Below, in pieces: positions 1 through 64,000 of a stretch of DNA of 64,000 nucleotides (position 1 is the first letter of the stretch; every line of letters starts with the position of its first letter). The notes under the pieces are model-generated. The model searched no databases. It saw only the letters and a program-made list of their open reading frames with translations, and had not been told where the DNA came from. Source of the DNA: Candidatus Poribacteria bacterium (lineage in GTDB: Bacteria > Poribacteria > WGA-4E > PCPOR2b); the NCBI GenBank assembly GCA_965208675.1, contig OZ242351.1, positions 384,001 through 448,000 on the forward strand, read 5' to 3'. The position numbers and the translations under genes are program-made.

Positions 1-483
1 TCGCGACCAAGTGGTGCCGCCATCCTCGGTATGAATGACAAGTCCTCCATCACCGCCCGCCCAACCGAATTTATCATCAACAAAAGAGACGGCTGACAAC
101 GCGGCGCGCGTGCCGCTGTTAAGCTTCATCCATGTCGCACCGCCGTCGGTTGTTTTCAGTACGGTGCCGGCGTCACCAACGATCCAACCCGTTTGGGGAT
201 TGATAAACCGCACTTTGTAGAAATCCACCTTGAAGGGAAGCCGCTGGCTCGGTTGTTTTTCCCACGACGTTCCACCATTAGTCGTATGGAGGATTGTCGA
301 ATTTGAACCAACAATCCAACCGTGTTGAGAATCAACAAAGTAGATGTCCGTGAACGTAGCTCGCCACTCCGCCGTGCGGACAGATGTCCAACCTTTCTCC
401 TGTGCCGGGTTATTTGCGGCACATATCAATAGTAACGCTATCATTGATGAAACTACTTGAACACATCGCTTTTTGGTTATCAT
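1..483 (-). CDS. YCF48/BNR-repeat beta-propeller protein (5' part; runs off window start)
   Basis: Not in the ORF track. Manual translation from ATG at 483: MITKKRCVQVVSSMIALLLICAANNPAQEKGW...DIYFVDSQHGWIVG...ILHTTNGGTSW...GWIVGDAGTVLKTTDGGATW... Repeated TxDGGxTW Asp-boxes, signal peptide, AAGGAG RBS upstream. Confidence 0.85.
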   Translation of the reverse strand, partial: MITKKRCVQVVSSMIALLLICAANNPAQEKGWTSVRTAEWRATFTDIYFVDSQHGWIVGSNSTILHTTNGGTSWEKQPSQRLPFKVDFYKVRFINPQTGWIVGDAGTVLKTTDGGATWMKLNSGTRAALSAVSFVDDKFGWAGGDGGLVIHTEDGGTTWSR

Positions 484-545
484 GTTTGTCTCCTTTAAGA
501 AGGCAGTAATCATTTTCAAAGTCTTGTCAGTTTTTCCGTTTGCCC

Positions 546-1046
546 CTAAATTCCCATTCGCAGGGCTACTGCCGCAAGCAATATTAAAAGCGAGAACACG
601 CCGATGAGGCTTGACACCACTGTCATCCAATGACGCATCTTTTCAATGTGTTGGGGCAATTCTTCTGTACCCGCTTCGAGAGCATCAACGGCTTGCGAAA
701 TCCTCGGACCGATAACAAACGAGTGAATCGCCGTTAAAACGATCAAGATAACGAAGAATAGGAGCTTGATGAGGAGCGTGCGCAGGAACACATCCGCCAA
801 TCCCGCCAAATTCGAGAAACTGAGAAAGATATTAACTAACCCGGAAAACAACAGTACCAGCACACATCCCCACACAATGGGTTCAAACCGCCTGCCAATC
901 TGCGACAATATCTGGATGCGTTCTACAGGCGTCACTGACCGCTTGAAGTACGGTACTACAACCATCGCCATCATGAGATTACCGCCGATCCAAATTACGG
1001 CGGCAATAATGTGTAACCAGCGAACCAGCAAACCAAATAATTCCAT
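546..1046 (-). CDS. CopD/DUF4149-like 4-TM membrane protein
   Basis: WLHIIAAVIWIGG and LLIKL...HSFVIGP motifs; four hydrophobic helices; GGAGG RBS. Confidence 0.7.
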   Translation of the reverse strand: MELFGLLVRWLHIIAAVIWIGGNLMMAMVVVPYFKRSVTPVERIQILSQIGRRFEPIVWGCVLVLLFSGLVNIFLSFSNLAGLADVFLRTLLIKLLFFVILIVLTAIHSFVIGPRISQAVDALEAGTEELPQHIEKMRHWMTVVSSLIGVFSLLILLAAVALRMGI

Positions 1047-1073
1047 TGAGCCTCCCGGGTTTAGTGCGTTGAT

Positions 1074-1277
1074 TTAGAGAATTTGCTGCCAAGTAAGCAC
1101 GAGCTGTACGAAAAAAACCGGTATGAGTACCAACGAATAGAATCTGAGAATTACGGTCTCAAAGGTTTTAATGAGAGAATTGGATGTTGGTACCCGCCGC
1201 GCCTTTTTGCGTATGGCTTTCTCTTGACTATCTTTATCGTAGGGACGTATAATCTGTTCAATTGCGCCGTTCCTCAT
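1074..1277 (-). CDS. small hypothetical protein with C-terminal TM helix
   Basis: 67-aa ORF co-oriented with the two downstream genes; hydrophobic C-terminus; weak RBS. Confidence 0.35.
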   Translation of the reverse strand: MRNGAIEQIIRPYDKDSQEKAIRKKARRVPTSNSLIKTFETVILRFYSLVLIPVFFVQLVLTWQQIL

Positions 1278-1375
1278 TTTACCAGATTCTTAAAGTTGAT
1301 TCAAGTGAAAGTTCCATACAGGATTTCTATTTCGGAAAAATTCTCGGTTGGCGGCACCACCATTCAGGTTGAGCG

Positions 1376-2395
1376 GTGAGAGATAAAATCCTTATTACAC
1401 AAACAGGGGGTTGGGTTGGCGATATGGTGCTGCTAACTCCGGCTCTGAGAGCGTTAAAACGCGCTTATCCACAATCCCGCATGGATTTGTTGCTGCGCCC
1501 GCTCGTTGCAGAGTTGATGGCGGCGCACCCTTACGTTGATGAAGTAATAGTTGATTCCAAAGAACAACACCGGAGTCGTTTGAAATCGCTCCAGCAGGTG
1601 ACACGTGCTGTTCAGCAGGCTGAATTCGACCTTGCGGTTGTGTTACACCCCACCTCCTTTCGAAACGCATTAATCCCTTTTCTAGCGCGTGTTCCGGTAC
1701 GGATTGGTGCGAACATAAACGGTCGTGGAATTTTGCTGACAAAGACCCGTCCGAATCGGCGAGATTGCCATGAAGTTCACCGTTATCTACAAGTTTTAGA
1801 GTTGCTCGGCATTGATACGAAAGACACGAGTCTGGAGTTCTGGCATACAGATGTGGATCGGCAAGCCGTTCGCCAAATGCTCACTGAAAACGGTATCGCA
1901 CCCAACGAACGTCATATCGGCGTAAACCTAGGCACTACTTGGCAGACTAAGCAGTGGGAGGTCGAGAAATTTGCCGCCGCGTTAACGCAGGTGCAGCGTA
2001 TCATCAATGTACCAATTGTATTAACTGGTCATACGTCCGATACCGCGCTTGGCGAAGCGCTGCAGCGTACGGTTGAGGCGAATATTATCAATCTAATTGG
2101 GGCAACTACTCTCACGCAACTCGGAGCGCTTATCGAAAATTGTAGTCTTTATTTGACCTGCGACAGCGGTCCAATGCACATCGCCGCCGCTGTTGGCACA
2201 CCGACGATTGCCTTGTTCGGCCCAACATGCCCGGCGCGTCATCGTCCTTACGCGGAGGGGCATTGCGTCATTGAGAAACGAGTGCCATGCCGGCCGTGCT
2301 ACAAACCCACATGTAAACTTAAGAAATCTCCGAACCTTTGTATGACAGAAATTAAACCCGAGGAAGTCGTTGAGACCATCATTCAGGCATTTTGA
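1376..2395 (+). CDS. waaF: lipopolysaccharide heptosyltransferase II (GT9)
   Basis: GWVGDMVLLTPALRALK, DSGPMHIAAAVGTPTIALFGPT and CRPC...C...C GT9 motifs. Confidence 0.8.
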   Translation: MRDKILITQTGGWVGDMVLLTPALRALKRAYPQSRMDLLLRPLVAELMAAHPYVDEVIVDSKEQHRSRLKSLQQVTRAVQQAEFDLAVVLHPTSFRNALIPFLARVPVRIGANINGRGILLTKTRPNRRDCHEVHRYLQVLELLGIDTKDTSLEFWHTDVDRQAVRQMLTENGIAPNERHIGVNLGTTWQTKQWEVEKFAAALTQVQRIINVPIVLTGHTSDTALGEALQRTVEANIINLIGATTLTQLGALIENCSLYLTCDSGPMHIAAAVGTPTIALFGPTCPARHRPYAEGHCVIEKRVPCRPCYKPTCKLKKSPNLCMTEIKPEEVVETIIQAF

Positions 2396-2670
2396 TTCGG
2401 CGTTCTTTTGTAAAAAACTTTCCCGGTTTACAACTTTACAAATATAGGATTTACGCATTTGCACGGCGAGATGTTGTGTTTCGATGTTTCATCTCGCATT
2501 GAGGCAAATCATCACTGCACAAGAGTGGTGTAGCGTCTGACCGCGCCCTCTGATAACCGCTGCGTCGGGCAACTAAATTTCGAAGTTCATGAGTCCTAAA
2601 ATTTGTTGAGTTGAATCGCAATCCGACTTGAGCCAGCGTCTTAAATCAGCAAATTGAAGATAAAGGGGAA

Positions 2671-3684
2671 ATGATGAGGACATACCAAGTTGGAGTGATT
2701 GGATGCGGTATAATCGGCGGCCATCATGCGTCAGGACTTGTTGGTCTGCCTAACGCAACGTTAGCGGCTGCGTGCGATGTGATACCGAGCACGTTAAACG
2801 CCTTCAAGGAGCGTTGGAACGATTCATGGCCGAATATTTCCATGTACACAGATCATCGCGAAATGTTGAAGAACGAGGATTTGGACATTGTAACGGTGGC
2901 GACCTCCGATCATTTGCACGCGGATTTAGTGGTGAACGCCGCCAATGCGGGTGTAAAAGGCATTTTTTGCGAGAAGCCGTTGGCGACAAATCTAGCTGAT
3001 GCCGACCGTATGATTGAAGCAGTCGAGCGGAATAATACAATTCTGTCGATTGACCATACACGCAGATGGATGCCGTTATGGCGGTATACCAAAGAAGAAG
3101 TGGTGGGGAAGAATATGATAGGGCGCGTGCAGTGTATCCTCGGTTTTTTAACTGGCGGGCGCGCTATGTTGTTCCGGAACGGAACACATATCATTGACAT
3201 GATCTGTTACTTCGCCGATTCCGCCCCAGAATGGGTTTCGGCTGAACTGGAAACTGGATATGAGGACTACTGGGAATATCGCGGTGATGGCGGGCACGAC
3301 CCGGCGACAGAACCCGCTGCGCACGGGTACATCCACTTCGCCAACGGTGTACGCGGGTTTTACGTTGGCGGTCCCAAAACCACACGCAGAATGCTCCGCC
3401 TTGAGATTATTGGTACGGAGGGTTTTATCTTCATTGAAGATGCCTTCACCGAACCGAGGGCGCAGATTAGAACTAGTGATAAATTTGAAGATATCCAAAT
3501 TCCGGCGTGGGATGTCGTTGGCATCCCTGCCGGTGTCCAAGAACTGATTCGCATCGTCGATGAAGGCGGAGAGCCCGTATCGCCGGGAAGAGCCGGACGC
3601 GAAGCTGTTGAAATCATCCTTGGATTTCTAAATTCCAATCGCCATAACAATGCGAAAGTTAAAATCCCTCTCCCGCGCGACTAA
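2671..3684 (+). CDS. Gfo/Idh/MocA family oxidoreductase
   Basis: GxGxxG Rossmann motif (IGCGIIG), CEKP motif, NGTHIID. Confidence 0.9.
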   Translation: MMRTYQVGVIGCGIIGGHHASGLVGLPNATLAAACDVIPSTLNAFKERWNDSWPNISMYTDHREMLKNEDLDIVTVATSDHLHADLVVNAANAGVKGIFCEKPLATNLADADRMIEAVERNNTILSIDHTRRWMPLWRYTKEEVVGKNMIGRVQCILGFLTGGRAMLFRNGTHIIDMICYFADSAPEWVSAELETGYEDYWEYRGDGGHDPATEPAAHGYIHFANGVRGFYVGGPKTTRRMLRLEIIGTEGFIFIEDAFTEPRAQIRTSDKFEDIQIPAWDVVGIPAGVQELIRIVDEGGEPVSPGRAGREAVEIILGFLNSNRHNNAKVKIPLPRD

Positions 3685-3863
3685 TCCACTTAGGACTTAC
3701 ACACTTCAAATTTTAGTTGTACGATTCATTGGGTATAAAAGGGTGTGATTACCCCCAAAAACTAGAGAGTTGAATAAGAGATCTTTTCGACTAGAAAAAT
3801 GGTCATCATCTGAGCGAAAATAGGACTCGGAAACGCCAAGAAAAAGAAAGGAGTTTTTCCACC

Positions 3864-4151
3864 ATGTCCCGTAGAATACAGCGTGATGGCCGATTCAAAC
3901 CCCAAGTGGCGCTTGAAGCTATCAAGAATCAGCGGACTATCAGTCAAATTGCCAGTGAATACGGTGTCAATCCGGCACAAGTTAGCCAATGGAAAAAACA
4001 GGTGCTTGAGGAATTACCTCAACTCTTTGCGAAGGGACGTTCAAAAACGGCGTCCGACCACGACGAGCTAGTGTCTGAACTGTATCGCCAGATCGGTCAG
4101 TTGAAGGTAGAACTGGACTGGCTTCAAAAAAAAACGTCGCGCTTCCGTTGA
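3864..4151 (+). CDS. IS3 transposase OrfA (HTH + leucine zipper)
   Basis: FKPQVALEA...IASEYGVNP..VSQWKK...LYRQIGQLKVELDWLQKK; A9 run at 4126-4134. Confidence 0.9.
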   Translation: MSRRIQRDGRFKPQVALEAIKNQRTISQIASEYGVNPAQVSQWKKQVLEELPQLFAKGRSKTASDHDELVSELYRQIGQLKVELDWLQKKTSRFR

Positions 4152-4188
4152 ACAGAAGCGGCAGCTTGTTGAACCGGAGTGCCGTTCA

Positions 4189-4968
4189 GTGTCGATTGTA
4201 AGACAGTGCGAGCTCTTAGGCTTGTCTAGAGCATCGTTCTATTACACTCCTGTAGGGGAGTCTCCACAAAATCTGCTGTACATGCGTCTGTTAGATGAAC
4301 AGTACACCAAGACGCCGTGGTACGGGGTGCCTAAGTTAACGAAATGGCTTCGTCGTCAAGGATATGTTGTCAATCCGAAACGGGTAGCACGGTTAATGCG
4401 GAAGATGGGATTAGTTGCCATCTATCCCAAGCCCAAGATCTCCAGAATGGGCAAACCGTCGAAAGTGTACCCCTATCTGTTGAAAGGATTAAGTATTACC
4501 AGACCGAACCATGTCTGGGCAACTGATATCACCTATATTCGTTTAAGCCATGGCTTTGTTTACCTGGTAGCCGTTATGGATTGGTTTTCCCGCTATGTGT
4601 TGTCATGGGAACTTTCAAACTCCCTCGACGTGTTCTTTTGCCTATCGGCTCTGGAACGGGCGCTTGGTAAAGCGAGTCCATTAATATTCAACAACGACCA
4701 AGGAAGTCAATTTACTTCGGAGGCGTTTACTGCTAGACTTGAAGCCTCTGGCATAGCCATTAGTTGGAACGGTAGGGGCCGCTACTTTGACAACATCTTC
4801 ATTGAACGCCTTTGGCGCAGTGTTAAGTATGAGGAGGTTTACCTCAACGACTATGATTCAATGAACATGGCTCGGCGCCGCTTGAGAGATTATTTCAACT
4901 TTTACAACCGAGAGCGACTTCATCAATCGCTCGATTACTGTACACCTTACGAGGTGTATTTTCACTAA
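4189..4968 (+). CDS. IS3 transposase OrfB (rve DDE domain); frame open from the A9 run
   Basis: WATDITY, NDQGSQF and DNIFIERLWRSVKYE catalytic motifs. Confidence 0.92.
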   Translation: MSIVRQCELLGLSRASFYYTPVGESPQNLLYMRLLDEQYTKTPWYGVPKLTKWLRRQGYVVNPKRVARLMRKMGLVAIYPKPKISRMGKPSKVYPYLLKGLSITRPNHVWATDITYIRLSHGFVYLVAVMDWFSRYVLSWELSNSLDVFFCLSALERALGKASPLIFNNDQGSQFTSEAFTARLEASGIAISWNGRGRYFDNIFIERLWRSVKYEEVYLNDYDSMNMARRRLRDYFNFYNRERLHQSLDYCTPYEVYFH

Positions 4969-5059
4969 CTTCAGGCGTTTAAGTTTGACCAGAATTAGTC
5001 AGGTTTTATTTCTTAAATCTCCTTATTTTCTGTCTAAAGGATGGGGGTAAGTTATCTCC

Positions 5060-5548
5060 TTATTTCAAAACGTTTTCAAAGTTTCGGCAGGCGTCCCGAA
5101 ATTGATTGTACGTTTTCATCAATTCGGCGTAATCCATGGCTGCCATTGCTTGTGCTGATTCATAAACAACATCGTTAGTAGAATAAACTGAAAGTAATCG
5201 GTCAGTCTTAGATATAGACTTACTTAGGTCATCAATTACAGTTTTTAGATTAGCAATTACGGATTCAGGTATAACTGATGGTGGGGCTTCTAAGATTTTA
5301 GTCAATTTCGCTTCGAACACACTAAAATCAATGACTAGTGGCTTGAGATAAATGTCCGTATACTTATTAATTTCTCTAATTACTTCCAATATTTCATTAT
5401 GCATTACTGAAATATCCTTTAATCGGTGATCTAAAACTTCACGAACGTATTGCCTTTCATGTTCTAGTTCGCATAGTTTGCTGTGGCAAAGCTTCAAGGA
5501 TATGCCAAACAGTGCCATTAAAACAAACGTAGCTATCCAAATTTCCAT
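5060..5548 (-). CDS. hypothetical protein, N-terminal TM + helical domain; AT-rich
   Basis: 162-aa ORF with GGAGGTG RBS; the IS3 ends a few bp beyond its stop codon. Confidence 0.7.
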   Translation of the reverse strand: MEIWIATFVLMALFGISLKLCHSKLCELEHERQYVREVLDHRLKDISVMHNEILEVIREINKYTDIYLKPLVIDFSVFEAKLTKILEAPPSVIPESVIANLKTVIDDLSKSISKTDRLLSVYSTNDVVYESAQAMAAMDYAELMKTYNQFRDACRNFENVLK

Positions 5549-5575
5549 TTCGCACCTCCAGAATTAAGATGGTGG

Positions 5576-5660
5576 CGGCGGTAGCACCGAAGCAGGCAAA
5601 CGTGTCGCCCCGTCGGAAATACGCCTTTGTATAACCGATTTCACGATGCCCCTACCGCCG
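5576..5660 (-). ncRNA. putative structured leader RNA (multi-stem/cloverleaf)
   Basis: Outer stem CGGCGGTAG/CTACCGCCG encloses TCGG..CCGA and GGCGA..TTGCC stems, followed by CCACCA. No tRNA T-loop. Confidence 0.35.
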
Positions 5661-5680
5661 TATGCCAAAAAACCGATCAC

Positions 5681-5717
5681 AAAAAAAGACCGATGCAAAT
5701 TGGTAATCTGCACGGTC
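5681..5717 (-). terminator. intrinsic terminator within the leader of the 5060-5548 gene
   Basis: GACCG-TGCAGATT-acc-AATTTGCA-t-CGGTC followed by T7 on the minus strand. Confidence 0.65.
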
Positions 5718-5786
5718 ATTCGATGTATAGGTGTGCTGAGTCACCTTCAACATCTTGTTGGGTTCGCCCTTCCCCGCCAAAGTAAT

Positions 5787-5816
5787 ATATTAACACATGG
5801 CGATATGTTTTGTCAA
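5787..5816 (-). promoter_or_regulatory. sigma70-like promoter
   Basis: TTGACA-18 nt-TAATAT with TGn extended -10. Confidence 0.55.
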
Positions 5817-5891
5817 TGAATAAATAACTAAAAGCGATATTCGTTTTATCGCGAAAATTTCTGCGTATCGCTTGACGTTTGCACGTCGCAT

Positions 5892-6190
5892 CAGTTTTTG
5901 TAGGTTGGGTTAAGCGGAGCAAATAAAAGACGCTAAACATGTCAAATGGATATCGGTATTTGAATATGTGCAAACATCTTTAAGATCCAGCGAACCCAAC
6001 GATCAACTGAGCGAATAGCGAAGGCGATAGTTTTTTCTGCTCACGAACCCCGCTCAACACATTATCAAGCATAAAAAGTGATGGGTTACGATACACGTGT
6101 TTCCCCAAGTGCGATGTTTGGTGATCGGAACGGTTATTTGCGGCAGGAATGATTTTGGAATTACCCACTCAACCCAACCTACAAAAACTG
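5892..6190. repeat. REP/MITE-like element bounded by a perfect 20-bp inverted repeat
   Basis: CAGTTTTTGTAGGTTGGGTT (5892-5911) / AACCCAACCTACAAAAACTG (6171-6190). The core motif recurs near 27826, 28406, 29103, 31376 and 31584. Confidence 0.7.
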
Positions 6191-6398
6191 CCGCGCGATA
6201 ATTCACTAACACATCAGATTAGGTCGGTTTTGCTGGCAGCTAAGCCATTTCTAGTGTATAATTTATGAAGGTTAAAATGCAAAAGGCGTATATTTAGGAA
6301 AAGCAACGTTCATGGAATTTAGAAGTACAGAATGCTTGTTTGGTTGAATTCTCTCTCCTAATGATAGTGCGATTGACGGCACAAATGGGTTCATAACC

Positions 6399-8966
6399 AT
6401 GATAACACAGTGCAAATTCTCAGTTCCAATTGTGGCAATTGTATTGATGCTATGGGTTATACCCGCGATTGACGCGCTTGAGCCTGACCCGGCGGTTCAG
6501 GATGCACAGTACGCGTTCTTTGAAGCAAAAATACGTCCGGTTTTAGTGAACACCTGTTTCCAATGTCACGGCGGGGAGCAGACCAACAATGGTCTACGCG
6601 TGGATTCCCGGGAAGCACTGCTTGAAGGCGGCATTTATGGGCCAGCGATAGTGCCGAACGACCCCGATGCGAGTTTGATGATTGAAGCCATACGGCACAA
6701 TGAGACAGCATACGTAACGATGCCGCCCGACGAAAAATTGCCCGACCATGTTGTAAGGGATTTCGAGGCTTGGGTGAAGACGGGCGCAATTTGGCCGCCG
6801 GAAACCGATTGGCAGACTAAAGACACGGTGAAAGCGGACGAACATTGGGCATTTTTGCCGGTAAAAGCAGTTGAACCGCCAACCGATTTCTCGGATTGGT
6901 CTAGCCATCCAATCGATCGGTTCATCAGCATGCAACGGGTGGAACGGGGTTTGAATCCAAATCCGCCGGCGGAAAAGCGTACGCTCATGCGCCGCGTCTA
7001 CTTTGATCTCTTAGGATTACCGCCGACACCGGAAGAAGTGTCCGCATTTTTGGCGGACACGTCGCCGCATGCGTTAGAACGTCTCGTTGAACGCCTGCTT
7101 GCCTCACCGCGGTATGGCGAGCGTTGGGGGCGGCACTGGATGGATGTGGTACGTTACGCCGATACTGCTGGCGACAACGCTGATTACCCTATACCGGAAG
7201 CGCACCTGTACCGTGATTACATCATCGATTCGTTCAACTCGGACAAACCGTACGACCGGTTTATTCAGGAACAGCTAGCCGGTGATATTCTCGCCAACAA
7301 TGCTCCGCCTCAGCAATACGCCGAAAACATAATTGCTACGGGATTCATCGCTTTATCTCGCCGGTTCGGTACCGGACCGCTTCAATTGAAGCATCTGATC
7401 ATTGAAGACACGATTGACACAACGGGGCGCGCATTCTTAGGATTGACAATGCGCTGCGCTCGCTGTCATGACCACAAGTTCGAGCCGATTACCATGCAAG
7501 ATTACTATGCCATGTACGGCATCTTCGACAGCACAACGTATCCCTACCCCGGTTCAGAGTCATTTCAATCTGATCGAAATCCACGTACAAATTTTGTGCC
7601 GCTGCAGCCTCCTGAAGAAGTTCAACCACAAATTGACGCTTACCAAACCGAGTTGAGTCAGCGCCGAAAAGAGATTGAACAACTGGAACATGAAGGCGAG
7701 CTAGCGGAAAAACGAAATTCAATCAAACAACAAATTGAATCATTACGAGAACAGATTAAGACGCTGAAGTCGGATGGAGGAGATACGAAAGACCTTGAAT
7801 CGCAGTTACCAGCGCTGTCAACGCAGCAAAACGAACTCAGGGACAAAATTAACCACCAAAAAGGCGATTTGAAGCGAAAATTACCGCGTTCTGATCTGCC
7901 GGCGGACATGCCTCAAGCTTATGCAGTTAAAGATGGAGAAGCGAAAGATGCGCTAATTCACCGACGCGGCGACCCGGCGCAGTCCGGTCCTGCAATAAGG
8001 CGGGATGTACCGAAATTTCTTAACAACGGTAAGACGCTTGAAATTCCAGAAGGCCAAAGCGGACGCTTGCAACTGGCGCAGTGGCTTACGAACCCGGAGA
8101 ACCCATTGACGGCGCGGGTAATGGTCAATCGAATTTGGCAATACCACTTTGGGAAAGGAATCGTTTCTACCCCGTCGAATTTTGGTCGTAACGGCGCTAC
8201 GCCGACACACCCGCTTTTGATTGATTATTTGGCAACGCGCTTTATCGAAAGCGGTTGGTCGGTAAAGGCGATGCACAGACTGATTCTTTCATCGAAGACC
8301 TACCAACTGGCGAGCAGCGGCAACGTACAAAACGCCGTTGTCGACCCGTCTAACGATTACTATTGGCGATTCGAACGGCGCCGGCTTGACGCAGAAGCCT
8401 TACGCGATGCCGTGATGAACATCAGCGGTTTATTGGATTTAAACCGGCCGGGAGCGCATCCGTTCCCGCCAATAGAAAAATGGTTCTGGTCGCAGCACGT
8501 GCCGTTTCCTTACGATAACGTGACAGGTCGCTTCGTACCAACTCCGTATCCCTCGAACCACCGCACCGTCTATTTGATGACGCAGCGGCTTCAATACCAT
8601 CCGTTTCTCGGACTATTTGACGGACCTGATACGAACACGACTACTGGAGTACGCACAAGTTCTACAATACCCCAGCAATCTCTATATCTCATGAACAATC
8701 CGTGGGCTTACGGGCAAGCCCAAGAATTTAGTAAACGCTTGATTGCGTTTTCACAGGATCCTGTAGAACGCATTGACCGCGCACATTTACTCGCTTATGG
8801 CCGCGACGCAACCACCGAAGAAAAGCAGCTTGCTGAAGCGTATATTAAACGTGTAGTTGAAAACCTTCAAACCAACGAATTCACTCCCGAACAATGGGAG
8901 ATGGAAGCGTGGAATAGTTACGCACAGGTGTTGTTAAGATCCAATGAATTTCTTTACATTGACTAA
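6399..8966 (+). CDS. planctomycete cytochrome c + DUF1549/DUF1553 (PSD1/PSCyt2) protein
   Basis: FFEAKIRPVL..CFQCH, YGERWGRHWMDVVRYADT, CARCHDHK, NPLTARVMVNRIWQYHFGKG, RRLDAEALRD. Confidence 0.92.
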   Translation: MITQCKFSVPIVAIVLMLWVIPAIDALEPDPAVQDAQYAFFEAKIRPVLVNTCFQCHGGEQTNNGLRVDSREALLEGGIYGPAIVPNDPDASLMIEAIRHNETAYVTMPPDEKLPDHVVRDFEAWVKTGAIWPPETDWQTKDTVKADEHWAFLPVKAVEPPTDFSDWSSHPIDRFISMQRVERGLNPNPPAEKRTLMRRVYFDLLGLPPTPEEVSAFLADTSPHALERLVERLLASPRYGERWGRHWMDVVRYADTAGDNADYPIPEAHLYRDYIIDSFNSDKPYDRFIQEQLAGDILANNAPPQQYAENIIATGFIALSRRFGTGPLQLKHLIIEDTIDTTGRAFLGLTMRCARCHDHKFEPITMQDYYAMYGIFDSTTYPYPGSESFQSDRNPRTNFVPLQPPEEVQPQIDAYQTELSQRRKEIEQLEHEGELAEKRNSIKQQIESLREQIKTLKSDGGDTKDLESQLPALSTQQNELRDKINHQKGDLKRKLPRSDLPADMPQAYAVKDGEAKDALIHRRGDPAQSGPAIRRDVPKFLNNGKTLEIPEGQSGRLQLAQWLTNPENPLTARVMVNRIWQYHFGKGIVSTPSNFGRNGATPTHPLLIDYLATRFIESGWSVKAMHRLILSSKTYQLASSGNVQNAVVDPSNDYYWRFERRRLDAEALRDAVMNISGLLDLNRPGAHPFPPIEKWFWSQHVPFPYDNVTGRFVPTPYPSNHRTVYLMTQRLQYHPFLGLFDGPDTNTTTGVRTSSTIPQQSLYLMNNPWAYGQAQEFSKRLIAFSQDPVERIDRAHLLAYGRDATTEEKQLAEAYIKRVVENLQTNEFTPEQWEMEAWNSYAQVLLRSNEFLYID

Positions 8967-8991
8967 CTTTAATCGACGCTAGGAGTGAACC

Positions 8992-10371
8992 ATGAGCAAC
9001 CAAAACCAAGTCAACCGTCGCCAATTTTTGAGTTGTGCGTTCGCCGGATGTCTGACAAGTGTGCTTGGTCCCTTTGCAAAATTGTCTCTTGCGGCAGAAC
9101 TCTTTGCAGGACACCCGTTGGCACCCAAATTGACGCATCATCCCGCGAAAGCCAAAAATCTAATCTTCGTGTTTCTAACCGGCGGATTCGCTCATGTCGA
9201 CACTTTTGACTATAAACCGAAGCTGCAGAGCGATCACGGCAAGGAAATTCCGGCCTGGGGCACCCAAAAACCGCTTATGGGATCGCCGTTTGAATTCCAA
9301 CCATACGGTGAGTCAGGGCTGATGATTAGCGAACTGTTCCCACATCTGGGCGGTATGGCAGACGAACTATGCATCATCAAAAGCCTGCACACCGATATCG
9401 TTGAGCATTTTCAAGCTACCCTTGCCATGCACACAGGATCGGCGACCATACCAATGCCTAGTATCGGAGCTTGGCTAAGTTACGGTTTGGGCACGCAAAA
9501 TCAGAACCTGCCGTCATACATGGTTTTGTGCGAAAACATACCCTATGCTGGGTCGCAGGTATGGGATAATCATTTTCTTCCGCCGCTGCATCAAGGTGTG
9601 CGTATACAACCTGGTGATGAGCCGGTTGCAAACCTGAAGTCGAAGTCTCAAGCGGTAACGCTTAAAGAGCTCGAGCACATCATGCTGCGAGACATTAATA
9701 AAATCCACGTCCGTGAGCGTCCTGGAGATTTGGAACTGCTCGCCCGAATGAACGCCAACGACACCGCAGTTGGAATGATGCAAACCGCGCCAATGGTGTT
9801 CGATCTCACCAGAGAGAACGATGCCACATTCGATCTGTATGGGCTGACGCGCGGAGACAACAGTTCATTCGCGTGGCAGTGCCTCGTTGCACGCCGCCTG
9901 GTGGAAAACGGTGTTCGCGTCGTGGAGCTCATCGACACCGGAGCCACTAACAACTGGGATGCGCACGGGAATATGCAAGATCACCGTCCGAAAGCGGAAC
10001 GCGTAGATCGCCCGCTCGCTGCGTTAATCAGGGATTTGAAGGATCGTGGAATGCTCGATGAAACGCTTATCGCTATTTGCACGGAATTCGGACGCACGCC
10101 GTTTTCAAATAATATGGCGGGACGCGAACATCATGCTAGCGCCTTCTCATGTCTGCTCGCGGGTGCCGGCGTCCAGGGCGGGACAACTTACGGCGAAACA
10201 GATGACTACGGCGTTGAGATTGCTTCTCTACCCTGTCACGTCCACGACTACCACGCCACTATCCTGCACCTCATGGGCATTGACCACACAAAATTGACTT
10301 ACCGTTATGCGGGTCGAGATTTCCGCCTAACAGATGTGAGCGGAAATGTCCTCCAAGAAGTTCTGGCATGA
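8992..10371 (+). CDS. DUF1501 domain protein (Tat signal)
   Basis: NRRQFL Tat motif; GGFAHVDTFDYKP, CLVARRLVENGVRVV, EFGRTP, GRDFRLTDV. Usual partner of the upstream gene. Confidence 0.92.
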   Translation: MSNQNQVNRRQFLSCAFAGCLTSVLGPFAKLSLAAELFAGHPLAPKLTHHPAKAKNLIFVFLTGGFAHVDTFDYKPKLQSDHGKEIPAWGTQKPLMGSPFEFQPYGESGLMISELFPHLGGMADELCIIKSLHTDIVEHFQATLAMHTGSATIPMPSIGAWLSYGLGTQNQNLPSYMVLCENIPYAGSQVWDNHFLPPLHQGVRIQPGDEPVANLKSKSQAVTLKELEHIMLRDINKIHVRERPGDLELLARMNANDTAVGMMQTAPMVFDLTRENDATFDLYGLTRGDNSSFAWQCLVARRLVENGVRVVELIDTGATNNWDAHGNMQDHRPKAERVDRPLAALIRDLKDRGMLDETLIAICTEFGRTPFSNNMAGREHHASAFSCLLAGAGVQGGTTYGETDDYGVEIASLPCHVHDYHATILHLMGIDHTKLTYRYAGRDFRLTDVSGNVLQEVLA

Positions 10372-10424
10372 TTTCGGGTGTAGTTGGAGTGCCTAAATCG
10401 CCTTCTTACTTTCTGCTGCACTTG

Positions 10425-11825
10425 CTAGGCAAACTGGCGAAAGACGGTATAACTGGCGAGAGCGACCATGATGAGAAAGCATATCCAAAGAATGGAGTCG
10501 GCCTTCCACGTTGGTCTAATATGGCGGTTTACGTGGGTATAGCGCAGGTAGATCGTGCTGCCGGCGACGATTGGCATCATTATTGCCGCAATTGTGCCGC
10601 TTATGGTGAGCATCCAGACAGGGTTTTCAATAAAGAAATAGCACAGCGCCATGATCATGGGGGAAACTACAGCCCAGATTCGCATGACCCGCACACGGCC
10701 TCGATAGTCATCGGGATTAATCACGCCCAATACACCCATCGCGTCAGCAATCATGCGTGTACCCCCTGCTAGTGCTGAAACCACGGTCGAGAACAATACA
10801 AAGAATGCCCCTAGCAGGAATAACCACGCCGCCCATTCACCCAACGTTTGAGTGTACACGTGGGATAAGATGCTGATCGTGTTGAGACCATTCGGTACGG
10901 TTTCCATTTGATGCAACACACCGGCCCCCAACATATAGAAGGGCACTGTCGCACAAGTCAACACTCCCAATGTCAGCAATACATCAGCCTGCATGACCCG
11001 TATCCAGCCGCGTGCGCGGTGTATCCATTCCGGACTATCATCAGTAGGCCCTGTGAAACGTGCATAACCCTTCTCCACGCACCAATACGTATAGGACATT
11101 GACTCACCCGCAGTCACCCCGGTGGCGCCGTATGCTCCCAGCGCAGCAGCCACTGCGTATGCCGGGAACTGAAATTGTAAGCCAGCGCCCACATCGCCCC
11201 ACGTAATCGCATATGGAGTGAATTGCAACATGACAGCGCACGCCAGCGTGAGAAAAGTAAAAGTTGCAACCATAAAGGTCATCAACTTTTCTAGGAAGCG
11301 ATAGGTGCCGCTCAGAATCAAAACCACCGCTAGTGCAGCAAACATTACCGTCCACCATTTCGATGCGAGAAATGGAAACGCCATGTGAACCGCCTGCCCT
11401 ACCCCGCCGTAGACGCCGCCGCCGCCTAAGTGCGCCGGAATTTGCTGGAACATCCACAACCAGATAAACCATGAAATCGTCTTTCGAGGTCCCGGTAGTT
11501 TGCCCGGCAATCGATTAAAGGCGTGCAGCACAGTCTCGCCGGAAGAAACCGTATAACGCCCCAGTTCTGCCTGGACAATACTCTTTCCCCAACTGCTTAC
11601 CAACATCCACCAGAACATCACGAATCCAACGGTTGCGCCGAGTGTCGTTGTCATGATAATCTCACCGGAGCCAACTACGGTGCCTACCAAGATTAACCCC
11701 GGTCCGAGAAACTTCAGCGTATTCCATAACCCGACGGGCGGTTCTCTAGCATCTTCATGATGGCGAGTATAAGGATCTATGTGGAGATTCTGCCTAGATG
11801 GTTTAAGTTCATCATTTTGTGGCAT
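10425..11825 (-). CDS. Nramp-like (APC superfamily) transporter
   Basis: LGPGLILVGTVVGSGE and QAELGRY motifs; about 11 TM helices. Confidence 0.8.
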   Translation of the reverse strand: MPQNDELKPSRQNLHIDPYTRHHEDAREPPVGLWNTLKFLGPGLILVGTVVGSGEIIMTTTLGATVGFVMFWWMLVSSWGKSIVQAELGRYTVSSGETVLHAFNRLPGKLPGPRKTISWFIWLWMFQQIPAHLGGGGVYGGVGQAVHMAFPFLASKWWTVMFAALAVVLILSGTYRFLEKLMTFMVATFTFLTLACAVMLQFTPYAITWGDVGAGLQFQFPAYAVAAALGAYGATGVTAGESMSYTYWCVEKGYARFTGPTDDSPEWIHRARGWIRVMQADVLLTLGVLTCATVPFYMLGAGVLHQMETVPNGLNTISILSHVYTQTLGEWAAWLFLLGAFFVLFSTVVSALAGGTRMIADAMGVLGVINPDDYRGRVRVMRIWAVVSPMIMALCYFFIENPVWMLTISGTIAAIMMPIVAGSTIYLRYTHVNRHIRPTWKADSILWICFLIMVALASYTVFRQFA

Positions 11826-11912
11826 TTGCCAGTACCCCAGTTGGTAAATTCTGTATTTGCCGTCTAGTGGAAAAAACGCATACGCAAAGGTGAGGTTTCA
11901 ATCTTCATAAAC

Positions 11913-14504
11913 TCATCCCATAGACGCCAATTCCAACTGATCCTTCCATAATATTTGCAACATCGCTTTTAATGCTTGGTGCTCTGCTCTCTTCAGTGTC
12001 GGATCGGACTTTGTGAGTAACGCCGCCTCGGATTTTGCAAGCTCAAGCAGTGGGGCATCTCTGATAATATTGGCAATTTTGAAATCCGGAAGTCCGGATT
12101 GCCGTGTCCCAAAAAATTCACCCGGCCCCCGAATTCGCAGGTCTTCCTCTGCAAGCTTAAATCCGTCGTTGGTCAGTGTCATTGCTTTGATGCGGCTCAC
12201 GCTATCTTCACCTTTCGGATTGGCAATGAGGTAGCAGGAGGATTTGTGTTTGCCGCGTCCAACGCGGCCGCGCAACTGATGCAATTGCGCTAAACCGAAC
12301 CGTTCAGCATTTTCAATCACCATTATCGTGGCGTTAGGGCAATCAATTCCGACTTCAATGACTGTTGTTGACACCAAAACATCAATTTGCCGATTCTTCA
12401 GGTGAAACATCACTTCCTGTTTCTCGGCTGATTTCATCCGCCCGTGTAAAAGCCCGACTCGTAGGTGAGGAAAGACGCTGTTTTGGAAGTGTTCCGCCAT
12501 TTCCGTTGCAGCTTTTGTATCTTCAAGTTTTTCTGATTCTTCAACGAGCGGATACACGATGTAAGCCTGCCTCCCGCGCCGAATTTCCGTCTCAATTTGC
12601 GCGTACAGTTGGCTGCGGTTTTTCTCTTTCACCCATTTTGTGGCAATCTCACGCCGCCCAGGCGGCATCTCATCTATCACCGAGACATTTAAGTCGCCAT
12701 AGACTGTTAATGCAAGCGTTCGAGGAATAGGCGTGGCTGTCATAACAAGTACATCAGGAGTATTTCCTTTGTCCCGCAGCGTCGCCCGCTGCATAACGCC
12801 GAAGCGGTGCTGCTCGTCAATGATGACGAGGCCTAGCTGGTGAAATTCAACACCCTCTTGGATTAGGGCGTGCGTCCCAACAACGATGTGCGCTGAACCA
12901 TCCGCGGTGGCAGCGAGGACCGCTTCACGTTCTTTCTTAGGAAGTTCGCTTTTGAGCAACACCACGTTTAAGTTCATGGGTTTGAGTAGTTCGGTTAAGT
13001 TGTATACGTGTTGCTCGGCTAGAATCTCCGTAGGCACCATGATTGTACCTTGGTACCCGCTCTGGATGGCGCACAGCAGCGCTATTACCGCAACGATGGT
13101 CTTACCGGACCCGACATCGCCTTGGAGCAACCGATTCATAGCTTGAGCCATGCTCATGTCGCTTTTGATTTCCGCAATGACCCGTTCTTGTGCATGAGTC
13201 AATTGGAACGGCAGAGAATCGAAAAATTTTCGAATTAGGTCGCCTTCAACTTGGAAAACAATCCCTTTTTCTTTCATCTCCCACCGCCGCTTTTTTAATT
13301 CAAGCCCTACTTCCAGCAGTAAGAATTCTTCAAACACAAGCCGTCGTCGCGCAGCTTTGAGTGATGGTTCCGAGGTCGGAAAGTGGATTTCGCCAATCGC
13401 GGAACGCCGGTCCAACAACCGATGTTTTCGAAGGAGGTCTAACGGGAGAATGTCGGGACACCGCTCTAGGTTTTCATCAAGTACGCTTTTCACCCATTGG
13501 CGGAGCATGCGTTGAGTGACATTAGCCGTTAGCGGGTATTTCGGCACGATTCGACCGGTGTGAATCAGGTCAGCATCCTCATCGTCAAGTATTTCGACTT
13601 CAAAGTCGGTCGTCTGAATCTCATTGTTGCGGCGGGCGAATTTCCCGCTCACGACCACCCGCGTCCCGATTTTCAACTGGTGCTTGAGATAAGTAATTCG
13701 ACGTCCAAAACTCACAAGCATTGCCACTCCCGTTTCATCGTAGACGGCAAATTTGCCGACCGGCTTGGCGCCGCGGCGGCGCGGGGTAAATTGTGTCCGA
13801 TTGACAATTTTCCCTTGAATTGTCTCGTGCCCATCTGCCCGCCCAACATCATAGATTGACCGAAACTGACTCCGATTCAGATAGCCCCTTGGGTAGTATT
13901 GCAATAAATCCCCAACCGTATGAATATCGAGTTCTGATGCGAGTTTCTCCGCACGCCGCGGGCCGATGCCCTTTGAGCACTTAATCGATGTCTGTAGAAA
14001 ATTTAGTGAAGAAGGGTCGGTCGAAGCCGGTGCATCTGAAATCGTGGCTTTTAAAGTAGAGAATTCTGCCTGAATCTCAGCGCTTGCCGCTGGTGAAGAA
14101 ACGTCTGAAATATCAAGAATTGGACCTGGAATTTTGGACGGTTCTTCATCTGCTGATTGGATCAGTGCGGCAGTATGAGGGCTTGATTGCAACAGGGCGG
14201 AATCTTCGGCCGAAGACGTTGCCGCCGGCGTATCGCCCAGCATCTTCTTTATTTGTTGTGTTGCGTTATGGATTACGTCAAGCCGCTCTGTCGGTGACAA
14301 CACCGCATAATCTGCAAACATATTCGCCATCGCGTTTAGCGACTTTTCTTCGGCGGGATTAAGTAACAAGGCGCGGGCCTTTTCCACCCAATTGGACACG
14401 TAGTTTCCGAGACCGTTAACCGCCGCATCGTTCTCGCACCCGTTGCGGACTTCCTGTTGAAATGGGCGGCGAATTGTCCTTAGTATTTCGGAAAGTTCAT
14501 TCAT
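11913..14504 (-). CDS. recG: ATP-dependent DNA helicase RecG
   Basis: LLQGDVGSGKT, IIDEQHRFG, MTATPIPRT, QLHQLRGRVGRG, RGPGEFFGTRQSG; N-terminal extension. Confidence 0.97.
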   Translation of the reverse strand: MNELSEILRTIRRPFQQEVRNGCENDAAVNGLGNYVSNWVEKARALLLNPAEEKSLNAMANMFADYAVLSPTERLDVIHNATQQIKKMLGDTPAATSSAEDSALLQSSPHTAALIQSADEEPSKIPGPILDISDVSSPAASAEIQAEFSTLKATISDAPASTDPSSLNFLQTSIKCSKGIGPRRAEKLASELDIHTVGDLLQYYPRGYLNRSQFRSIYDVGRADGHETIQGKIVNRTQFTPRRRGAKPVGKFAVYDETGVAMLVSFGRRITYLKHQLKIGTRVVVSGKFARRNNEIQTTDFEVEILDDEDADLIHTGRIVPKYPLTANVTQRMLRQWVKSVLDENLERCPDILPLDLLRKHRLLDRRSAIGEIHFPTSEPSLKAARRRLVFEEFLLLEVGLELKKRRWEMKEKGIVFQVEGDLIRKFFDSLPFQLTHAQERVIAEIKSDMSMAQAMNRLLQGDVGSGKTIVAVIALLCAIQSGYQGTIMVPTEILAEQHVYNLTELLKPMNLNVVLLKSELPKKEREAVLAATADGSAHIVVGTHALIQEGVEFHQLGLVIIDEQHRFGVMQRATLRDKGNTPDVLVMTATPIPRTLALTVYGDLNVSVIDEMPPGRREIATKWVKEKNRSQLYAQIETEIRRGRQAYIVYPLVEESEKLEDTKAATEMAEHFQNSVFPHLRVGLLHGRMKSAEKQEVMFHLKNRQIDVLVSTTVIEVGIDCPNATIMVIENAERFGLAQLHQLRGRVGRGKHKSSCYLIANPKGEDSVSRIKAMTLTNDGFKLAEEDLRIRGPGEFFGTRQSGLPDFKIANIIRDAPLLELAKSEAALLTKSDPTLKRAEHQALKAMLQILWKDQLELASMG

Positions 14505-14927
14505 ATTGTTTGAATCACAGATCCAAATTTCGACAAATCAATTGGGTGGATCCTACCGGTTAGTTTCATGCATCCCGATTACTAAGCAGACAAGCGGCTG
14601 TCAACATCTACGAATTGTATTGTAAACAACAGTTCGCTTACATTATACACCAATGTACACTCAACTCAAAAAACATAATGCGGTAGAACGAGGGCGAACA
14701 GAGTTTACTTCGCGGTGAAAATCTTACCTTAAGAACTGAAGCGCAGCGATTTTTCAAGTATTTCAAAAATACAGATGATAATTTCTTTCCAATTTTGGAA
14801 AACTATTATATACTATCAATATTTCTTGAAGTACCAAAAAATCTATCGCTTGTTTTTGTGCTTAATTTTAATTAACGCAATGATAACTTGAAGGCTTGAA
14901 TAAATCCAGTCATAGAGCGGGTTTCTC

Positions 14928-14957
14928 TTGTTTTATCCTAGTTAAATATGGTATAAT
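14928..14957 (+). promoter_or_regulatory. promoter of IS1595 transposase
   Basis: TTGTTT-18 nt-TATAAT with TGn extended -10; AGGAGG RBS before ATG 14997. Confidence 0.55.
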
Positions 14958-14996
14958 TACTTAACAAATCTTAACCATATAACTAGGAGGCAAGCG

Positions 14997-15890
14997 ATGA
15001 ATCTGATAAGGATTATGAATCAGTTTACAGATCAGAAATCCTGTATCGAACATCTCGAAGCAATTCGCTGGGGCAAACAACCCTATTGCCCCTATTGCGG
15101 AAGTTTGGACGTGGCTCGCAAGGAAGAAAACGGAAAGATTGGTAGATGGAACTGCCATCTGTGCAAATCCAGTTTCAATGTCCTTGCCAAGACCATGTTC
15201 GCCGGAACACGTGTGCCACTTCAAAAGTGGTTTCTCGCTATTGCACTTGTGGCAAACGCCAAAAAGAGCATATCGAGTTACCAACTGGCACGTGATATAG
15301 GCGTAACTCAGCCTACCGCTTTGTATATGCAACACCGTATCCGTGCTGAGATGGCTCGGAAGTCGTCCCCATTGCTCAAAGGTATCTTGGAAGCTGATGA
15401 GACCTTTATTGGTGGCAAGCCAAGGCGCCGGAAAGACGATGACGGCAATCTGCCGCCGCCCAGCCCACGCGGACGCGGCACAAAGAAAACCAAGGTGCTT
15501 GGCGTTGTAGAGCGCGGGGGTGCTGTTGCTGCAAGAGTCTTGACACATCTGGGCAGTTCTGCTATAATGAAGTTCATTAAGCAGTTTACCAAGCCCAAAG
15601 AATCAACGCTCATGACGGACGAATACAAAGGCTATCTGCCTGTCAAGTCTATCATGGAGCATAAGGTCGTCAAACATGCCGAGCGCAAGTATGTTGATGA
15701 GGACGACCCGTCAATCCACACGAACACCATTGAAGGGTTCTGGAGTTTAATCAAGCGAGCATGGTACGGGACGCATCATCACTATTCAAAGAAAAACGCC
15801 CCGCTATACGTAGCCGAGGCGTGTTACAAGTACAACAACAGAGGCGTGAGGAAATTGTTCGATAAGTTTCTCAGGGGGTGTTTTGCGTAG
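14997..15890 (+). CDS. IS1595-family (ISXO2-like) transposase
   Basis: N-terminal Zn ribbon CPYC...CHLC, HTH, LEADETFIGG, LMTDEY, HTNTIEGFWSLIKR, YKYNNR. Confidence 0.93.
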   Translation: MNLIRIMNQFTDQKSCIEHLEAIRWGKQPYCPYCGSLDVARKEENGKIGRWNCHLCKSSFNVLAKTMFAGTRVPLQKWFLAIALVANAKKSISSYQLARDIGVTQPTALYMQHRIRAEMARKSSPLLKGILEADETFIGGKPRRRKDDDGNLPPPSPRGRGTKKTKVLGVVERGGAVAARVLTHLGSSAIMKFIKQFTKPKESTLMTDEYKGYLPVKSIMEHKVVKHAERKYVDEDDPSIHTNTIEGFWSLIKRAWYGTHHHYSKKNAPLYVAEACYKYNNRGVRKLFDKFLRGCFA

Positions 15891-16107
15891 TAGGCGGCAC
15901 AGGCGGTTGCGGGTGGACATATACACCGTGATATTGGGTCAAGTGATTGATATACGCTTGGGTAAGTGTGTTGAGTTGAGTTCGGATAGCATCTAATTGT
16001 CGATTCGTGTCTTTTTCCATCATGGAGATTTGTGTTGTAATCTTCCACCACATACTTAACATGGTTAAGACCAAAACAGCAGTACAGCATATGATAGTTG
16101 CTTCCAT
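15871..16107 (-). CDS. small TM + coiled-coil passenger protein
   Basis: AGGAGGTG RBS; N-terminal TM; LNTLTQAYINHLTQYH resembles the C-terminus of the 28454-28897 protein. Confidence 0.65.
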   Translation of the reverse strand: MEATIICCTAVLVLTMLSMWWKITTQISMMEKDTNRQLDAIRTQLNTLTQAYINHLTQYHGVYVHPQPPVPPTTQNTP

Positions 16108-16122
16108 TGTATTTCACCTCCT

Positions 16123-16158
16123 AAAAAAAGCCGCCAAACCACATTGTTTGACGGCTTT
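16123..16158 (-). terminator. intrinsic terminator directly upstream of the RBS of 15871-16107
   Basis: AAAGCCGTCAAAC-aatgtg-GTTTGGCGGCTTT with T7, followed immediately by AGGAGG. Confidence 0.65.
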
Positions 16159-16240
16159 AGGTATTCGACGATTTGATTACATTGGATAGACAAAAGCAAG
16201 GAGTTTTCTGCCTTGCGATTAGGTGTAACCAAACGCGAGT

Positions 16241-16269
16241 ATTGTATACTATTACATTGCGTTTGTCAA
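16241..16269 (-). promoter_or_regulatory. sigma70 promoter
   Basis: TTGACA-17 nt-TACAAT. Confidence 0.7.
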
Positions 16270-16438
16270 ACAACAAAAGTATGGCGACGGGAGCGTAAGT
16301 TCCTAATCAATCGACAACAGTAGTGTGGTTAAATTGTCTCCCACCCCCGTCATAAGAGGGAGGCGAGAACAGGCTGGAGGGGCCAACGGCCATTGGATTA
16401 CTAGGACAATGGACGCGGCCAAATTGCCTGTTCCCCCC

Positions 16439-16466
16439 ATAAGTTTCTCAAGGGGTGTTTTGCGTA
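16439..16466 (+). repeat. 28-bp direct repeat of the transposase 3' end (15862-15889)
   Basis: ATAAGTTTCTCA[g/a]GGGGTGTTTTGCGTA, 27/28 identical. Confidence 0.9.
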
Positions 16467-16521
16467 AGGGGGGAACACCACAGGAGAACCAGTACGGTTG
16501 AGTGTTGAAATGTGTCAGTGT

Positions 16522-16770
16522 TTATCTATGATTTACAATAGACACTGATCCCAAGAGTTTGCGCTGTTGTTCAGCGGTTACTCGTAACAATGTCGCGGCG
16601 CGGGCACTACCGTTAGCGTCAAATGCACCCGTCCGCACTCTTGCTTCAAAATATGAAGCAAAGGTTTCCAATATTTGGACTTGTGTGTCAAAGTTCAGCA
16701 CGTCGCCAGTGTTATCGGAAATCAACTGTATCATTTCCGCACTCCTTTCTAAGCAGCGCGTACTGGTCAT
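16522..16770 (-). CDS. small hypothetical passenger protein (alternative start 16734)
   Basis: 82-aa ORF; AAGGAG RBS before the ATG at 16734, AGGA before 16770; flanked by an inverted repeat. Confidence 0.55.
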   Translation of the reverse strand: MTSTRCLERSAEMIQLISDNTGDVLNFDTQVQILETFASYFEARVRTGAFDANGSARAATLLRVTAEQQRKLLGSVSIVNHR

Positions 16771-16939
16771 TGTATTTCCTGTGGTGTTCCATAAGGGCAG
16801 TGGGTGTTACCAGCACCCACTGCTAGTTATCCACAACTTTTCCACAATAGGATGAATACATAGGGTACGATGGCTAAAAGCATCATTACTATTGCGGTTT
16901 CAATGCGTTCTCGTATTCTGAACATTTGGAGGTAGTGTC

Positions 16940-17101
16940 GTGAAAAAGGTTAAGAAGTTAATCGGGCGCATAATGTACAGAATGATACAATGGCGACTGA
17001 TTGATTATGTGCCCGATCTACAACGTACTAGTGGTGCGCCACTGGTACGATTAGAGCCCAGCAATGAAGCCAATAAAAAATTGAGTGGTACTCCAATTTA
17101 G
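16940..17101 (+). CDS. 53-aa basic hypothetical peptide
   Basis: Below the ORF-track cutoff. GGAGGT RBS, GTG start, MKKVKKLIGRIMYRMIQWRLIDYVPDLQ...GTPI*. Confidence 0.4.
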   Translation: MKKVKKLIGRIMYRMIQWRLIDYVPDLQRTSGAPLVRLEPSNEANKKLSGTPI

Positions 17102-17298
17102 AGGACTTTAATATCACCGCGCCCATCTTGATGAACACTGAGTTTAATAACAGGTTCGCCGCTCTTATTGAAGATGTCAATATACGCACCTAAATTATCG
17201 ATCGACACTTCAATTTTAGACCGGTTTGATGGGTGAACAACGGTTAAATGTTCACAAGTAACATGTCGAAATATTTCATCCTTGGGTTGTTTTTGCAT
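17098..17298 (-). CDS. small hypothetical protein
   Basis: AAGGAGG RBS; overlaps the stop of the upstream gene, suggesting an operon. Confidence 0.6.
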   Translation of the reverse strand: MQKQPKDEIFRHVTCEHLTVVHPSNRSKIEVSIDNLGAYIDIFNKSGEPVIKLSVHQDGRGDIKVL

Positions 17299-17986
17299 TG
17301 TGAACCTCCTTGCAATCGGGACATAGGCGGTATCCTATTGCCATAACTATTCGCACGATGCTTTCGCGTATAGGCAACGTCAAGTATTTACATGATTTAT
17401 CAAGATGGTACTTGTTGCTCGTGGCGCAAGTGTAAACTACCGTAGTCTCAGGAAGGTGCACTAACTCAGCTGGCGCATCTTCCCATGGGTAAGATGTATC
17501 AGCTTCAGCCGTCGTATACCGGTTTGGCTTTACTGGCAGTTCGGTATCGCGTTGCAAGCCGTCCACATGCCACGAGTAAATCAAGCCATTTGGTCGTGTG
17601 AACATCTGTATGACAAGTGGCATAGCATTGCGTTGTTTGGCTTTAGCACGCAACGCATTCGATATTCCGGTTAATGCTCCACTTAATGCTCCACCGCCGG
17701 TACGTGGAGGGGAAGCAGGCCTCGTTGGGATATAAAATCGTTTTTCCCAAACGTAAATACTGCCATCTTGTCCATCAGATGCAGTATACGAATATGCTCC
17801 GTTCACTTGGATATATTCCGATATGTGTGAACCAACCCAAGAGTTCATTGCGTTTTGGCGTTGTTCTGCCATTTTGTGGGCACACCCTAGTCCTACAATT
17901 GATGTTAGCAACAATGCGACGCCTAGACGCTTTGTAATAGCATCCAGGCGTTTGTGATTGAGTTCCGATTGTTCCAATGTTGACAT
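17276..17986 (-). CDS. putative lipoprotein with C-terminal Cys/His metal-binding module
   Basis: Start revised to MSTLEQ (AAGGAG RBS). Hydrophobic stretch ending GLGC. VYTCATSNKYH...C...GYRLCPDC resembles the Ada-like/ComEC-associated Zn module. Confidence 0.65.
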   Translation of the reverse strand: MSTLEQSELNHKRLDAITKRLGVALLLTSIVGLGCAHKMAEQRQNAMNSWVGSHISEYIQVNGAYSYTASDGQDGSIYVWEKRFYIPTRPASPPRTGGGALSGALTGISNALRAKAKQRNAMPLVIQMFTRPNGLIYSWHVDGLQRDTELPVKPNRYTTAEADTSYPWEDAPAELVHLPETTVVYTCATSNKYHLDKSCKYLTLPIRESIVRIVMAIGYRLCPDCKEVHNAKTTQG

Positions 17987-18285
17987 TTCATCTCCTTTTA
18001 ATGGGTGGGACAACACTTCAGGCTGATACGGCGTCTGAGATTTGGGTGGCGCCGTATCACTTGCGGGGGGACTAGAGTAACCCCCACCTGAAGTGCTATC
18101 CCATATTAGCATAGGTGCAGACCCCAAGCCTGCACCTATGCTAAATGATCGCCTATAGGAGGCGAAATGTCAAGAATGTTTTAACAGATGTAAGAATTAC
18201 AGTCAAGCCAATAGATCATTAGCGCGTTACCAAATTACACAACTTGGCACGTGTGCCAAGTATATCATTGCCTTAAGGAGATATA

Positions 18286-20943
18286 ATGTTTATGCACAGC
18301 CAGACTAAAACCAGTTTTGTATTTTACATCTTTACGTTGTTCCTATGCCTCAATTCCATTTTCTTACATGACACCGATGCACAAACAGATAATGAGTTAG
18401 CTTCTGACTCCCCTGAATTTGTCTACACTTATGAGAGTATTGATGTCCCCGGTGTAGATTTTTTAGCGTTGACGGCGAGTAGCGACTTTGAGGATTACGC
18501 CGGTTACACACGGAGTGCTGACGGTGATAAAGCAGTCGCCTTTACGCTCATTGACGGTGTTTTTACGACTTTTGATTTCCCCGGTTCGCGGAACACTTAT
18601 TTCTATGCGCTCGGCAATAATGGGATTGCCGCCGGGCACTACCAAGATAGCGATGGTCTGTACCACGGAGTCATCCTAGAAAATGGTGAACTGCGGCGAT
18701 ACGATTTCCCGAACTCTGTTGAAACGGAGATCTATGGGTATAGTGATACGACGGGCGCACTAACAGGTAATTTCACAGCGGCTGACGGCATCCGCCGTGG
18801 GTTCTCTGGTGACGCGATCATTGAGTTCCCCGGTGCCAAGGAAACCTTCGCCGATTTTGTGAGCGGGGGAATCCTTATAGGGAGCTACATAGATGCTGAC
18901 GGGATATATCACGGATATGTACAGGTACAGGATATGTATCAATCTATTGACTTTGAACGCGCAGCCGGTTTGGAGTATGTATTTTTTCACGGTATCAACA
19001 GCGCAGGGGTTTTCGTTGCCCGATCCAAAAGAGGGGATAATCTCCCGCGGACTCAGGTCGGGACATTCCATAAACGACAGGATTTGCAGTTTCCCGGTGC
19101 TGTTATCACAGAAGGGTGGAATATCAATGAGGACAACTCTGTCGTCGGATATTATGAGTCAGAAGATGGGCATCGACGCGGTTTCATCGCAAGACCTGCA
19201 CAAACCGCCGTTGACCTACCAGTCACCTTCACCTATACGTTTGAGAGTATTGACGTTCCGGGTGTAGATTTTTTGGCTCTGACGGCGAGTAGTGACTTTG
19301 AAGATTACGCAGGCTATACGAAAAGTGCTGATGGCGAAAAAGAGGTCGCTTTTACATTCATCGATGGCGTTTTCAACATTTATGATTTCCCAGGTTCACA
19401 GAATACCTATTTCTATGCCCTGGGCAACAACGGAAATGCTGCTGGACACTACGAGGATAGCGATGGGCTGTTCCACGGTGTCATCTTAGAAGATGGCGAG
19501 TTGCGCCAATTCGATTTCCCGGGTGCCGTCCAAACGGAGATTTACGGCATTTCCGATGCGACTGGGGCACTGACGGGTAATTTCACAGATGCTTCGGGCG
19601 TTCGCCGTGGATTTACAGGGGACGAGGTCGTTGAGTTTCCCGGCGCCATAGAAACCTTCGCCGATTTTGTAAGTGGGGAGACTCTTGTGGGCAGTTACAT
19701 AGATGCTGACGGTATATATCACGCATATACATCTATAGATGGCGTGTTTACATCTATAGATTCCCCTATACCCGATTTGGAGTACGGGTTTCTTCATGGT
19801 GTCAACGAGATAGGGGTTTTCGTTGCCCGATCTAAAGGGGTGAATGATATTCCGCGGACTCATGTCGGCACATTCCGTGGACTACAGGAAATGCGGTTTC
19901 CAGGCAGCGTTAGCACGGAGGGGTGGAATATCAATCAAGACAGCTCTGTCGTAGGGTATTATGACTCCGCAGATGGACGTAGACACGGGTTTATCGCCAG
20001 ACTCGACACGAAGGCAGAGAGCGATAATTTTGGCAACGCCTACCACGTCACACTGGAGAAAGGCTTGAACATGATTTCCGTACCGTTGGCGCCGCCAACG
20101 CCGATGAGCGCTAAGTCGCTCGCAGGACTGACAGGAGCGACAACCATCATCACGATCGATGCCGCAAACCAGCGTTTCATCGCGTGGACGCCAAGCGCAC
20201 CCGATGACGGTTTCCCAATTGAAGGCGGTGGCGGATATATCGTCAATGTCCCAGAAACCCGCAACTTCGCTTTCGCCGGAGCGCCGTGGACAAATCAAAC
20301 AGAACCTCCCGCGGCAGCACCTGCCATTTCCGTGGCGCTTGCTCAGGAAGCGTGGGCGTTCGTTGTAAGCGGACACTTGGAAGGAGTTCCATCGCTTGAC
20401 GGCTATCAGGTGTCAGTCCGAAACCTAAGAACAGGCAGCACGATAACCGTGCCGGCGCAGGGGGATTACTTCGCTGCTGCGACCGCCGACTTGTCACGCC
20501 GGAGCGTTGTGCAAGTTGGAGACGTGATTGAAGTGTACGTCATCGGGTCGGGCGGCAATGTTGAATCGCACACTCTCAGCCACAAAGTTACCGCCGATCA
20601 CCTGGCAAACGCAGTTATGTCTGTCAGGCTTGATGCCGTCGGTCAACCGACGATGACCCGGTTATTGCAGAACTACCCGAACCCGTTCAACCCGGAGACG
20701 TGGATTCCCTATCAACTCTCGGAAGACAGTCCTGTTTCGGTATCCATTTATGATACAACTGGAAATTTGGTTCGGACACTTTCGATCGGTTATCAATCCG
20801 CGGGATATTACAATGGTCGGGACCGCGCCGCGTATTGGGATGGAAAGTCCGAGACTGGAGAGCGGGTTGCGAGTGGGGTATACTTCTATCATCTCAATGC
20901 GGGAAGTTTTATCTCGGCGAAACGCATGGTCATCTTGAAGTAG
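18286..20943 (+). CDS. secreted protein with 270-aa tandem duplication and FlgD-Ig/T9SS-type C-terminal domain
   Basis: Signal peptide; repeat units start at 18418 and 19228 (ESIDVPGVDFLALTASSDFEDYAGYT); C-terminal LLQNYPNPFNPETWIPYQL...WDG...SGVYFY. Confidence 0.85.
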   Translation: MFMHSQTKTSFVFYIFTLFLCLNSIFLHDTDAQTDNELASDSPEFVYTYESIDVPGVDFLALTASSDFEDYAGYTRSADGDKAVAFTLIDGVFTTFDFPGSRNTYFYALGNNGIAAGHYQDSDGLYHGVILENGELRRYDFPNSVETEIYGYSDTTGALTGNFTAADGIRRGFSGDAIIEFPGAKETFADFVSGGILIGSYIDADGIYHGYVQVQDMYQSIDFERAAGLEYVFFHGINSAGVFVARSKRGDNLPRTQVGTFHKRQDLQFPGAVITEGWNINEDNSVVGYYESEDGHRRGFIARPAQTAVDLPVTFTYTFESIDVPGVDFLALTASSDFEDYAGYTKSADGEKEVAFTFIDGVFNIYDFPGSQNTYFYALGNNGNAAGHYEDSDGLFHGVILEDGELRQFDFPGAVQTEIYGISDATGALTGNFTDASGVRRGFTGDEVVEFPGAIETFADFVSGETLVGSYIDADGIYHAYTSIDGVFTSIDSPIPDLEYGFLHGVNEIGVFVARSKGVNDIPRTHVGTFRGLQEMRFPGSVSTEGWNINQDSSVVGYYDSADGRRHGFIARLDTKAESDNFGNAYHVTLEKGLNMISVPLAPPTPMSAKSLAGLTGATTIITIDAANQRFIAWTPSAPDDGFPIEGGGGYIVNVPETRNFAFAGAPWTNQTEPPAAAPAISVALAQEAWAFVVSGHLEGVPSLDGYQVSVRNLRTGSTITVPAQGDYFAAATADLSRRSVVQVGDVIEVYVIGSGGNVESHTLSHKVTADHLANAVMSVRLDAVGQPTMTRLLQNYPNPFNPETWIPYQLSEDSPVSVSIYDTTGNLVRTLSIGYQSAGYYNGRDRAAYWDGKSETGERVASGVYFYHLNAGSFISAKRMVILK

Positions 20944-21007
20944 TAACCCCATTACCAGCGGCGGAATTCGAGATCGTTTACGCGCATTCAATGGGAGACC
21001 AATTCCT

Positions 21008-22057
21008 ATGCCTGAAATACCCAAACCGATATTGATTCAAAAGGACGAACTTCGTGAATTCGTTGGGACGCTGTATCAGAAGGCTGGCGTACCTCACGAT
21101 CACGCCAAGCTAATGGCAGATTTACAAGTCGAAACCGATTTGCGAGGCGTGTTTTCGCACGGTACACGTGCGGTTCCCGGGTACATCGAGAAGATTCTCG
21201 ATGGCAAAATAAACCCGACGCCGCAGTTCGAAATTGTCAAAGAGGCGCCCAGCACCGCGGTCATTGACGGAGACAATGCATTAGGGCATGTCCCCTCCGC
21301 GAAGGCGATGGAAATGGCCATCGAAAAAGCCAAATCTATGGGAATCGGCGCAGTAGGTGTCTGCAACGCTGGGCACTTCGGCGCCGCAGCGTGTTACGGA
21401 ATGATGGCTGTCCGCGAAAAAATGATCGGCTTTGCCACAACAAGTACAGCGATGCGGAGCGTCGTCGCACCCGGCGGTGCAACGCCCGTAGTCGGCAACG
21501 TGGCGCTCTCCTACGCCTACCCGTCCCGAACCGAACAACCCATGGTACTCGACATGGCGTGCGGCATCTCGGCCTGGAATAGGATTGAAACCATGCGCAT
21601 GTACAATATCCATATCCCGATGGACTGGATGTTGGACATAAATGGGAAACCGACCAACGATCCGAGTAAGGGAGAGATGCTCAAACCTGCTGCAGGTCCA
21701 AAAGGTTACGGTTTGGCGATGGCTATGACCGCCCTCGCGGGCCCTCTAATTGGCGGCATGATGGGCTGTCATAAGGATGCTGGTCCATCTGAACACTTTT
21801 TCATAGCGTTCAACGTCTCTAGTTTCACCGACTACGATGATTTCGTACGTGAAATGGACAGGTCGGTTCGCACGGTGAAAACTTCAAAGACTGTTGACGG
21901 CGTGGACCGGGTTTATCTGCCCGGGGAAATTGAATGGGAAAACTACGAACCGTGGAGCGACCACGGGATTCCGCTCCACAAAGACCACTTGAGCGCGCTA
22001 GCAGAGACCGCCGATAAACTCGGCGTGGATGTGTTTTGGGAGGTGGGCGAGGAATAA
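21008..22057 (+). CDS. Ldh_2 family (malate/L-lactate/ureidoglycolate-type) dehydrogenase
   Basis: DLRGVFSHG, GHFGAA, PKGYGLAM, VYLPGEIE. Confidence 0.9.
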   Translation: MPEIPKPILIQKDELREFVGTLYQKAGVPHDHAKLMADLQVETDLRGVFSHGTRAVPGYIEKILDGKINPTPQFEIVKEAPSTAVIDGDNALGHVPSAKAMEMAIEKAKSMGIGAVGVCNAGHFGAAACYGMMAVREKMIGFATTSTAMRSVVAPGGATPVVGNVALSYAYPSRTEQPMVLDMACGISAWNRIETMRMYNIHIPMDWMLDINGKPTNDPSKGEMLKPAAGPKGYGLAMAMTALAGPLIGGMMGCHKDAGPSEHFFIAFNVSSFTDYDDFVREMDRSVRTVKTSKTVDGVDRVYLPGEIEWENYEPWSDHGIPLHKDHLSALAETADKLGVDVFWEVGEE

Positions 22058-22081
22058 CCGCGGCGGCAGTTCGTTGACTTA

Positions 22082-22126
22082 GACGATACCCTCCCCTTTG
22101 CCAAGAGGGAGTTAAAGGGGGTCGTC
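22082..22126. terminator. palindromic repeat/terminator between convergent genes
   Basis: GACGA..CCC-CTCCCCT-ttgccaag-AGGGGAG..GGGG-TCGTC. Confidence 0.45.
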
Positions 22127-22127
22127 T

Positions 22128-22937
22128 TCAAACGCCATCCGACACCGAAGGCACGTTATCTTGACAATAGACGGGCCGGAAGAGCGTGCGTCTTTTGAAC
22201 GGAATTTCGGCAAGGTGTTCCGGATGAGGCTCCCACCCGTGCCACTTATTGCCAATCACGTTGTAGCAGTTGAATATGGCGACCCGATCGCTAGTATCGT
22301 CCTCCCAACGGGCGCCTGTGTGAGTTATAGCCTCGGTAAAGAACAGGACCGACCCTGCCGGGCAAGAATAATCCTCCCACAAGGGGCAATCCCGATTTTC
22401 AGTCGTTTTTGGCGGTGGAAATGCCGCTTTGTGGCTTCCAGTCAAAAACATAGTGCCGCCGCCGCGACTCTTCACTGGGTTCAGTTCCCATACAACTCGC
22501 GTCAAGCCGCTGTGTACCTTGTCCGGATGCATATGATAGGTGTGTGAGTTTCCGCGAAAGTTGTGCATGTCGCGTCCGCCATGAGGTCTAAAGTGGTCTT
22601 GGCCTTTGGCTCGAATCGTCAAAAACGTACCCTCCAAGCGAAAACCGTAGCACTCCTCGTTCGAATGGCCCGACGCGACAAATTCGTTCATAAAGCCCAA
22701 GACAGTTGGGTGATCTGTGAGTCTTTCGAGCGGACCGCCGATGGACGAACGATGGGGCTCTGGAATTGACTCGGGCTCTCTCTGCAGACGGTAACAAAAC
22801 TCCCGCATCTCGACAACCTCATTGTCGTTCAGTACGCCGGGTAGAGCTATCCAGCCCCGTGTGTCGAAGATAAACTTCTGCTCTTCGGTAAACTCAATTG
22901 CCGGCGTTCCAACGGCGTTTGTCGAGGGCATAACCAT
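22128..22937 (-). CDS. phytanoyl-CoA dioxygenase (PhyH) family protein
   Basis: GGTMFLTGSHKA and PAGSVLFFTEAITH motifs. Confidence 0.85.
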   Translation of the reverse strand: MVMPSTNAVGTPAIEFTEEQKFIFDTRGWIALPGVLNDNEVVEMREFCYRLQREPESIPEPHRSSIGGPLERLTDHPTVLGFMNEFVASGHSNEECYGFRLEGTFLTIRAKGQDHFRPHGGRDMHNFRGNSHTYHMHPDKVHSGLTRVVWELNPVKSRGGGTMFLTGSHKAAFPPPKTTENRDCPLWEDYSCPAGSVLFFTEAITHTGARWEDDTSDRVAIFNCYNVIGNKWHGWEPHPEHLAEIPFKRRTLFRPVYCQDNVPSVSDGV

Positions 22938-23027
22938 AAAAATAACCTTCCATTTATTTGTGTTTCATTGACGAATTACAATTACGGATTAAGGCGCGGA
23001 GCGTTTTTTTGGCTCGCCTACAGCCAA

Positions 23028-23915
23028 TCATACTCCCCACCGCTTCCGCATCTCCTCCATTGGAACGGTTTCGCCCTGCATCCAAGCATAATGCGCAATT
23101 GGGTCCTCTCCGATCCAGCGTTCGTCAACCGGTTCATCCGCGCGTTGGAAGCGCGTGTCAGCGCTAAGACGGTAACGGTTCGTTGTGTTGTCCAGCGATC
23201 CGTGCATCGTGAACATGCCGAAAATCAACACATCTCCCATCTTAAATGAATTCGTTCCCCACCGCCCGCCGTAACGGTCAACCAATTCGATTGGATCGTT
23301 CGAGAACGAACCGGTCACATTGTCACGATCCACGTCCATCTCGCCGTAAGTCTGTTTAATTAAGTCAAAACGGTGGGAACCGATGAGAATCGCCAACGGT
23401 CCCATCTCAAGCGGCAGGTCGCCGATAGGCGACCAGCAGGTTACGACATGTTGAGTTCCGCGTCCCATGTAAACGATGTCGTAGTGTGCACCGGTGAAGC
23501 CGCTCGGCTGTACCACGCGCAGCCATTTATAATCGTAGGTGATGACGGGTGCATCGAAAAAGTTTTCAAAAAAGCTCAAAACTTCAGGGGATTCGACCAG
23601 GTTCAGAAATTCCGGTTGGTGGGTGACGGCGTTATTGCCGCCCATAAACATGCCGCGCTTGCCTTCCGCCGGAATCCCGTCTGATACCGGGTGCGCACCG
23701 TCGAGTTGCTCGTTCTCGTCCAGTTTCCTGAGCAGAAATCGGCGGGTTGCCTTGACCTTTTCTGGGTCGTACAATCCGCGAATTAACAGGTATCCATCAG
23801 CTTTAAATCTAGCATGCAGCTCCTCGCGGTCGCCGAGTACGTCATTTGCTTCTCGCAACCATCGAAGGTACTTCCCGCCCATTTCCATCTTTATTTTGTT
23901 CATGGTGAGAATCAC
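23028..23915 (-). CDS. phytanoyl-CoA dioxygenase (PhyH) family protein
   Basis: TGAHYD (HxD), GSH, GDVLIFGMFTMHGS, RLSADTR. Confidence 0.88.
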   Translation of the reverse strand: MILTMNKIKMEMGGKYLRWLREANDVLGDREELHARFKADGYLLIRGLYDPEKVKATRRFLLRKLDENEQLDGAHPVSDGIPAEGKRGMFMGGNNAVTHQPEFLNLVESPEVLSFFENFFDAPVITYDYKWLRVVQPSGFTGAHYDIVYMGRGTQHVVTCWSPIGDLPLEMGPLAILIGSHRFDLIKQTYGEMDVDRDNVTGSFSNDPIELVDRYGGRWGTNSFKMGDVLIFGMFTMHGSLDNTTNRYRLSADTRFQRADEPVDERWIGEDPIAHYAWMQGETVPMEEMRKRWGV

Positions 23916-24071
23916 GTTAAATCTCCGTTTTTCTCCGATCGAAATACGTTAGCCAACCGTCAATCAACCCGAAATCCGCCCGCTCAAAATTTAATGCTCT
24001 GAACACTATAACACGCTGAAATAGTCAATGCCAAGTCATAATTTTCCTCGACAGTTTTATAAACTCCACCA

Positions 24072-24100
24072 TTGACAAAAATTCGAAAATGTATTACTAT
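24072..24100 (+). promoter_or_regulatory. sigma70 promoter
   Basis: TTGACA-17 nt-TACTAT. Confidence 0.55.
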
Positions 24101-24197
24101 TTCTGCTAATCCAAAATCTACGCAAAGCTACCCAAAACGTGCCATACTGGGGGATTGATAAACCCGGGTAGAACAAAGTCGAGAGCGGTGATTTGAG

Positions 24198-24604
24198 ATG
24201 GATTTTTCCGCATGGTCCCCGTCGCACACTATCATAGCGATTTTTGCAGCCGTGGGGTTTATAGGACAGATTGCGGTCTTATTCTACCGTACGGGGCTGC
24301 TGGAAAGGCGCATAGAAAAACAGGGCGAAGACTTGCGGCAGCTAGGCGAGACATTCTTGCACGCGTTAGAACGCCATGAAGATCGGGTGGACAAGCGACT
24401 TACTGAAATCATTTCACAAATGAATCAACAGTTCTCAGATGTCCGAACCGAAATTGGCGTCCTCCGATCGGACATAACCAGGAGATTGGGAACCTCCGAT
24501 CGGAAATGAATCATGAAATTGGCAGCGTTCGCGAGGAACTCAGCAAACTCAATCAAAACCACATCGACCATTTGATACGACACCAGGATGAAGAACCGTC
24601 GTAG
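24198..24604 (+). pseudogene. TM + coiled-coil protein, frameshifted paralog of 28454-28897
   Basis: N-terminus MDFSAWSPSHT..VGFIGQIAVLFYRT matches the paralog. After ~24475 homology continues in another frame (NQEIGNLRSEMNHEIGSVREELSKLNQNHIDHLIRH) to TAG at 24602-24604. Confidence 0.75.
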
Positions 24605-24826
24605 GCCGGGCTGCGCGGTCAACCAATGTAAGAGTGAGGGCGATATACGATATACTGCACGCGTCATATCCGGACTTTAAAATCCCTCCTAACACAATTA
24701 CAACACACCGTAGAAGCGATCTCCTAATCGTAAAACCCTACCACCGGTCTGTCCTGAAATGCGCATTTTCTTTGGGGGCATGGCATCAGACTACCATGCA
24801 CACGGGTCCTACAACGGGAAGGAATC

Positions 24827-27199
24827 ATGTATAATCAGAGGCATCTCGTTATTGTTAACCTGATAATGGTCGTTATGCTAACGAGTTCCTGCGGCATTGG
24901 GCGAGTTTTTGAACCCCTTGTACTCAATTCTTATGAGTCTCGGGTCCAATCGGTCATTGAGCAGGGCACAGTTGTTCAAAATTACATGAAAAGCCTTGAC
25001 CGTGCGCTTCAGGACGGCGATGAAAGCACTATCGCACTATTGGCGCCCGAAGGCATTCGTTCGTTTCCGCCCTGTGAGGAAGAAATAGAACGCCGGCCTG
25101 ATCTCCCGGGTGTTGAAATTATCCGTTGGAAATCAACGCCGGGAAATGGAGGAGTCAATCCTTGGGTAAACCTAGCAGACCACTGGGGAAGCGGATCAAT
25201 AATATCGAAGAGTTCGTTTAACATGATTCACCTCAATATAATCAGCGGCGACACCTGCGAACCTGAAATCCGCATTAGCATACAGGGCATTGATACCGCG
25301 GGAAGACACCGCCAAGATGTCAGTTATATGCGGCTGAAGGTAGATTTCTCCGGGTACGCCGCAGTCATTCGAGACATCCTAAAATTTACTGCCCATTCGC
25401 TTATACGCACCGGCGATACGCTATTTAAGGACGAAACGGAGAAGCGGGGTCTCGTATTTCAGCCGCCCAACGTTCCGTTTCGGGACGACCTAAAATTTGC
25501 GCCCTTTACCGCCACTGGGGGCGGCGTCGCCGTTGCTGATGTCGATGGGGACGGGTGGGAAGATGTATATCTTATCGGCGGCACACCGCACACGAGTAGA
25601 TTTTATAAGAACATTGGCTACGGATACTTTGAGGACGCAACAGCGAGTTCCGGTCTAGCAAACCCCCAGGATATGGCTATGGCTGCTGCCATTGGCGACG
25701 TGGACCGGGACGCTGATTTGGATATTGTCGTCACGCACGGCTTTGCACCGCCTACGCTCTTTCGCAACCGCGGCGATACGGTGTTTATTCGTGAACCGTT
25801 CCCTTCTCGTGAAGGGCAAAAGGAAGAAGGCGCTACGACGCCCTCGTTCGTTGATGTCGATAACGACGGGGACCTCGATTTGTATATTGCATACTACGGA
25901 CTTGTGTCGGATTACGTGCCGGACACGATTTACATTGGACTCAACGGCGTTCAAGACCGCCTCTACATCAATGATGGCACCGGGCAATTCACGGAAGAGG
26001 CGCAAAGCCGGGGGATAAATGATTCACGATGGACTTTCCAAGGCGCATTTGCAGATTTCGACGAGGATGGCGATGCCGATCTTTATCAGATTAACGATTT
26101 TGGACGCAACACGCTCTATCTTAATGACGGGACCGGGCACTTTGAGGACTGCACCCTCGACTGGGCGGGAACCGAAGCCTTTGGGTTTGGTATGAGCGGT
26201 AGTTGGGGCGATATCAATGCGGACGGCAAGCTCGACTTGTACATCGCGGGCATAGCATCGGGCGTACAGTGGTTCGCAGAACAGACCGATGTCATGCGTT
26301 ATTACCTCCTAAATGCGAAGCGGAGCCGTTACTTGCCGTCCGGGCAAATTGAACTTATTACAGCGGAGCTTGAACCCTATATGATTTCAGCGGAGCATCT
26401 GGGCGATTCCTTGCCCGCAATCCGCCAGCGTTACTTCCAAGGAAATGTATTGCTCCGACGCAACGGCAACGGATTTGATAACATTAGCCAACCGTCCGGT
26501 ACAGAATATGGCGAGTGGGCATGGGGTTCAGGGTTTATAGATTTTCAAAACGACGGATTGGTTGACCTTTACACAACCAACGGGTTTATTACGGGCGAAA
26601 AGAAAGACGATCTGTGAATGCCCTTTTTCGAATCGGCGGTGCGCCGACCTCTCGACTATTATGACGGAGCATTTTATTCCGCCGATTTTGTTCGCTCTAA
26701 TTCTTGGAACGGAATGGAAAGCAATTTCGCATATCTAAACGTTGATGGAAGTAAATTCTTTGAGCTAGGCTTTGCCCTTGGGATTGACAGTACTGCTGAC
26801 GGCCGGAGTTTCATCGCCTTTGACTGCGATGGAGATGGCGACCAAGATCTGCTGGTTGCAAATCGGAACGCACCGGCTCAACTATTTATCAATCACTGGG
26901 CGGACGCTGCGAACAATAATTGGTTGAAAGTTCGTCTCAGCGGCGACAACGATAGAACCGCCGTTGGCGCCGTGGTTAAAGTTCAAACCGGCAGTCGGAA
27001 GCAAGCCCAAACGTTCTCCTTGTGCAATAGCTACCTGTCCTGCTATGCCGGTCCGCTCCTATTTGGAATTGGTTCTGCAACTCGTGTTGATGCGGTAGAT
27101 GTAATTTGGCCGGGCGGTGAATCTAGCCGAATCACCGGGATTAACGCTAACCAATTGATTGAGGTGTGTTTTCCGACCACCGCTCGGACGCACAAATAA
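24827..27199 (+). CDS. FG-GAP repeat / ASPIC-UnbV (CRTAC1-like) lipoprotein, probable selenoprotein (in-frame TGA 26615-26617)
   Basis: ORFs 24827-26617 and 26618-27199 are in one frame, split only by TGA. Six DxDxDGxxD repeats lie before the TGA; a seventh repeat and the ASPIC-UnbV domain lie after it. Lipobox LTSSC; hairpin 3' of the TGA. Confidence 0.8.
26633..26647 (+). promoter_or_regulatory. candidate bacterial SECIS hairpin
   Basis: TCGGC-GGTGC-GCCGA starting 15 nt after the TGA; loop G at about +21. Confidence 0.55.
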
Positions 27200-27204
27200 C
27201 GCAA

Positions 27205-27708
27205 ATGAGGAATCATCTTGGGAAGTTAAGCCGGCCGTATCTGCCTTTAGTTCTATCGCTCTCGGTTTTGGCGGGATGCACTAAGGTTCCTCAGAAAATC
27301 GCCGTCGGTGAAATGATCGGCGATATTGATGTTGTTCAACTATCAGGTAAAAGAGAAAAACTTTACTCTCTGTCCAAAAACCGAATCACTTTAGTGGTGT
27401 TCTGGGCAACGTGGTGCCAGCGTTGCCGTGAAGAAGTTCCGGACATCAATGATTTAGCGGCTGCTTACGGAACGTCATTAGCCGTCATTGGAATTTCAGC
27501 GGGCGAGACCCTCCACACCGTCAAAGCCCATTCCGCAGCGCTAGGCATTCGCTACCCGGTGGTTGTTACGGAGTTATCCAACTTGGCTGCACTCGGAATT
27601 GATAGTATTCCGCGGTTGGTGGTTTTAGACTCGAAAGGGAGAATTCAGCGGATTGAAAACGGTGTGAATGCGTCTTTACGGGCACGACTAACGCAACTCG
27701 CAAACTAA
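27205..27708 (+). CDS. TlpA/ResA-like thiol-disulfide oxidoreductase lipoprotein
   Basis: FWATWCQRCREE and cis-Pro motif IP; lipobox LAGC; start revised to ATG 27205. Confidence 0.88.
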   Translation: MRNHLGKLSRPYLPLVLSLSVLAGCTKVPQKIAVGEMIGDIDVVQLSGKREKLYSLSKNRITLVVFWATWCQRCREEVPDINDLAAAYGTSLAVIGISAGETLHTVKAHSAALGIRYPVVVTELSNLAALGIDSIPRLVVLDSKGRIQRIENGVNASLRARLTQLAN

Positions 27709-28252
27709 AACGTACCAATTGAAAATTGATCGGGAGGATAGGTAAAATTCACCTTATCTTGTACGCTCCAATCTGAACATACGAATGGCTTGCGCAATAC
27801 TGAGCGCTCCTGAAAATCTGCGCTAAACCCAACCTATCAGAGCTATTACCCCCCCCATCCAAACGGCAAATCCCTAACCGCTATTCGCGGTCGGGCCCGC
27901 AAATATATTTATAACTTTGGCAGTATCCGAAGGTGTCCCCATCAGTGCGGTTGTGTCCCTTATGACACTCACATCCATCGGCAATAATTTTGGTTGATTT
28001 TGTCATCTCAGAATGCTAGGGAATCCTGTCACACACTAGCTTTTCGGCATTTTCGGCGCACCTCTCAATGCGTCGGCGCGAAGTGCCCTAAAGTGCCCTT
28101 TTGTGCCCTAAATTCGGATTTTCTCTTTGGGACACTTCTGATGTATCGGTTATCATGTCCAGTTTGGAGTATTGATTTAATGCCGAGGCGCCGGCCGCCA
28201 ATGCTGATTCCTCAAAATTAAATGACTGATTTTTGCGCACGTTCAGGTCACC

Positions 28253-28380
28253 AAAAAAAAGCGAGGCTGCACCTCTTTCAGCGCCCTCGCCTCGCCAATG
28301 AGAATGTATTCTTTATATTATAAGTGAACCAGTGCCGCCAATTTTGCTCAATTATACACGATGCGAAATGCATGTGTTAA
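28253..28380 (-). ncRNA. putative ~90-nt small RNA (promoter + terminator, no ORF)
   Basis: TTAACA-18-TATAAT (28380-28351); GCGAGGC..GCCTCGC stem + T8 (28295-28253). Confidence 0.4.
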
Positions 28381-28453
28381 GAGGAAACGCGGTAGTTAAC
28401 CCTTATAGGTTGAGTTGAGCAGGCTCCCTAAACCCAAGTTCTCCTCTTACTCA

Positions 28454-28897
28454 TTACTCATGACTTCTCAGGTGTTCAATGTGGTTCTGGTTAAGGACGC
28501 TGATTTCGTCTCGCACGCCGCTGATTTCGTCTCGCACGCCGTTGATTTCAGCTCGTACATCGCTGATTTCAGCTCGTACATCACTGATTTCGGATTTGAA
28601 TTCAATTCTTAGTTTGCCAATCTCGCTTCGCACGTCGCTAATTTCAGATCGAATTTCGTTTCGCACGTCGCTAATTTCGGAGCGCATTTCGGTGCGTATC
28701 TGAATCATTTCGGTTCTGACTTCATCAATTCGATTCCCTAGGCGTTCTCCTTGCTGCTGGAAATCGTCGTTTTGCTTGTCCATCCGTTTTTCAAGTTGTG
28801 CCGTGCGGTAGAACAAGACGGCAATCTGGCCTATAAAACCCACGACAACAACAATCATAAGGATTGTATGCGATGGTGACCACGTGCCGAAGTCCAT
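28454..28897 (-). CDS. N-terminal TM + heptad/hendecad coiled-coil repeat protein
   Basis: AGGAGG RBS; repeats of EISDVR with a 21-nt tandem period at ~28496-28590; ends LNQNHIEHLRSHE. Confidence 0.8.
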   Translation of the reverse strand: MDFGTWSPSHTILMIVVVVGFIGQIAVLFYRTAQLEKRMDKQNDDFQQQGERLGNRIDEVRTEMIQIRTEMRSEISDVRNEIRSEISDVRSEIGKLRIEFKSEISDVRAEISDVRAEINGVRDEISGVRDEISVLNQNHIEHLRSHE

Positions 28898-29047
28898 TGA
28901 TTGCGCCTCCTGCCGTACTTTTTTCGCTCAACAAGACATTGGGAATGCGTGTAGAAGCGTATCGATTATCTTAGGGCAATGTGTGCCCGACATGAATTAG
29001 TTTTGCGCGGCCGTTAGCTTCACGATGTTTTCCGTTAAGTTAAATTA

Positions 29048-29076
29048 AGTATATCATAATACTAAACAAAAGTCAA
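29048..29076 (-). promoter_or_regulatory. sigma70 promoter for 28454-28897
   Basis: TTGACT-17 nt-TATACT. Confidence 0.6.
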
Positions 29077-29290
29077 CATATTGCGATGGAGTGTTGCTTT
29101 TTTAGGTTGGGTTGAGATCGACGGAACGATTAGAAAAGGCATTAGCGAATACATAATGAGTGAGATATCCTTCTTTTATTTCTCACTTTATCAGAACCGC
29201 TCAACCAAAGCCGCAATCCAAAAGAAACCGCAAAATATGAACAACAGATAACCAACTACTGGTTGCTGGCCGTCAACGTAAAATTTTAAG

Positions 29291-29319
29291 TTGACATAAC
29301 ATAAATTTACCTATATAAT
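29291..29319 (+). promoter_or_regulatory. consensus sigma70 promoter
   Basis: Perfect TTGACA-17 nt-TATAAT. Confidence 0.75.
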
Positions 29320-29530
29320 ATTAAGTAATGAGGTGTAAGATAGCCGGTATTCGTTAAAACCAGGTTACTTGCCGTACGGCATTTGCCACTGTTTCTAAGC
29401 TAGCGGTAAATACGAAATTTACGTGGAAAATCCTTCAATCGAAAATGAAGAAATCTTAAAAACACCGATGAATCGAAGGAAGGCCGCTTTGACTATTGAC
29501 GCAGTTGGTTGCAAACGTAGAAGGAAAAAA

Positions 29531-30285
29531 ATGCGCATGAAGATAAAGTTGTTCTGTATTATGTTGGCGGTGTCGTCTAGTTGGGCTTACGCAAAACCTA
29601 AGTTTGAAGATATAAGAGTGTTTGAAACCTCCAGTCGGGGGCAATTTTTGTTATTAATGGAAATGAAAAGGCAATCTTGTCGTCCCCTGCAGGAGTGTTC
29701 GACATTAAGTGTTTACAGCAAGGCATACCTAGAGGTGTCTTTTTTATTGGGGGAAAGAGTATAGTACATATAGAAGAAACATCGTGGAATAAAAGGGAGC
29801 AGGGCTATCCTGCACTTTTTGAAAATGAACGCGTGGTGTTTAAACCATTGGATGTTTTTCCGAAGAACACCATTCAAAACGTCAAGTTACTGCACAATTC
29901 AAGGAGATTTAGTGTTTACGAGAAAAACGCTTCAGTAGTCGTTTTTGACATAGATACTAAGAAAGTTGTAGAGGCCGAAAAGAACACCTCCTCTGGAAAA
30001 TCATTTAGAGATGGGTCAATGACATTTCTGATACTAGATGAAAGTAAAGTACAAATGTACGGAAATCAGGGAAGTGACCCTATAGAATTTTATAGAGACA
30101 AGAATTGCCTAATATTTACGGAGACAACGCCGGTTGGAAGCAAACATGTTTTCATAATTTCAGACAAATATGACCCGAGTGAAATGGGCTTTAAATACAC
30201 CTATGTGAGAAACACTTTAAATATAATCTTCAGCAACGAGTTGATTCGCACAACTTCACATGGAATAGTAAAGGTAGATTATTAG
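29531..30285 (+). pseudogene. AT-rich secreted protein split by a frameshift near 29637-29641
   Basis: Signal peptide MRMKIKLFCIMLAVSSSWAYA after an AAGGA RBS in one frame; the long downstream frame is open from 29626. One extra base in the G5 run would fuse them. Confidence 0.55.
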
Positions 30286-30601
30286 ATAACTAATCTAAGG
30301 AAGGAAACTCAAATGAAGTGCCGGATACAAGGCAACTCGCCGCAATCTAGCGTGAACGAATCCAATACTCCATAACGCGGCATAAATTCACGATTTGAAC
30401 AAAGAGTGCTTATAGTTTGGGATAAGCGAATTACGGCGAATGTACACCAAACGCAATAAGCCGCGCCGAATTCAAAAAGAGCTAATTAAAAATTGCGCTG
30501 CATCGTACACTTAATCATACAATCTGAATTTACGAATCGCATACGAAACACTGTGCGCTTTTAAATATCTCCGCGCAACCCAATCTACAAACTCTACTAA
30601 A

Positions 30602-31024
30602 TCAAAACATGCGTTCACCTGGAAGCGCCGATGCTTGGAGAAGCCAACGCGCCAATAACTCCTCGTCGAAAAGATCGTCCTCGTGGATATGAAAATAGCG
30701 CACCGCCTCATGTTTGGATTCAACGGGCGGCACGGGTTGCAGCGATGCGCCGTTTAGGAAGGTTACCTTGACATACTTCGTGAAGCAATGGAACGAGAGG
30801 AACCAACCTTGCCCTTCGATTCCATAGAACGGAGAGTTCCACCTCACCGCTTTGCGCACTACGGGCACGGTGCGCACAATGAGTGCATCGAGGCTGCGTC
30901 CCACGTCCTGTTTCCATCCCGGCATGGCTGCGATGTACGCCTGGACGGGTGCGTCGCCGTCACCTTTTGGAATTTGCGGGTTGCCGCCTGAGAGAAGTTT
31001 CGGTTCGGATGAGTTTATCATCAT
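30602..31024 (-). CDS. DUF1801 (YdhG-like) protein
   Basis: LLSGGNPQIPKGDGDAPVQAYIAAMPGWK and KAVRWNSPFYG. Confidence 0.85.
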   Translation of the reverse strand: MMINSSEPKLLSGGNPQIPKGDGDAPVQAYIAAMPGWKQDVGRSLDALIVRTVPVVRKAVRWNSPFYGIEGQGWFLSFHCFTKYVKVTFLNGASLQPVPPVESKHEAVRYFHIHEDDLFDEELLARWLLQASALPGERMF

Positions 31025-31349
31025 TAATATTGTACCATATTACGATCGTTTTGTCATTCGCGCAAAATTTACCGTGGTTATGGGAAAATATTCCAGCGCT
31101 AAGGATGAATTGAGCGCCGAAAATCATCAATTTTACATACTTCCGAATCGTTTGTGCAGGCTGGGTAGCGCAGTTTTATCGGCACTAGTGAAAAAAATGC
31201 ACGGTTGTTATCTGTTGATTGCGTTCAACATGTGATTGCGGGTAGTAAAAGCAACGTTTTTCGGTTTCTCGGACGCTTGAAAAGCGTTGGATTTCGCTAC
31301 ATCGTTCACTTAATGAAACCATCCGGGACAACTCAAATCGCATAAGAAT

Positions 31350-31554
31350 TAGGGCGTGTTGACATTTGGCATCCCGTAGGTTGAATTGGACGGTTAAACG
31401 GCAGTCGCTATCAAGTACAAAGGAATCTTTTGTAACATAATCTGTTAGATTGTGATCCGAGCCCGCAAACTAACAGTTTGCGCTACTTATATCAGATTAT
31501 CCAATGGTGACAATGTTTGCCGAATCAGTAGCCTCAAAATGTCAACAGAACCTA
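31350..31554. mobile_element. MITE-like non-autonomous element
   Basis: TAGGGCGTGTTGACATTT / AAATGTCAACAGAACCTA terminal IRs (15/18); contains the GTAG-type palindrome cgcaaactaacagtttgcgctac. Confidence 0.55.
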
Positions 31555-31597
31555 GTGCGCGCTTAAAAATAGTTCCGCTCTATCCAACCTACTAGCA

Positions 31598-33529
31598 CTA
31601 CCAACCCCACTCAGTAAAATACGGGAAGATTCTGTAAACATGCTGACCGCGTATCTCGCCGAAGATTGTCCATAAGCTGCCGATAACGTGTTGGCCCAAG
31701 ATTATTCCGATAAAGAACGGTACCATGCGCCGATAAAGCTGAATCCCGCCGAACTTTAGAATTACCCACTTAATCAGCCACGCCGCAAAGACTGAAAACC
31801 AGATTCCGCCCATCATCCAACCGCAAGCCACGGCATAACCGACGGGATGGAATGGGAATGCAAGAAATCGTTGATGCAACAGGCGAAGGACGACAGTGAT
31901 ACCCGCACCCAGCCCAACGTCGCGAAGCATCGGATAGTTCTGATCGCGCGGGTGTTTAATCCAACTGTCCAGCATTCGGAAACCGTTGTCGCCGATATTG
32001 TGGTAGACGTTGTCCGCGCCAAAGCGGTACATGTTGTCGAGCAGCGCCCAAAAACCGGCAAATGTGCCAACAATTGAGGCGATAACCATTGCAATTAAGA
32101 AATGGCGGCTGCGGGCATTTAGCAATTGCGCCATCTTGAATGCTTCAATCTGATGACCAACCGGATGGGAGCGGTATGCGCGGCACATCCAGAACAGATG
32201 GCTGAACATGGCGATATTCGTCACCCCGATACGCCGTGAGCCGAATACGTTCAATAGCATCTGATCCGGCCCCATAAACTCGGCGTCGTGTGCTGCGGGA
32301 CCTATCTCGGCACGAATGCGAGCTATAGCAACGGCGTAGAGAATATATACGAGTAGAAACAGAAGCACGACCCACGCGGACATGCCGGCGTATCCGAGGA
32401 ACACCGCCATAGACACTACACCAAGCACGATGCCGATGATAGCCGATCGGTAGCTCATTGCCTCGTTTGCGGCAGTTTCAGCCGTTTTGCCGCGGACAAC
32501 CTCTGTGACCACTTGCTTTAGATGGTTTCGTGCAGACCACAAAGGTAAAATTGCTAAGACTATCCAAGCCCCCGCAGTTTGGTAACTTCGGAATGGCCCC
32601 GGTGTTGCCCAGATGCCCACCGCATCTCGATACACTAAGTCCGCCTTCCAGAAAAGATGGAAGAACCAAGCAGAAAACGCCAGATTCAGCGGCAAGAAAT
32701 AAGCCATCCCGACCACGAAAGGGTAAACCGCCAAGGGCAGCCAACCGACAGCATTCCACGGCTTTTCGGTGAAGAATCTGCCGAGATTGTAGATAGGTGC
32801 AAAATTCGGTGCTGCGGGCCATAAGCCGTGCAGCCCGTTGATGAAGTCAAATGCGCCGGCCAGCCCGAATCCTAGCCACAACATGCGGTTGGAAAGCAGC
32901 CCGGTGCCGCCCTTTGCCATCTCCATCGGTAGTTGTATAACTGGATACGCAAGTTTTTCATTTTCTGTCCACTGTTTGCGAATGATTACGTTGATACACA
33001 CAATTACGAAAAAGAGGACGATCAGAAAACCGCCCCAAGATAACGCCGGGACTATCCACGGCATGATATGTTCCGAGATATAGAGAGACGTTTCGCCGTG
33101 ATGGTAACCTAGGAGCGCTGTCGGGTCGTAGACGGTTGCCCATTCGGGTACGTGCCTGCCGAAAAGCGTCATCCATTCGTTTTCTGGCGTCACAAACCAA
33201 AAGCTCGTGAGGTGCTGAACCATGACGAGCAATAGGTCATGTCCGAATATGCCGGTCGCTATGGCTGTCATCACATATATGATGATGAGTTCTACGGGTT
33301 GAAAGGCGGCGCTGGGTGCGAATTTGTTAAGAATGGCGTTTAACACCAGCAGCAGGAATAGGGTGAATGTGACGTTGTAAAATAGTGTGAAGAGTGTCGA
33401 AAAGACGGGCTGATAAATGGTTTCAGCGAGCGTCAGCCAATACAAATTGATAGGGATGAGGAGGGCGCCGGTAATGAGTGCACGGTATGAAATAGAGGTA
33501 GGATTACGAGGGGCAGATCCAGCTTTCAA
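31598..33529 (-). CDS. DUF6785/DUF6784-type putative peptide transporter
   Basis: Many TM helices; RKQWTENEKLAYP, RIRAEIG, PFHPVGY, PFFIGIILG. Confidence 0.75.
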   Translation of the reverse strand: MKAGSAPRNPTSISYRALITGALLIPINLYWLTLAETIYQPVFSTLFTLFYNVTFTLFLLLVLNAILNKFAPSAAFQPVELIIIYVMTAIATGIFGHDLLLVMVQHLTSFWFVTPENEWMTLFGRHVPEWATVYDPTALLGYHHGETSLYISEHIMPWIVPALSWGGFLIVLFFVIVCINVIIRKQWTENEKLAYPVIQLPMEMAKGGTGLLSNRMLWLGFGLAGAFDFINGLHGLWPAAPNFAPIYNLGRFFTEKPWNAVGWLPLAVYPFVVGMAYFLPLNLAFSAWFFHLFWKADLVYRDAVGIWATPGPFRSYQTAGAWIVLAILPLWSARNHLKQVVTEVVRGKTAETAANEAMSYRSAIIGIVLGVVSMAVFLGYAGMSAWVVLLFLLVYILYAVAIARIRAEIGPAAHDAEFMGPDQMLLNVFGSRRIGVTNIAMFSHLFWMCRAYRSHPVGHQIEAFKMAQLLNARSRHFLIAMVIASIVGTFAGFWALLDNMYRFGADNVYHNIGDNGFRMLDSWIKHPRDQNYPMLRDVGLGAGITVVLRLLHQRFLAFPFHPVGYAVACGWMMGGIWFSVFAAWLIKWVILKFGGIQLYRRMVPFFIGIILGQHVIGSLWTIFGEIRGQHVYRIFPYFTEWGW

Positions 33530-33668
33530 ACAATCACCGGTGTGAGGGTTTTCAAACGTCTTAGCACAAAGGTGGAATGGGACGGAGCGTCGTTAAAAAT
33601 TTCACAATAAAGGAGCGCGTCATTCTAGCACACAAGATTACACTGAACAACCTAAAAGAGATGTTCCA

Positions 33669-33697
33669 TTGACCGTTCTATCGGGCTATGCTATACT
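33669..33697 (+). promoter_or_regulatory. sigma70 promoter
   Basis: TTGACC-17 nt-TATACT with TGn. Confidence 0.5.
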
Positions 33698-33952
33698 GTA
33701 ACTTCTGCACTAAATGTAACCATTTTTGGCTGTAGGCTGATACGTATTCCGTTTGTTTCAGTAAAATCGAAATTCATTTTTGCTTCTCGGCAGGTTCGGT
33801 TTTTCAGCCGAACCGGCATTCATTCAGTCTCGTAGGTGCGGCTAAATCCGCACCAATCGAAACGCATATAAACACCAATGGAATTGACTGTAAATCGTAA
33901 TATATTTCTTTAAATCGAATCATTCAAAGGAGAAAGTTGCAAAGGAAATTCT

Positions 33953-36421
33953 ATGAAGAAGACGAATTCAATGTTAATTTTCGCGGTGTTAATTGTAGTT
34001 GGTACGGGACTGCAAGCAATCAACCCCAACGCTTCGGGCGGAAGCGAATCAGGGTTCACCGACAATACTCTCATCTTCGGGCGCGGCGGAGATTCGCTTA
34101 CGCTGGATCCCGCCCTGTTGACCGACGGAGAATCGGCAAAAGTTTGTGAGATGCTGTATGACACGCTAATCCAATACAGAGATGAAACCACCGAACTTGC
34201 ACCTGCATTAGCGGAAACGTGGGAAAGTTCCGCCGATGGGTTGACGTGGACGTTTTACCTGCGCCAAGGTGTCCAATTCCACGACGGTACACCGTTCGGT
34301 GCGGACGCGGTTGTATTCTCGCTCTCTCGTGCGAACACCGTATTTCGTGATTTCCATGCTGAATTCATCAATCAGATTATCGCACTGGATGCGTATACTG
34401 TGCAGATACAACTCAAAAAATCCTACGCGCCTTTCATTAGCACATTAGCAGGGACATCGTATTCTATCGTGAGCCCGGACGCCGTTCAACGCTACGGTGA
34501 CAATTTTGGAGATGTTAACGCCGTCGGTACAGGCCCCTTTAAGTTCGTCCAGTGGGATAAGGGCGACAGCGTCGTCCTTGAAGCAAACGAGAATCATTGG
34601 GCGGGGCGGCCGGCGCTGGATCGGTTTATATTTCGGTCCATACCGGATAACTCGGTTCGGCTGATGGAGCTTCAGGCGGGCAATATCCATGCTATGGAAT
34701 TCCCCAATCCTGAAGAGATACCGGTTATTGAAGCCGATCCACTGATTGAACTAGTCACGCAATCCAGTTTGAACGTCGGGTATTTAGCCATGAATTTCGA
34801 CAAGCCGCCTTTTGACAATTTGAAGGTGAGGCTTGCCATCAACCACGCCATAAACAAACCCGATATTATTGAACGGCTCTATCAAGGCACAGGCATACCC
34901 GCGAAGGGGCCGATACCGCCAACTCTCTGGAGTTACGACGAGGCTATTCAAGACTACGAATATAATCCGGAACTTGCAAGGCAACTTCTCGCTGAAGCGG
35001 GATTTCCCGACGGTTTTGAGACCACGCTCTGGGCATTACCGGTACCGCGCCCGTACATTCCGGATGGCATGGCGCTAGCGGAAGCGTTACAATCCGACCT
35101 TCGGGAAGTTGGGATAGAAGCGGCGGTCGAAACGTTCGACTGGGGTACATACATTGATAAGACCAAAATCGGCGAGCACGATATGGCAATGTTAGGCTGG
35201 ATTGTATCAGAGGGCGACCCAGACAGTTTTTTCTACTATCTGCTGAGCAAGACCTACGCGGAGAAACCCGCTTTCAATATCGCTTTCTATCGCAGCGACG
35301 AAATGCAAGATATACTGGATCGAGCGAGAACCAGCACTAATCGCGGGGAACGTACTGAACTCTACCGGCAAGCGCAAGCGATATTCCACAGAGACGCACC
35401 GTGGGTGCCGCTAGCTCATGCCCAAAGGCTTCTTGTGGTCAATTGGCGAGTGAAGAATCTTAGGCTTGCTCCTACAGGATGGAAATACCTTCGCAGTTTG
35501 TCGTTGGAAGAAGACACGACTTCGCTTTATGTTTCGTCGCTCTCTCAAGGTCTCAACACGATTTCCATTCCCTTGCAACCCGATACGCCGATGAACGCTC
35601 GGACGCTGTCGGATATGGTCGGCGCAACGGCGGTCATTACCCTAGACGCCGCCAACCAACGATTTGTCGGTTGGACACCCGACGCACCTCACGACGGATT
35701 TCCGATTGAAGGCGCAAACGGCTACATCGTCAACCTACCGGAAGCGCGGGAGGTGGCATTCGTCGGCAAAGCTTGGGCAAACCAAGCGCAAGCCGCCGCC
35801 GCACCAAGCCTATCGCACAACGCCGACACGTGGGCGTTTGTGGTTAGCGGGTACTTAGAAAGCAGTCGAAACCTAGGCGGCTATCTCGTCACGGTGCAAA
35901 ATTTAACCACAGGCGATGTCATGACAGGGAGTGTGAGAGACGGTTACTTCGCCGCGGCTACTGCAAATCTCGCACGCCAGAGCGTGGTGAATGTTGGCGA
36001 CACTTTAGAGGTCACCGTCACCGATACGACCGGCGAAATGGCTTCGAAGCCAGTAGTTTTCACGGTTACGCGCGACGCGCTCCTAAACGCAGTACTTCCC
36101 GTAATGCTTGATGGCGTAGGCGTACCGAAGCAAACGATGTTATTGCAGAACTATCCTAACCCGTTCAACCCTGAGACATGGATACCGTATCACCTTTCGG
36201 AGGCAGGCGATGTGTCGATAACTATTTACGATACGGTGGGGCAACGTGTTCGGATACTATCGCTTGGCTTTCAGTCGGAGGGTTACTATCAAAGCCGTTC
36301 GCTCGCCGCCTATTGGGATGGACGGAACGACTTGGGTGAGCGGGTACCGAGCGGTATTTACTCCTATCACCTCTCCGCCGGCGATTATACTGCTGCGCAG
36401 CGGATGGCGATTGTCAAATAG
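33953..36421 (+). CDS. family-5 (DppA-like) solute-binding protein fused to a FlgD-Ig/T9SS-type C-terminal module
   Basis: LAPALAETWESSADGLTWTFYLRQGVQFHDG, GTGPFKF, VRLAINHAIN; then GLNTISIPL...LLQNYPNPFNPETWIPY. Confidence 0.88.
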   Translation: MKKTNSMLIFAVLIVVGTGLQAINPNASGGSESGFTDNTLIFGRGGDSLTLDPALLTDGESAKVCEMLYDTLIQYRDETTELAPALAETWESSADGLTWTFYLRQGVQFHDGTPFGADAVVFSLSRANTVFRDFHAEFINQIIALDAYTVQIQLKKSYAPFISTLAGTSYSIVSPDAVQRYGDNFGDVNAVGTGPFKFVQWDKGDSVVLEANENHWAGRPALDRFIFRSIPDNSVRLMELQAGNIHAMEFPNPEEIPVIEADPLIELVTQSSLNVGYLAMNFDKPPFDNLKVRLAINHAINKPDIIERLYQGTGIPAKGPIPPTLWSYDEAIQDYEYNPELARQLLAEAGFPDGFETTLWALPVPRPYIPDGMALAEALQSDLREVGIEAAVETFDWGTYIDKTKIGEHDMAMLGWIVSEGDPDSFFYYLLSKTYAEKPAFNIAFYRSDEMQDILDRARTSTNRGERTELYRQAQAIFHRDAPWVPLAHAQRLLVVNWRVKNLRLAPTGWKYLRSLSLEEDTTSLYVSSLSQGLNTISIPLQPDTPMNARTLSDMVGATAVITLDAANQRFVGWTPDAPHDGFPIEGANGYIVNLPEAREVAFVGKAWANQAQAAAAPSLSHNADTWAFVVSGYLESSRNLGGYLVTVQNLTTGDVMTGSVRDGYFAAATANLARQSVVNVGDTLEVTVTDTTGEMASKPVVFTVTRDALLNAVLPVMLDGVGVPKQTMLLQNYPNPFNPETWIPYHLSEAGDVSITIYDTVGQRVRILSLGFQSEGYYQSRSLAAYWDGRNDLGERVPSGIYSYHLSAGDYTAAQRMAIVK

Positions 36422-36445
36422 CCTATCTCGAGTTGGAAAGGCAAA

Positions 36446-36937
36446 TCAACCGCCTACCTTGACTCGCGCCCACAGTGTTAATCGTTTTAACTTTGGGTGG
36501 ACAGAAGAGGTTTTGTCGACTGGGTGCCCCGCCTGTTCCCAAGCGAAAAACCCACCCAACAGTACCGCAACATTCTCTCGCTTAAAGCCGAATTTATCAA
36601 TTAGCTGGCGTGCCGCACGGACACTGGTGGCTTCAGCCGGTCAGCTTCAGTAAAATACGACAAACGGCTCATTTTTGAGCTCCTGATGCCTCGCAGAGAT
36701 GTCGCCAATCGGCATAGAGATGGCATTCCGAATATGGCCGTTGTCGTAGGCACCTTTGATACGGACATCTATAATCACGACATCATCGCCTGCATCCAAC
36801 CGGGCTTTGAGGTCCGCGACCGTAATTCGCTGCACATCTTCTTCAGGGGGCGCTTGAGCAATCGAAAGTGACGCGAAAAACGTTTGAAGGAGAAGGACGG
36901 TCAACAGGAAGAATATGCACCTATCTGTTTTTTTCAT
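36446..36937 (-). CDS. secreted rhodanese-like protein, probable double selenoprotein (TGA at 36647-36649 and 36641-36643)
   Basis: IIDVR...YDNGHIRNAISMP...VVFY-TGA-S-TGA-PAEATSVRAARQLIDKFGFKRENVAVLLGGFFAWEQAGHPV... The rhodanese C-terminal signature lies only after the two TGAs; 163 aa to the TGA at 36446. Confidence 0.85.
36610..36624 (-). promoter_or_regulatory. candidate bacterial SECIS hairpin
   Basis: GTG-T(bulge)-CC-GTGC-GG-CAC starting 16 nt after the second TGA; possible lower GCTG/CAGC stem. Confidence 0.45.
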
Positions 36938-37025
36938 CGGTTTTTCTCCAAGTGTTGGGTTTTGACATTTGTAATTTTAAGGTGTTCGTCGCCTCAGTGT
37001 CAAGAGTTTTCTGACATTCGTCAAA

Positions 37026-38591
37026 TCATAGGTTTTCCATCTCACCCGTCATCAGCAGCCCAATTGCCGGCAGTTCATGTCGAAACGGTGTTGCGTCCGT
37101 CAGCCCGCCGTTGTACATCACGAGGATGCGGTCGCTGAGTGCTAGCAATTCATCTAACTCAGTGGAGATTAGCAATACGGCACAGTGATTTCGCCGCTGC
37201 TCAAGAAGCCGCTGCCGCACATAGTCCGCCGCGCTAATGTCCAAACCGCGCGTTGGGTTGACTGCAAGCAGCAGTTCCGGTGATTGCGACAGCTCCCTAG
37301 CAATGAGCACCTTCTGCTGATTACCGCCGGATAAGAATTTTACCGGCAATTTCCGATCGGGAGTCCGAACATCATAGCCCCGGATGAGTTCGTCGGCATC
37401 AGCATTGATGCGTTTTCGATCCAACAGCGGGCGCCAACTTTTGAGAAATTTGGAACCGCTCATGAGGTTTGTTTGATAGTTTTCGAGCTGCTGAATGTTA
37501 AGAATTAGATTTTCCGCAACTGTGAAATCGAGAATTAGACCGGCGTTTTGGCGATCATTGGGGATATATCCATATTTTAATCGGCGTATTTGATTCGACA
37601 ATAAGTTGGTGACTGATTTCCCGTTTAAAAGAATTTCACCGTTGCGTGGCTTTCGCAGTCCCATAATGGTTTCTGCGAGTTCAATCTGACCGTTGCCGTC
37701 AACCCCGGCGATTCCGACGATTTCGCCCGTATTCACCTCAAGCGAACAACTGTTTACTGCAATCCGGCCTCGACTTCCGACGACAGTTAGGTCTCGGATT
37801 TGGAGGTGTGCGGTGCCTACGGCGTGCGGTTCCCGTTCGAGCTGCGGCGGGTCATACCCAACCATGTGTTTCGCCAGGTCTCGCGGCGATGCATGTGCCG
37901 CATGTGTAGTCACGACCCGCTTGCCGCGGCGCAGGACTGTGATTCGATCGCTAATTTCCATGACCTCTTTGAGTTTGTGGCTGATGAAGATTATCGAGTT
38001 GCCTTCTGCCTTCAGGCGGCGCAGGATGGTGAAGAGTTCATGGGTTTCTTGAGGGGACAGGACGGATGTCGGCTCGTCAAGCACTAAAATTCGCGGCTTG
38101 ATGGAATCATCCATCGTTGGATTGACCAGCGCCTTTAGAATTTCAACGCGTTGCTGCATCCCCACCGACAATTGCCAGATTTTGGCGCGCGGTTCGATCA
38201 ACAATCCATAACGGCGGGAAAGTTCAAGCACTAGTGCCTCAACCGTCCGCCGCTTTAGGCGGAATTTCCCGTGTCTGAAATTATGCGCGATGTTTTCGGC
38301 AACGCTCAACGTGGGAACTAATGCAAAGTGTTGATGAACCATGCCTATCCCGTGTGCAATTGCCGTGTTCGGCGAATCAATAAGAGCCGGATTGCCGTCA
38401 ATCCAAATCTCACCCTCATCGGGTTGGCACAAGCCGTAAATCGTATTCATAAGGGTTGATTTTCCGGCTCCATTCTCACCGAGTACGGTGTGGACTTCAC
38501 CGCGGCGCAAAGTTAGATCCACGCGGTCAACGGCGAGGTTTTTTCCAAATGCCTTAGTGATGCCGCGAAGCTCAAGTGCGTAAGGTGTCAA
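37026..38591 (-). CDS. ABC transporter ATP-binding protein (CUT2 nucleoside/sugar type, two ATPase domains)
   Basis: [32 protein letters not shown]. Confidence 0.92.
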
Positions 38592-38868
38592 ACTTACGGT
38601 CTCCCCTTTAATTTTCCGAAGTTAATCTTAACCCTGGAAGCCGTTTTCTTATGCCCTATCAAACCGGATTTTGTTTCAATAATACCAGATCTGGGTGTGT
38701 CCCGCTATTAAAAAGCAAGCAGACATGCCGGCGCGATCGGTTGTGAATTAGGTGTCTTCGATTGAAAACGGATAATTTTGCAGACACGGGTAAATTGGTA
38801 CACCGTCAGCGCCGTATGGGCGCCGTTGCGTTGATTAACGAATGCTCCGTCACCATCTCCACTCCCCG

Positions 38869-40881
38869 TTACGCAACGACAAACCTCATGCCCCAAGCTT
38901 CGACAGCGGGCAAAACAAATTTATTGTATGGTCCATCCGTTCCATGGGAGCGGATAACTGTCTTGGCGCAGTGCATGTCGAATACGCTAATCTCCTTCAT
39001 TGATGTTCGGAGCATTAGCGCAACCTCCTCTGCCCGGTCGAGGCATGAATTGGTTGCCGCAAGAGCTAAGCCCCCTGATTCGGTCGTTCTTACCCACATG
39101 TTAATTTTGTGGAAGGAACTGACATACGCCGGCAGCGTATTCTTCGAAAGCCAGCGTAAAAGGATTTTGAGCTGAGATGATTTAGAACCGTTTTGTAAAA
39201 ACCTCCAGGGATAGTACCCCGCGGCACATATTCTGCCGCCGATCTGGTTTTCAAATACGCCCATGCAGCACGGAGCGGTTTCTCGCCCTTTATAATCCAC
39301 GATTCGCGCCAGGACTTTCGCGGTTTCACTAATCGGCTTAAGAACCGCGGCGGGGGACAGCCATGGTAAGAACGATTGGCGCGCATCACGCTTGCGCCCG
39401 GCAAAGGGCGTATTTAGCGGATGATTCGTGAATTCTTCGATGCAATCTTCGTCCAAGAAACGCTCGACCTCAAATCCGGTGAGCTCGCCGTACCCCATTT
39501 CGTTCAGGCAGATTAGCGCTTTCGCGTCCATGTAAACCCCCGAAGACAGCATTTTTAACACGTGCTCGTCACTCATGGCTAAAACGCTGCTTTCGGACAG
39601 GGCGGTCACTGAGGCGCATTCGGGTGAATAAGCTGCGGGCAATCCGATTTCTAGCAGTTCATCCGCATGCGACGCGCAGATGCTTAGGATATTTCCGGCA
39701 AGCCAATCGCCTTCTGCAATGTTGTTCACTGCATAAACATCCATTCCCCATCCGGTATAAATCCCTAACGGTTTATCTCTTTGGAAATGCCTTACCAGTA
39801 AATCATAAAAAGGCCTAGAATCCCGTAGTTTTCTCAGGAGCGGCTCATACTCATCAAGAGGCTCGTCATGTTGAGATAGTACATTGAAGGCGGCGCCCGT
39901 GCAGCCTGCTGCGATATGCGACGCGGCTTCCAGCGCTGTCGCCGCGGCACTTTTCTGCAACCGTTGATACGGAAAATTCTCTATCTCGGATTGTATTGAG
40001 ATGACGCTGTTTGGAAGCATGGATACCTGTCTCCCGACATCGTGGGACTTCCCTGCTAGTCCTCTCATGTAATCATCAAAATAGAAGCCGCCCCCCGGCC
40101 GCCACATGACCGCCGACCCGTGGTCGCCGGACAAGACTTCACTCCAATGCTGGAAATCATAACCCTCAAAAAACCGGTCACCCGTCATGAATCCTAGCGG
40201 CAAACTCGGCTTCACCCGATGTACTGTGTGTTCTATCAATTCAAAAAGGCGAGCGATTGTATTGCGGTTATGCTGCAGCCACGCCAAGCGCACCTCCAGC
40301 TTGTTCGCGGTAGGACCAGTGTTAAATGCGTCTTTAAGTGTATCCCTCGTAAACATGACCCCAAACTCTTCTTCAAATATGAGTAGGCAATTATCGCAAA
40401 AGCAGCCGTAACCAATGGGCATATGCCCAAAGCGTACATCGTCGTCTATCCAGATATAGTCCGGATGGGCACTAGTTACAATATTGTAGAGCTGACTGAT
40501 ATAAGTTTTCATGCCCTCATCGTTGGGACAAAATGAACCCAAGCAGATGTTACCGTAGATGTCAGTCATGCGCGTATAATCGGCAGTCAGAGAGTTGGGC
40601 AGATTTTCGTTGTGATGGCCTATAGTGGTGAGAATGTTGATACCCGTTCTGTAGCCCATAGACCGCAGTTGCGCCATGCGTTCACTCAGTATTGATACGT
40701 GTTCCTCAATTGTTTCTAAATCAAGCGGTGCGTGAGTTTCCGAGGTAAAAAATGTCACCTCATCGGTGAGTCCTTTATATTTTTCAAATAATTTAACAAG
40801 CGACTGAAAGCCCTTTTCCGGCCGCCACTGGCTTATCCCAATTCTAAAGGAAACGACAGCGTTTTGAATTCCGCGTTTCAT
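38869..40881 (-). CDS. hypothetical glycoside hydrolase-like protein (TIM barrel)
   Basis: 670-aa ORF; FCP...YIWIDDDVR and GCFCDNC motifs typical of GH-like barrels. Confidence 0.55.
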   Translation of the reverse strand: MKRGIQNAVVSFRIGISQWRPEKGFQSLVKLFEKYKGLTDEVTFFTSETHAPLDLETIEEHVSILSERMAQLRSMGYRTGINILTTIGHHNENLPNSLTADYTRMTDIYGNICLGSFCPNDEGMKTYISQLYNIVTSAHPDYIWIDDDVRFGHMPIGYGCFCDNCLLIFEEEFGVMFTRDTLKDAFNTGPTANKLEVRLAWLQHNRNTIARLFELIEHTVHRVKPSLPLGFMTGDRFFEGYDFQHWSEVLSGDHGSAVMWRPGGGFYFDDYMRGLAGKSHDVGRQVSMLPNSVISIQSEIENFPYQRLQKSAAATALEAASHIAAGCTGAAFNVLSQHDEPLDEYEPLLRKLRDSRPFYDLLVRHFQRDKPLGIYTGWGMDVYAVNNIAEGDWLAGNILSICASHADELLEIGLPAAYSPECASVTALSESSVLAMSDEHVLKMLSSGVYMDAKALICLNEMGYGELTGFEVERFLDEDCIEEFTNHPLNTPFAGRKRDARQSFLPWLSPAAVLKPISETAKVLARIVDYKGRETAPCCMGVFENQIGGRICAAGYYPWRFLQNGSKSSQLKILLRWLSKNTLPAYVSSFHKINMWVRTTESGGLALAATNSCLDRAEEVALMLRTSMKEISVFDMHCAKTVIRSHGTDGPYNKFVLPAVEAWGMRFVVA

Positions 40882-41376
40882 ACCAATGTCTTCCTTTCAT
40901 TCGATCTCGAGATCGCGGCGAATCAGCACAGTTCACAACTTTTATAAGTATACCGCATCTGTTATCCCCGCGTCTTGGCAACACCGTGTCAAAGCGTTTA
41001 AGCAATCCTAGCCCTAGTTACAAAATTGCATAGCCGAACCAATAAAACACTTGACAAAAGCGGCGTAGATAAGTTATCAATATATTTGCGTTACACCGGG
41101 GCATCACCCCATATTTTTGCACGTTGCAGATGATGACTCCTTCCTGATGTGTAGTTAGTTAAAATATTTTGTCTCAATCACGCGAGGCATAGGAAGCGGA
41201 TGTCAATGATTCTCGTGAATGAACGAAACCGGAAAAAAATGGATACACCCGAGAAATCTAAGTTTTTGGTGTAATCTTCCGATTTTTTTTGGACGTTCTA
41301 ACGACTAACTATTTTATCGGGGCACCGCGTTCGGTCTATCCCGCCAAATCTGTTAAAATGCGAGCAAAAGTCAAAT

Positions 41377-42384
41377 ATGTACTATTCCAACCGGTTAATT
41401 CAACGCATCTTGAGTCTAGTGGTTCCCGTAATTCTCATATCCGGCTGCGGTGAGGAGGATGTTGATAGATATGGCGGCAATCTCGCGCCAAAAATTTTTG
41501 CTTTTGAGGCAGAATCGGACATCGTTGAACCCGGCGCACAGGTACGCATTACACTCGACGCCCGCGATATTGAAGGGCAAAAGGTCACCGTCAGATGGGA
41601 TGCAGCAGGAGGTGACATTGACGGAGACATTTTCGGCGCTGTCTGGACTGCTCCAGAACGGGAACGCAAGTATCAGATTGAAGTCAAGGTAAGCGACGGA
41701 GAAAAATCAACATCAAGCACCATAGATATCCAGGTGTGGCGGACGCGCCCCGGAGATTACTACCCACTTGCGGTCGGGAATATATGGCGGTATCGCGACG
41801 ATGAAGCGAACGAGATAATTTTTGAGATTGTGGATACAATTCAGATCCATTTACAGGACAGTGATCCCGTCAGAAGTTATGTACTTGAAAAATACAGTAA
41901 TGATGAAGATCTCGAAGGAATTAGCAACTTTTCCTATCTTGGCAGACAGCTTGACGAAAATGGGGATTCTCAAGGCATTGTTCAGCACGCCCAAAATGTT
42001 ACATCTGGCGGGCCGGATACGATACTCTTTGTTCCATTCCTGCCGCTCTACAACTTTCCACTGATTCCCGGCAACACCTGGAGAACAAATTTTGAGGCGA
42101 GGTTAACAGGGGAATTGTTCCCAATTGGCGGCGGAAACGACCAATTTGAGGTCGTGTCTGAGGAAACCGTGACAGTTCCAGCGGGCACATTTGAACATGT
42201 CTTTCAAGTTCAGGAGACGTTTAAGTGGAGCATTTTTGAACAGGATCTTGATACTACAATCGCCCAGAAATGGCTCGCGCCTGGTGTTGGTATCATTAAA
42301 TTTACGCAGTCCCAGACTCGTGCCGGCGTAACGGTTGAAGTTGAATTTGAACTAGAGTCCTTTGAATTGGCGGCTGATGATTGA
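41377..42384 (+). CDS. lipoprotein with Ig/PKD-like domain and beta-sheet C-terminal domain
   Basis: Lipobox ISGC; WTAP..YQIEVKVSDG; YYPLAVGNIWRY; ETVTVPAGTF; WLAPGVGIIK. Confidence 0.7.
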   Translation: MYYSNRLIQRILSLVVPVILISGCGEEDVDRYGGNLAPKIFAFEAESDIVEPGAQVRITLDARDIEGQKVTVRWDAAGGDIDGDIFGAVWTAPERERKYQIEVKVSDGEKSTSSTIDIQVWRTRPGDYYPLAVGNIWRYRDDEANEIIFEIVDTIQIHLQDSDPVRSYVLEKYSNDEDLEGISNFSYLGRQLDENGDSQGIVQHAQNVTSGGPDTILFVPFLPLYNFPLIPGNTWRTNFEARLTGELFPIGGGNDQFEVVSEETVTVPAGTFEHVFQVQETFKWSIFEQDLDTTIAQKWLAPGVGIIKFTQSQTRAGVTVEVEFELESFELAADD

Positions 42385-42403
42385 AAAGTGAAGTGTAATT
42401 CTA

Positions 42404-43483
42404 ATGAGAACAGCGCATGACAAATCAACGCGCCGCAAATTGCACGGCAAGCAACACGAACTGCGTGTATTCGCTCGGCTCAGCGCGATAGTTGTTTTGG
42501 TTACAGTCTTGAGTTGGACGGGCGCCGAGGCGGCAAGCCGGTATGCGTGCGATTTCTTGACACTGGGCGTAGGTGCCCGACCGTTAGGCATGGGCGGCAG
42601 CTTCGCGGCAGTCGCAGATGATTCCACCGCCGCTTACTGGAATCCCGCGGGACTCGGGCGGTTGCGCCATTCCGAAATCGCTTTCATGCATTCCAGCCTC
42701 GGTGAGCTAGATAGCTACGATTTCGTCAATTACATCCATCCGCTCGGTAAAAGTGAATCCATCGGACTTAGTTGGTTGCGCGTTGGCATTGATGACATAC
42801 CAATCACGAGCTTAAGAGTTGCGTCCCGGTCGATAGGTCCGACCAATCGCCCCGAAATTAGGGGGACTTTCAGCAACACCAACAACGCCTTCTTATTCTC
42901 CTACGGCAGACGAATCGGATTTGACTTATCGTCGAAGCGAATAGATTTACTCGTCGGCGGTAATGCCAAGTTTCTTTACATTTCTGCGTTAGGAAATAGA
43001 AATGCGATTGGTGTAGGGGGGGATGCCAGCTTGCTCTGGACAACAAACCCTGAAATGCCAAGTCGATTTTCCATCGGGATGGTCGCGCAAGATTTCTTTA
43101 AGACAAAATTATACTGGAACAATCCGCCCGAACATCCGGATCAGGCTGCGAACACAGATACAATCAACCCGAATCTTAAGGTTGGTGTCTCGTTTGGTCA
43201 AGATATCGCCCCGCTAAATAGCCGTGTGTTGTTGACAATCGATACCGATAGCCTATACGCCTTTGAGATGCACTACGGCGCCGAGTATGTTTTCGCCGAT
43301 CTTCTTTCGCTTAGGGCCGGCGTACAGGAGCGCAAAGGTATAAACACAATTCGGCTGATGACGGCGGGTGCAGGTTTCCGTCTCTCTTTCTTGACAGGGG
43401 CGGCCTTCTCCATTGATTATGCGTTTCTCGGCAACGACGAACTCGGGAATAGCAATCGAATTTCGCTGATGACAAGGTTCTAA
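42404..43483 (+). CDS. PorV/UPF0164-like outer-membrane beta-barrel
   Basis: FLTLGVGARPLGMGGSFAAVADDSTAAYWNPAGL signature; C-terminal Phe. Confidence 0.8.
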   Translation: MRTAHDKSTRRKLHGKQHELRVFARLSAIVVLVTVLSWTGAEAASRYACDFLTLGVGARPLGMGGSFAAVADDSTAAYWNPAGLGRLRHSEIAFMHSSLGELDSYDFVNYIHPLGKSESIGLSWLRVGIDDIPITSLRVASRSIGPTNRPEIRGTFSNTNNAFLFSYGRRIGFDLSSKRIDLLVGGNAKFLYISALGNRNAIGVGGDASLLWTTNPEMPSRFSIGMVAQDFFKTKLYWNNPPEHPDQAANTDTINPNLKVGVSFGQDIAPLNSRVLLTIDTDSLYAFEMHYGAEYVFADLLSLRAGVQERKGINTIRLMTAGAGFRLSFLTGAAFSIDYAFLGNDELGNSNRISLMTRF

Positions 43484-43543
43484 TGGAGTTAAGCAAGCGT
43501 CATCTATCGCTTTTGACGGTTGCGGTTGCGGTTTTCGATATGT

Positions 43544-44797
43544 TCACGGATCCGTAGGCTCGTCCAACATAAATCTGATTCGATTGAATCTGTGTGCCAG
43601 CGCGATTACGATACGCCTTAAATCATCAAGATTGTCTCCACGCAGCGCATTGAAGATGCATTCAGCAATCTCCGGTGCGTCTGACGGGGTCATACCGTAC
43701 CGTGTAACTTCTTGTACCCCAATGCGTAGGCCGTGCGATCCGAGTTTCGCAGGAACCTCGGCGGATCCAACGATAATATTACACGCCTCAAGCCGCTTAG
43801 CTAATGCTCCTCCTTCACCAAATTCATCGACTATGGGTAGGAGCGTATGCGATTCTGTGTACCCAAGCTCCGACCCTACAAGGCGTATTCCGCGTTCGTG
43901 CAACGCTTGCCCCAACGCTTTGGCATTATTGATGATTGCGGATGCGTGGGCTTTGCCGAACGTGAGCCATTCCAAAAATGTTGCCGCGAGTGCGGGCAAG
44001 CGCCCGAGGTGGTGATTCGCGATCAGCAACGGCGCCAGCGCTGATCCCATTCGCTCTGCGATAGCCTTATCGTTGGTCAAAATCATGCCGCCTTGCGGTC
44101 CGGCGAGGGTTTTGTGTGTGCTGGTAACGATCACGTCTGCGCCTTCATCTAGCGGTGATTGAAACCGTCCTCCTGCAATCAACCCCATGACATGTGCGGC
44201 GTCATATATCAGATAAGAGTCGGGATTGAATTTGCGCATTGCCATTTTGAGTTCTCGCACCGGTTGAGGAAAGAGAAAGAGCGCGGACCCAATGATGACG
44301 AGTTTGGGACGATGGTGTTGGATGAGAGCGATTGTCCGATCCAAGTCAATGTTGTATTTTTCTCCGTCCCAAGGAATGTCGACGGAATTGAGCTCTACCT
44401 TCAAGCAAGAGGAAGCCAACTTGTGCGCATAACGATGCGCATTATGTACTTCTAACGCTGTATCGCCCGGGCTGCCGAGCGCAAATACAGCCGCAATCCC
44501 GGCTATGTTTCCAGACAATGGCCGCAAATCGACATGCGCCGTGCCGAAAAGTTGTTTTGCCAATTCCTGGGCGGTCTCTTCAATCTTTTCGATATATTGA
44601 TTTCCACGATAGGCGCGGTGGTGTAGATCGACGCCGGTATAGTATCCGTACCGGCGGTTGAGTTCATCGGAAAGCAAACGCTCCACCAATGGACTGGGGG
44701 TATTTTCAGAAGCGATAAGATTGAGACAATCGGCTCGAAAATTTCCGTGTTTCTGCAATAGGGATTCAATATCCTGTACGTTGGCAGCAGGCTCCAT
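43544..44797 (-). CDS. serine hydroxymethyltransferase-like PLP enzyme
   Basis: LNLIASEN, YDAAHVMGLIAGG, TSTHKTLAGPQGG, GLRIGVQE. Confidence 0.8.
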   Translation of the reverse strand: MEPAANVQDIESLLQKHGNFRADCLNLIASENTPSPLVERLLSDELNRRYGYYTGVDLHHRAYRGNQYIEKIEETAQELAKQLFGTAHVDLRPLSGNIAGIAAVFALGSPGDTALEVHNAHRYAHKLASSCLKVELNSVDIPWDGEKYNIDLDRTIALIQHHRPKLVIIGSALFLFPQPVRELKMAMRKFNPDSYLIYDAAHVMGLIAGGRFQSPLDEGADVIVTSTHKTLAGPQGGMILTNDKAIAERMGSALAPLLIANHHLGRLPALAATFLEWLTFGKAHASAIINNAKALGQALHERGIRLVGSELGYTESHTLLPIVDEFGEGGALAKRLEACNIIVGSAEVPAKLGSHGLRIGVQEVTRYGMTPSDAPEIAECIFNALRGDNLDDLRRIVIALAHRFNRIRFMLDEPTDP

Positions 44798-44849
44798 AGA
44801 ACTTTCTCAATCCGTGGGGCGTATTGTATTCTTGAATAATTAAACGATC

Positions 44850-45647
44850 TTACTCATTCTTCGCCTCGGGCTTGGGCGGCATTACAATTATTTCGATGCG
44901 GCGGTTTCTCGCTCTACCCGAGGAGGTGTCGTTAGTATCGATTGGGTGGTAATGTGCGTAACCGACAGCCGCCAAACGGGTTGCCTCTACGCCCGCGTGT
45001 TTTTGTAAATAGCGCACCGCAGAAATCGCCCGCGCCGTGGATAAATCCCAATTTCCGAGGAGAGCGCCTCTGAATGGGCGATTGTCGGTATGCCCTTCTA
45101 CACGTATCTCTCGATCGGGATAACGGTTCAAGAACGTCTCCGCAATCTTATCTAAAACCTGCTTGCCCTCAGTTTTTATCATTGCGTCCCCAGAGTCAAA
45201 CAGAATCTTATCCATGAGGTTGACAGTCAGCTTACCCTGTAGTTCGGTAATCATGATTTCTTTATTTTCAATTTCTTGCTGAAGGCTGTCAACTAGGTCT
45301 TGATACTCTTCTTCCCTATCCTTTTTTTCTTTGAGGAGTTTCTGCTTTTCGGCTTCCACCTCGGCTTTTGCTTTACTCAATTTTGTGACGTCTTGCTGAA
45401 CCTCCGCAATAGTGCCTTCAATAATTTTAATACGATATTTTTTGGCTTCTAAGTCTTTCTGGGTTTTCTTCAATTCGCGTTGTAATTCCTTGGACTCCTT
45501 TCGAGAGGTTGCCAAATTTGCCTGCTCTGCAACCAATTCGACTTCTGTTCGCTTGAACTTGACGCGGTAATAGCCGATCAACGCGGTGAGAACAACCAAG
45601 ATAAGCCCCGCGGCACTTCCGGCTAGATATAACCGTTTCTTGCTCAC
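44850..45647 (-). CDS. MotB/OmpA-family peptidoglycan-binding protein
   Basis: TM + coiled coil + LFDSG, VEGHTDN, NWDLSTARA, NRRIEI. Confidence 0.88.
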   Translation of the reverse strand: MSKKRLYLAGSAAGLILVVLTALIGYYRVKFKRTEVELVAEQANLATSRKESKELQRELKKTQKDLEAKKYRIKIIEGTIAEVQQDVTKLSKAKAEVEAEKQKLLKEKKDREEEYQDLVDSLQQEIENKEIMITELQGKLTVNLMDKILFDSGDAMIKTEGKQVLDKIAETFLNRYPDREIRVEGHTDNRPFRGALLGNWDLSTARAISAVRYLQKHAGVEATRLAAVGYAHYHPIDTNDTSSGRARNRRIEIIVMPPKPEAKNE

Positions 45648-45941
45648 GTTTTCTTAATCCTCCAGATTGGTTATTCCAAGTAGGTTGAAATTTATATCAA
45701 GTTTAGAATCAATTTGTAAGTTGTGGAGCCGCAGATTGTGTGCCCGGCTTGTGTTTCGGTGAGAAGCTAGTTTAGCACGTAGACCTAGTCGTGTCAAGAA
45801 TGAACGCATGCGGCGATGCTGCGATAGTAGTTGATCTCTATCGAGATTTCTGTTACACTTTTGGTTGCCAGAATCACAGGATAGGTTTCATGATTACGTT
45901 TCTTTACGGCGCCTTTTGTACACGACGGTTGATATTTAACT

Positions 45942-47096
45942 ATGCGAATTCTCATGTTCAACTACGAATTCCCGCCAATCGGAGGCGGCGGTGGATGGGT
46001 GTCCTATTTCCTCGGCAAACAGTTTGTTGAAGCTGGACATGAGGTGCGGCTCATCACGTCGCGGTTTCGAGATTTACCGAATGAGGAAATGATTGAGGGG
46101 TTTCGCGTTTACCGCGTTCCCACGATACGAAAAAACCGCTCGACATGCGCCGTCCACGAAATGCTGACCTACGCGTTTAGTTCAAGTTTATACGGGTTCA
46201 AGTGTGTTAAAAGCTTCCGTCCAGAGATAATCCAAGTGTTTTTTGGGATTCCGTCCGGAGGCGGTGCATATCTGCTTCGAAAGATTTTTGGTATTCCATA
46301 CATTGTATTTCTTGGTGGGCGCGATATTCCACGCCGGAACCCGGATCCGCCCTATTATCGTCTACTGTACGGTTTACTTGCCCCTGTGATTAAAGCAATT
46401 TGGGGCAATGCTGCTGCCGTGGTTGCGTGCAGCGGTGGCTTGCGTGAGTTAGCTTTGCGCACGGAGCCGAATATAGACATCGATACGATTCCGGATGGAC
46501 TAGATGTTAACCGTTTCTCGCCGCTTCCCCGTGGCGTGAACAGTGAGCGCGTACGGATTTTGACTGTCGGACGGCTCATCCCTCGGAAAGATGTTCAGCT
46601 CCTCATCCGCGCCCTTCCGCAGCTGATTCAAAACACAACTCGCGATTTCGAAGTCAAAATTGTGGGAGACGGTCCTTGTCATGAGAATCTAGTAAAATTG
46701 GCGGAAGAATTGGGTGTCATTCATAAAGTCCGTTTCGCCGGCTCGGTTCCGTATTCGGCACTCCCGCAAATATATCAAAGCGCCGATATTTTTGCGCTAT
46801 GTTCCCTCGCCGAAGGGATGCCGCTTGTTGTGCTGGAGGCAATGGGGTCGGGTTTACCTGTAGTTGCGACCCGCGTGCAGGGAGTTGAAGATATAGTCCA
46901 AGTTGGAATAAACGGTTGTCTCTTTACCGCCGGCGATGTCGGTGCGCTAGCCAGGCATTTGGCTTCACTAATTAATGATGACGAGACCCGCAGAAAAATG
47001 GGCAACGCGAGCGTCCTACAAGCGCAGCGGTACGACTGGAAAAATATCGCCCAGTCCTATTTGGATATATATGAACGCGTAACGTGTGCGGGTTAG
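45942..47096 (+). CDS. glycosyltransferase family 4
   Basis: EFPPIGGGG, VGRLIPRK, EGMPLVVLEAM. Confidence 0.92.
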   Translation: MRILMFNYEFPPIGGGGGWVSYFLGKQFVEAGHEVRLITSRFRDLPNEEMIEGFRVYRVPTIRKNRSTCAVHEMLTYAFSSSLYGFKCVKSFRPEIIQVFFGIPSGGGAYLLRKIFGIPYIVFLGGRDIPRRNPDPPYYRLLYGLLAPVIKAIWGNAAAVVACSGGLRELALRTEPNIDIDTIPDGLDVNRFSPLPRGVNSERVRILTVGRLIPRKDVQLLIRALPQLIQNTTRDFEVKIVGDGPCHENLVKLAEELGVIHKVRFAGSVPYSALPQIYQSADIFALCSLAEGMPLVVLEAMGSGLPVVATRVQGVEDIVQVGINGCLFTAGDVGALARHLASLINDDETRRKMGNASVLQAQRYDWKNIAQSYLDIYERVTCAG

Positions 47097-47151
47097 GTCA
47101 TCTAGGTAGACATAACGGCTATTTCCGAATGCGGTATTACCGAGGAATTCC

Positions 47152-48513
47152 TTGATGAGAGTTGCAATCATCGGTACGGGTTACGTTGGTCTAACGACGT
47201 GCGTAGCCATGGCATACCTAAACCACGAGGTTGTGGGGGTAGATGTCGATCCAAAGAAACTGGAGGCATTACGCCGTGGAAAAAGTCCCATCCACGAGCC
47301 GGGTATCCAGAAACTCCTAGATCAGGTCGGCGAATATGTCTGCTTCACAGATGAGTTGGCAGATGCTATAGCGAATGCTGACATCATAATGATTGCAGTC
47401 GGCACGCCGCCGAAGCTTAATGGAGATGCGGACACGAGCTACGTAGAAGAGGCGGCGTGGCAAGTGGCTCAAGGGTTGCAGCCTAATCGGACGTATACCT
47501 TGGTTGTCAAATCTACTGTACCTATCGGGACGAACCGGCGGGTGGCTAACGTAATCACTCGCGCACTTTCTGAACGTAAGGTAAAAACCAAAATTCATCT
47601 TGCTTCGAATCCGGAGTTTTTGCAAGAGGGTTTAGCCTTGCGGGGTACCTTCTACCCAGATCGAATTGTTGTCGGCGTCGAAGAATCGGAAGGCGTAGAG
47701 GCGTTGCGCCGACTTTATCGTCCTATACTTGAACAGACGTTCGATCCGCCTAGTTTTTTGCCGCGCCGCGAAGGTTATAGCTTACCACCCTTAATTACGA
47801 CCGACCCAACGAGTGCCGAGATGATTAAGTATGCTGCCAACACGTTCCTTACGCTCAAGATTAGTTTCATCAACGAAATTGCAGGACTTTGTGAAAAGGT
47901 GGGTGCGGATGTGACGGAGGTATCTCGCGGAATTGGCTTGGATACCCGTATTGGGCAACGTTTCCTCGAAGCGGGGCTGGGATGGGGAGGCAGTTGTTTC
48001 CCCAAAGATACTGCGGCGCTCCTGAGTGTTGCAGCGGAATACGGGTACACGATGCAAATTGTCCAAGCCGCGCGTGAGGTCAACTGGGGACAACGTCAGT
48101 TGATTGTGGAGAAACTCCAATCTGCCCTTAAAATTCTGCGCGGCCGTACTATAGGAATACTGGGGTTGACATTCAAACCCAATACGGACGATGTTCGAGA
48201 TGCTCCGGCAATGGATATTATCCGGGCGCTGATCGAACGCGGCGCGCATGTCCAAGCTCACGACCCAATTGCTATCCCTCACGCCCGGCTACTTTTGAAA
48301 GGGCTGGATGTGGCATTCGAGGAAGATGTTTACTGCCTCGCGGACGGAGCCGATGCACTCGTATTGGTTACGGGTTGGGAAGCATACCACTCACTCGATT
48401 TGGCGGAACTCGGCAGGCGCATGAATAACCGCGTTTTAGTTGATGGACGAAATTTTTTCATGCCAGACGACGCACTTGCTGCCGGATTTGTTTACATGGG
48501 TGTTGGCAGGTGA
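47152..48513 (+). CDS. ugd: UDP-glucose/GDP-mannose dehydrogenase
   Basis: GTGYVG, SNPEFLQEG, GWGGSCFPKD, FKPNTDDVR. Confidence 0.92.
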   Translation: MMRVAIIGTGYVGLTTCVAMAYLNHEVVGVDVDPKKLEALRRGKSPIHEPGIQKLLDQVGEYVCFTDELADAIANADIIMIAVGTPPKLNGDADTSYVEEAAWQVAQGLQPNRTYTLVVKSTVPIGTNRRVANVITRALSERKVKTKIHLASNPEFLQEGLALRGTFYPDRIVVGVEESEGVEALRRLYRPILEQTFDPPSFLPRREGYSLPPLITTDPTSAEMIKYAANTFLTLKISFINEIAGLCEKVGADVTEVSRGIGLDTRIGQRFLEAGLGWGGSCFPKDTAALLSVAAEYGYTMQIVQAAREVNWGQRQLIVEKLQSALKILRGRTIGILGLTFKPNTDDVRDAPAMDIIRALIERGAHVQAHDPIAIPHARLLLKGLDVAFEEDVYCLADGADALVLVTGWEAYHSLDLAELGRRMNNRVLVDGRNFFMPDDALAAGFVYMGVGR

Positions 48514-48633
48514 TTACAATCTCGACTATACACGCTAAGCATTTGGACGATAGTAGTGAAAACAGGCATGATGAAATTTAAGATTGGCGATGCCGTATGG
48601 ATTTTAGCATCTTTACAGGATATTATGTAAAAT

Positions 48634-50022
48634 ATGAAAACACATCAATACGATCTCATTGTTATCGGCAGCGGAAGCGCCGGATTTTCCGCGGCGACGA
48701 CCGCTAAGGAGAATGGACTAGAGAAGATACTGCTGATTGAGAAACGCCGAGTCGGGTACAGCCTCTGTACAAATGAAGGTTGTATGCCTTCCAAAACGCT
48801 GCTCGCCTCCGCCGAAGTGAAGCGAATCATTGAGGCAAGCACCGATTTCGGGATTGCATCGACTCAGCCAAATGTGAATTGGGACGCCGTGCAGGAACGA
48901 GTCCGAACTTTGGTGGAAGATGATTTCTTTGCTGCAAGGCGGGACGCGATTCGCAACGCCCCGGTGGATTTAGTCGAAGGGAATGCGCAGTTTACAAGCC
49001 CGCACACTATCCAAGTCGGTGAATGTTCCTATGCGGCAGACCGAATCGTTATCGCTACCGGTTCCGTCGTTAGTGTTCCTCCCTTTCCCGGATTACGAGA
49101 AACCGGGTATTTGGATAGCGACGGTGCGCTCTATTTGAAGAAATTGCCGAGGTCGTTAATTGTGTTGGGGGGCGGATACATTGCCATTGAGCTTGGATAT
49201 CTATTTCACAAAATGGGCGTTGATGTCACGATTGTACAGCGCAGCGAACGGATTTTGTCGCGTTTGGATGCAGATATCAGTTTTGAATTGGAGCGAATTC
49301 TCCGGCGTGACGGGATGAACATTCTCACCGGAGCAGATGTAGAATCGGTGCGCCGATCGTCCGGAAACAAGCGTATTCACGCCGTGATCGAAGAAGGGGG
49401 GAAAACCACATTAGAAGCAGAGGAGATAATGATAGCCACGGGACGCGACCCCGCAATCCACGGTTTAAACTTGGAGCAACTCGGCGTCCAGTTAGATGAG
49501 TATGGCGCGATTCAGGTCAACGATTTCTTACAGACATCTGTACCGCATATCTATGCAGTCGGCGATGTGAACGGCAAGATGCCGCTTGTCTACGTTGCCT
49601 CAATGGAAGGCAGGGTCGCGGGGCTCCATGCTGCAGGGGTAAACGGCGAAAAAATCGATTACCGATTGGTTTCGAACATCATCTTTTCGCACCCGGAAAT
49701 TGGTACCGTCGGCCTTACCGCTCAAGAAGCAGAGGCAAACGGGCTGAACGTAATAACTGCAAAGACGCCGATGGAAGATATTGGTAAAGCTGTGGCGATT
49801 GGGCAGACGGACGGATTCATTAAGCTAGTTGCTGAACGGCCTTCGGGCAAAATCGCCGGGTTACACGTCATAGGGCCGCATGCAACTGACATAATGCAGG
49901 TGGCGCTGCCTCATATTTACCATAATGACACGGTGTTTGACGTGCTAAATATCCCTTACCCTCACCCTACACTCGGCGAAGCCCTCAGTTACGCAGCCGA
50001 AGAAATCGCGGCGTGCTTATAA
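48634..50022 (+). CDS. class-I pyridine nucleotide-disulfide oxidoreductase (Lpd/MerA-like)
   Basis: GSGSAG, CTNEGCMPSK, GGGYIAIE, HPTLGE; no C-terminal Cys-Cys pair. Confidence 0.88.
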   Translation: MKTHQYDLIVIGSGSAGFSAATTAKENGLEKILLIEKRRVGYSLCTNEGCMPSKTLLASAEVKRIIEASTDFGIASTQPNVNWDAVQERVRTLVEDDFFAARRDAIRNAPVDLVEGNAQFTSPHTIQVGECSYAADRIVIATGSVVSVPPFPGLRETGYLDSDGALYLKKLPRSLIVLGGGYIAIELGYLFHKMGVDVTIVQRSERILSRLDADISFELERILRRDGMNILTGADVESVRRSSGNKRIHAVIEEGGKTTLEAEEIMIATGRDPAIHGLNLEQLGVQLDEYGAIQVNDFLQTSVPHIYAVGDVNGKMPLVYVASMEGRVAGLHAAGVNGEKIDYRLVSNIIFSHPEIGTVGLTAQEAEANGLNVITAKTPMEDIGKAVAIGQTDGFIKLVAERPSGKIAGLHVIGPHATDIMQVALPHIYHNDTVFDVLNIPYPHPTLGEALSYAAEEIAACL

Positions 50023-50038
50023 ATCAAGCCGCCGATCG

Positions 50039-50422
50039 TCATCCGTTCCGCTGCTTTTCCTGAATCTGCCTATCCAACTGCCGCGACGCCTGAACTGCAG
50101 CAGCGTCACCGGATTCAACCAAATGGCGGAGACGCGTTGCGCCGCAGGTTTCCAGCGATTCTTGCCAGACTGGCTGGTTTTGGCATTCCGCATGCGCTTG
50201 TGTAATTTCCGCCGGACGCATCCGATCGATACGTTCACGGTAGATGTTCAATTTTTGCCATCGAAGTACGTCCGAAGATAGCGTGTGAAATTTTTCCGAT
50301 TCCAACAAAATGGACGTCAGATTAACATCCTGTTCTTGTTGATGGGGAGGTAGGTGTGTCGTTTGGCTAGCTTTTATCAACCGGGAGGCTTTCGATTCCA
50401 ACATGGGTAGAATTCCTTTCAC
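50039..50422 (-). CDS. hypothetical protein
   Basis: 127-aa ORF filling the gap; no motif recognised. Confidence 0.4.
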   Translation of the reverse strand: MKGILPMLESKASRLIKASQTTHLPPHQQEQDVNLTSILLESEKFHTLSSDVLRWQKLNIYRERIDRMRPAEITQAHAECQNQPVWQESLETCGATRLRHLVESGDAAAVQASRQLDRQIQEKQRNG

Positions 50423-50597
50423 AGCATCGTCATAACAGCCGCCGTTGTGCGTTTCAATTAGCGTGCAAACTTAAAGACGGCTGAATGGAAACACAGGACT
50501 GATAACGACCAATTGAAGGCTCTAACCGTAGGAACGAAAAATAAAAGCGGCGGTTTCCAAAATTTTCAATATTTTCCCGCCGTGCGTTAGCAGTAAC

Positions 50598-52505
50598 TTA
50601 CCACCACGCGGTGAAGGTGTAAATCGGTTTTTTTACAACAATACTCAATAACGCCCAAAATCCGCCGACGACAAATTCTCCGAGAATAACCCCAAAGAAA
50701 AAAGGAACCGCTTTGCGATACGCCTTTACGCCGCCATATTTCAAGATAAGCCATTTTATGAGCCATGCCACAATAAATTGCGTCCAAAACGTTCGCATAG
50801 ACCAGGTACTGGACACTGCATAGCCGGCCGGGTGCAAGGACCACCATAAAAACCTGACTCGCATAAACATAAGGAAAATACCAAACAGTATACCGTAGAG
50901 AAAGAAGCCTAGACCTGCCATGTCCGTGGACGCAGGAATTGTCAGCCACTGCTGCAACCGCGCAAACGGTTCCCGTCCGAAAAACTGCAAGACGACATTA
51001 CTATGCTTGTATCCCGAATGTAAAATTGCCCAGAAAGCGGCAAAAGTACCTGCAACAGTCGCGATAAGGATAGCGCCAAATACCCAACGGTTGTCCATTC
51101 GGGCTCTATCAGCCAGCTTAAACCCCTCCAATTGATGCGGCATCACGTCGCTGTAATGCATGCGCGATAGAAACCAAAAGAGCGACATGATGGATAGATT
51201 TCTGGGGCCAATCTTTCGCGTGCCGACCGCTCCAATCATGAGTATTTCGGGTCCGGCAAAGTGCAGGTCATGAAATGGAGAGCCGACTTCCGCGCGAATT
51301 CGCGTAATCCCAATTTCCGTCATCAGGTATAGTGCGAAAAAAGCCCCGGCCGCCCAAAGTGACATGCCAGCCTTCCAGCAAAAAAGCAGAATTAACGCAA
51401 TACCGCAGATAAGTCCCCAAACGGCGATTCTGTAGTTTAACAACTCGGCAGAATCGTCACGTTTGTCGTCGCGCATGGCGGGCTTCAGCGCAACCTTGAA
51501 TACATGGGCCAAATGACGTCTGCCTATCCATATCGCGATGAAAAACAGGGAGATGTGCGCGCCCGCGGCCTGTTCCGAAAGCAATGGCCGGGCGCGCCAT
51601 CCCAAGGTGCTCTCGAATATTTGCTGTGCTTTCCAAAGAACAAAGAAGAACCAGCAAGAAAAGGAGATGTCCAAGGGAATTAAAAACACCAACCCAATTA
51701 GGAACGGGCGGAAGGTAAGCGGCGTGTAACCCACGGCGTTCCACGGCCTGTCGGAAAATAGTTCGCCGAGGTTATAGGGTGCCACGCGTAGGGAGGGGAC
51801 GGAAGGGAAAAAGAAGTTCAGCCCATTGATGAAGGTCATAACACCTACAATGGAAAAACCTAACCACATCAACTTATTTTTGAACAACCTGGATGTGCGG
51901 TTCGTAATTTCGAACGGGAGTTGGACGATAGGATATGACAGCCTTTCTCTATCAATCCACTGCTTACGTACGATGACGTTGAAGCATATCATCACGAACA
52001 TGAGTGTACAGATGAACGCTGCCCAGACCAAAACCGGCGTCAGCCATGCCTCAATGTGCTGTGCGGTATAGAGGGTTGACTCTCCCGTCAATTTTTTGGC
52101 AATGTATCCATCGACTGCCCGCTCATCAGTCACAGCGAGCCAGTGCGGAATATACCGCCAAAAGAGTTCTTTCCATTCGTTCTCGGGCGTTGCAAGTCCA
52201 AACGCTCCAGCCATCGTTGGCGGCAAAATCTGCATCATGCTGTGCCCAGCGAGTGCAGACGCTTGGCACAGCATGATGTAAATGGTGAGTAGCTCGCCCT
52301 GTTTGAAAGCCATGTCGGCGGACAGCTTTCTCAATGGAATGTTGACCACTAACAATACCAACACCATGAGTAGGACGTTAAAGAAGAGCGAAAACAGTGT
52401 AGAGTGGGCGACGTAATACACGCACTCCATCTGTATCAGCAGATACGAGTTAATGGGAATCAGGATAAGACCTATAAGTATCGCTCTCCAAGTTACGTTT
52501 CTCAC
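50598..52505 (-). CDS. DUF6785/DUF6784-type putative peptide transporter (paralog of 31598-33529)
   Basis: ATPENEW, RKQWIDRERLSYP, RIRAEVG, LHPAGY, PFFFGVILG. Confidence 0.75.
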   Translation of the reverse strand: MRNVTWRAILIGLILIPINSYLLIQMECVYYVAHSTLFSLFFNVLLMVLVLLVVNIPLRKLSADMAFKQGELLTIYIMLCQASALAGHSMMQILPPTMAGAFGLATPENEWKELFWRYIPHWLAVTDERAVDGYIAKKLTGESTLYTAQHIEAWLTPVLVWAAFICTLMFVMICFNVIVRKQWIDRERLSYPIVQLPFEITNRTSRLFKNKLMWLGFSIVGVMTFINGLNFFFPSVPSLRVAPYNLGELFSDRPWNAVGYTPLTFRPFLIGLVFLIPLDISFSCWFFFVLWKAQQIFESTLGWRARPLLSEQAAGAHISLFFIAIWIGRRHLAHVFKVALKPAMRDDKRDDSAELLNYRIAVWGLICGIALILLFCWKAGMSLWAAGAFFALYLMTEIGITRIRAEVGSPFHDLHFAGPEILMIGAVGTRKIGPRNLSIMSLFWFLSRMHYSDVMPHQLEGFKLADRARMDNRWVFGAILIATVAGTFAAFWAILHSGYKHSNVVLQFFGREPFARLQQWLTIPASTDMAGLGFFLYGILFGIFLMFMRVRFLWWSLHPAGYAVSSTWSMRTFWTQFIVAWLIKWLILKYGGVKAYRKAVPFFFGVILGEFVVGGFWALLSIVVKKPIYTFTAWW

Positions 52506-52744
52506 GGCATCACCTATTTTCGAAGCGGCAACATACGGCAGCGTTGCTGCAGAAAAGGTTTGTAAATGGCATGTTGTATGGGCATGCCGCTCCGCTGGCG
52601 CGAATCCCTACCGCCGTGCTATGGCAGTAGCTGATAGTGTTTTCACGACTTCGAAGCGGAATGTGAATCGTTGAAAGAAACCGCGTAAGTCAATAACGCG
52701 TGGTAGCGCTCATTGAAACATGGGAAGTGGCAAACTCTAATCCC

Positions 52745-53374
52745 CTAATCAGCCAATATCCTGACCGGTGTGCCAGCCGCAATACGTTCATAAATTTTTT
52801 GGGCGTGATGGGGGATTAGGGCAATGCATCCGAGCGTTCCTTTGTAGGATTTAAAGCCGACGTTCTCTAAAATTGCCGAGGCATGAATTTCAATAGAACT
52901 TCCTGTCCTACCTTCCATCTTATCTTCTTCGTTTGGATAGTCGAGCGCCATCACATAAACATGCTCGCCGCCATAAGCTGCGGTCCACAGCTTTTCGTCT
53001 TGAGCGATTTTTAACTCTTGCTCTGAAAGACCGGCATGTTCCAATTTTCCAAAGTAAAGTTCAGTATCTCGTATGGCGTATGTTTCGCCATCCACAACAA
53101 AACTGCTTTGTCCTCCGGGGTTAATTTTGGGCGGTCCGTTGCGGCTGACCATCCATTTGACAGAGTAATCCCCAAGCGGGGTTTTCTTGTCCCCTTCTTT
53201 TTCTTTTCCGATGCCGTTTTGCCCGATGGCAACCGGAAAACACAAATCGACTCGATCACTTTGAACGAGGCGGATTTCTTTAGATTCGCCCAAAACTAAC
53301 AGACAGAATCCGTTTTCATCTCTCCTTAAACCTTGCAGATGGGTTTCTGCATTATTTGACTCGAATTTTGGCAT
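52745..53374 (-). CDS. L,D-transpeptidase (YkuD) family protein
   Basis: KEKEGDKKTPLGDY, LDYPN, IEIH...TLGCIAL. Confidence 0.85.
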   Translation of the reverse strand: MPKFESNNAETHLQGLRRDENGFCLLVLGESKEIRLVQSDRVDLCFPVAIGQNGIGKEKEGDKKTPLGDYSVKWMVSRNGPPKINPGGQSSFVVDGETYAIRDTELYFGKLEHAGLSEQELKIAQDEKLWTAAYGGEHVYVMALDYPNEEDKMEGRTGSSIEIHASAILENVGFKSYKGTLGCIALIPHHAQKIYERIAAGTPVRILAD

Positions 53375-53472
53375 TTATAGCGCTATACCTTCCTAATTTT
53401 TACAGGTGTTGAAAAAGAGATTCGTTGAATCCCCGGGACGCCTGGTGTGAGGAGAAAAAATTTCAATGCAAA

Positions 53473-54798
53473 TTAGATTGTAAGCACAACCTCGACCGCA
53501 TTTTTTCCGGGTTGCACATCGACGCGGACAAACAACAGGCGATTGTCCAACCGGGTTACAGCATGGGTGTTGGATTTGGAGAGCGTCAGGCCCGCGTGAT
53601 CGCCCCAAATCGTCAAGCCGTACGGCATGGATTTAGGAGACTCAATCTCAAAGTGCATCCGCAATAGCGACCGTGTGCGAGAAGGCAGAAATTTTTCAAT
53701 CTTTGGCAGGTTAAATTCTGTACCATCGCGCGAATTCACTGGCGGCGAAATGTAGTTCTTTACGGCAATCGGTTCCATGCTGCCTGCTTCAAAAACCAAC
53801 TGGCATTCCGAATCGTAATAGAACAGCATCGACTGCGGCGGCATCCGCCCAGCATCGGTGGGGCTGTCTGGCATCTTATTAGAGGTTGAATCGCCCGATT
53901 CAATGAGGAGAAAGGTGGGGGGCGTCTGATTGCACTCTCGCTGGTAGTCCTCCATAGCATTTGCAAGCGGAATGATTTGTGTGTCGGACTGTTGTGCCAC
54001 ATGTGCGAAGTACGCGTTCAACGCTTCGAGATGTTCCGATGAAAATTGTGCTACCTGATCTGCATTGATATATTGAACGTAAGCAAGCCAAGGATTCCAC
54101 GCTGCATTTGCCGCATACAGATTGAAGAAATGGCGTGCAGTTCCGTTCAAAATTTGAGTGCGAAGATCGAGTGAATCATTCTCTTTAGACTCGTGCTCTT
54201 GAGTCGAAGGCAATTTTTGTTTCACAACGCCCCATGCCGACGCGGGATTTGGCGAAGCAGCCGGAATTCCAGCGATTTTTCCCGCAGCGGGACCGCCCAT
54301 ATTATGCGCATCAGTGGACGGGTAAAAAAATCCAAAAGGGCAACCGGCATCGCCGCCCTTATCCCCCCATCGATAACCCCATAATCCTTTGAAGCCAACT
54401 TTACCCACCGCATACAGCAGGACATGATTTTTTTCCACCGCACCCGCTACCGCCGGGCTTGCCCATTCCATTACCCGCTGGACCTTTTCCCATTCGGATG
54501 AAATGAAACCCGGCAGTTTCTCGCGCATCGTTACGATATGCTCGGCTGATTCAGGCCTATCTATCGGCGTATCACTGCCCCAAATGGGTTTCATATCTAG
54601 CAGCAAGAGCAATTCGTCGCCATAACTTTCGTGCCATTGAGTAAAGTCAGCAGCGAAAGCTCGCGCGGATACGCGGTTAATTGCCCAAGTAATAGGAATG
54701 CCGTGTGTGTGTGCAATTTCTGCAAGAAGGCGAACGCCGCGTCTCAGATTTGTCCTGTCATCGGTAATAGCAGTGCTAACGAGTGAGTAGGCAAACAT
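53473..54798 (-). CDS. hypothetical protein (possible carbohydrate esterase-like barrel)
   Basis: 441-aa ORF in a minus-strand run; GIPITWAI motif. Confidence 0.55.
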   Translation of the reverse strand: MFAYSLVSTAITDDRTNLRRGVRLLAEIAHTHGIPITWAINRVSARAFAADFTQWHESYGDELLLLLDMKPIWGSDTPIDRPESAEHIVTMREKLPGFISSEWEKVQRVMEWASPAVAGAVEKNHVLLYAVGKVGFKGLWGYRWGDKGGDAGCPFGFFYPSTDAHNMGGPAAGKIAGIPAASPNPASAWGVVKQKLPSTQEHESKENDSLDLRTQILNGTARHFFNLYAANAAWNPWLAYVQYINADQVAQFSSEHLEALNAYFAHVAQQSDTQIIPLANAMEDYQRECNQTPPTFLLIESGDSTSNKMPDSPTDAGRMPPQSMLFYYDSECQLVFEAGSMEPIAVKNYISPPVNSRDGTEFNLPKIEKFLPSRTRSLLRMHFEIESPKSMPYGLTIWGDHAGLTLSKSNTHAVTRLDNRLLFVRVDVQPGKNAVEVVLTI

Positions 54799-54801
54799 AT
54801 T

Positions 54802-55905
54802 TTACTGCTGTACGTAAGTTTTGTTCAAATAATGGGCGATAATCTCAATATCTTCCTCTAAAAGGAAAAGACCATTTTCAATCATCCGGGAAATGAGTTC
54901 TCTGGTTTCCTCTTCGGACGTGGGCGGCGCATTGTCAACGTCCGCTAATGGATGGCATTGAGAGCACGTTATTTCAAAAAGTTCTAGTGCCTCTGCAGGA
55001 TCATAGCTCGCCTGGTCCAAGCTGGCCGCAACGATGGCATCGGGGTCTTGGGCGGCAGTGTCCGGGTCCTGAATGACATCAGGTACTGGGCTGAACGCCG
55101 ATTGCAGTGCAACTTGTGACTGGCTTGCTTGCATCTCTTCTTTTCTCCGCTCTTTCACCGAATTCTGAATGTCAGGCGTAATCGCAATTAAGTATGCGGA
55201 TACTGTCCACTGTTCTTCCCGGTTAATCGGTTCTCCAATGACGGGTTTAATCGCCATTCGATTTACAAGCCTTACCCAATCCGGCGGAGTGCGGGGGCGA
55301 ACAAGAATAGTTCGTAGGTCGTGGCACTGGACGCATTTCTTCAATAGTACGTCCTGTCCGTCGCGCAATTTTCGTTTGGAAGCTAGTTTATCCAGCGGTG
55401 CATCGTCAGGCAATCCGGCTGTTAGTAACATTTTGTGCGTTCTTTGCATACCGGCTTCGCTAAAGACTTCTTGAGACGTTCGCAGGGCGCGTTCCCGCAG
55501 TGTGAAGGGCACAGACAAGCCGATTAACAGATAGGTACACAACAATAGGGCAGTTCCAATATACGGCATGGCTTCTTCAAAGTGCCTGAAGAAGCGGAGG
55601 ATTGCGATTTTGACCAATAACAGCACGCCGATCGTAATGCCAAGCATCAAGTGGGCAACTGTGCGCGGCGGGAGTTCGATCTGATAGTTCCACAAGCGGG
55701 GCACCATATGCCACATCATGAAGACATAAAGTATCGCATACGAAATACCAATGAGACGATGTATCAACACGAGCGGCGCAGGAGCGGCGCTTGTGCGGGT
55801 TTTTTCATCAAAAGGATAACCCCACAGTTTGTACATTAGGAACACCGCTGCGTTGCCCAAACCTAAGAATACAAGACCAAGTATGGCGCTTGTCGAAGTA
55901 GACAT
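54802..55905 (-). CDS. membrane protein with cytochrome b-like TM domain and two c-type heme motifs
   Basis: Start revised to MSTSTS (GGAAGG RBS); four TM helices with His (HRLIG, AHLMLG); CVQCH and CSQCH. Confidence 0.75.
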   Translation of the reverse strand: MSTSTSAILGLVFLGLGNAAVFLMYKLWGYPFDEKTRTSAAPAPLVLIHRLIGISYAILYVFMMWHMVPRLWNYQIELPPRTVAHLMLGITIGVLLLVKIAILRFFRHFEEAMPYIGTALLLCTYLLIGLSVPFTLRERALRTSQEVFSEAGMQRTHKMLLTAGLPDDAPLDKLASKRKLRDGQDVLLKKCVQCHDLRTILVRPRTPPDWVRLVNRMAIKPVIGEPINREEQWTVSAYLIAITPDIQNSVKERRKEEMQASQSQVALQSAFSPVPDVIQDPDTAAQDPDAIVAASLDQASYDPAEALELFEITCSQCHPLADVDNAPPTSEEETRELISRMIENGLFLLEEDIEIIAHYLNKTYVQQ

Positions 55906-56135
55906 ATAGTAATTCCTTCCATTGGGCAGCGAGGCCAGATTGAAGATATTAGAATCAGGCAATTGTAACACAAAGCCGTGCGATTGTCACCACTACTTTA
56001 CCTCGCGGCGATTTTTGCATTGGCGCAGTTTCTATTATGTGATACAATAATCTTCAGTAATTTTGTGAATCGGGCGGCAAAACATCCAAATTAACACTTG
56101 TGTTTTTACTTACGTAGGTGATGAAGGAGTCGTAA

Positions 56136-56750
56136 ATGAAAAGAAAACTTCTGTTAATGCTAGCGTTGGTTGTGGTTGTGTGCGGTCTTGTATTAACCGT
56201 ACAGAGCCGGATGGGCGGGACGAATGAAGTTCAGCCAATGTACGGCAGCCTGCTTATAGATGGTTATGATTTTAAGAATGATGTTGGTCCAAAAGGCACC
56301 ATAATATATGATGAAGACAAAAATGAATTTAGAGGCACCTACATTGGGCTAAAGATGCCCCAGGGACGGCGTGCGGTCTTCGCATGGCTTTACGACACTG
56401 TCAATCAAAAATCTGAATATCTAGGACCGGTTGGCTGGTTAAGAGTTGATACGGGCGGCAAGAAGAAAGGGAAGTTCGCTATTAAGGTGCCGGATAAATT
56501 CAAGGGCGGAAACTTTGGAAGTTACGAAATAATCGGATTCACAGCCGAGAAAACATCGCTAATAGCCAACGGTACTGAGGTAGTAGAGAAGCCGGCGAAG
56601 CCCGCGGGAAGCAAAATTTTAAAGAAACTGGACCCGGCTTTTTACCTATATGCGGCGCTGCCGAACTCTGACACGCCAATGCACTACTGTGGACACGGGG
56701 GAGATTTCTTTTTTGCGAAGGATTTGGAGAATCAACTCTGTTACGACTGA
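56136..56750 (+). CDS. hypothetical exported protein
   Basis: AAGGAG RBS; signal/TM segment. Confidence 0.65.
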   Translation: MKRKLLLMLALVVVVCGLVLTVQSRMGGTNEVQPMYGSLLIDGYDFKNDVGPKGTIIYDEDKNEFRGTYIGLKMPQGRRAVFAWLYDTVNQKSEYLGPVGWLRVDTGGKKKGKFAIKVPDKFKGGNFGSYEIIGFTAEKTSLIANGTEVVEKPAKPAGSKILKKLDPAFYLYAALPNSDTPMHYCGHGGDFFFAKDLENQLCYD

Positions 56751-57081
56751 CTGTGCGGCACAACATATTCTAAGTGTAAAGCTGCCGGGTTAAAAGCCCA
56801 CGGCAAATAGCATTTTGAATATGTCCTCGGCTCGTGAAGCTGAGGTAATTCAGATTTATACATAAATACCACAACACTTGAATCTATCGGCTGCCGAATC
56901 ATAGTTGCATCGTTCGAGTTTACCGTAGGCGTGATGCAGTTGAGCGGAAGGCTGGGCGATTGGGTTGTCCTTGCCCCGCCGATGTCACTCGGTGACGAGG
57001 CGTTTTTCTTGGCGCTGCATCAGATGATTGAATGGATTTGCGGCGTTGAGTGTGTTTTAAACTTGTCGGAGGTTAAGCACT

Positions 57082-57444
57082 ATGAGCTATCGCGCACCGG
57101 TACCAGTCTTGCGTATATTTGACGAGGCTAAGGCGAAGGAGTTTTATGTCGATTTCTTGGGCTTCAACGTCGATTGGGAACACCGTTTTGATGACAATGC
57201 GCCGCTCTACATGCAAATCTCGAAGGATAAGTGTGTCATACATCTGTCAGAGCATCACGGCGACTGTTGTCCCGGCGGAGCAATGAAAATTGAAACGACG
57301 GAAATAGATGCGTACGAGAAAGAACTAAACGACAAGAATTACCGGTACTACCGGCCAGGAATAGACGACATGCCTTGGGGCAGCCGAGACATGTCGGTCA
57401 AAGATCCATTCGGCAACAGATTGACGTTTACAGACGCGGTATGA
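57082..57444 (+). CDS. VOC/glyoxalase (bleomycin-resistance type) protein
   Basis: AKEFYVDFLGF, HLSEHHGD, PWG, DPFGNRL. Confidence 0.9.
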   Translation: MSYRAPVPVLRIFDEAKAKEFYVDFLGFNVDWEHRFDDNAPLYMQISKDKCVIHLSEHHGDCCPGGAMKIETTEIDAYEKELNDKNYRYYRPGIDDMPWGSRDMSVKDPFGNRLTFTDAV

Positions 57445-57554
57445 AGTCGAAATACCCGACTATTTGCGGCTCCATTTTGCTCCAGCTGCAAACCCACCCC
57501 TGCGCTTCGGTTTTTTGCTCGCTCGCTTTGTAATCAAAATGTCAAGGCACCCGA

Positions 57555-59972
57555 ATGAACGTAAAACAGATTCAAATCTTGCACGCTGATGACGCGGACC
57601 TGATGCGCATCAGCCGTGAAGGATTGCTCTCGCTAAATCTTGCCGAGATGAAGGCAATCCGGACATACTTCGCCAATCTAGGTAGAGATCCGACCGATGT
57701 TGAACTTGAAACGCTTGCCCAAACCTGGTCCGAGCATTGCGTTCATAAGACGTTCCGGGGATTGATTGAGTATTCCGAACACGGTTGCGAGACAGTCGTG
57801 ATCGATGGGTTGCTTAAGACTACGATAATGCGGGCAACGCAAACTATCGACAAGAGTTGGTGCGTCTCTACATTTACCGATAACGCTGGCATCATCGAAT
57901 TTGATGATGAATATAACGTCGTGTTTAAGGTCGAAACCCACAACCACCCTTCTGCAATTGAGCCGTATGGCGGCGCCGGAACAGGAATCGGAGGCGTCAT
58001 ACGGGATTCGCTCGGCACAGGCCTTGGCGCCAAACCCGTATTGAACACGGACGTTTTCTGTCTAGGGCTTCCAAATATGGATTATGACGCCTTGCCAAAA
58101 GGTGCGCTCCATCCGAAGCGAGTTTTCAAAGGCGTCGTAGCGGGTGTGCGAGACTACGGTAATCGCATGGGCATCCCGACGGCAAACGGTGCTGTTCTAT
58201 TCGATGAGCGGTATACTGCCAATCCGCTTGTGTTCTGCGGCAATGTCGGGCTGATTCCAAAAAACCGGTGCGATAAAGAGGTTATTCCCGGCGACCGCAT
58301 CGTTGCGCTTGGCGGGCGAACCGGACGTGACGGTATTCACGGGGCGACGTTTTCTTCGCTGGAGTTGGACGACACCTCTGAAACTCTCGGAAGCGTCATA
58401 CAAATTGGCAACCCGATTATGGAGAAAAAAATCGTCGACGCCTTGCTGCAAGCGCGTGATTGCGGGCTTTACCGTTCCATCACTGATTGCGGTGCCGGCG
58501 GATTTTCCTCGGCCATAGGTGAGATGGGCCAGCATACGGGCGCAGAGGTACATTTGCAAAACGTACCGCTCAAATACACAGGCCTTGAACCCTGGGAGGT
58601 TTGGCTTTCCGAGGCACAGGAGCGGATGGTAATCGCGGTTCCAGCCGAAAAGCTTGATGCGCTAATGCAGATTTGCCATGCGGAATCGGTCGAAGCTACG
58701 GTGCTTGGAAAGTTTACAGACAGCGGCAAACTGCGCGTATTATTTGATGGGGAAATCGTGGCAGATATGGATATGGATTTCCTTCATGGTGGATTGCCGC
58801 GTATCACAAAAAAGGCCGTGTGGAAATTGCCTCAACACCGTGAATCAAATGCGTTAGAACCTGCGGGATTGAATTTCAGTCCTAGGCTTTCACAGTCCGA
58901 AACAACGGAGATTCTCTTCAAGATTCTCGGCAGCCCCAACGTCGCCAGTAAAGAATGGGTCATCCGTCAATACGACCATGAGGTTCAGGGCGGGATTGTC
59001 GTCAAGCCGCTCGTTGGAATTGAAAATGACGGCCCGGGCGATGCATGCATCACAACGCCGGTCCTCGGATCCCGACGAGGACTCGTTGTTGCGAACGGTA
59101 TCAATCCAAGATATGCAGACGTCGATCCATATCACAGCGCAGCGTCCGCTATCGACGAAGCGCTCCGAAACGTCATCGCAGTGGGCGGCAACCTTGAACA
59201 CACCGCTCTGCTCGACAACTTCAGTTGGGGGAATCCCGATAAACCGGATAGACTCGGCGGCTTGGTCCGCGCGGCGAGAGCGTGCCACGATATTGCCGTC
59301 GCCTACGGTACGCCCTTCATCTCCGGTAAGGATAGTCTCTACAATGAATACCGCGATACCACCACCGGTGAGCAGCTGGCTATCCCGCCAACACTGCTAA
59401 TCTCCGCTATTTGCGTCATGCCGGACGTGGGTAAAGCAGTTACCATGGATGCGAAATCGCCGGGAGATTTAGTCTACATCGTCGGGGAGACCTATTCCGA
59501 ACTCGGCGGATCACATTACTATGCTTTGCAAGGATACGTCGGAAACGATGTGCCGAAAGTGCGCCCCAAAGAAGGCAAACGGACGATGACGGCGATAAGC
59601 CATGCTATCAATAATCAACTCGTCCGTGCGTGCCACGACTGTTCAGAGGGCGGCATAGGCGTCGCGGCGGCGGAAATGTCATTTGCCGGTGGAATGGGTA
59701 TGCAATTGGATTTGGCGGGCGTTCCGCGCAAAGCATCCATCACGGCGGACGACGTGCTGTTGTTCTCCGAATCCAACAGCCGCTTCGTGTTGAGCATCGC
59801 CCCCGAAAATCGTGAAGAATTTGAGGCGGCAATGGCCGGCATCGCCATCGGCCTCATGGGCACGGTGGTTGAAACTTCAGATTTTGTAGTTAAAGGGTTG
59901 CGTGGAGAGATAATAATTCGGACGACTATTGATCGACTCAAAGAACATTGGAAGCGGACATTTCGCTGGTGA
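57555..59972 (+). CDS. purL: phosphoribosylformylglycinamidine synthase subunit PurL
   Basis: QTWSEHCVHKTF, KVETHNHPSAIEPYGGA, DCGAGG, SEAQER, HDCSEGG. Confidence 0.96.
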   Translation: MNVKQIQILHADDADLMRISREGLLSLNLAEMKAIRTYFANLGRDPTDVELETLAQTWSEHCVHKTFRGLIEYSEHGCETVVIDGLLKTTIMRATQTIDKSWCVSTFTDNAGIIEFDDEYNVVFKVETHNHPSAIEPYGGAGTGIGGVIRDSLGTGLGAKPVLNTDVFCLGLPNMDYDALPKGALHPKRVFKGVVAGVRDYGNRMGIPTANGAVLFDERYTANPLVFCGNVGLIPKNRCDKEVIPGDRIVALGGRTGRDGIHGATFSSLELDDTSETLGSVIQIGNPIMEKKIVDALLQARDCGLYRSITDCGAGGFSSAIGEMGQHTGAEVHLQNVPLKYTGLEPWEVWLSEAQERMVIAVPAEKLDALMQICHAESVEATVLGKFTDSGKLRVLFDGEIVADMDMDFLHGGLPRITKKAVWKLPQHRESNALEPAGLNFSPRLSQSETTEILFKILGSPNVASKEWVIRQYDHEVQGGIVVKPLVGIENDGPGDACITTPVLGSRRGLVVANGINPRYADVDPYHSAASAIDEALRNVIAVGGNLEHTALLDNFSWGNPDKPDRLGGLVRAARACHDIAVAYGTPFISGKDSLYNEYRDTTTGEQLAIPPTLLISAICVMPDVGKAVTMDAKSPGDLVYIVGETYSELGGSHYYALQGYVGNDVPKVRPKEGKRTMTAISHAINNQLVRACHDCSEGGIGVAAAEMSFAGGMGMQLDLAGVPRKASITADDVLLFSESNSRFVLSIAPENREEFEAAMAGIAIGLMGTVVETSDFVVKGLRGEIIIRTTIDRLKEHWKRTFRW

Positions 59973-60060
59973 TTTTACTTGCAATTTCTTCAATACAACA
60001 ACGGTTGTTTTAAAGCAGTTGACCGATTGTGAGGCGAGGTTTAGTTTGATTGACGTGTAC

Positions 60061-61548
60061 ATGAATCTGCAACAAGAACCAATGTTGCGTCGGCAGTTGG
60101 ATTCTCAAATTTTTTGCCGGCGTTCCGGCTGTTTTCTCCTTCTTGGGCTTTGGATATGCAGTTTATTGGGATGTAATTTTTCGGGCAGGGACCGTACCCC
60201 GCCCCAAATTAAACTCACAATCCAGAATACGTTGCCAATAGAGCGCCTCAATGTTCCCATAGTGCTCACTCTTGAAGAGCTTAGGTCGGTTGCGCCGGAT
60301 TTTTCGTTTGATATTTACCTAGTAAATCCTAGTCAACGAGGTCCTGAAATTCATAGTCAAACCGACGATACTGACTATGACGGCCAAAAGGACGAATTGA
60401 TATTTCTGGTAGACCTCGCGCCGCGGGAAACAAAAGAGGTTTCAATCCTATATGAACCCCGAAACGGCGCTAATTACAGGACGCCGTTGACGCTTGAATT
60501 TCCAAAGCGGACAAGATCCGGTATTTTTCCGGAATTACATGGGTTTGCAGCGTTGGAATCTGAGACAATTGCCTATGTTCTACATGACGACGGGTCGACT
60601 CAAGCTTACGGAAAGCGAAAAAAGCTACTGTTTAACATTGAGCCGCATTTTCAGAATGAGCTAGAATACCGCAATGCTGTTTCACCAGAGTTGCGGCAAG
60701 CGTTTGAAAATAATGGTGTTGGGTTATCTCGGAATATCACAGTTGAAATTCATACGCCCGAAAGTGATTGGATGATTATCGATCAGCAGAGTAAGCAAAA
60801 ATTCTCAGTCCGGAAAGAAGAAAACCAACTTAACGTCTACAATGCTAAGGAATTGTCAATCGATCGATTTATCGGTCGGACTGATAGTACAACCGCATAT
60901 GATCCGGATATCATGACCCCGCTTACTCCGTCTCGCGGGTTAATCGGCTGCGGCGGCTTCGCGCTTTGGGACAAAATAAACCAAGAACTGATCGCGCCGA
61001 CAGGTATAGATGACTACGTGCGGGTCTTATCCGATGGCCCCGTTCGGTCCGCCGTACAGCGGATTATACCCAATTTTCCCTTGGATACGGGAACGATTCA
61101 ACTGACGTCAACGACTATGATTTATGCGGGGCACCAATGGGGAGAACATCACATTGAGGCGCCCGGGTTAACATCCAGATATTGTATTGCAACGGGTTTT
61201 CCAACTGACGGATACAGCTTGGGCAAAAACGCAACTGAAGGGTGGCTATGGACTCGGAATCAACCGGCCCTCACATCACCGCCAACCCAACTTGATATGG
61301 GCATTGTTTTCCCGCCTGATCGGTTGGAGACGTTCAAAGAGTTAGTCTTGATTAAATCTGGTACGAAGACTTATGCTGCGCTTATGAACCCGTCTGACAA
61401 CGGGCGAGTTGTATACCGTTTTTCGTGTGTTTGGAAAATCGATGAAATCAAGGCTGAAGAGGATGTGCACCAATATGTTCAATTTACGGCGGCGGACTTC
61501 CGTACCCCGCCAGTAATTACATTTTTGCCCCAGTCGGCAAAGAGGTAA
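60061..61548 (+). CDS. DUF4861-like lipoprotein
   Basis: Start revised to ATG 60061; lipobox LLGC; QTDDTDYDGQKDELIF, YGKR, GCGG, GPVRS. Confidence 0.6.
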   Translation: MNLQQEPMLRRQLDSQIFCRRSGCFLLLGLWICSLLGCNFSGRDRTPPQIKLTIQNTLPIERLNVPIVLTLEELRSVAPDFSFDIYLVNPSQRGPEIHSQTDDTDYDGQKDELIFLVDLAPRETKEVSILYEPRNGANYRTPLTLEFPKRTRSGIFPELHGFAALESETIAYVLHDDGSTQAYGKRKKLLFNIEPHFQNELEYRNAVSPELRQAFENNGVGLSRNITVEIHTPESDWMIIDQQSKQKFSVRKEENQLNVYNAKELSIDRFIGRTDSTTAYDPDIMTPLTPSRGLIGCGGFALWDKINQELIAPTGIDDYVRVLSDGPVRSAVQRIIPNFPLDTGTIQLTSTTMIYAGHQWGEHHIEAPGLTSRYCIATGFPTDGYSLGKNATEGWLWTRNQPALTSPPTQLDMGIVFPPDRLETFKELVLIKSGTKTYAALMNPSDNGRVVYRFSCVWKIDEIKAEEDVHQYVQFTAADFRTPPVITFLPQSAKR

Positions 61549-61629
61549 TGTGTGCCATGGGTGGCAGCGTGTGATTGGCGGTTTAAATCGGGTTTTCAGC
61601 CGTCCAATCAGCAATTCGAGAGTCTGACC

Positions 61630-62226
61630 ATGCTTAACAAAGAAGAATGCCTTAAAATCATCGCCAAGTGCAGAAAAGATGAAGTCGTCATTACAACCAT
61701 GGGGTGCGTAGCGGTTTGGGGAGAGATTTCTGAACATCCCCTCGATTTTGCTTCTGTGGGAAGCGCAATGGGGCATGCTGCCGATTTCGCATTGGGGATT
61801 GCGCTTGCGCGGCCAGACAAAAAGGTATTGGTACTTAATGGGGACGGAAGCATGCTGATGAGCTTAGGCACGCTTGCAACGGCTACCGGGTTGGCTAGAC
61901 CGCCGCACAACTACTACCTTTTCGTGTGTGAAAACAGCGAGTATGAGGTAACAGGCAATCAATCGATACCCGGTGGAATGAACTTTAGCTTCGCCACGGT
62001 TGCGCACGGATCCGGATTTGCGAAGATTCATCGGTTCGACGAACCTTCAGTGCTGGACAGTGCCCTTCCGCAGGTTTTGGCTGAGGAGGGCCCCACCTTT
62101 ATAAACCTTAAAATCGCGTCTTCAAATTCGCGGCCGCCTCATCGGAGTTCAGCGAATTCGGTTAGTTATTTGCGGGAAACGCTTTCCCATTCAGCGCACA
62201 AATTAGCAAAAGCTTTGCAGTCATAA
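61630..62226 (+). CDS. ThDP-binding subunit (sulfopyruvate/phosphonopyruvate decarboxylase beta-like)
   Basis: SAMGH..ALGIALARP, GDGSMLM, N..YEVTGNQ; start revised to MLNKEE. Confidence 0.8.
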   Translation: MLNKEECLKIIAKCRKDEVVITTMGCVAVWGEISEHPLDFASVGSAMGHAADFALGIALARPDKKVLVLNGDGSMLMSLGTLATATGLARPPHNYYLFVCENSEYEVTGNQSIPGGMNFSFATVAHGSGFAKIHRFDEPSVLDSALPQVLAEEGPTFINLKIASSNSRPPHRSSANSVSYLRETLSHSAHKLAKALQS

Positions 62227-62460
62227 ATCTTCTGCGTAGATTCGTCCCTACTCGAGCGGCAGAACAACCCTTTTTTGGATTACCCCGATTCACCTTGGCA
62301 CGGGAATGTATTCTACACCGCGCACTAGCCAACTCGGCACCTAGTAGAAGCAGGTACAACGCCGTTCGGGTTTAAAAAAAGCCGCTTATTGCGCTGTAGA
62401 CGGAAGCAATTGGCTACTGATTAGTTTCACTGATGCGAAAACTGCAGAAGGGAGAATCCG

Positions 62461-63054
62461 TTGAAACGTCTGATTGTTGCTATTACGGGCGCGAGCGGCG
62501 TTGTATACGGGATACGGTTACTGAAAATCCTTGCGCATCAAAAGGAATTTGAGGTACATTTGACAATTTCCCGTTCGGGGGCAACAGCGCTGTGGGAGGA
62601 GCTTCAGATACGTGTAGACTTGGATAACTTTGGGTTTGCATCGCTGACCGGTTTTGACTCAGAAACCGTGGTTTACCATCGTGAGTCCGACATAGCGGCT
62701 CCGATTGCGAGCGGTTCCTTTCGCACACAAGGCATGATAATTGCCCCGTGCAGTATGGGAACGTTGGGGTCGATCGCCGCCGGCATTTCGCGCAACCTCA
62801 TTCATCGTGCTGCTGATGTCTGTATTAAGGAACGGCGCAAGCTGGTGCTAGTGCCGCGTGACACACCGCTCAGCGCCATCCATCTCGAAAACATGTTGAA
62901 ACTGTCACGCATCGGTGCGTGTATACTGCCCGCCATGCCTGGTTTTTACCACTTCCCCAAAACAGTCGATGACCAGATCGACTTCGTGGTCACCAAAGTG
63001 CTGGATCAGTTCGATATTGATGCCGGACTGATTCAACGATGGAAGGAAGAGTAA
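62461..63054 (+). CDS. ubiX: flavin prenyltransferase UbiX
   Basis: ITGASG, ASGS, PCSMGT, RAADVCIKERR, PAMPGFY. Confidence 0.93.
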   Translation: MKRLIVAITGASGVVYGIRLLKILAHQKEFEVHLTISRSGATALWEELQIRVDLDNFGFASLTGFDSETVVYHRESDIAAPIASGSFRTQGMIIAPCSMGTLGSIAAGISRNLIHRAADVCIKERRKLVLVPRDTPLSAIHLENMLKLSRIGACILPAMPGFYHFPKTVDDQIDFVVTKVLDQFDIDAGLIQRWKEE

Positions 63055-63079
63055 ACTTCTTGTACTGAGAAAACACAAA

Positions 63080-63943
63080 ATGATCTTCCGTAAAATCAAA
63101 ATCATACTCGACATGATTAAGTTCGAGCACACCATATTCGCGCTTCCGTTTGCAATCATGAGCGCGTTCATTGCATCCGACGGTATGCCCGCACCCGACA
63201 TACTTTTTTGGATACTCCTCGCCATGATCGGCGCGAGAAGTTGCGCCATGGCATTCAATCGCCTTGCCGATTCCGGTTTCGATGGCGCTAATCCACGAAC
63301 AGCCGCGCGCGCTATCCCGGCAGGTAGGATTACAAAACGGGCGGTGTGGGTGTTCACCGTCGTTTCTGCCGCCCTGCTAGTACTCGCCGCGTACAAGCTC
63401 AATCCGCTCGCATTTGCGCTTTCGCCGGTCGCGCTCGCCGTGATTGTGGGGTACTCCTACTCAAAACGGTGGACTATTCTCTCGCACTTCTGGCTTGGCC
63501 TATCTATCTCTATCGCCCCGATTGGCGCCTGGATTGCTATCACCGGGACGCTTGGTTGGCCGCCAATGTTACTCGGTTTGGCGGTGTTGCTTTGGATTGG
63601 TGGATTTGACATTATCTATGCTTGCCAAGACTATGAATTCGATCGTAAGCATGGGCTTTTCTCAATTCCGGCTCGTTACGGAAAACAGCGCGCATTGCGA
63701 TTGTCGTCTACACTACATGCCATGATGGTTGGTGTGCTCATTGGTGTAACTGCAATAACGAACCTCGGGGTACTCTACCTGATTGGCGTAGGTATCGTCA
63801 CGATTCTTCTCATATATGAACATGCAATCGTCAGACCTAATGACCTCTCAAGAGTAAACCTCGCGTTCTTCACGCTGAATGGCATAGTGAGTTTGGTGCT
63901 CATGGCGCTGTCAGTGGCAGACATGCTGTTTGGTATAGACTGA
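63080..63943 (+). CDS. UbiA-family polyprenyltransferase (MqnP-like)
   Basis: KFEHTIFALPF, FNRLAD..FD..NPRT, GFDIIYACQD, NLAFFTLN; adjacent to ubiX. Confidence 0.88.
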   Translation: MIFRKIKIILDMIKFEHTIFALPFAIMSAFIASDGMPAPDILFWILLAMIGARSCAMAFNRLADSGFDGANPRTAARAIPAGRITKRAVWVFTVVSAALLVLAAYKLNPLAFALSPVALAVIVGYSYSKRWTILSHFWLGLSISIAPIGAWIAITGTLGWPPMLLGLAVLLWIGGFDIIYACQDYEFDRKHGLFSIPARYGKQRALRLSSTLHAMMVGVLIGVTAITNLGVLYLIGVGIVTILLIYEHAIVRPNDLSRVNLAFFTLNGIVSLVLMALSVADMLFGID

Positions 63944-64000
63944 TTGTTCGCACAGTTAATCATCAGTGTGCAGTGTAGTATGCAACCTCTTCCGCCGGTA

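Follow-up and report, generated by a model that had tools for sequence, protein, structure and literature searches.

Rhodanese-family selenoproteins in which two selenocysteine residues are separated by a single amino acid (U-x-U) have been in print since 2007. A U-x-U 'rhodanese-related sulfurtransferase' was then described from the symbiont metagenome of Olavius algarvensis as a case in which 'a second Sec evolved' (Zhang and Gladyshev, 2007; PMC1976440). That protein was predicted by comparative genomics in a symbiont of a marine invertebrate, and the passages on the U-x-U form in the article hold no analysis of how the two UGA codons are served. Table 1 of a 2026 review (PMC13188914) gives five forms of rhodanese selenoproteins, namely UxxS, UxxG, CxU (corresponding to NF041203), a further UxxG and the UxxxxU of TsoB, and has no row for U-x-U. 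Two close in-frame UGA codons are also found in bacterial U-x-x-U selenoproteins: a Prx-like thiol:disulfide oxidoreductase, the metal-binding protein NF041115 and the FmdB family (PMC13188914, Table 1; PMC2398784).

The gene analyzed here is located in a 64,000-nt stretch of DNA from a Candidatus Poribacteria bacterium (GenBank assembly GCA_965208675.1, contig OZ242351.1, positions 384,001–448,000), which will be referred to as the window. Comparison with its relatives indicates that it encodes an intact, small, probably exported rhodanese, and that both of its in-frame TGA codons are almost certainly read as selenocysteine. With the form described in 2007 it shares a rhodanese-family protein with Sec-x-Sec, the two being compared by description and not by sequence; the host was there a deltaproteobacterial symbiont and is here a member of the Poribacteria (PMC1976440). 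As far as the passages on that form go, a claim of novelty for a U-x-U rhodanese is not supported. Literature searches on Poribacteria selenocysteine, UxU and two-UGA SelB/SECIS systems yielded nothing further than the 2007 article, which gives the motif one sentence and a figure, titles and abstracts being what was covered for Poribacteria.

The best match in NCBIfam, which is also a full-length one, is NF041203 (rhodanese_LYCAU, 'rhodanese-related (seleno)protein'; 7e-23, profile positions 7–125 of 126). With 80.7 bits, this match falls short of the curated cut-off of 115, and so do the scores of all 15 relatives tested (66–104 bits); the clade therefore surrounds this narrowly drawn equivalog. 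NF041203 (C-x-U, one Sec) and the window protein have in common a Sec at the second loop position (codon 99), whereas the Cys at the first position of NF041203 corresponds here to another Sec (codon 97), giving two; most Poribacteria forms add a basic C-terminal tail. TsoB (NF045694), a rhodanese/DsbD fusion-like protein with UxxxxU, shares with the window protein the rhodanese domain, the presence of two Sec and probably an extracytoplasmic redox setting. The window protein scores, however, 29.5 bits against the TsoB cut-off of 805, spaces its Sec residues differently and is a single domain without the DsbD-like membrane part. The U-x-x-U selenoproteins resemble it in having two close in-frame UGA codons and predicted Sec residues, but their folds are unrelated and their UGA codons lie 9 nt apart instead of 6 nt.

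The reading frame across the two TGA codons

An ATG at 36937 on the minus strand opens a frame that reads ...VVFY-TGA-AGC-TGA-CCG-GCT-GAA... and continues past both TGA codons for 64 sense codons until a further TGA is reached (Table 1). Under translation table 11 only a 96-aa ORF (36647–36937) is listed. A preliminary description of the window had pointed out that the listed ORF ends at VVFY while the frame goes on, and this is confirmed: the Pfam rhodanese match (PF00581) runs through the active-site loop and spans both TGA codons (5.3e-16; 59.3 bits against a gathering cut-off of 22.2; aa 39–135), and a profile search of the whole genome recovers the same gene at 56.1 bits with two TGA codons inside the match. 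Read through, the loop is Y-U-S-U-P-A-E, codons 97 and 99 both being TGA.

An AlphaFold model, obtained with 34 aligned sequences, shows pLDDT values of 96–98 over the rhodanese domain. A strand (93–96) is followed by a loop (97–102) containing both Sec positions and by a helix (103–116), so that the model has the Cys loop between strand and helix that is expected of the rhodanese alpha/beta fold. The best Foldseek matches are ordinary single-domain rhodaneses (3nhv, E 1e-9, TM 0.58/0.70). At the N-terminus, where the model has a single helix over aa 3–27, the signal-peptide-like layout is, by eye, common to the orthologues and to the relatives outside the phylum. The C-terminal tail is modelled at pLDDT 57–68 with a short helix at 155–161; it is missing from three Poribacteria orthologues (L036, L066 and L071) and from the outside-phylum relatives. 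We consider it very likely that the gene encodes an intact single-domain rhodanese, probably exported, whose active-site loop contains two selenocysteines (Tyr-Sec-Ser-Sec-Pro-Ala-Glu).

Table 1. Positions in the window of the rhodanese gene and of its RNA and protein features.
Feature	Position	Strand	Description
Whole gene, single-domain rhodanese selenoprotein (almost certain reading)	36446..36937	-	163 codons plus TGA stop; U97 and U99
Probable Sec-type signal peptide, aa 1–29	36851..36937	-	Basic n-region and hydrophobic core, then A-Q-A ahead of the mature domain; by eye
Rhodanese homology domain, aa 39–135	36533..36823	-	Pfam PF00581; spans both TGA codons
UGA1, codon 97	36647..36649	-	TGA in 40/49 phylum orthologues, TGT/TGC in 9/49
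UGA2, codon 99	36641..36643	-	TGA in 49/49 phylum orthologues and 12/13 outside-phylum relatives
Small stem GGC-UGAA-GCC	36629..36638	-	Starts 2 nt after UGA2; 78% of cells paired
SECIS-type hairpin GUGUC-CGUGC-GGCAC	36610..36624	-	Starts 16 nt after UGA2 and 22 nt after UGA1; covariation
Conserved basic C-terminal tail K-x-K-R-x-T-L-W-x-x-x-K	36449..36517	-	Alignment; most Poribacteria orthologues
True stop, also TGA	36446..36448	-	Read from the frame and the orthologue stops

Downstream of the two TGA codons, dN/dS ranged from 0.07 to 0.36 in the 11 of 13 pairs for which it could be computed; upstream it ranged from 0.14 to 0.32, three pairs giving no value there owing to a saturated synonymous distance, and a one-codon indel shifting the fixed register in these same pairs. 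On these substitution patterns, the frame after the TGA codons is under purifying selection, just as the upstream part is, and the segment downstream has not decayed in the relatives. Around the motif, conservation extends to the nucleotides. Synonymous divergence (pS) is 0–0.27 at codons +3 to +13, compared with 0.19–0.98 in the flanks; the codons TAC, AGC, GAA, AGT, GCG and GCA are identical in all 25 family sequences; and hardly any nucleotide change is seen between the Tyr codon and a point 40 nt after it. A 43-nt block (36610–36652) is the only part still matched by diverged relatives in metagenome contigs. Contigs from three other DNA studies bridge both TGA codons, as does a 374-nt contig from a metatranscriptome library, belonging to a relative about 89% identical, although such a contig cannot prove transcription. 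For all of these, the rows listed show no difference between 36581 and 36658.

A pseudogene carrying two nonsense mutations, or a mistake in sequencing or assembly, would account for the table 11 ORF ending at 96 aa and for the 95–96-aa fragments of the gene that databases carry: in a word-indexed protein search, 9 of 12 matches end exactly at the first TGA, one of the nine being named Candidatus Poribacteria. It would not account for the same two codons at 40 loci of the phylum and again in Chloroflexota, for a dN/dS as low downstream as upstream, or for the agreement of contigs from other studies, and we give this explanation hardly any weight. That two chance nonsense mutations were unlikely had been argued from the window itself, and their presence at the same codons in 40 of the 49 orthologous loci bears this out. 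A genetic code in which the organism translates TGA, as Trp or Gly, is just as hard to maintain, even if two cluster representatives have been translated with Trp (P0030, Y-W-G-W; P0038, Y-W-S-W). TGA terminates 677 of the 2005 long frames of the genome (34%), and beyond it the next in-frame stop comes at a median of 13 codons; the orthologues themselves end on TGA in 29 of 49 cases (TAA in 10, TAG in 9, one running on into further sequence). Moreover, P0038 continues past the TGA that ends the orthologue L068, as a wrong code in the source gene call would give. For practical purposes, pseudogene, assembly error and alternative genetic code are excluded. The expectation that standard annotation would miss the protein is borne out by the fragments and by the two Trp-containing representatives. 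All the public protein records found for the gene are wrong, which leaves sponge-symbiont proteomes without a conserved selenoenzyme.

Cysteine and selenocysteine at the two loop positions

When whole genomes belonging to the same family were searched in six frames, 26 of 29 gave a match holding exactly two TGA codons. When 176 genomes of Candidatus Poribacteria were searched, 49 orthologous loci could be read in 48 genomes. The loop is U-x-U at 40 of them and C-x-U at the other nine, and the same two TGA codons recur in orthologues sharing as little as about 40% protein identity. Not every member of the phylum has the gene: in the largest family (112 genomes), only weak, paralogue-grade matches were obtained.

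Homologues with Cys in the place of Sec read Y-C-[STA]-C-P-x-E; a search of protein cluster representatives, in which multi-domain rhodaneses predominated, contributed a few informative single-domain ones. In P0011 and P0013 the loop is Y-C-S-C-P-N-E, and Cys occupies both sites also in P0060, P0073 and others. The two TGA codons are therefore located at Cys sites, as had been proposed in the preliminary description. The part of that proposal concerning the catalytic Cys holds for the placement at Cys sites; which of the two positions is that of the canonical nucleophile differs with the template. Alignment with HMMER puts the canonical catalytic Cys of 1yt8 domain 2 at position 99 without a gap, and that of 6mxv at position 97 with a two-residue gap. 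Neither sequence nor fold searches found a C-x-C rhodanese among solved structures.

A maximum-likelihood tree was built with both motif columns masked; it has no reliable root, and the direction of the switches is therefore not readable from it. Three changes are needed to place the C-x-U label on the tree, at least two of which are forced by well-supported branches; the first position thus toggles between TGA and TGY at least two to three times. Sister pairs combining a U-x-U and a C-x-U gene are L066/L070 (support 97/88) and L069/L071 (90/80). The L036 sequence sits on a long branch. Throughout 61 relatives that keep the motif, UGA1 is exchanged solely for the Cys codons TGT and TGC, and alternation restricted to UGA and Cys codons is the classic signature of a selenoprotein.

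The occurrence of the motif outside the phylum was assessed by scanning species-representative genomes with a peptide pattern located after UGA2; as this pattern overlaps the codons that form the hairpin described below, the scan finds only relatives that keep that stretch. Of 48 loci obtained, 35 come from Poribacteria genomes already counted and 13 from other phyla. Among the 35, the sequence of L111 is that of the phylum locus L068. The 13 loci comprise five U-x-U, seven C-x-U and one C-T-T. Four of the five U-x-U loci belong to three lineages labelled Chloroflexota, Anaerolineae or Dehalococcoidaceae and the fifth to an uncultured bacterium, so that describing a UxU form as unusual, as had been done, was an overstatement, the more so as the form was in print in 2007 (PMC1976440). 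The C-x-U relatives come from Gemmatimonadetes, Chloroflexia, Vicinamibacteria, Actinomycetes, Anaerolineae and Acidobacteriota, plus one further locus, and read L-Y-C-A-U. They have the same hairpin, which is present in all 12 outside-phylum loci with a TGA.

A conserved hairpin and the selenocysteine machinery

With respect to the RNA structure, the preliminary description had proposed a hairpin beginning 16 nt after the second TGA, with a bulged-U stem and a GUGC tetraloop. The start stands; the shape does not. Comparative data favour a 5-bp stem, GUGUC/GGCAC, that includes a U.G pair and encloses the 5-nt loop CGUGC. The bulged-U form was rejected because the U is mostly C in the orthologues and pairs with the same G, and because a G or A as the next base abolishes the extra C-G pair of that form. 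Across 49 distinct sequences, taken from Poribacteria and from other phyla, every one of the 245 cells of the five core pairs is paired. The counts from the first to the fifth pair are GC 48/CG 1; UA 34/CG 13/UG 2; GC 49; CG 34/UG 13/UA 2; and CG 46/UA 3, four of the five pairs varying on both sides; related sequences are included in these counts, so that the events are fewer than the cells. For a six-pair structure, the covariation score was reached by none of 500 shuffles, and controls slid along the alignment paired in at most 54%. The loop consensus is N-G-K-K-Y, the second base (G38) being invariably G and the next one U or G. The hairpin occupies identical columns in C-x-U and U-x-U genes.

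The criteria published for the bacterial SECIS (bSECIS) include a loop of 3–9 nt, an upper stem of 4–16 bp, a G in the first two loop positions and a distance from UGA to loop of 16–37 nt (PMC13188914). The window hairpin agrees with all of them for both UGA codons, the distances being 21 nt from UGA2 and 27 nt from UGA1 (PMC13188914 for the limits). The model also asks for a minimum free energy at or below -7.5 kcal/mol. The hairpin alone gives -5.1 kcal/mol, the segment from UGA2 through the hairpin -8.7 and that from UGA1 -11.4, so that the comparison with this limit depends on the span taken. Single-sequence thermodynamics does not single the hairpin out (z-scores from -0.4 to +1.3).

Two other folds were considered and discarded as conserved elements. 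In one genus (g7) an alternative fold of 11 bp scores better (-17.5) and cannot form in the window sequence; an outer stem, AGCUG/CAGCU, belongs to the window's own fold and is lost in the orthologues. A search of Rfam with positions 36300–37100 gave no match at E values up to 1. To our knowledge, Rfam has no bacterial SECIS family, and the negative result therefore carries little weight. Between UGA2 and the hairpin lies a small stem (Table 1), of which only pair 18–27 covaries (GC 22, CG 5, GU 2, UG 2, AU 1, UA 1, unpaired 7); the other two pairs are imposed by the Ala-Glu-Ala codons.

The machinery for selenocysteine insertion is complete in the assembly, with selA, selB, selC and selD all present, as was to be checked according to the preliminary description. 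The genes selA and selB and the tRNA-Sec (selC; 77.5 bits) form one cluster, selB lying between the other two, and selD itself contains an in-frame TGA (K-C-A-G-U), about 12 nt downstream of which lies a hairpin. In a search of the genome for six protein families, six further matches have one in-frame TGA each: four AhpC/TSA proteins, one CMD protein and a second rhodanese. In the other candidate selenoprotein genes of this genome, the best simple hairpin lies 16–24 nt from UGA to loop, a range made up of unverified single-sequence picks, one gene being ambiguous. UGA2, at 21 nt, is typical for the genome, and UGA1, at 27 nt, is just beyond that range; decoding at UGA1 may be less efficient as a consequence. 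The reading as Y-U-S-U-P-A-E with a single SECIS region, already put forward from the window, is supported by the conserved codons, the Cys/Sec interchange, purifying selection on the downstream part, the covarying hairpin, the sel genes and the use of TGA as a normal stop, and we infer that one SECIS region covers both UGA codons.

It could be argued that UGA2 is the only Sec codon and that UGA1, being too far from the hairpin, is passed by near-cognate suppression or mostly terminates translation, acting as a throttle on expression. UGA2 is the invariant position and lies at a mid-range distance for the genome, and UGA1 is the variable one, located outside the 16–24 nt of the other candidates. 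A codon of this kind would, however, not be expected to alternate with Cys codons only, as it does throughout the relatives that keep the motif. Its 27 nt are inside the published window of 16–37 nt (PMC13188914), and most genes in two large families are U-x-U, a state found again in Chloroflexota, which is hard to square with a mostly terminating codon upstream of the active site. We regard this explanation as improbable. Somewhat less probable still is a division of labour between two RNA elements, the GGC-NGAA-GCC stem assisting at UGA1, either through pausing or by offering SelB a second site, and the main hairpin serving UGA2. In the alignment as we read it, 35 of 40 U-x-U genes keep the small stem intact, compared with one of nine C-x-U genes, and the sole pair of this stem that is free to vary covaries. 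Against this, two of its three pairs are those forced by the codons, its loop begins 11 nt after UGA1 and so outside the 16–37 nt of the model (PMC13188914), the stem is disrupted in L036, L069 and L070, all of them U-x-U genes, and the C-x-U genes without it belong mostly to one clade (f3), which reduces the difference to very few events.

Decoding of the two UGA codons and possible function

The most far-reaching interpretation, to which we assign a probability of roughly 0.7, is that one minimal 5-bp SECIS directs SelB-dependent selenocysteine insertion at two UGA codons 6 nt apart, producing a vicinal Sec-x-Sec, and potentially a diselenide, in an exported rhodanese whose second codon has remained Sec, the first having switched repeatedly between Cys and Sec both in Poribacteria and in Chloroflexota. 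SelB bound to the single hairpin would deliver Sec-tRNA(Sec) at UGA1 and then again at UGA2, two codons further on. The U-x-U genes would have arisen from C-x-U genes by a single change from TGY to TGA, the pre-existing SECIS being able to serve the new UGA. The hairpin has the same alignment columns in both kinds of gene, and the simplest history would be that the SECIS of UGA2 was recruited by the upstream UGA.

The clade thus offers a comparative case in which two adjacent UGA codons appear to share one bacterial SECIS, and the repeated Cys/Sec exchange next to a fixed Sec bears on the choice of selenium over sulfur. If the reading is true, these genes amount to a natural experiment on the tolerance of SECIS spacing and on what is gained from a second selenium in a selenenylsulfide pair.

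The assignment of a function is the weakest part of the explanation and is made with less confidence. We propose that the protein acts outside the cytoplasm, either as a transferase that moves sulfur or selenium by means of a selenol or as a redox centre. Residue 99 may be the key nucleophile, because it is always Sec in the phylum orthologues, and residue 97 its partner; the pair would form a selenenylsulfide in C-x-U proteins and a diselenide in U-x-U proteins, and a periplasmic electron carrier would recycle the enzyme. In P0048, one of the Cys homologues, a rhodanese is fused to a cytochrome c domain, and several Cys relatives have, by eye, signal-peptide-like or lipoprotein-like N-termini. 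This fusion, like the disulfide reductase gene mentioned below, is a hint of redox chemistry outside the cytoplasm. The fusion among the Cys relatives, together with an exported Sec-x-Sec rhodanese, points to a possible periplasmic sulfur/selenium redox chemistry.

The genomic surroundings give no operon support for a function, no neighbour conserved across genera having been found among the loci compared. In the window, the neighbouring genes encode an ABC ATPase of the sugar type and, in convergent orientation, a solute-binding protein. A gene for an FAD-dependent disulfide reductase directly follows the rhodanese at 11 of 33 clustered full-length loci, all of them from genus g7.

Small stem and basic tail of the rhodanese gene

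The two nucleotides past UGA2, the second in-frame TGA (codon 99) of the rhodanese gene, are followed by a small stem in which one pair is free; the two bases of that pair lie at synonymous sites and covary (GC, CG, UA, AU, GU and UG are all encountered). When read by eye, the stem is intact in 35 of the 40 U-x-U genes of the phylum (TGA at both positions) versus only one of the nine C-x-U genes (Cys at the first), a contrast behind which lie very few independent events. At the 3' end of the gene, most Poribacteria orthologues, both U-x-U and C-x-U, share a basic tail, loci L036, L066 and L071 being without it. This tail, which may function either as an amphipathic anchor or as a docking peptide, is lacking in the relatives from outside the phylum.

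Features discussed in this part (G000:C1, same genome as the window, outside it; L017, a rhodanese locus of genus g7)
Feature	Position	Strand	Remark
Six family matches with one in-frame TGA	G000:C1:1464681-1465049, 2150501-2150695, 2700172-2700492	-	
	G000:C1:4351412-4351753, 4575962-4576351, 150211-150594	+	
SBP_bac_5 solute-binding protein	33953-36421	+	convergent neighbour; C-terminal FlgD Ig-like domain
PorV/PorQ-family gene	42404-43483	+	5.5 kb away
Class-I FAD pyridine-nucleotide disulfide oxidoreductase	L017:1966-3456		matching place in 10 other g7 loci
Basic tail K-x-K-R-x-T-L-W-x-x-x-K	36449-36517	-	conserved 3' of rhodanese domain
Small stem GGC-NGAA-GCC	36629-36638	-	2 nt past UGA2

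Variant relatives

Database translations P0030 and P0038 carry Trp at both TGAs, which indicates that the wrong code was used in the source's gene call. Homologue P0052 reads Arg at the clade's Sec position (Y-C-S-R); a TGA-to-CGA change may be the cause. In P0048, a cytochrome c domain is joined to a rhodanese of the Cys form. The U-S-U orthologue L070 (G036:C867), located on a short contig, runs on beyond the rhodanese domain with no stop for at least 80 further codons and may be a fusion form.

Neighbouring genes

In genus g7, the FAD oxidoreductase gene shares frame and direction with the rhodanese gene and begins a few codons past its stop. The models it comes nearest to are lipoamide dehydrogenase and MerA, and it scores below all cut-offs; such a gene is absent beside the window's own rhodanese gene. 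There, the FlgD Ig-like domain of the solute-binding protein and the PorV/PorQ-family gene together give a hint that the genome may encode cargo for type IX secretion.

Other candidate selenoprotein genes

Family searches of the same genome yielded, outside the window, six further matches, each with a single TGA in frame at the position of a redox motif. Four are AhpC/TSA (T-S-G-U-T, T-T-S-U-G-P-C, G-Q-W-U-P-S-C and G-T-W-U-P-N-S), one is CMD/AhpD-like (C-R-Y-U), and the last is a second rhodanese (C-Y-U-Q-G-G). Together with selD and the U-x-U rhodanese, this sponge symbiont genome has at least eight candidate selenoprotein genes.
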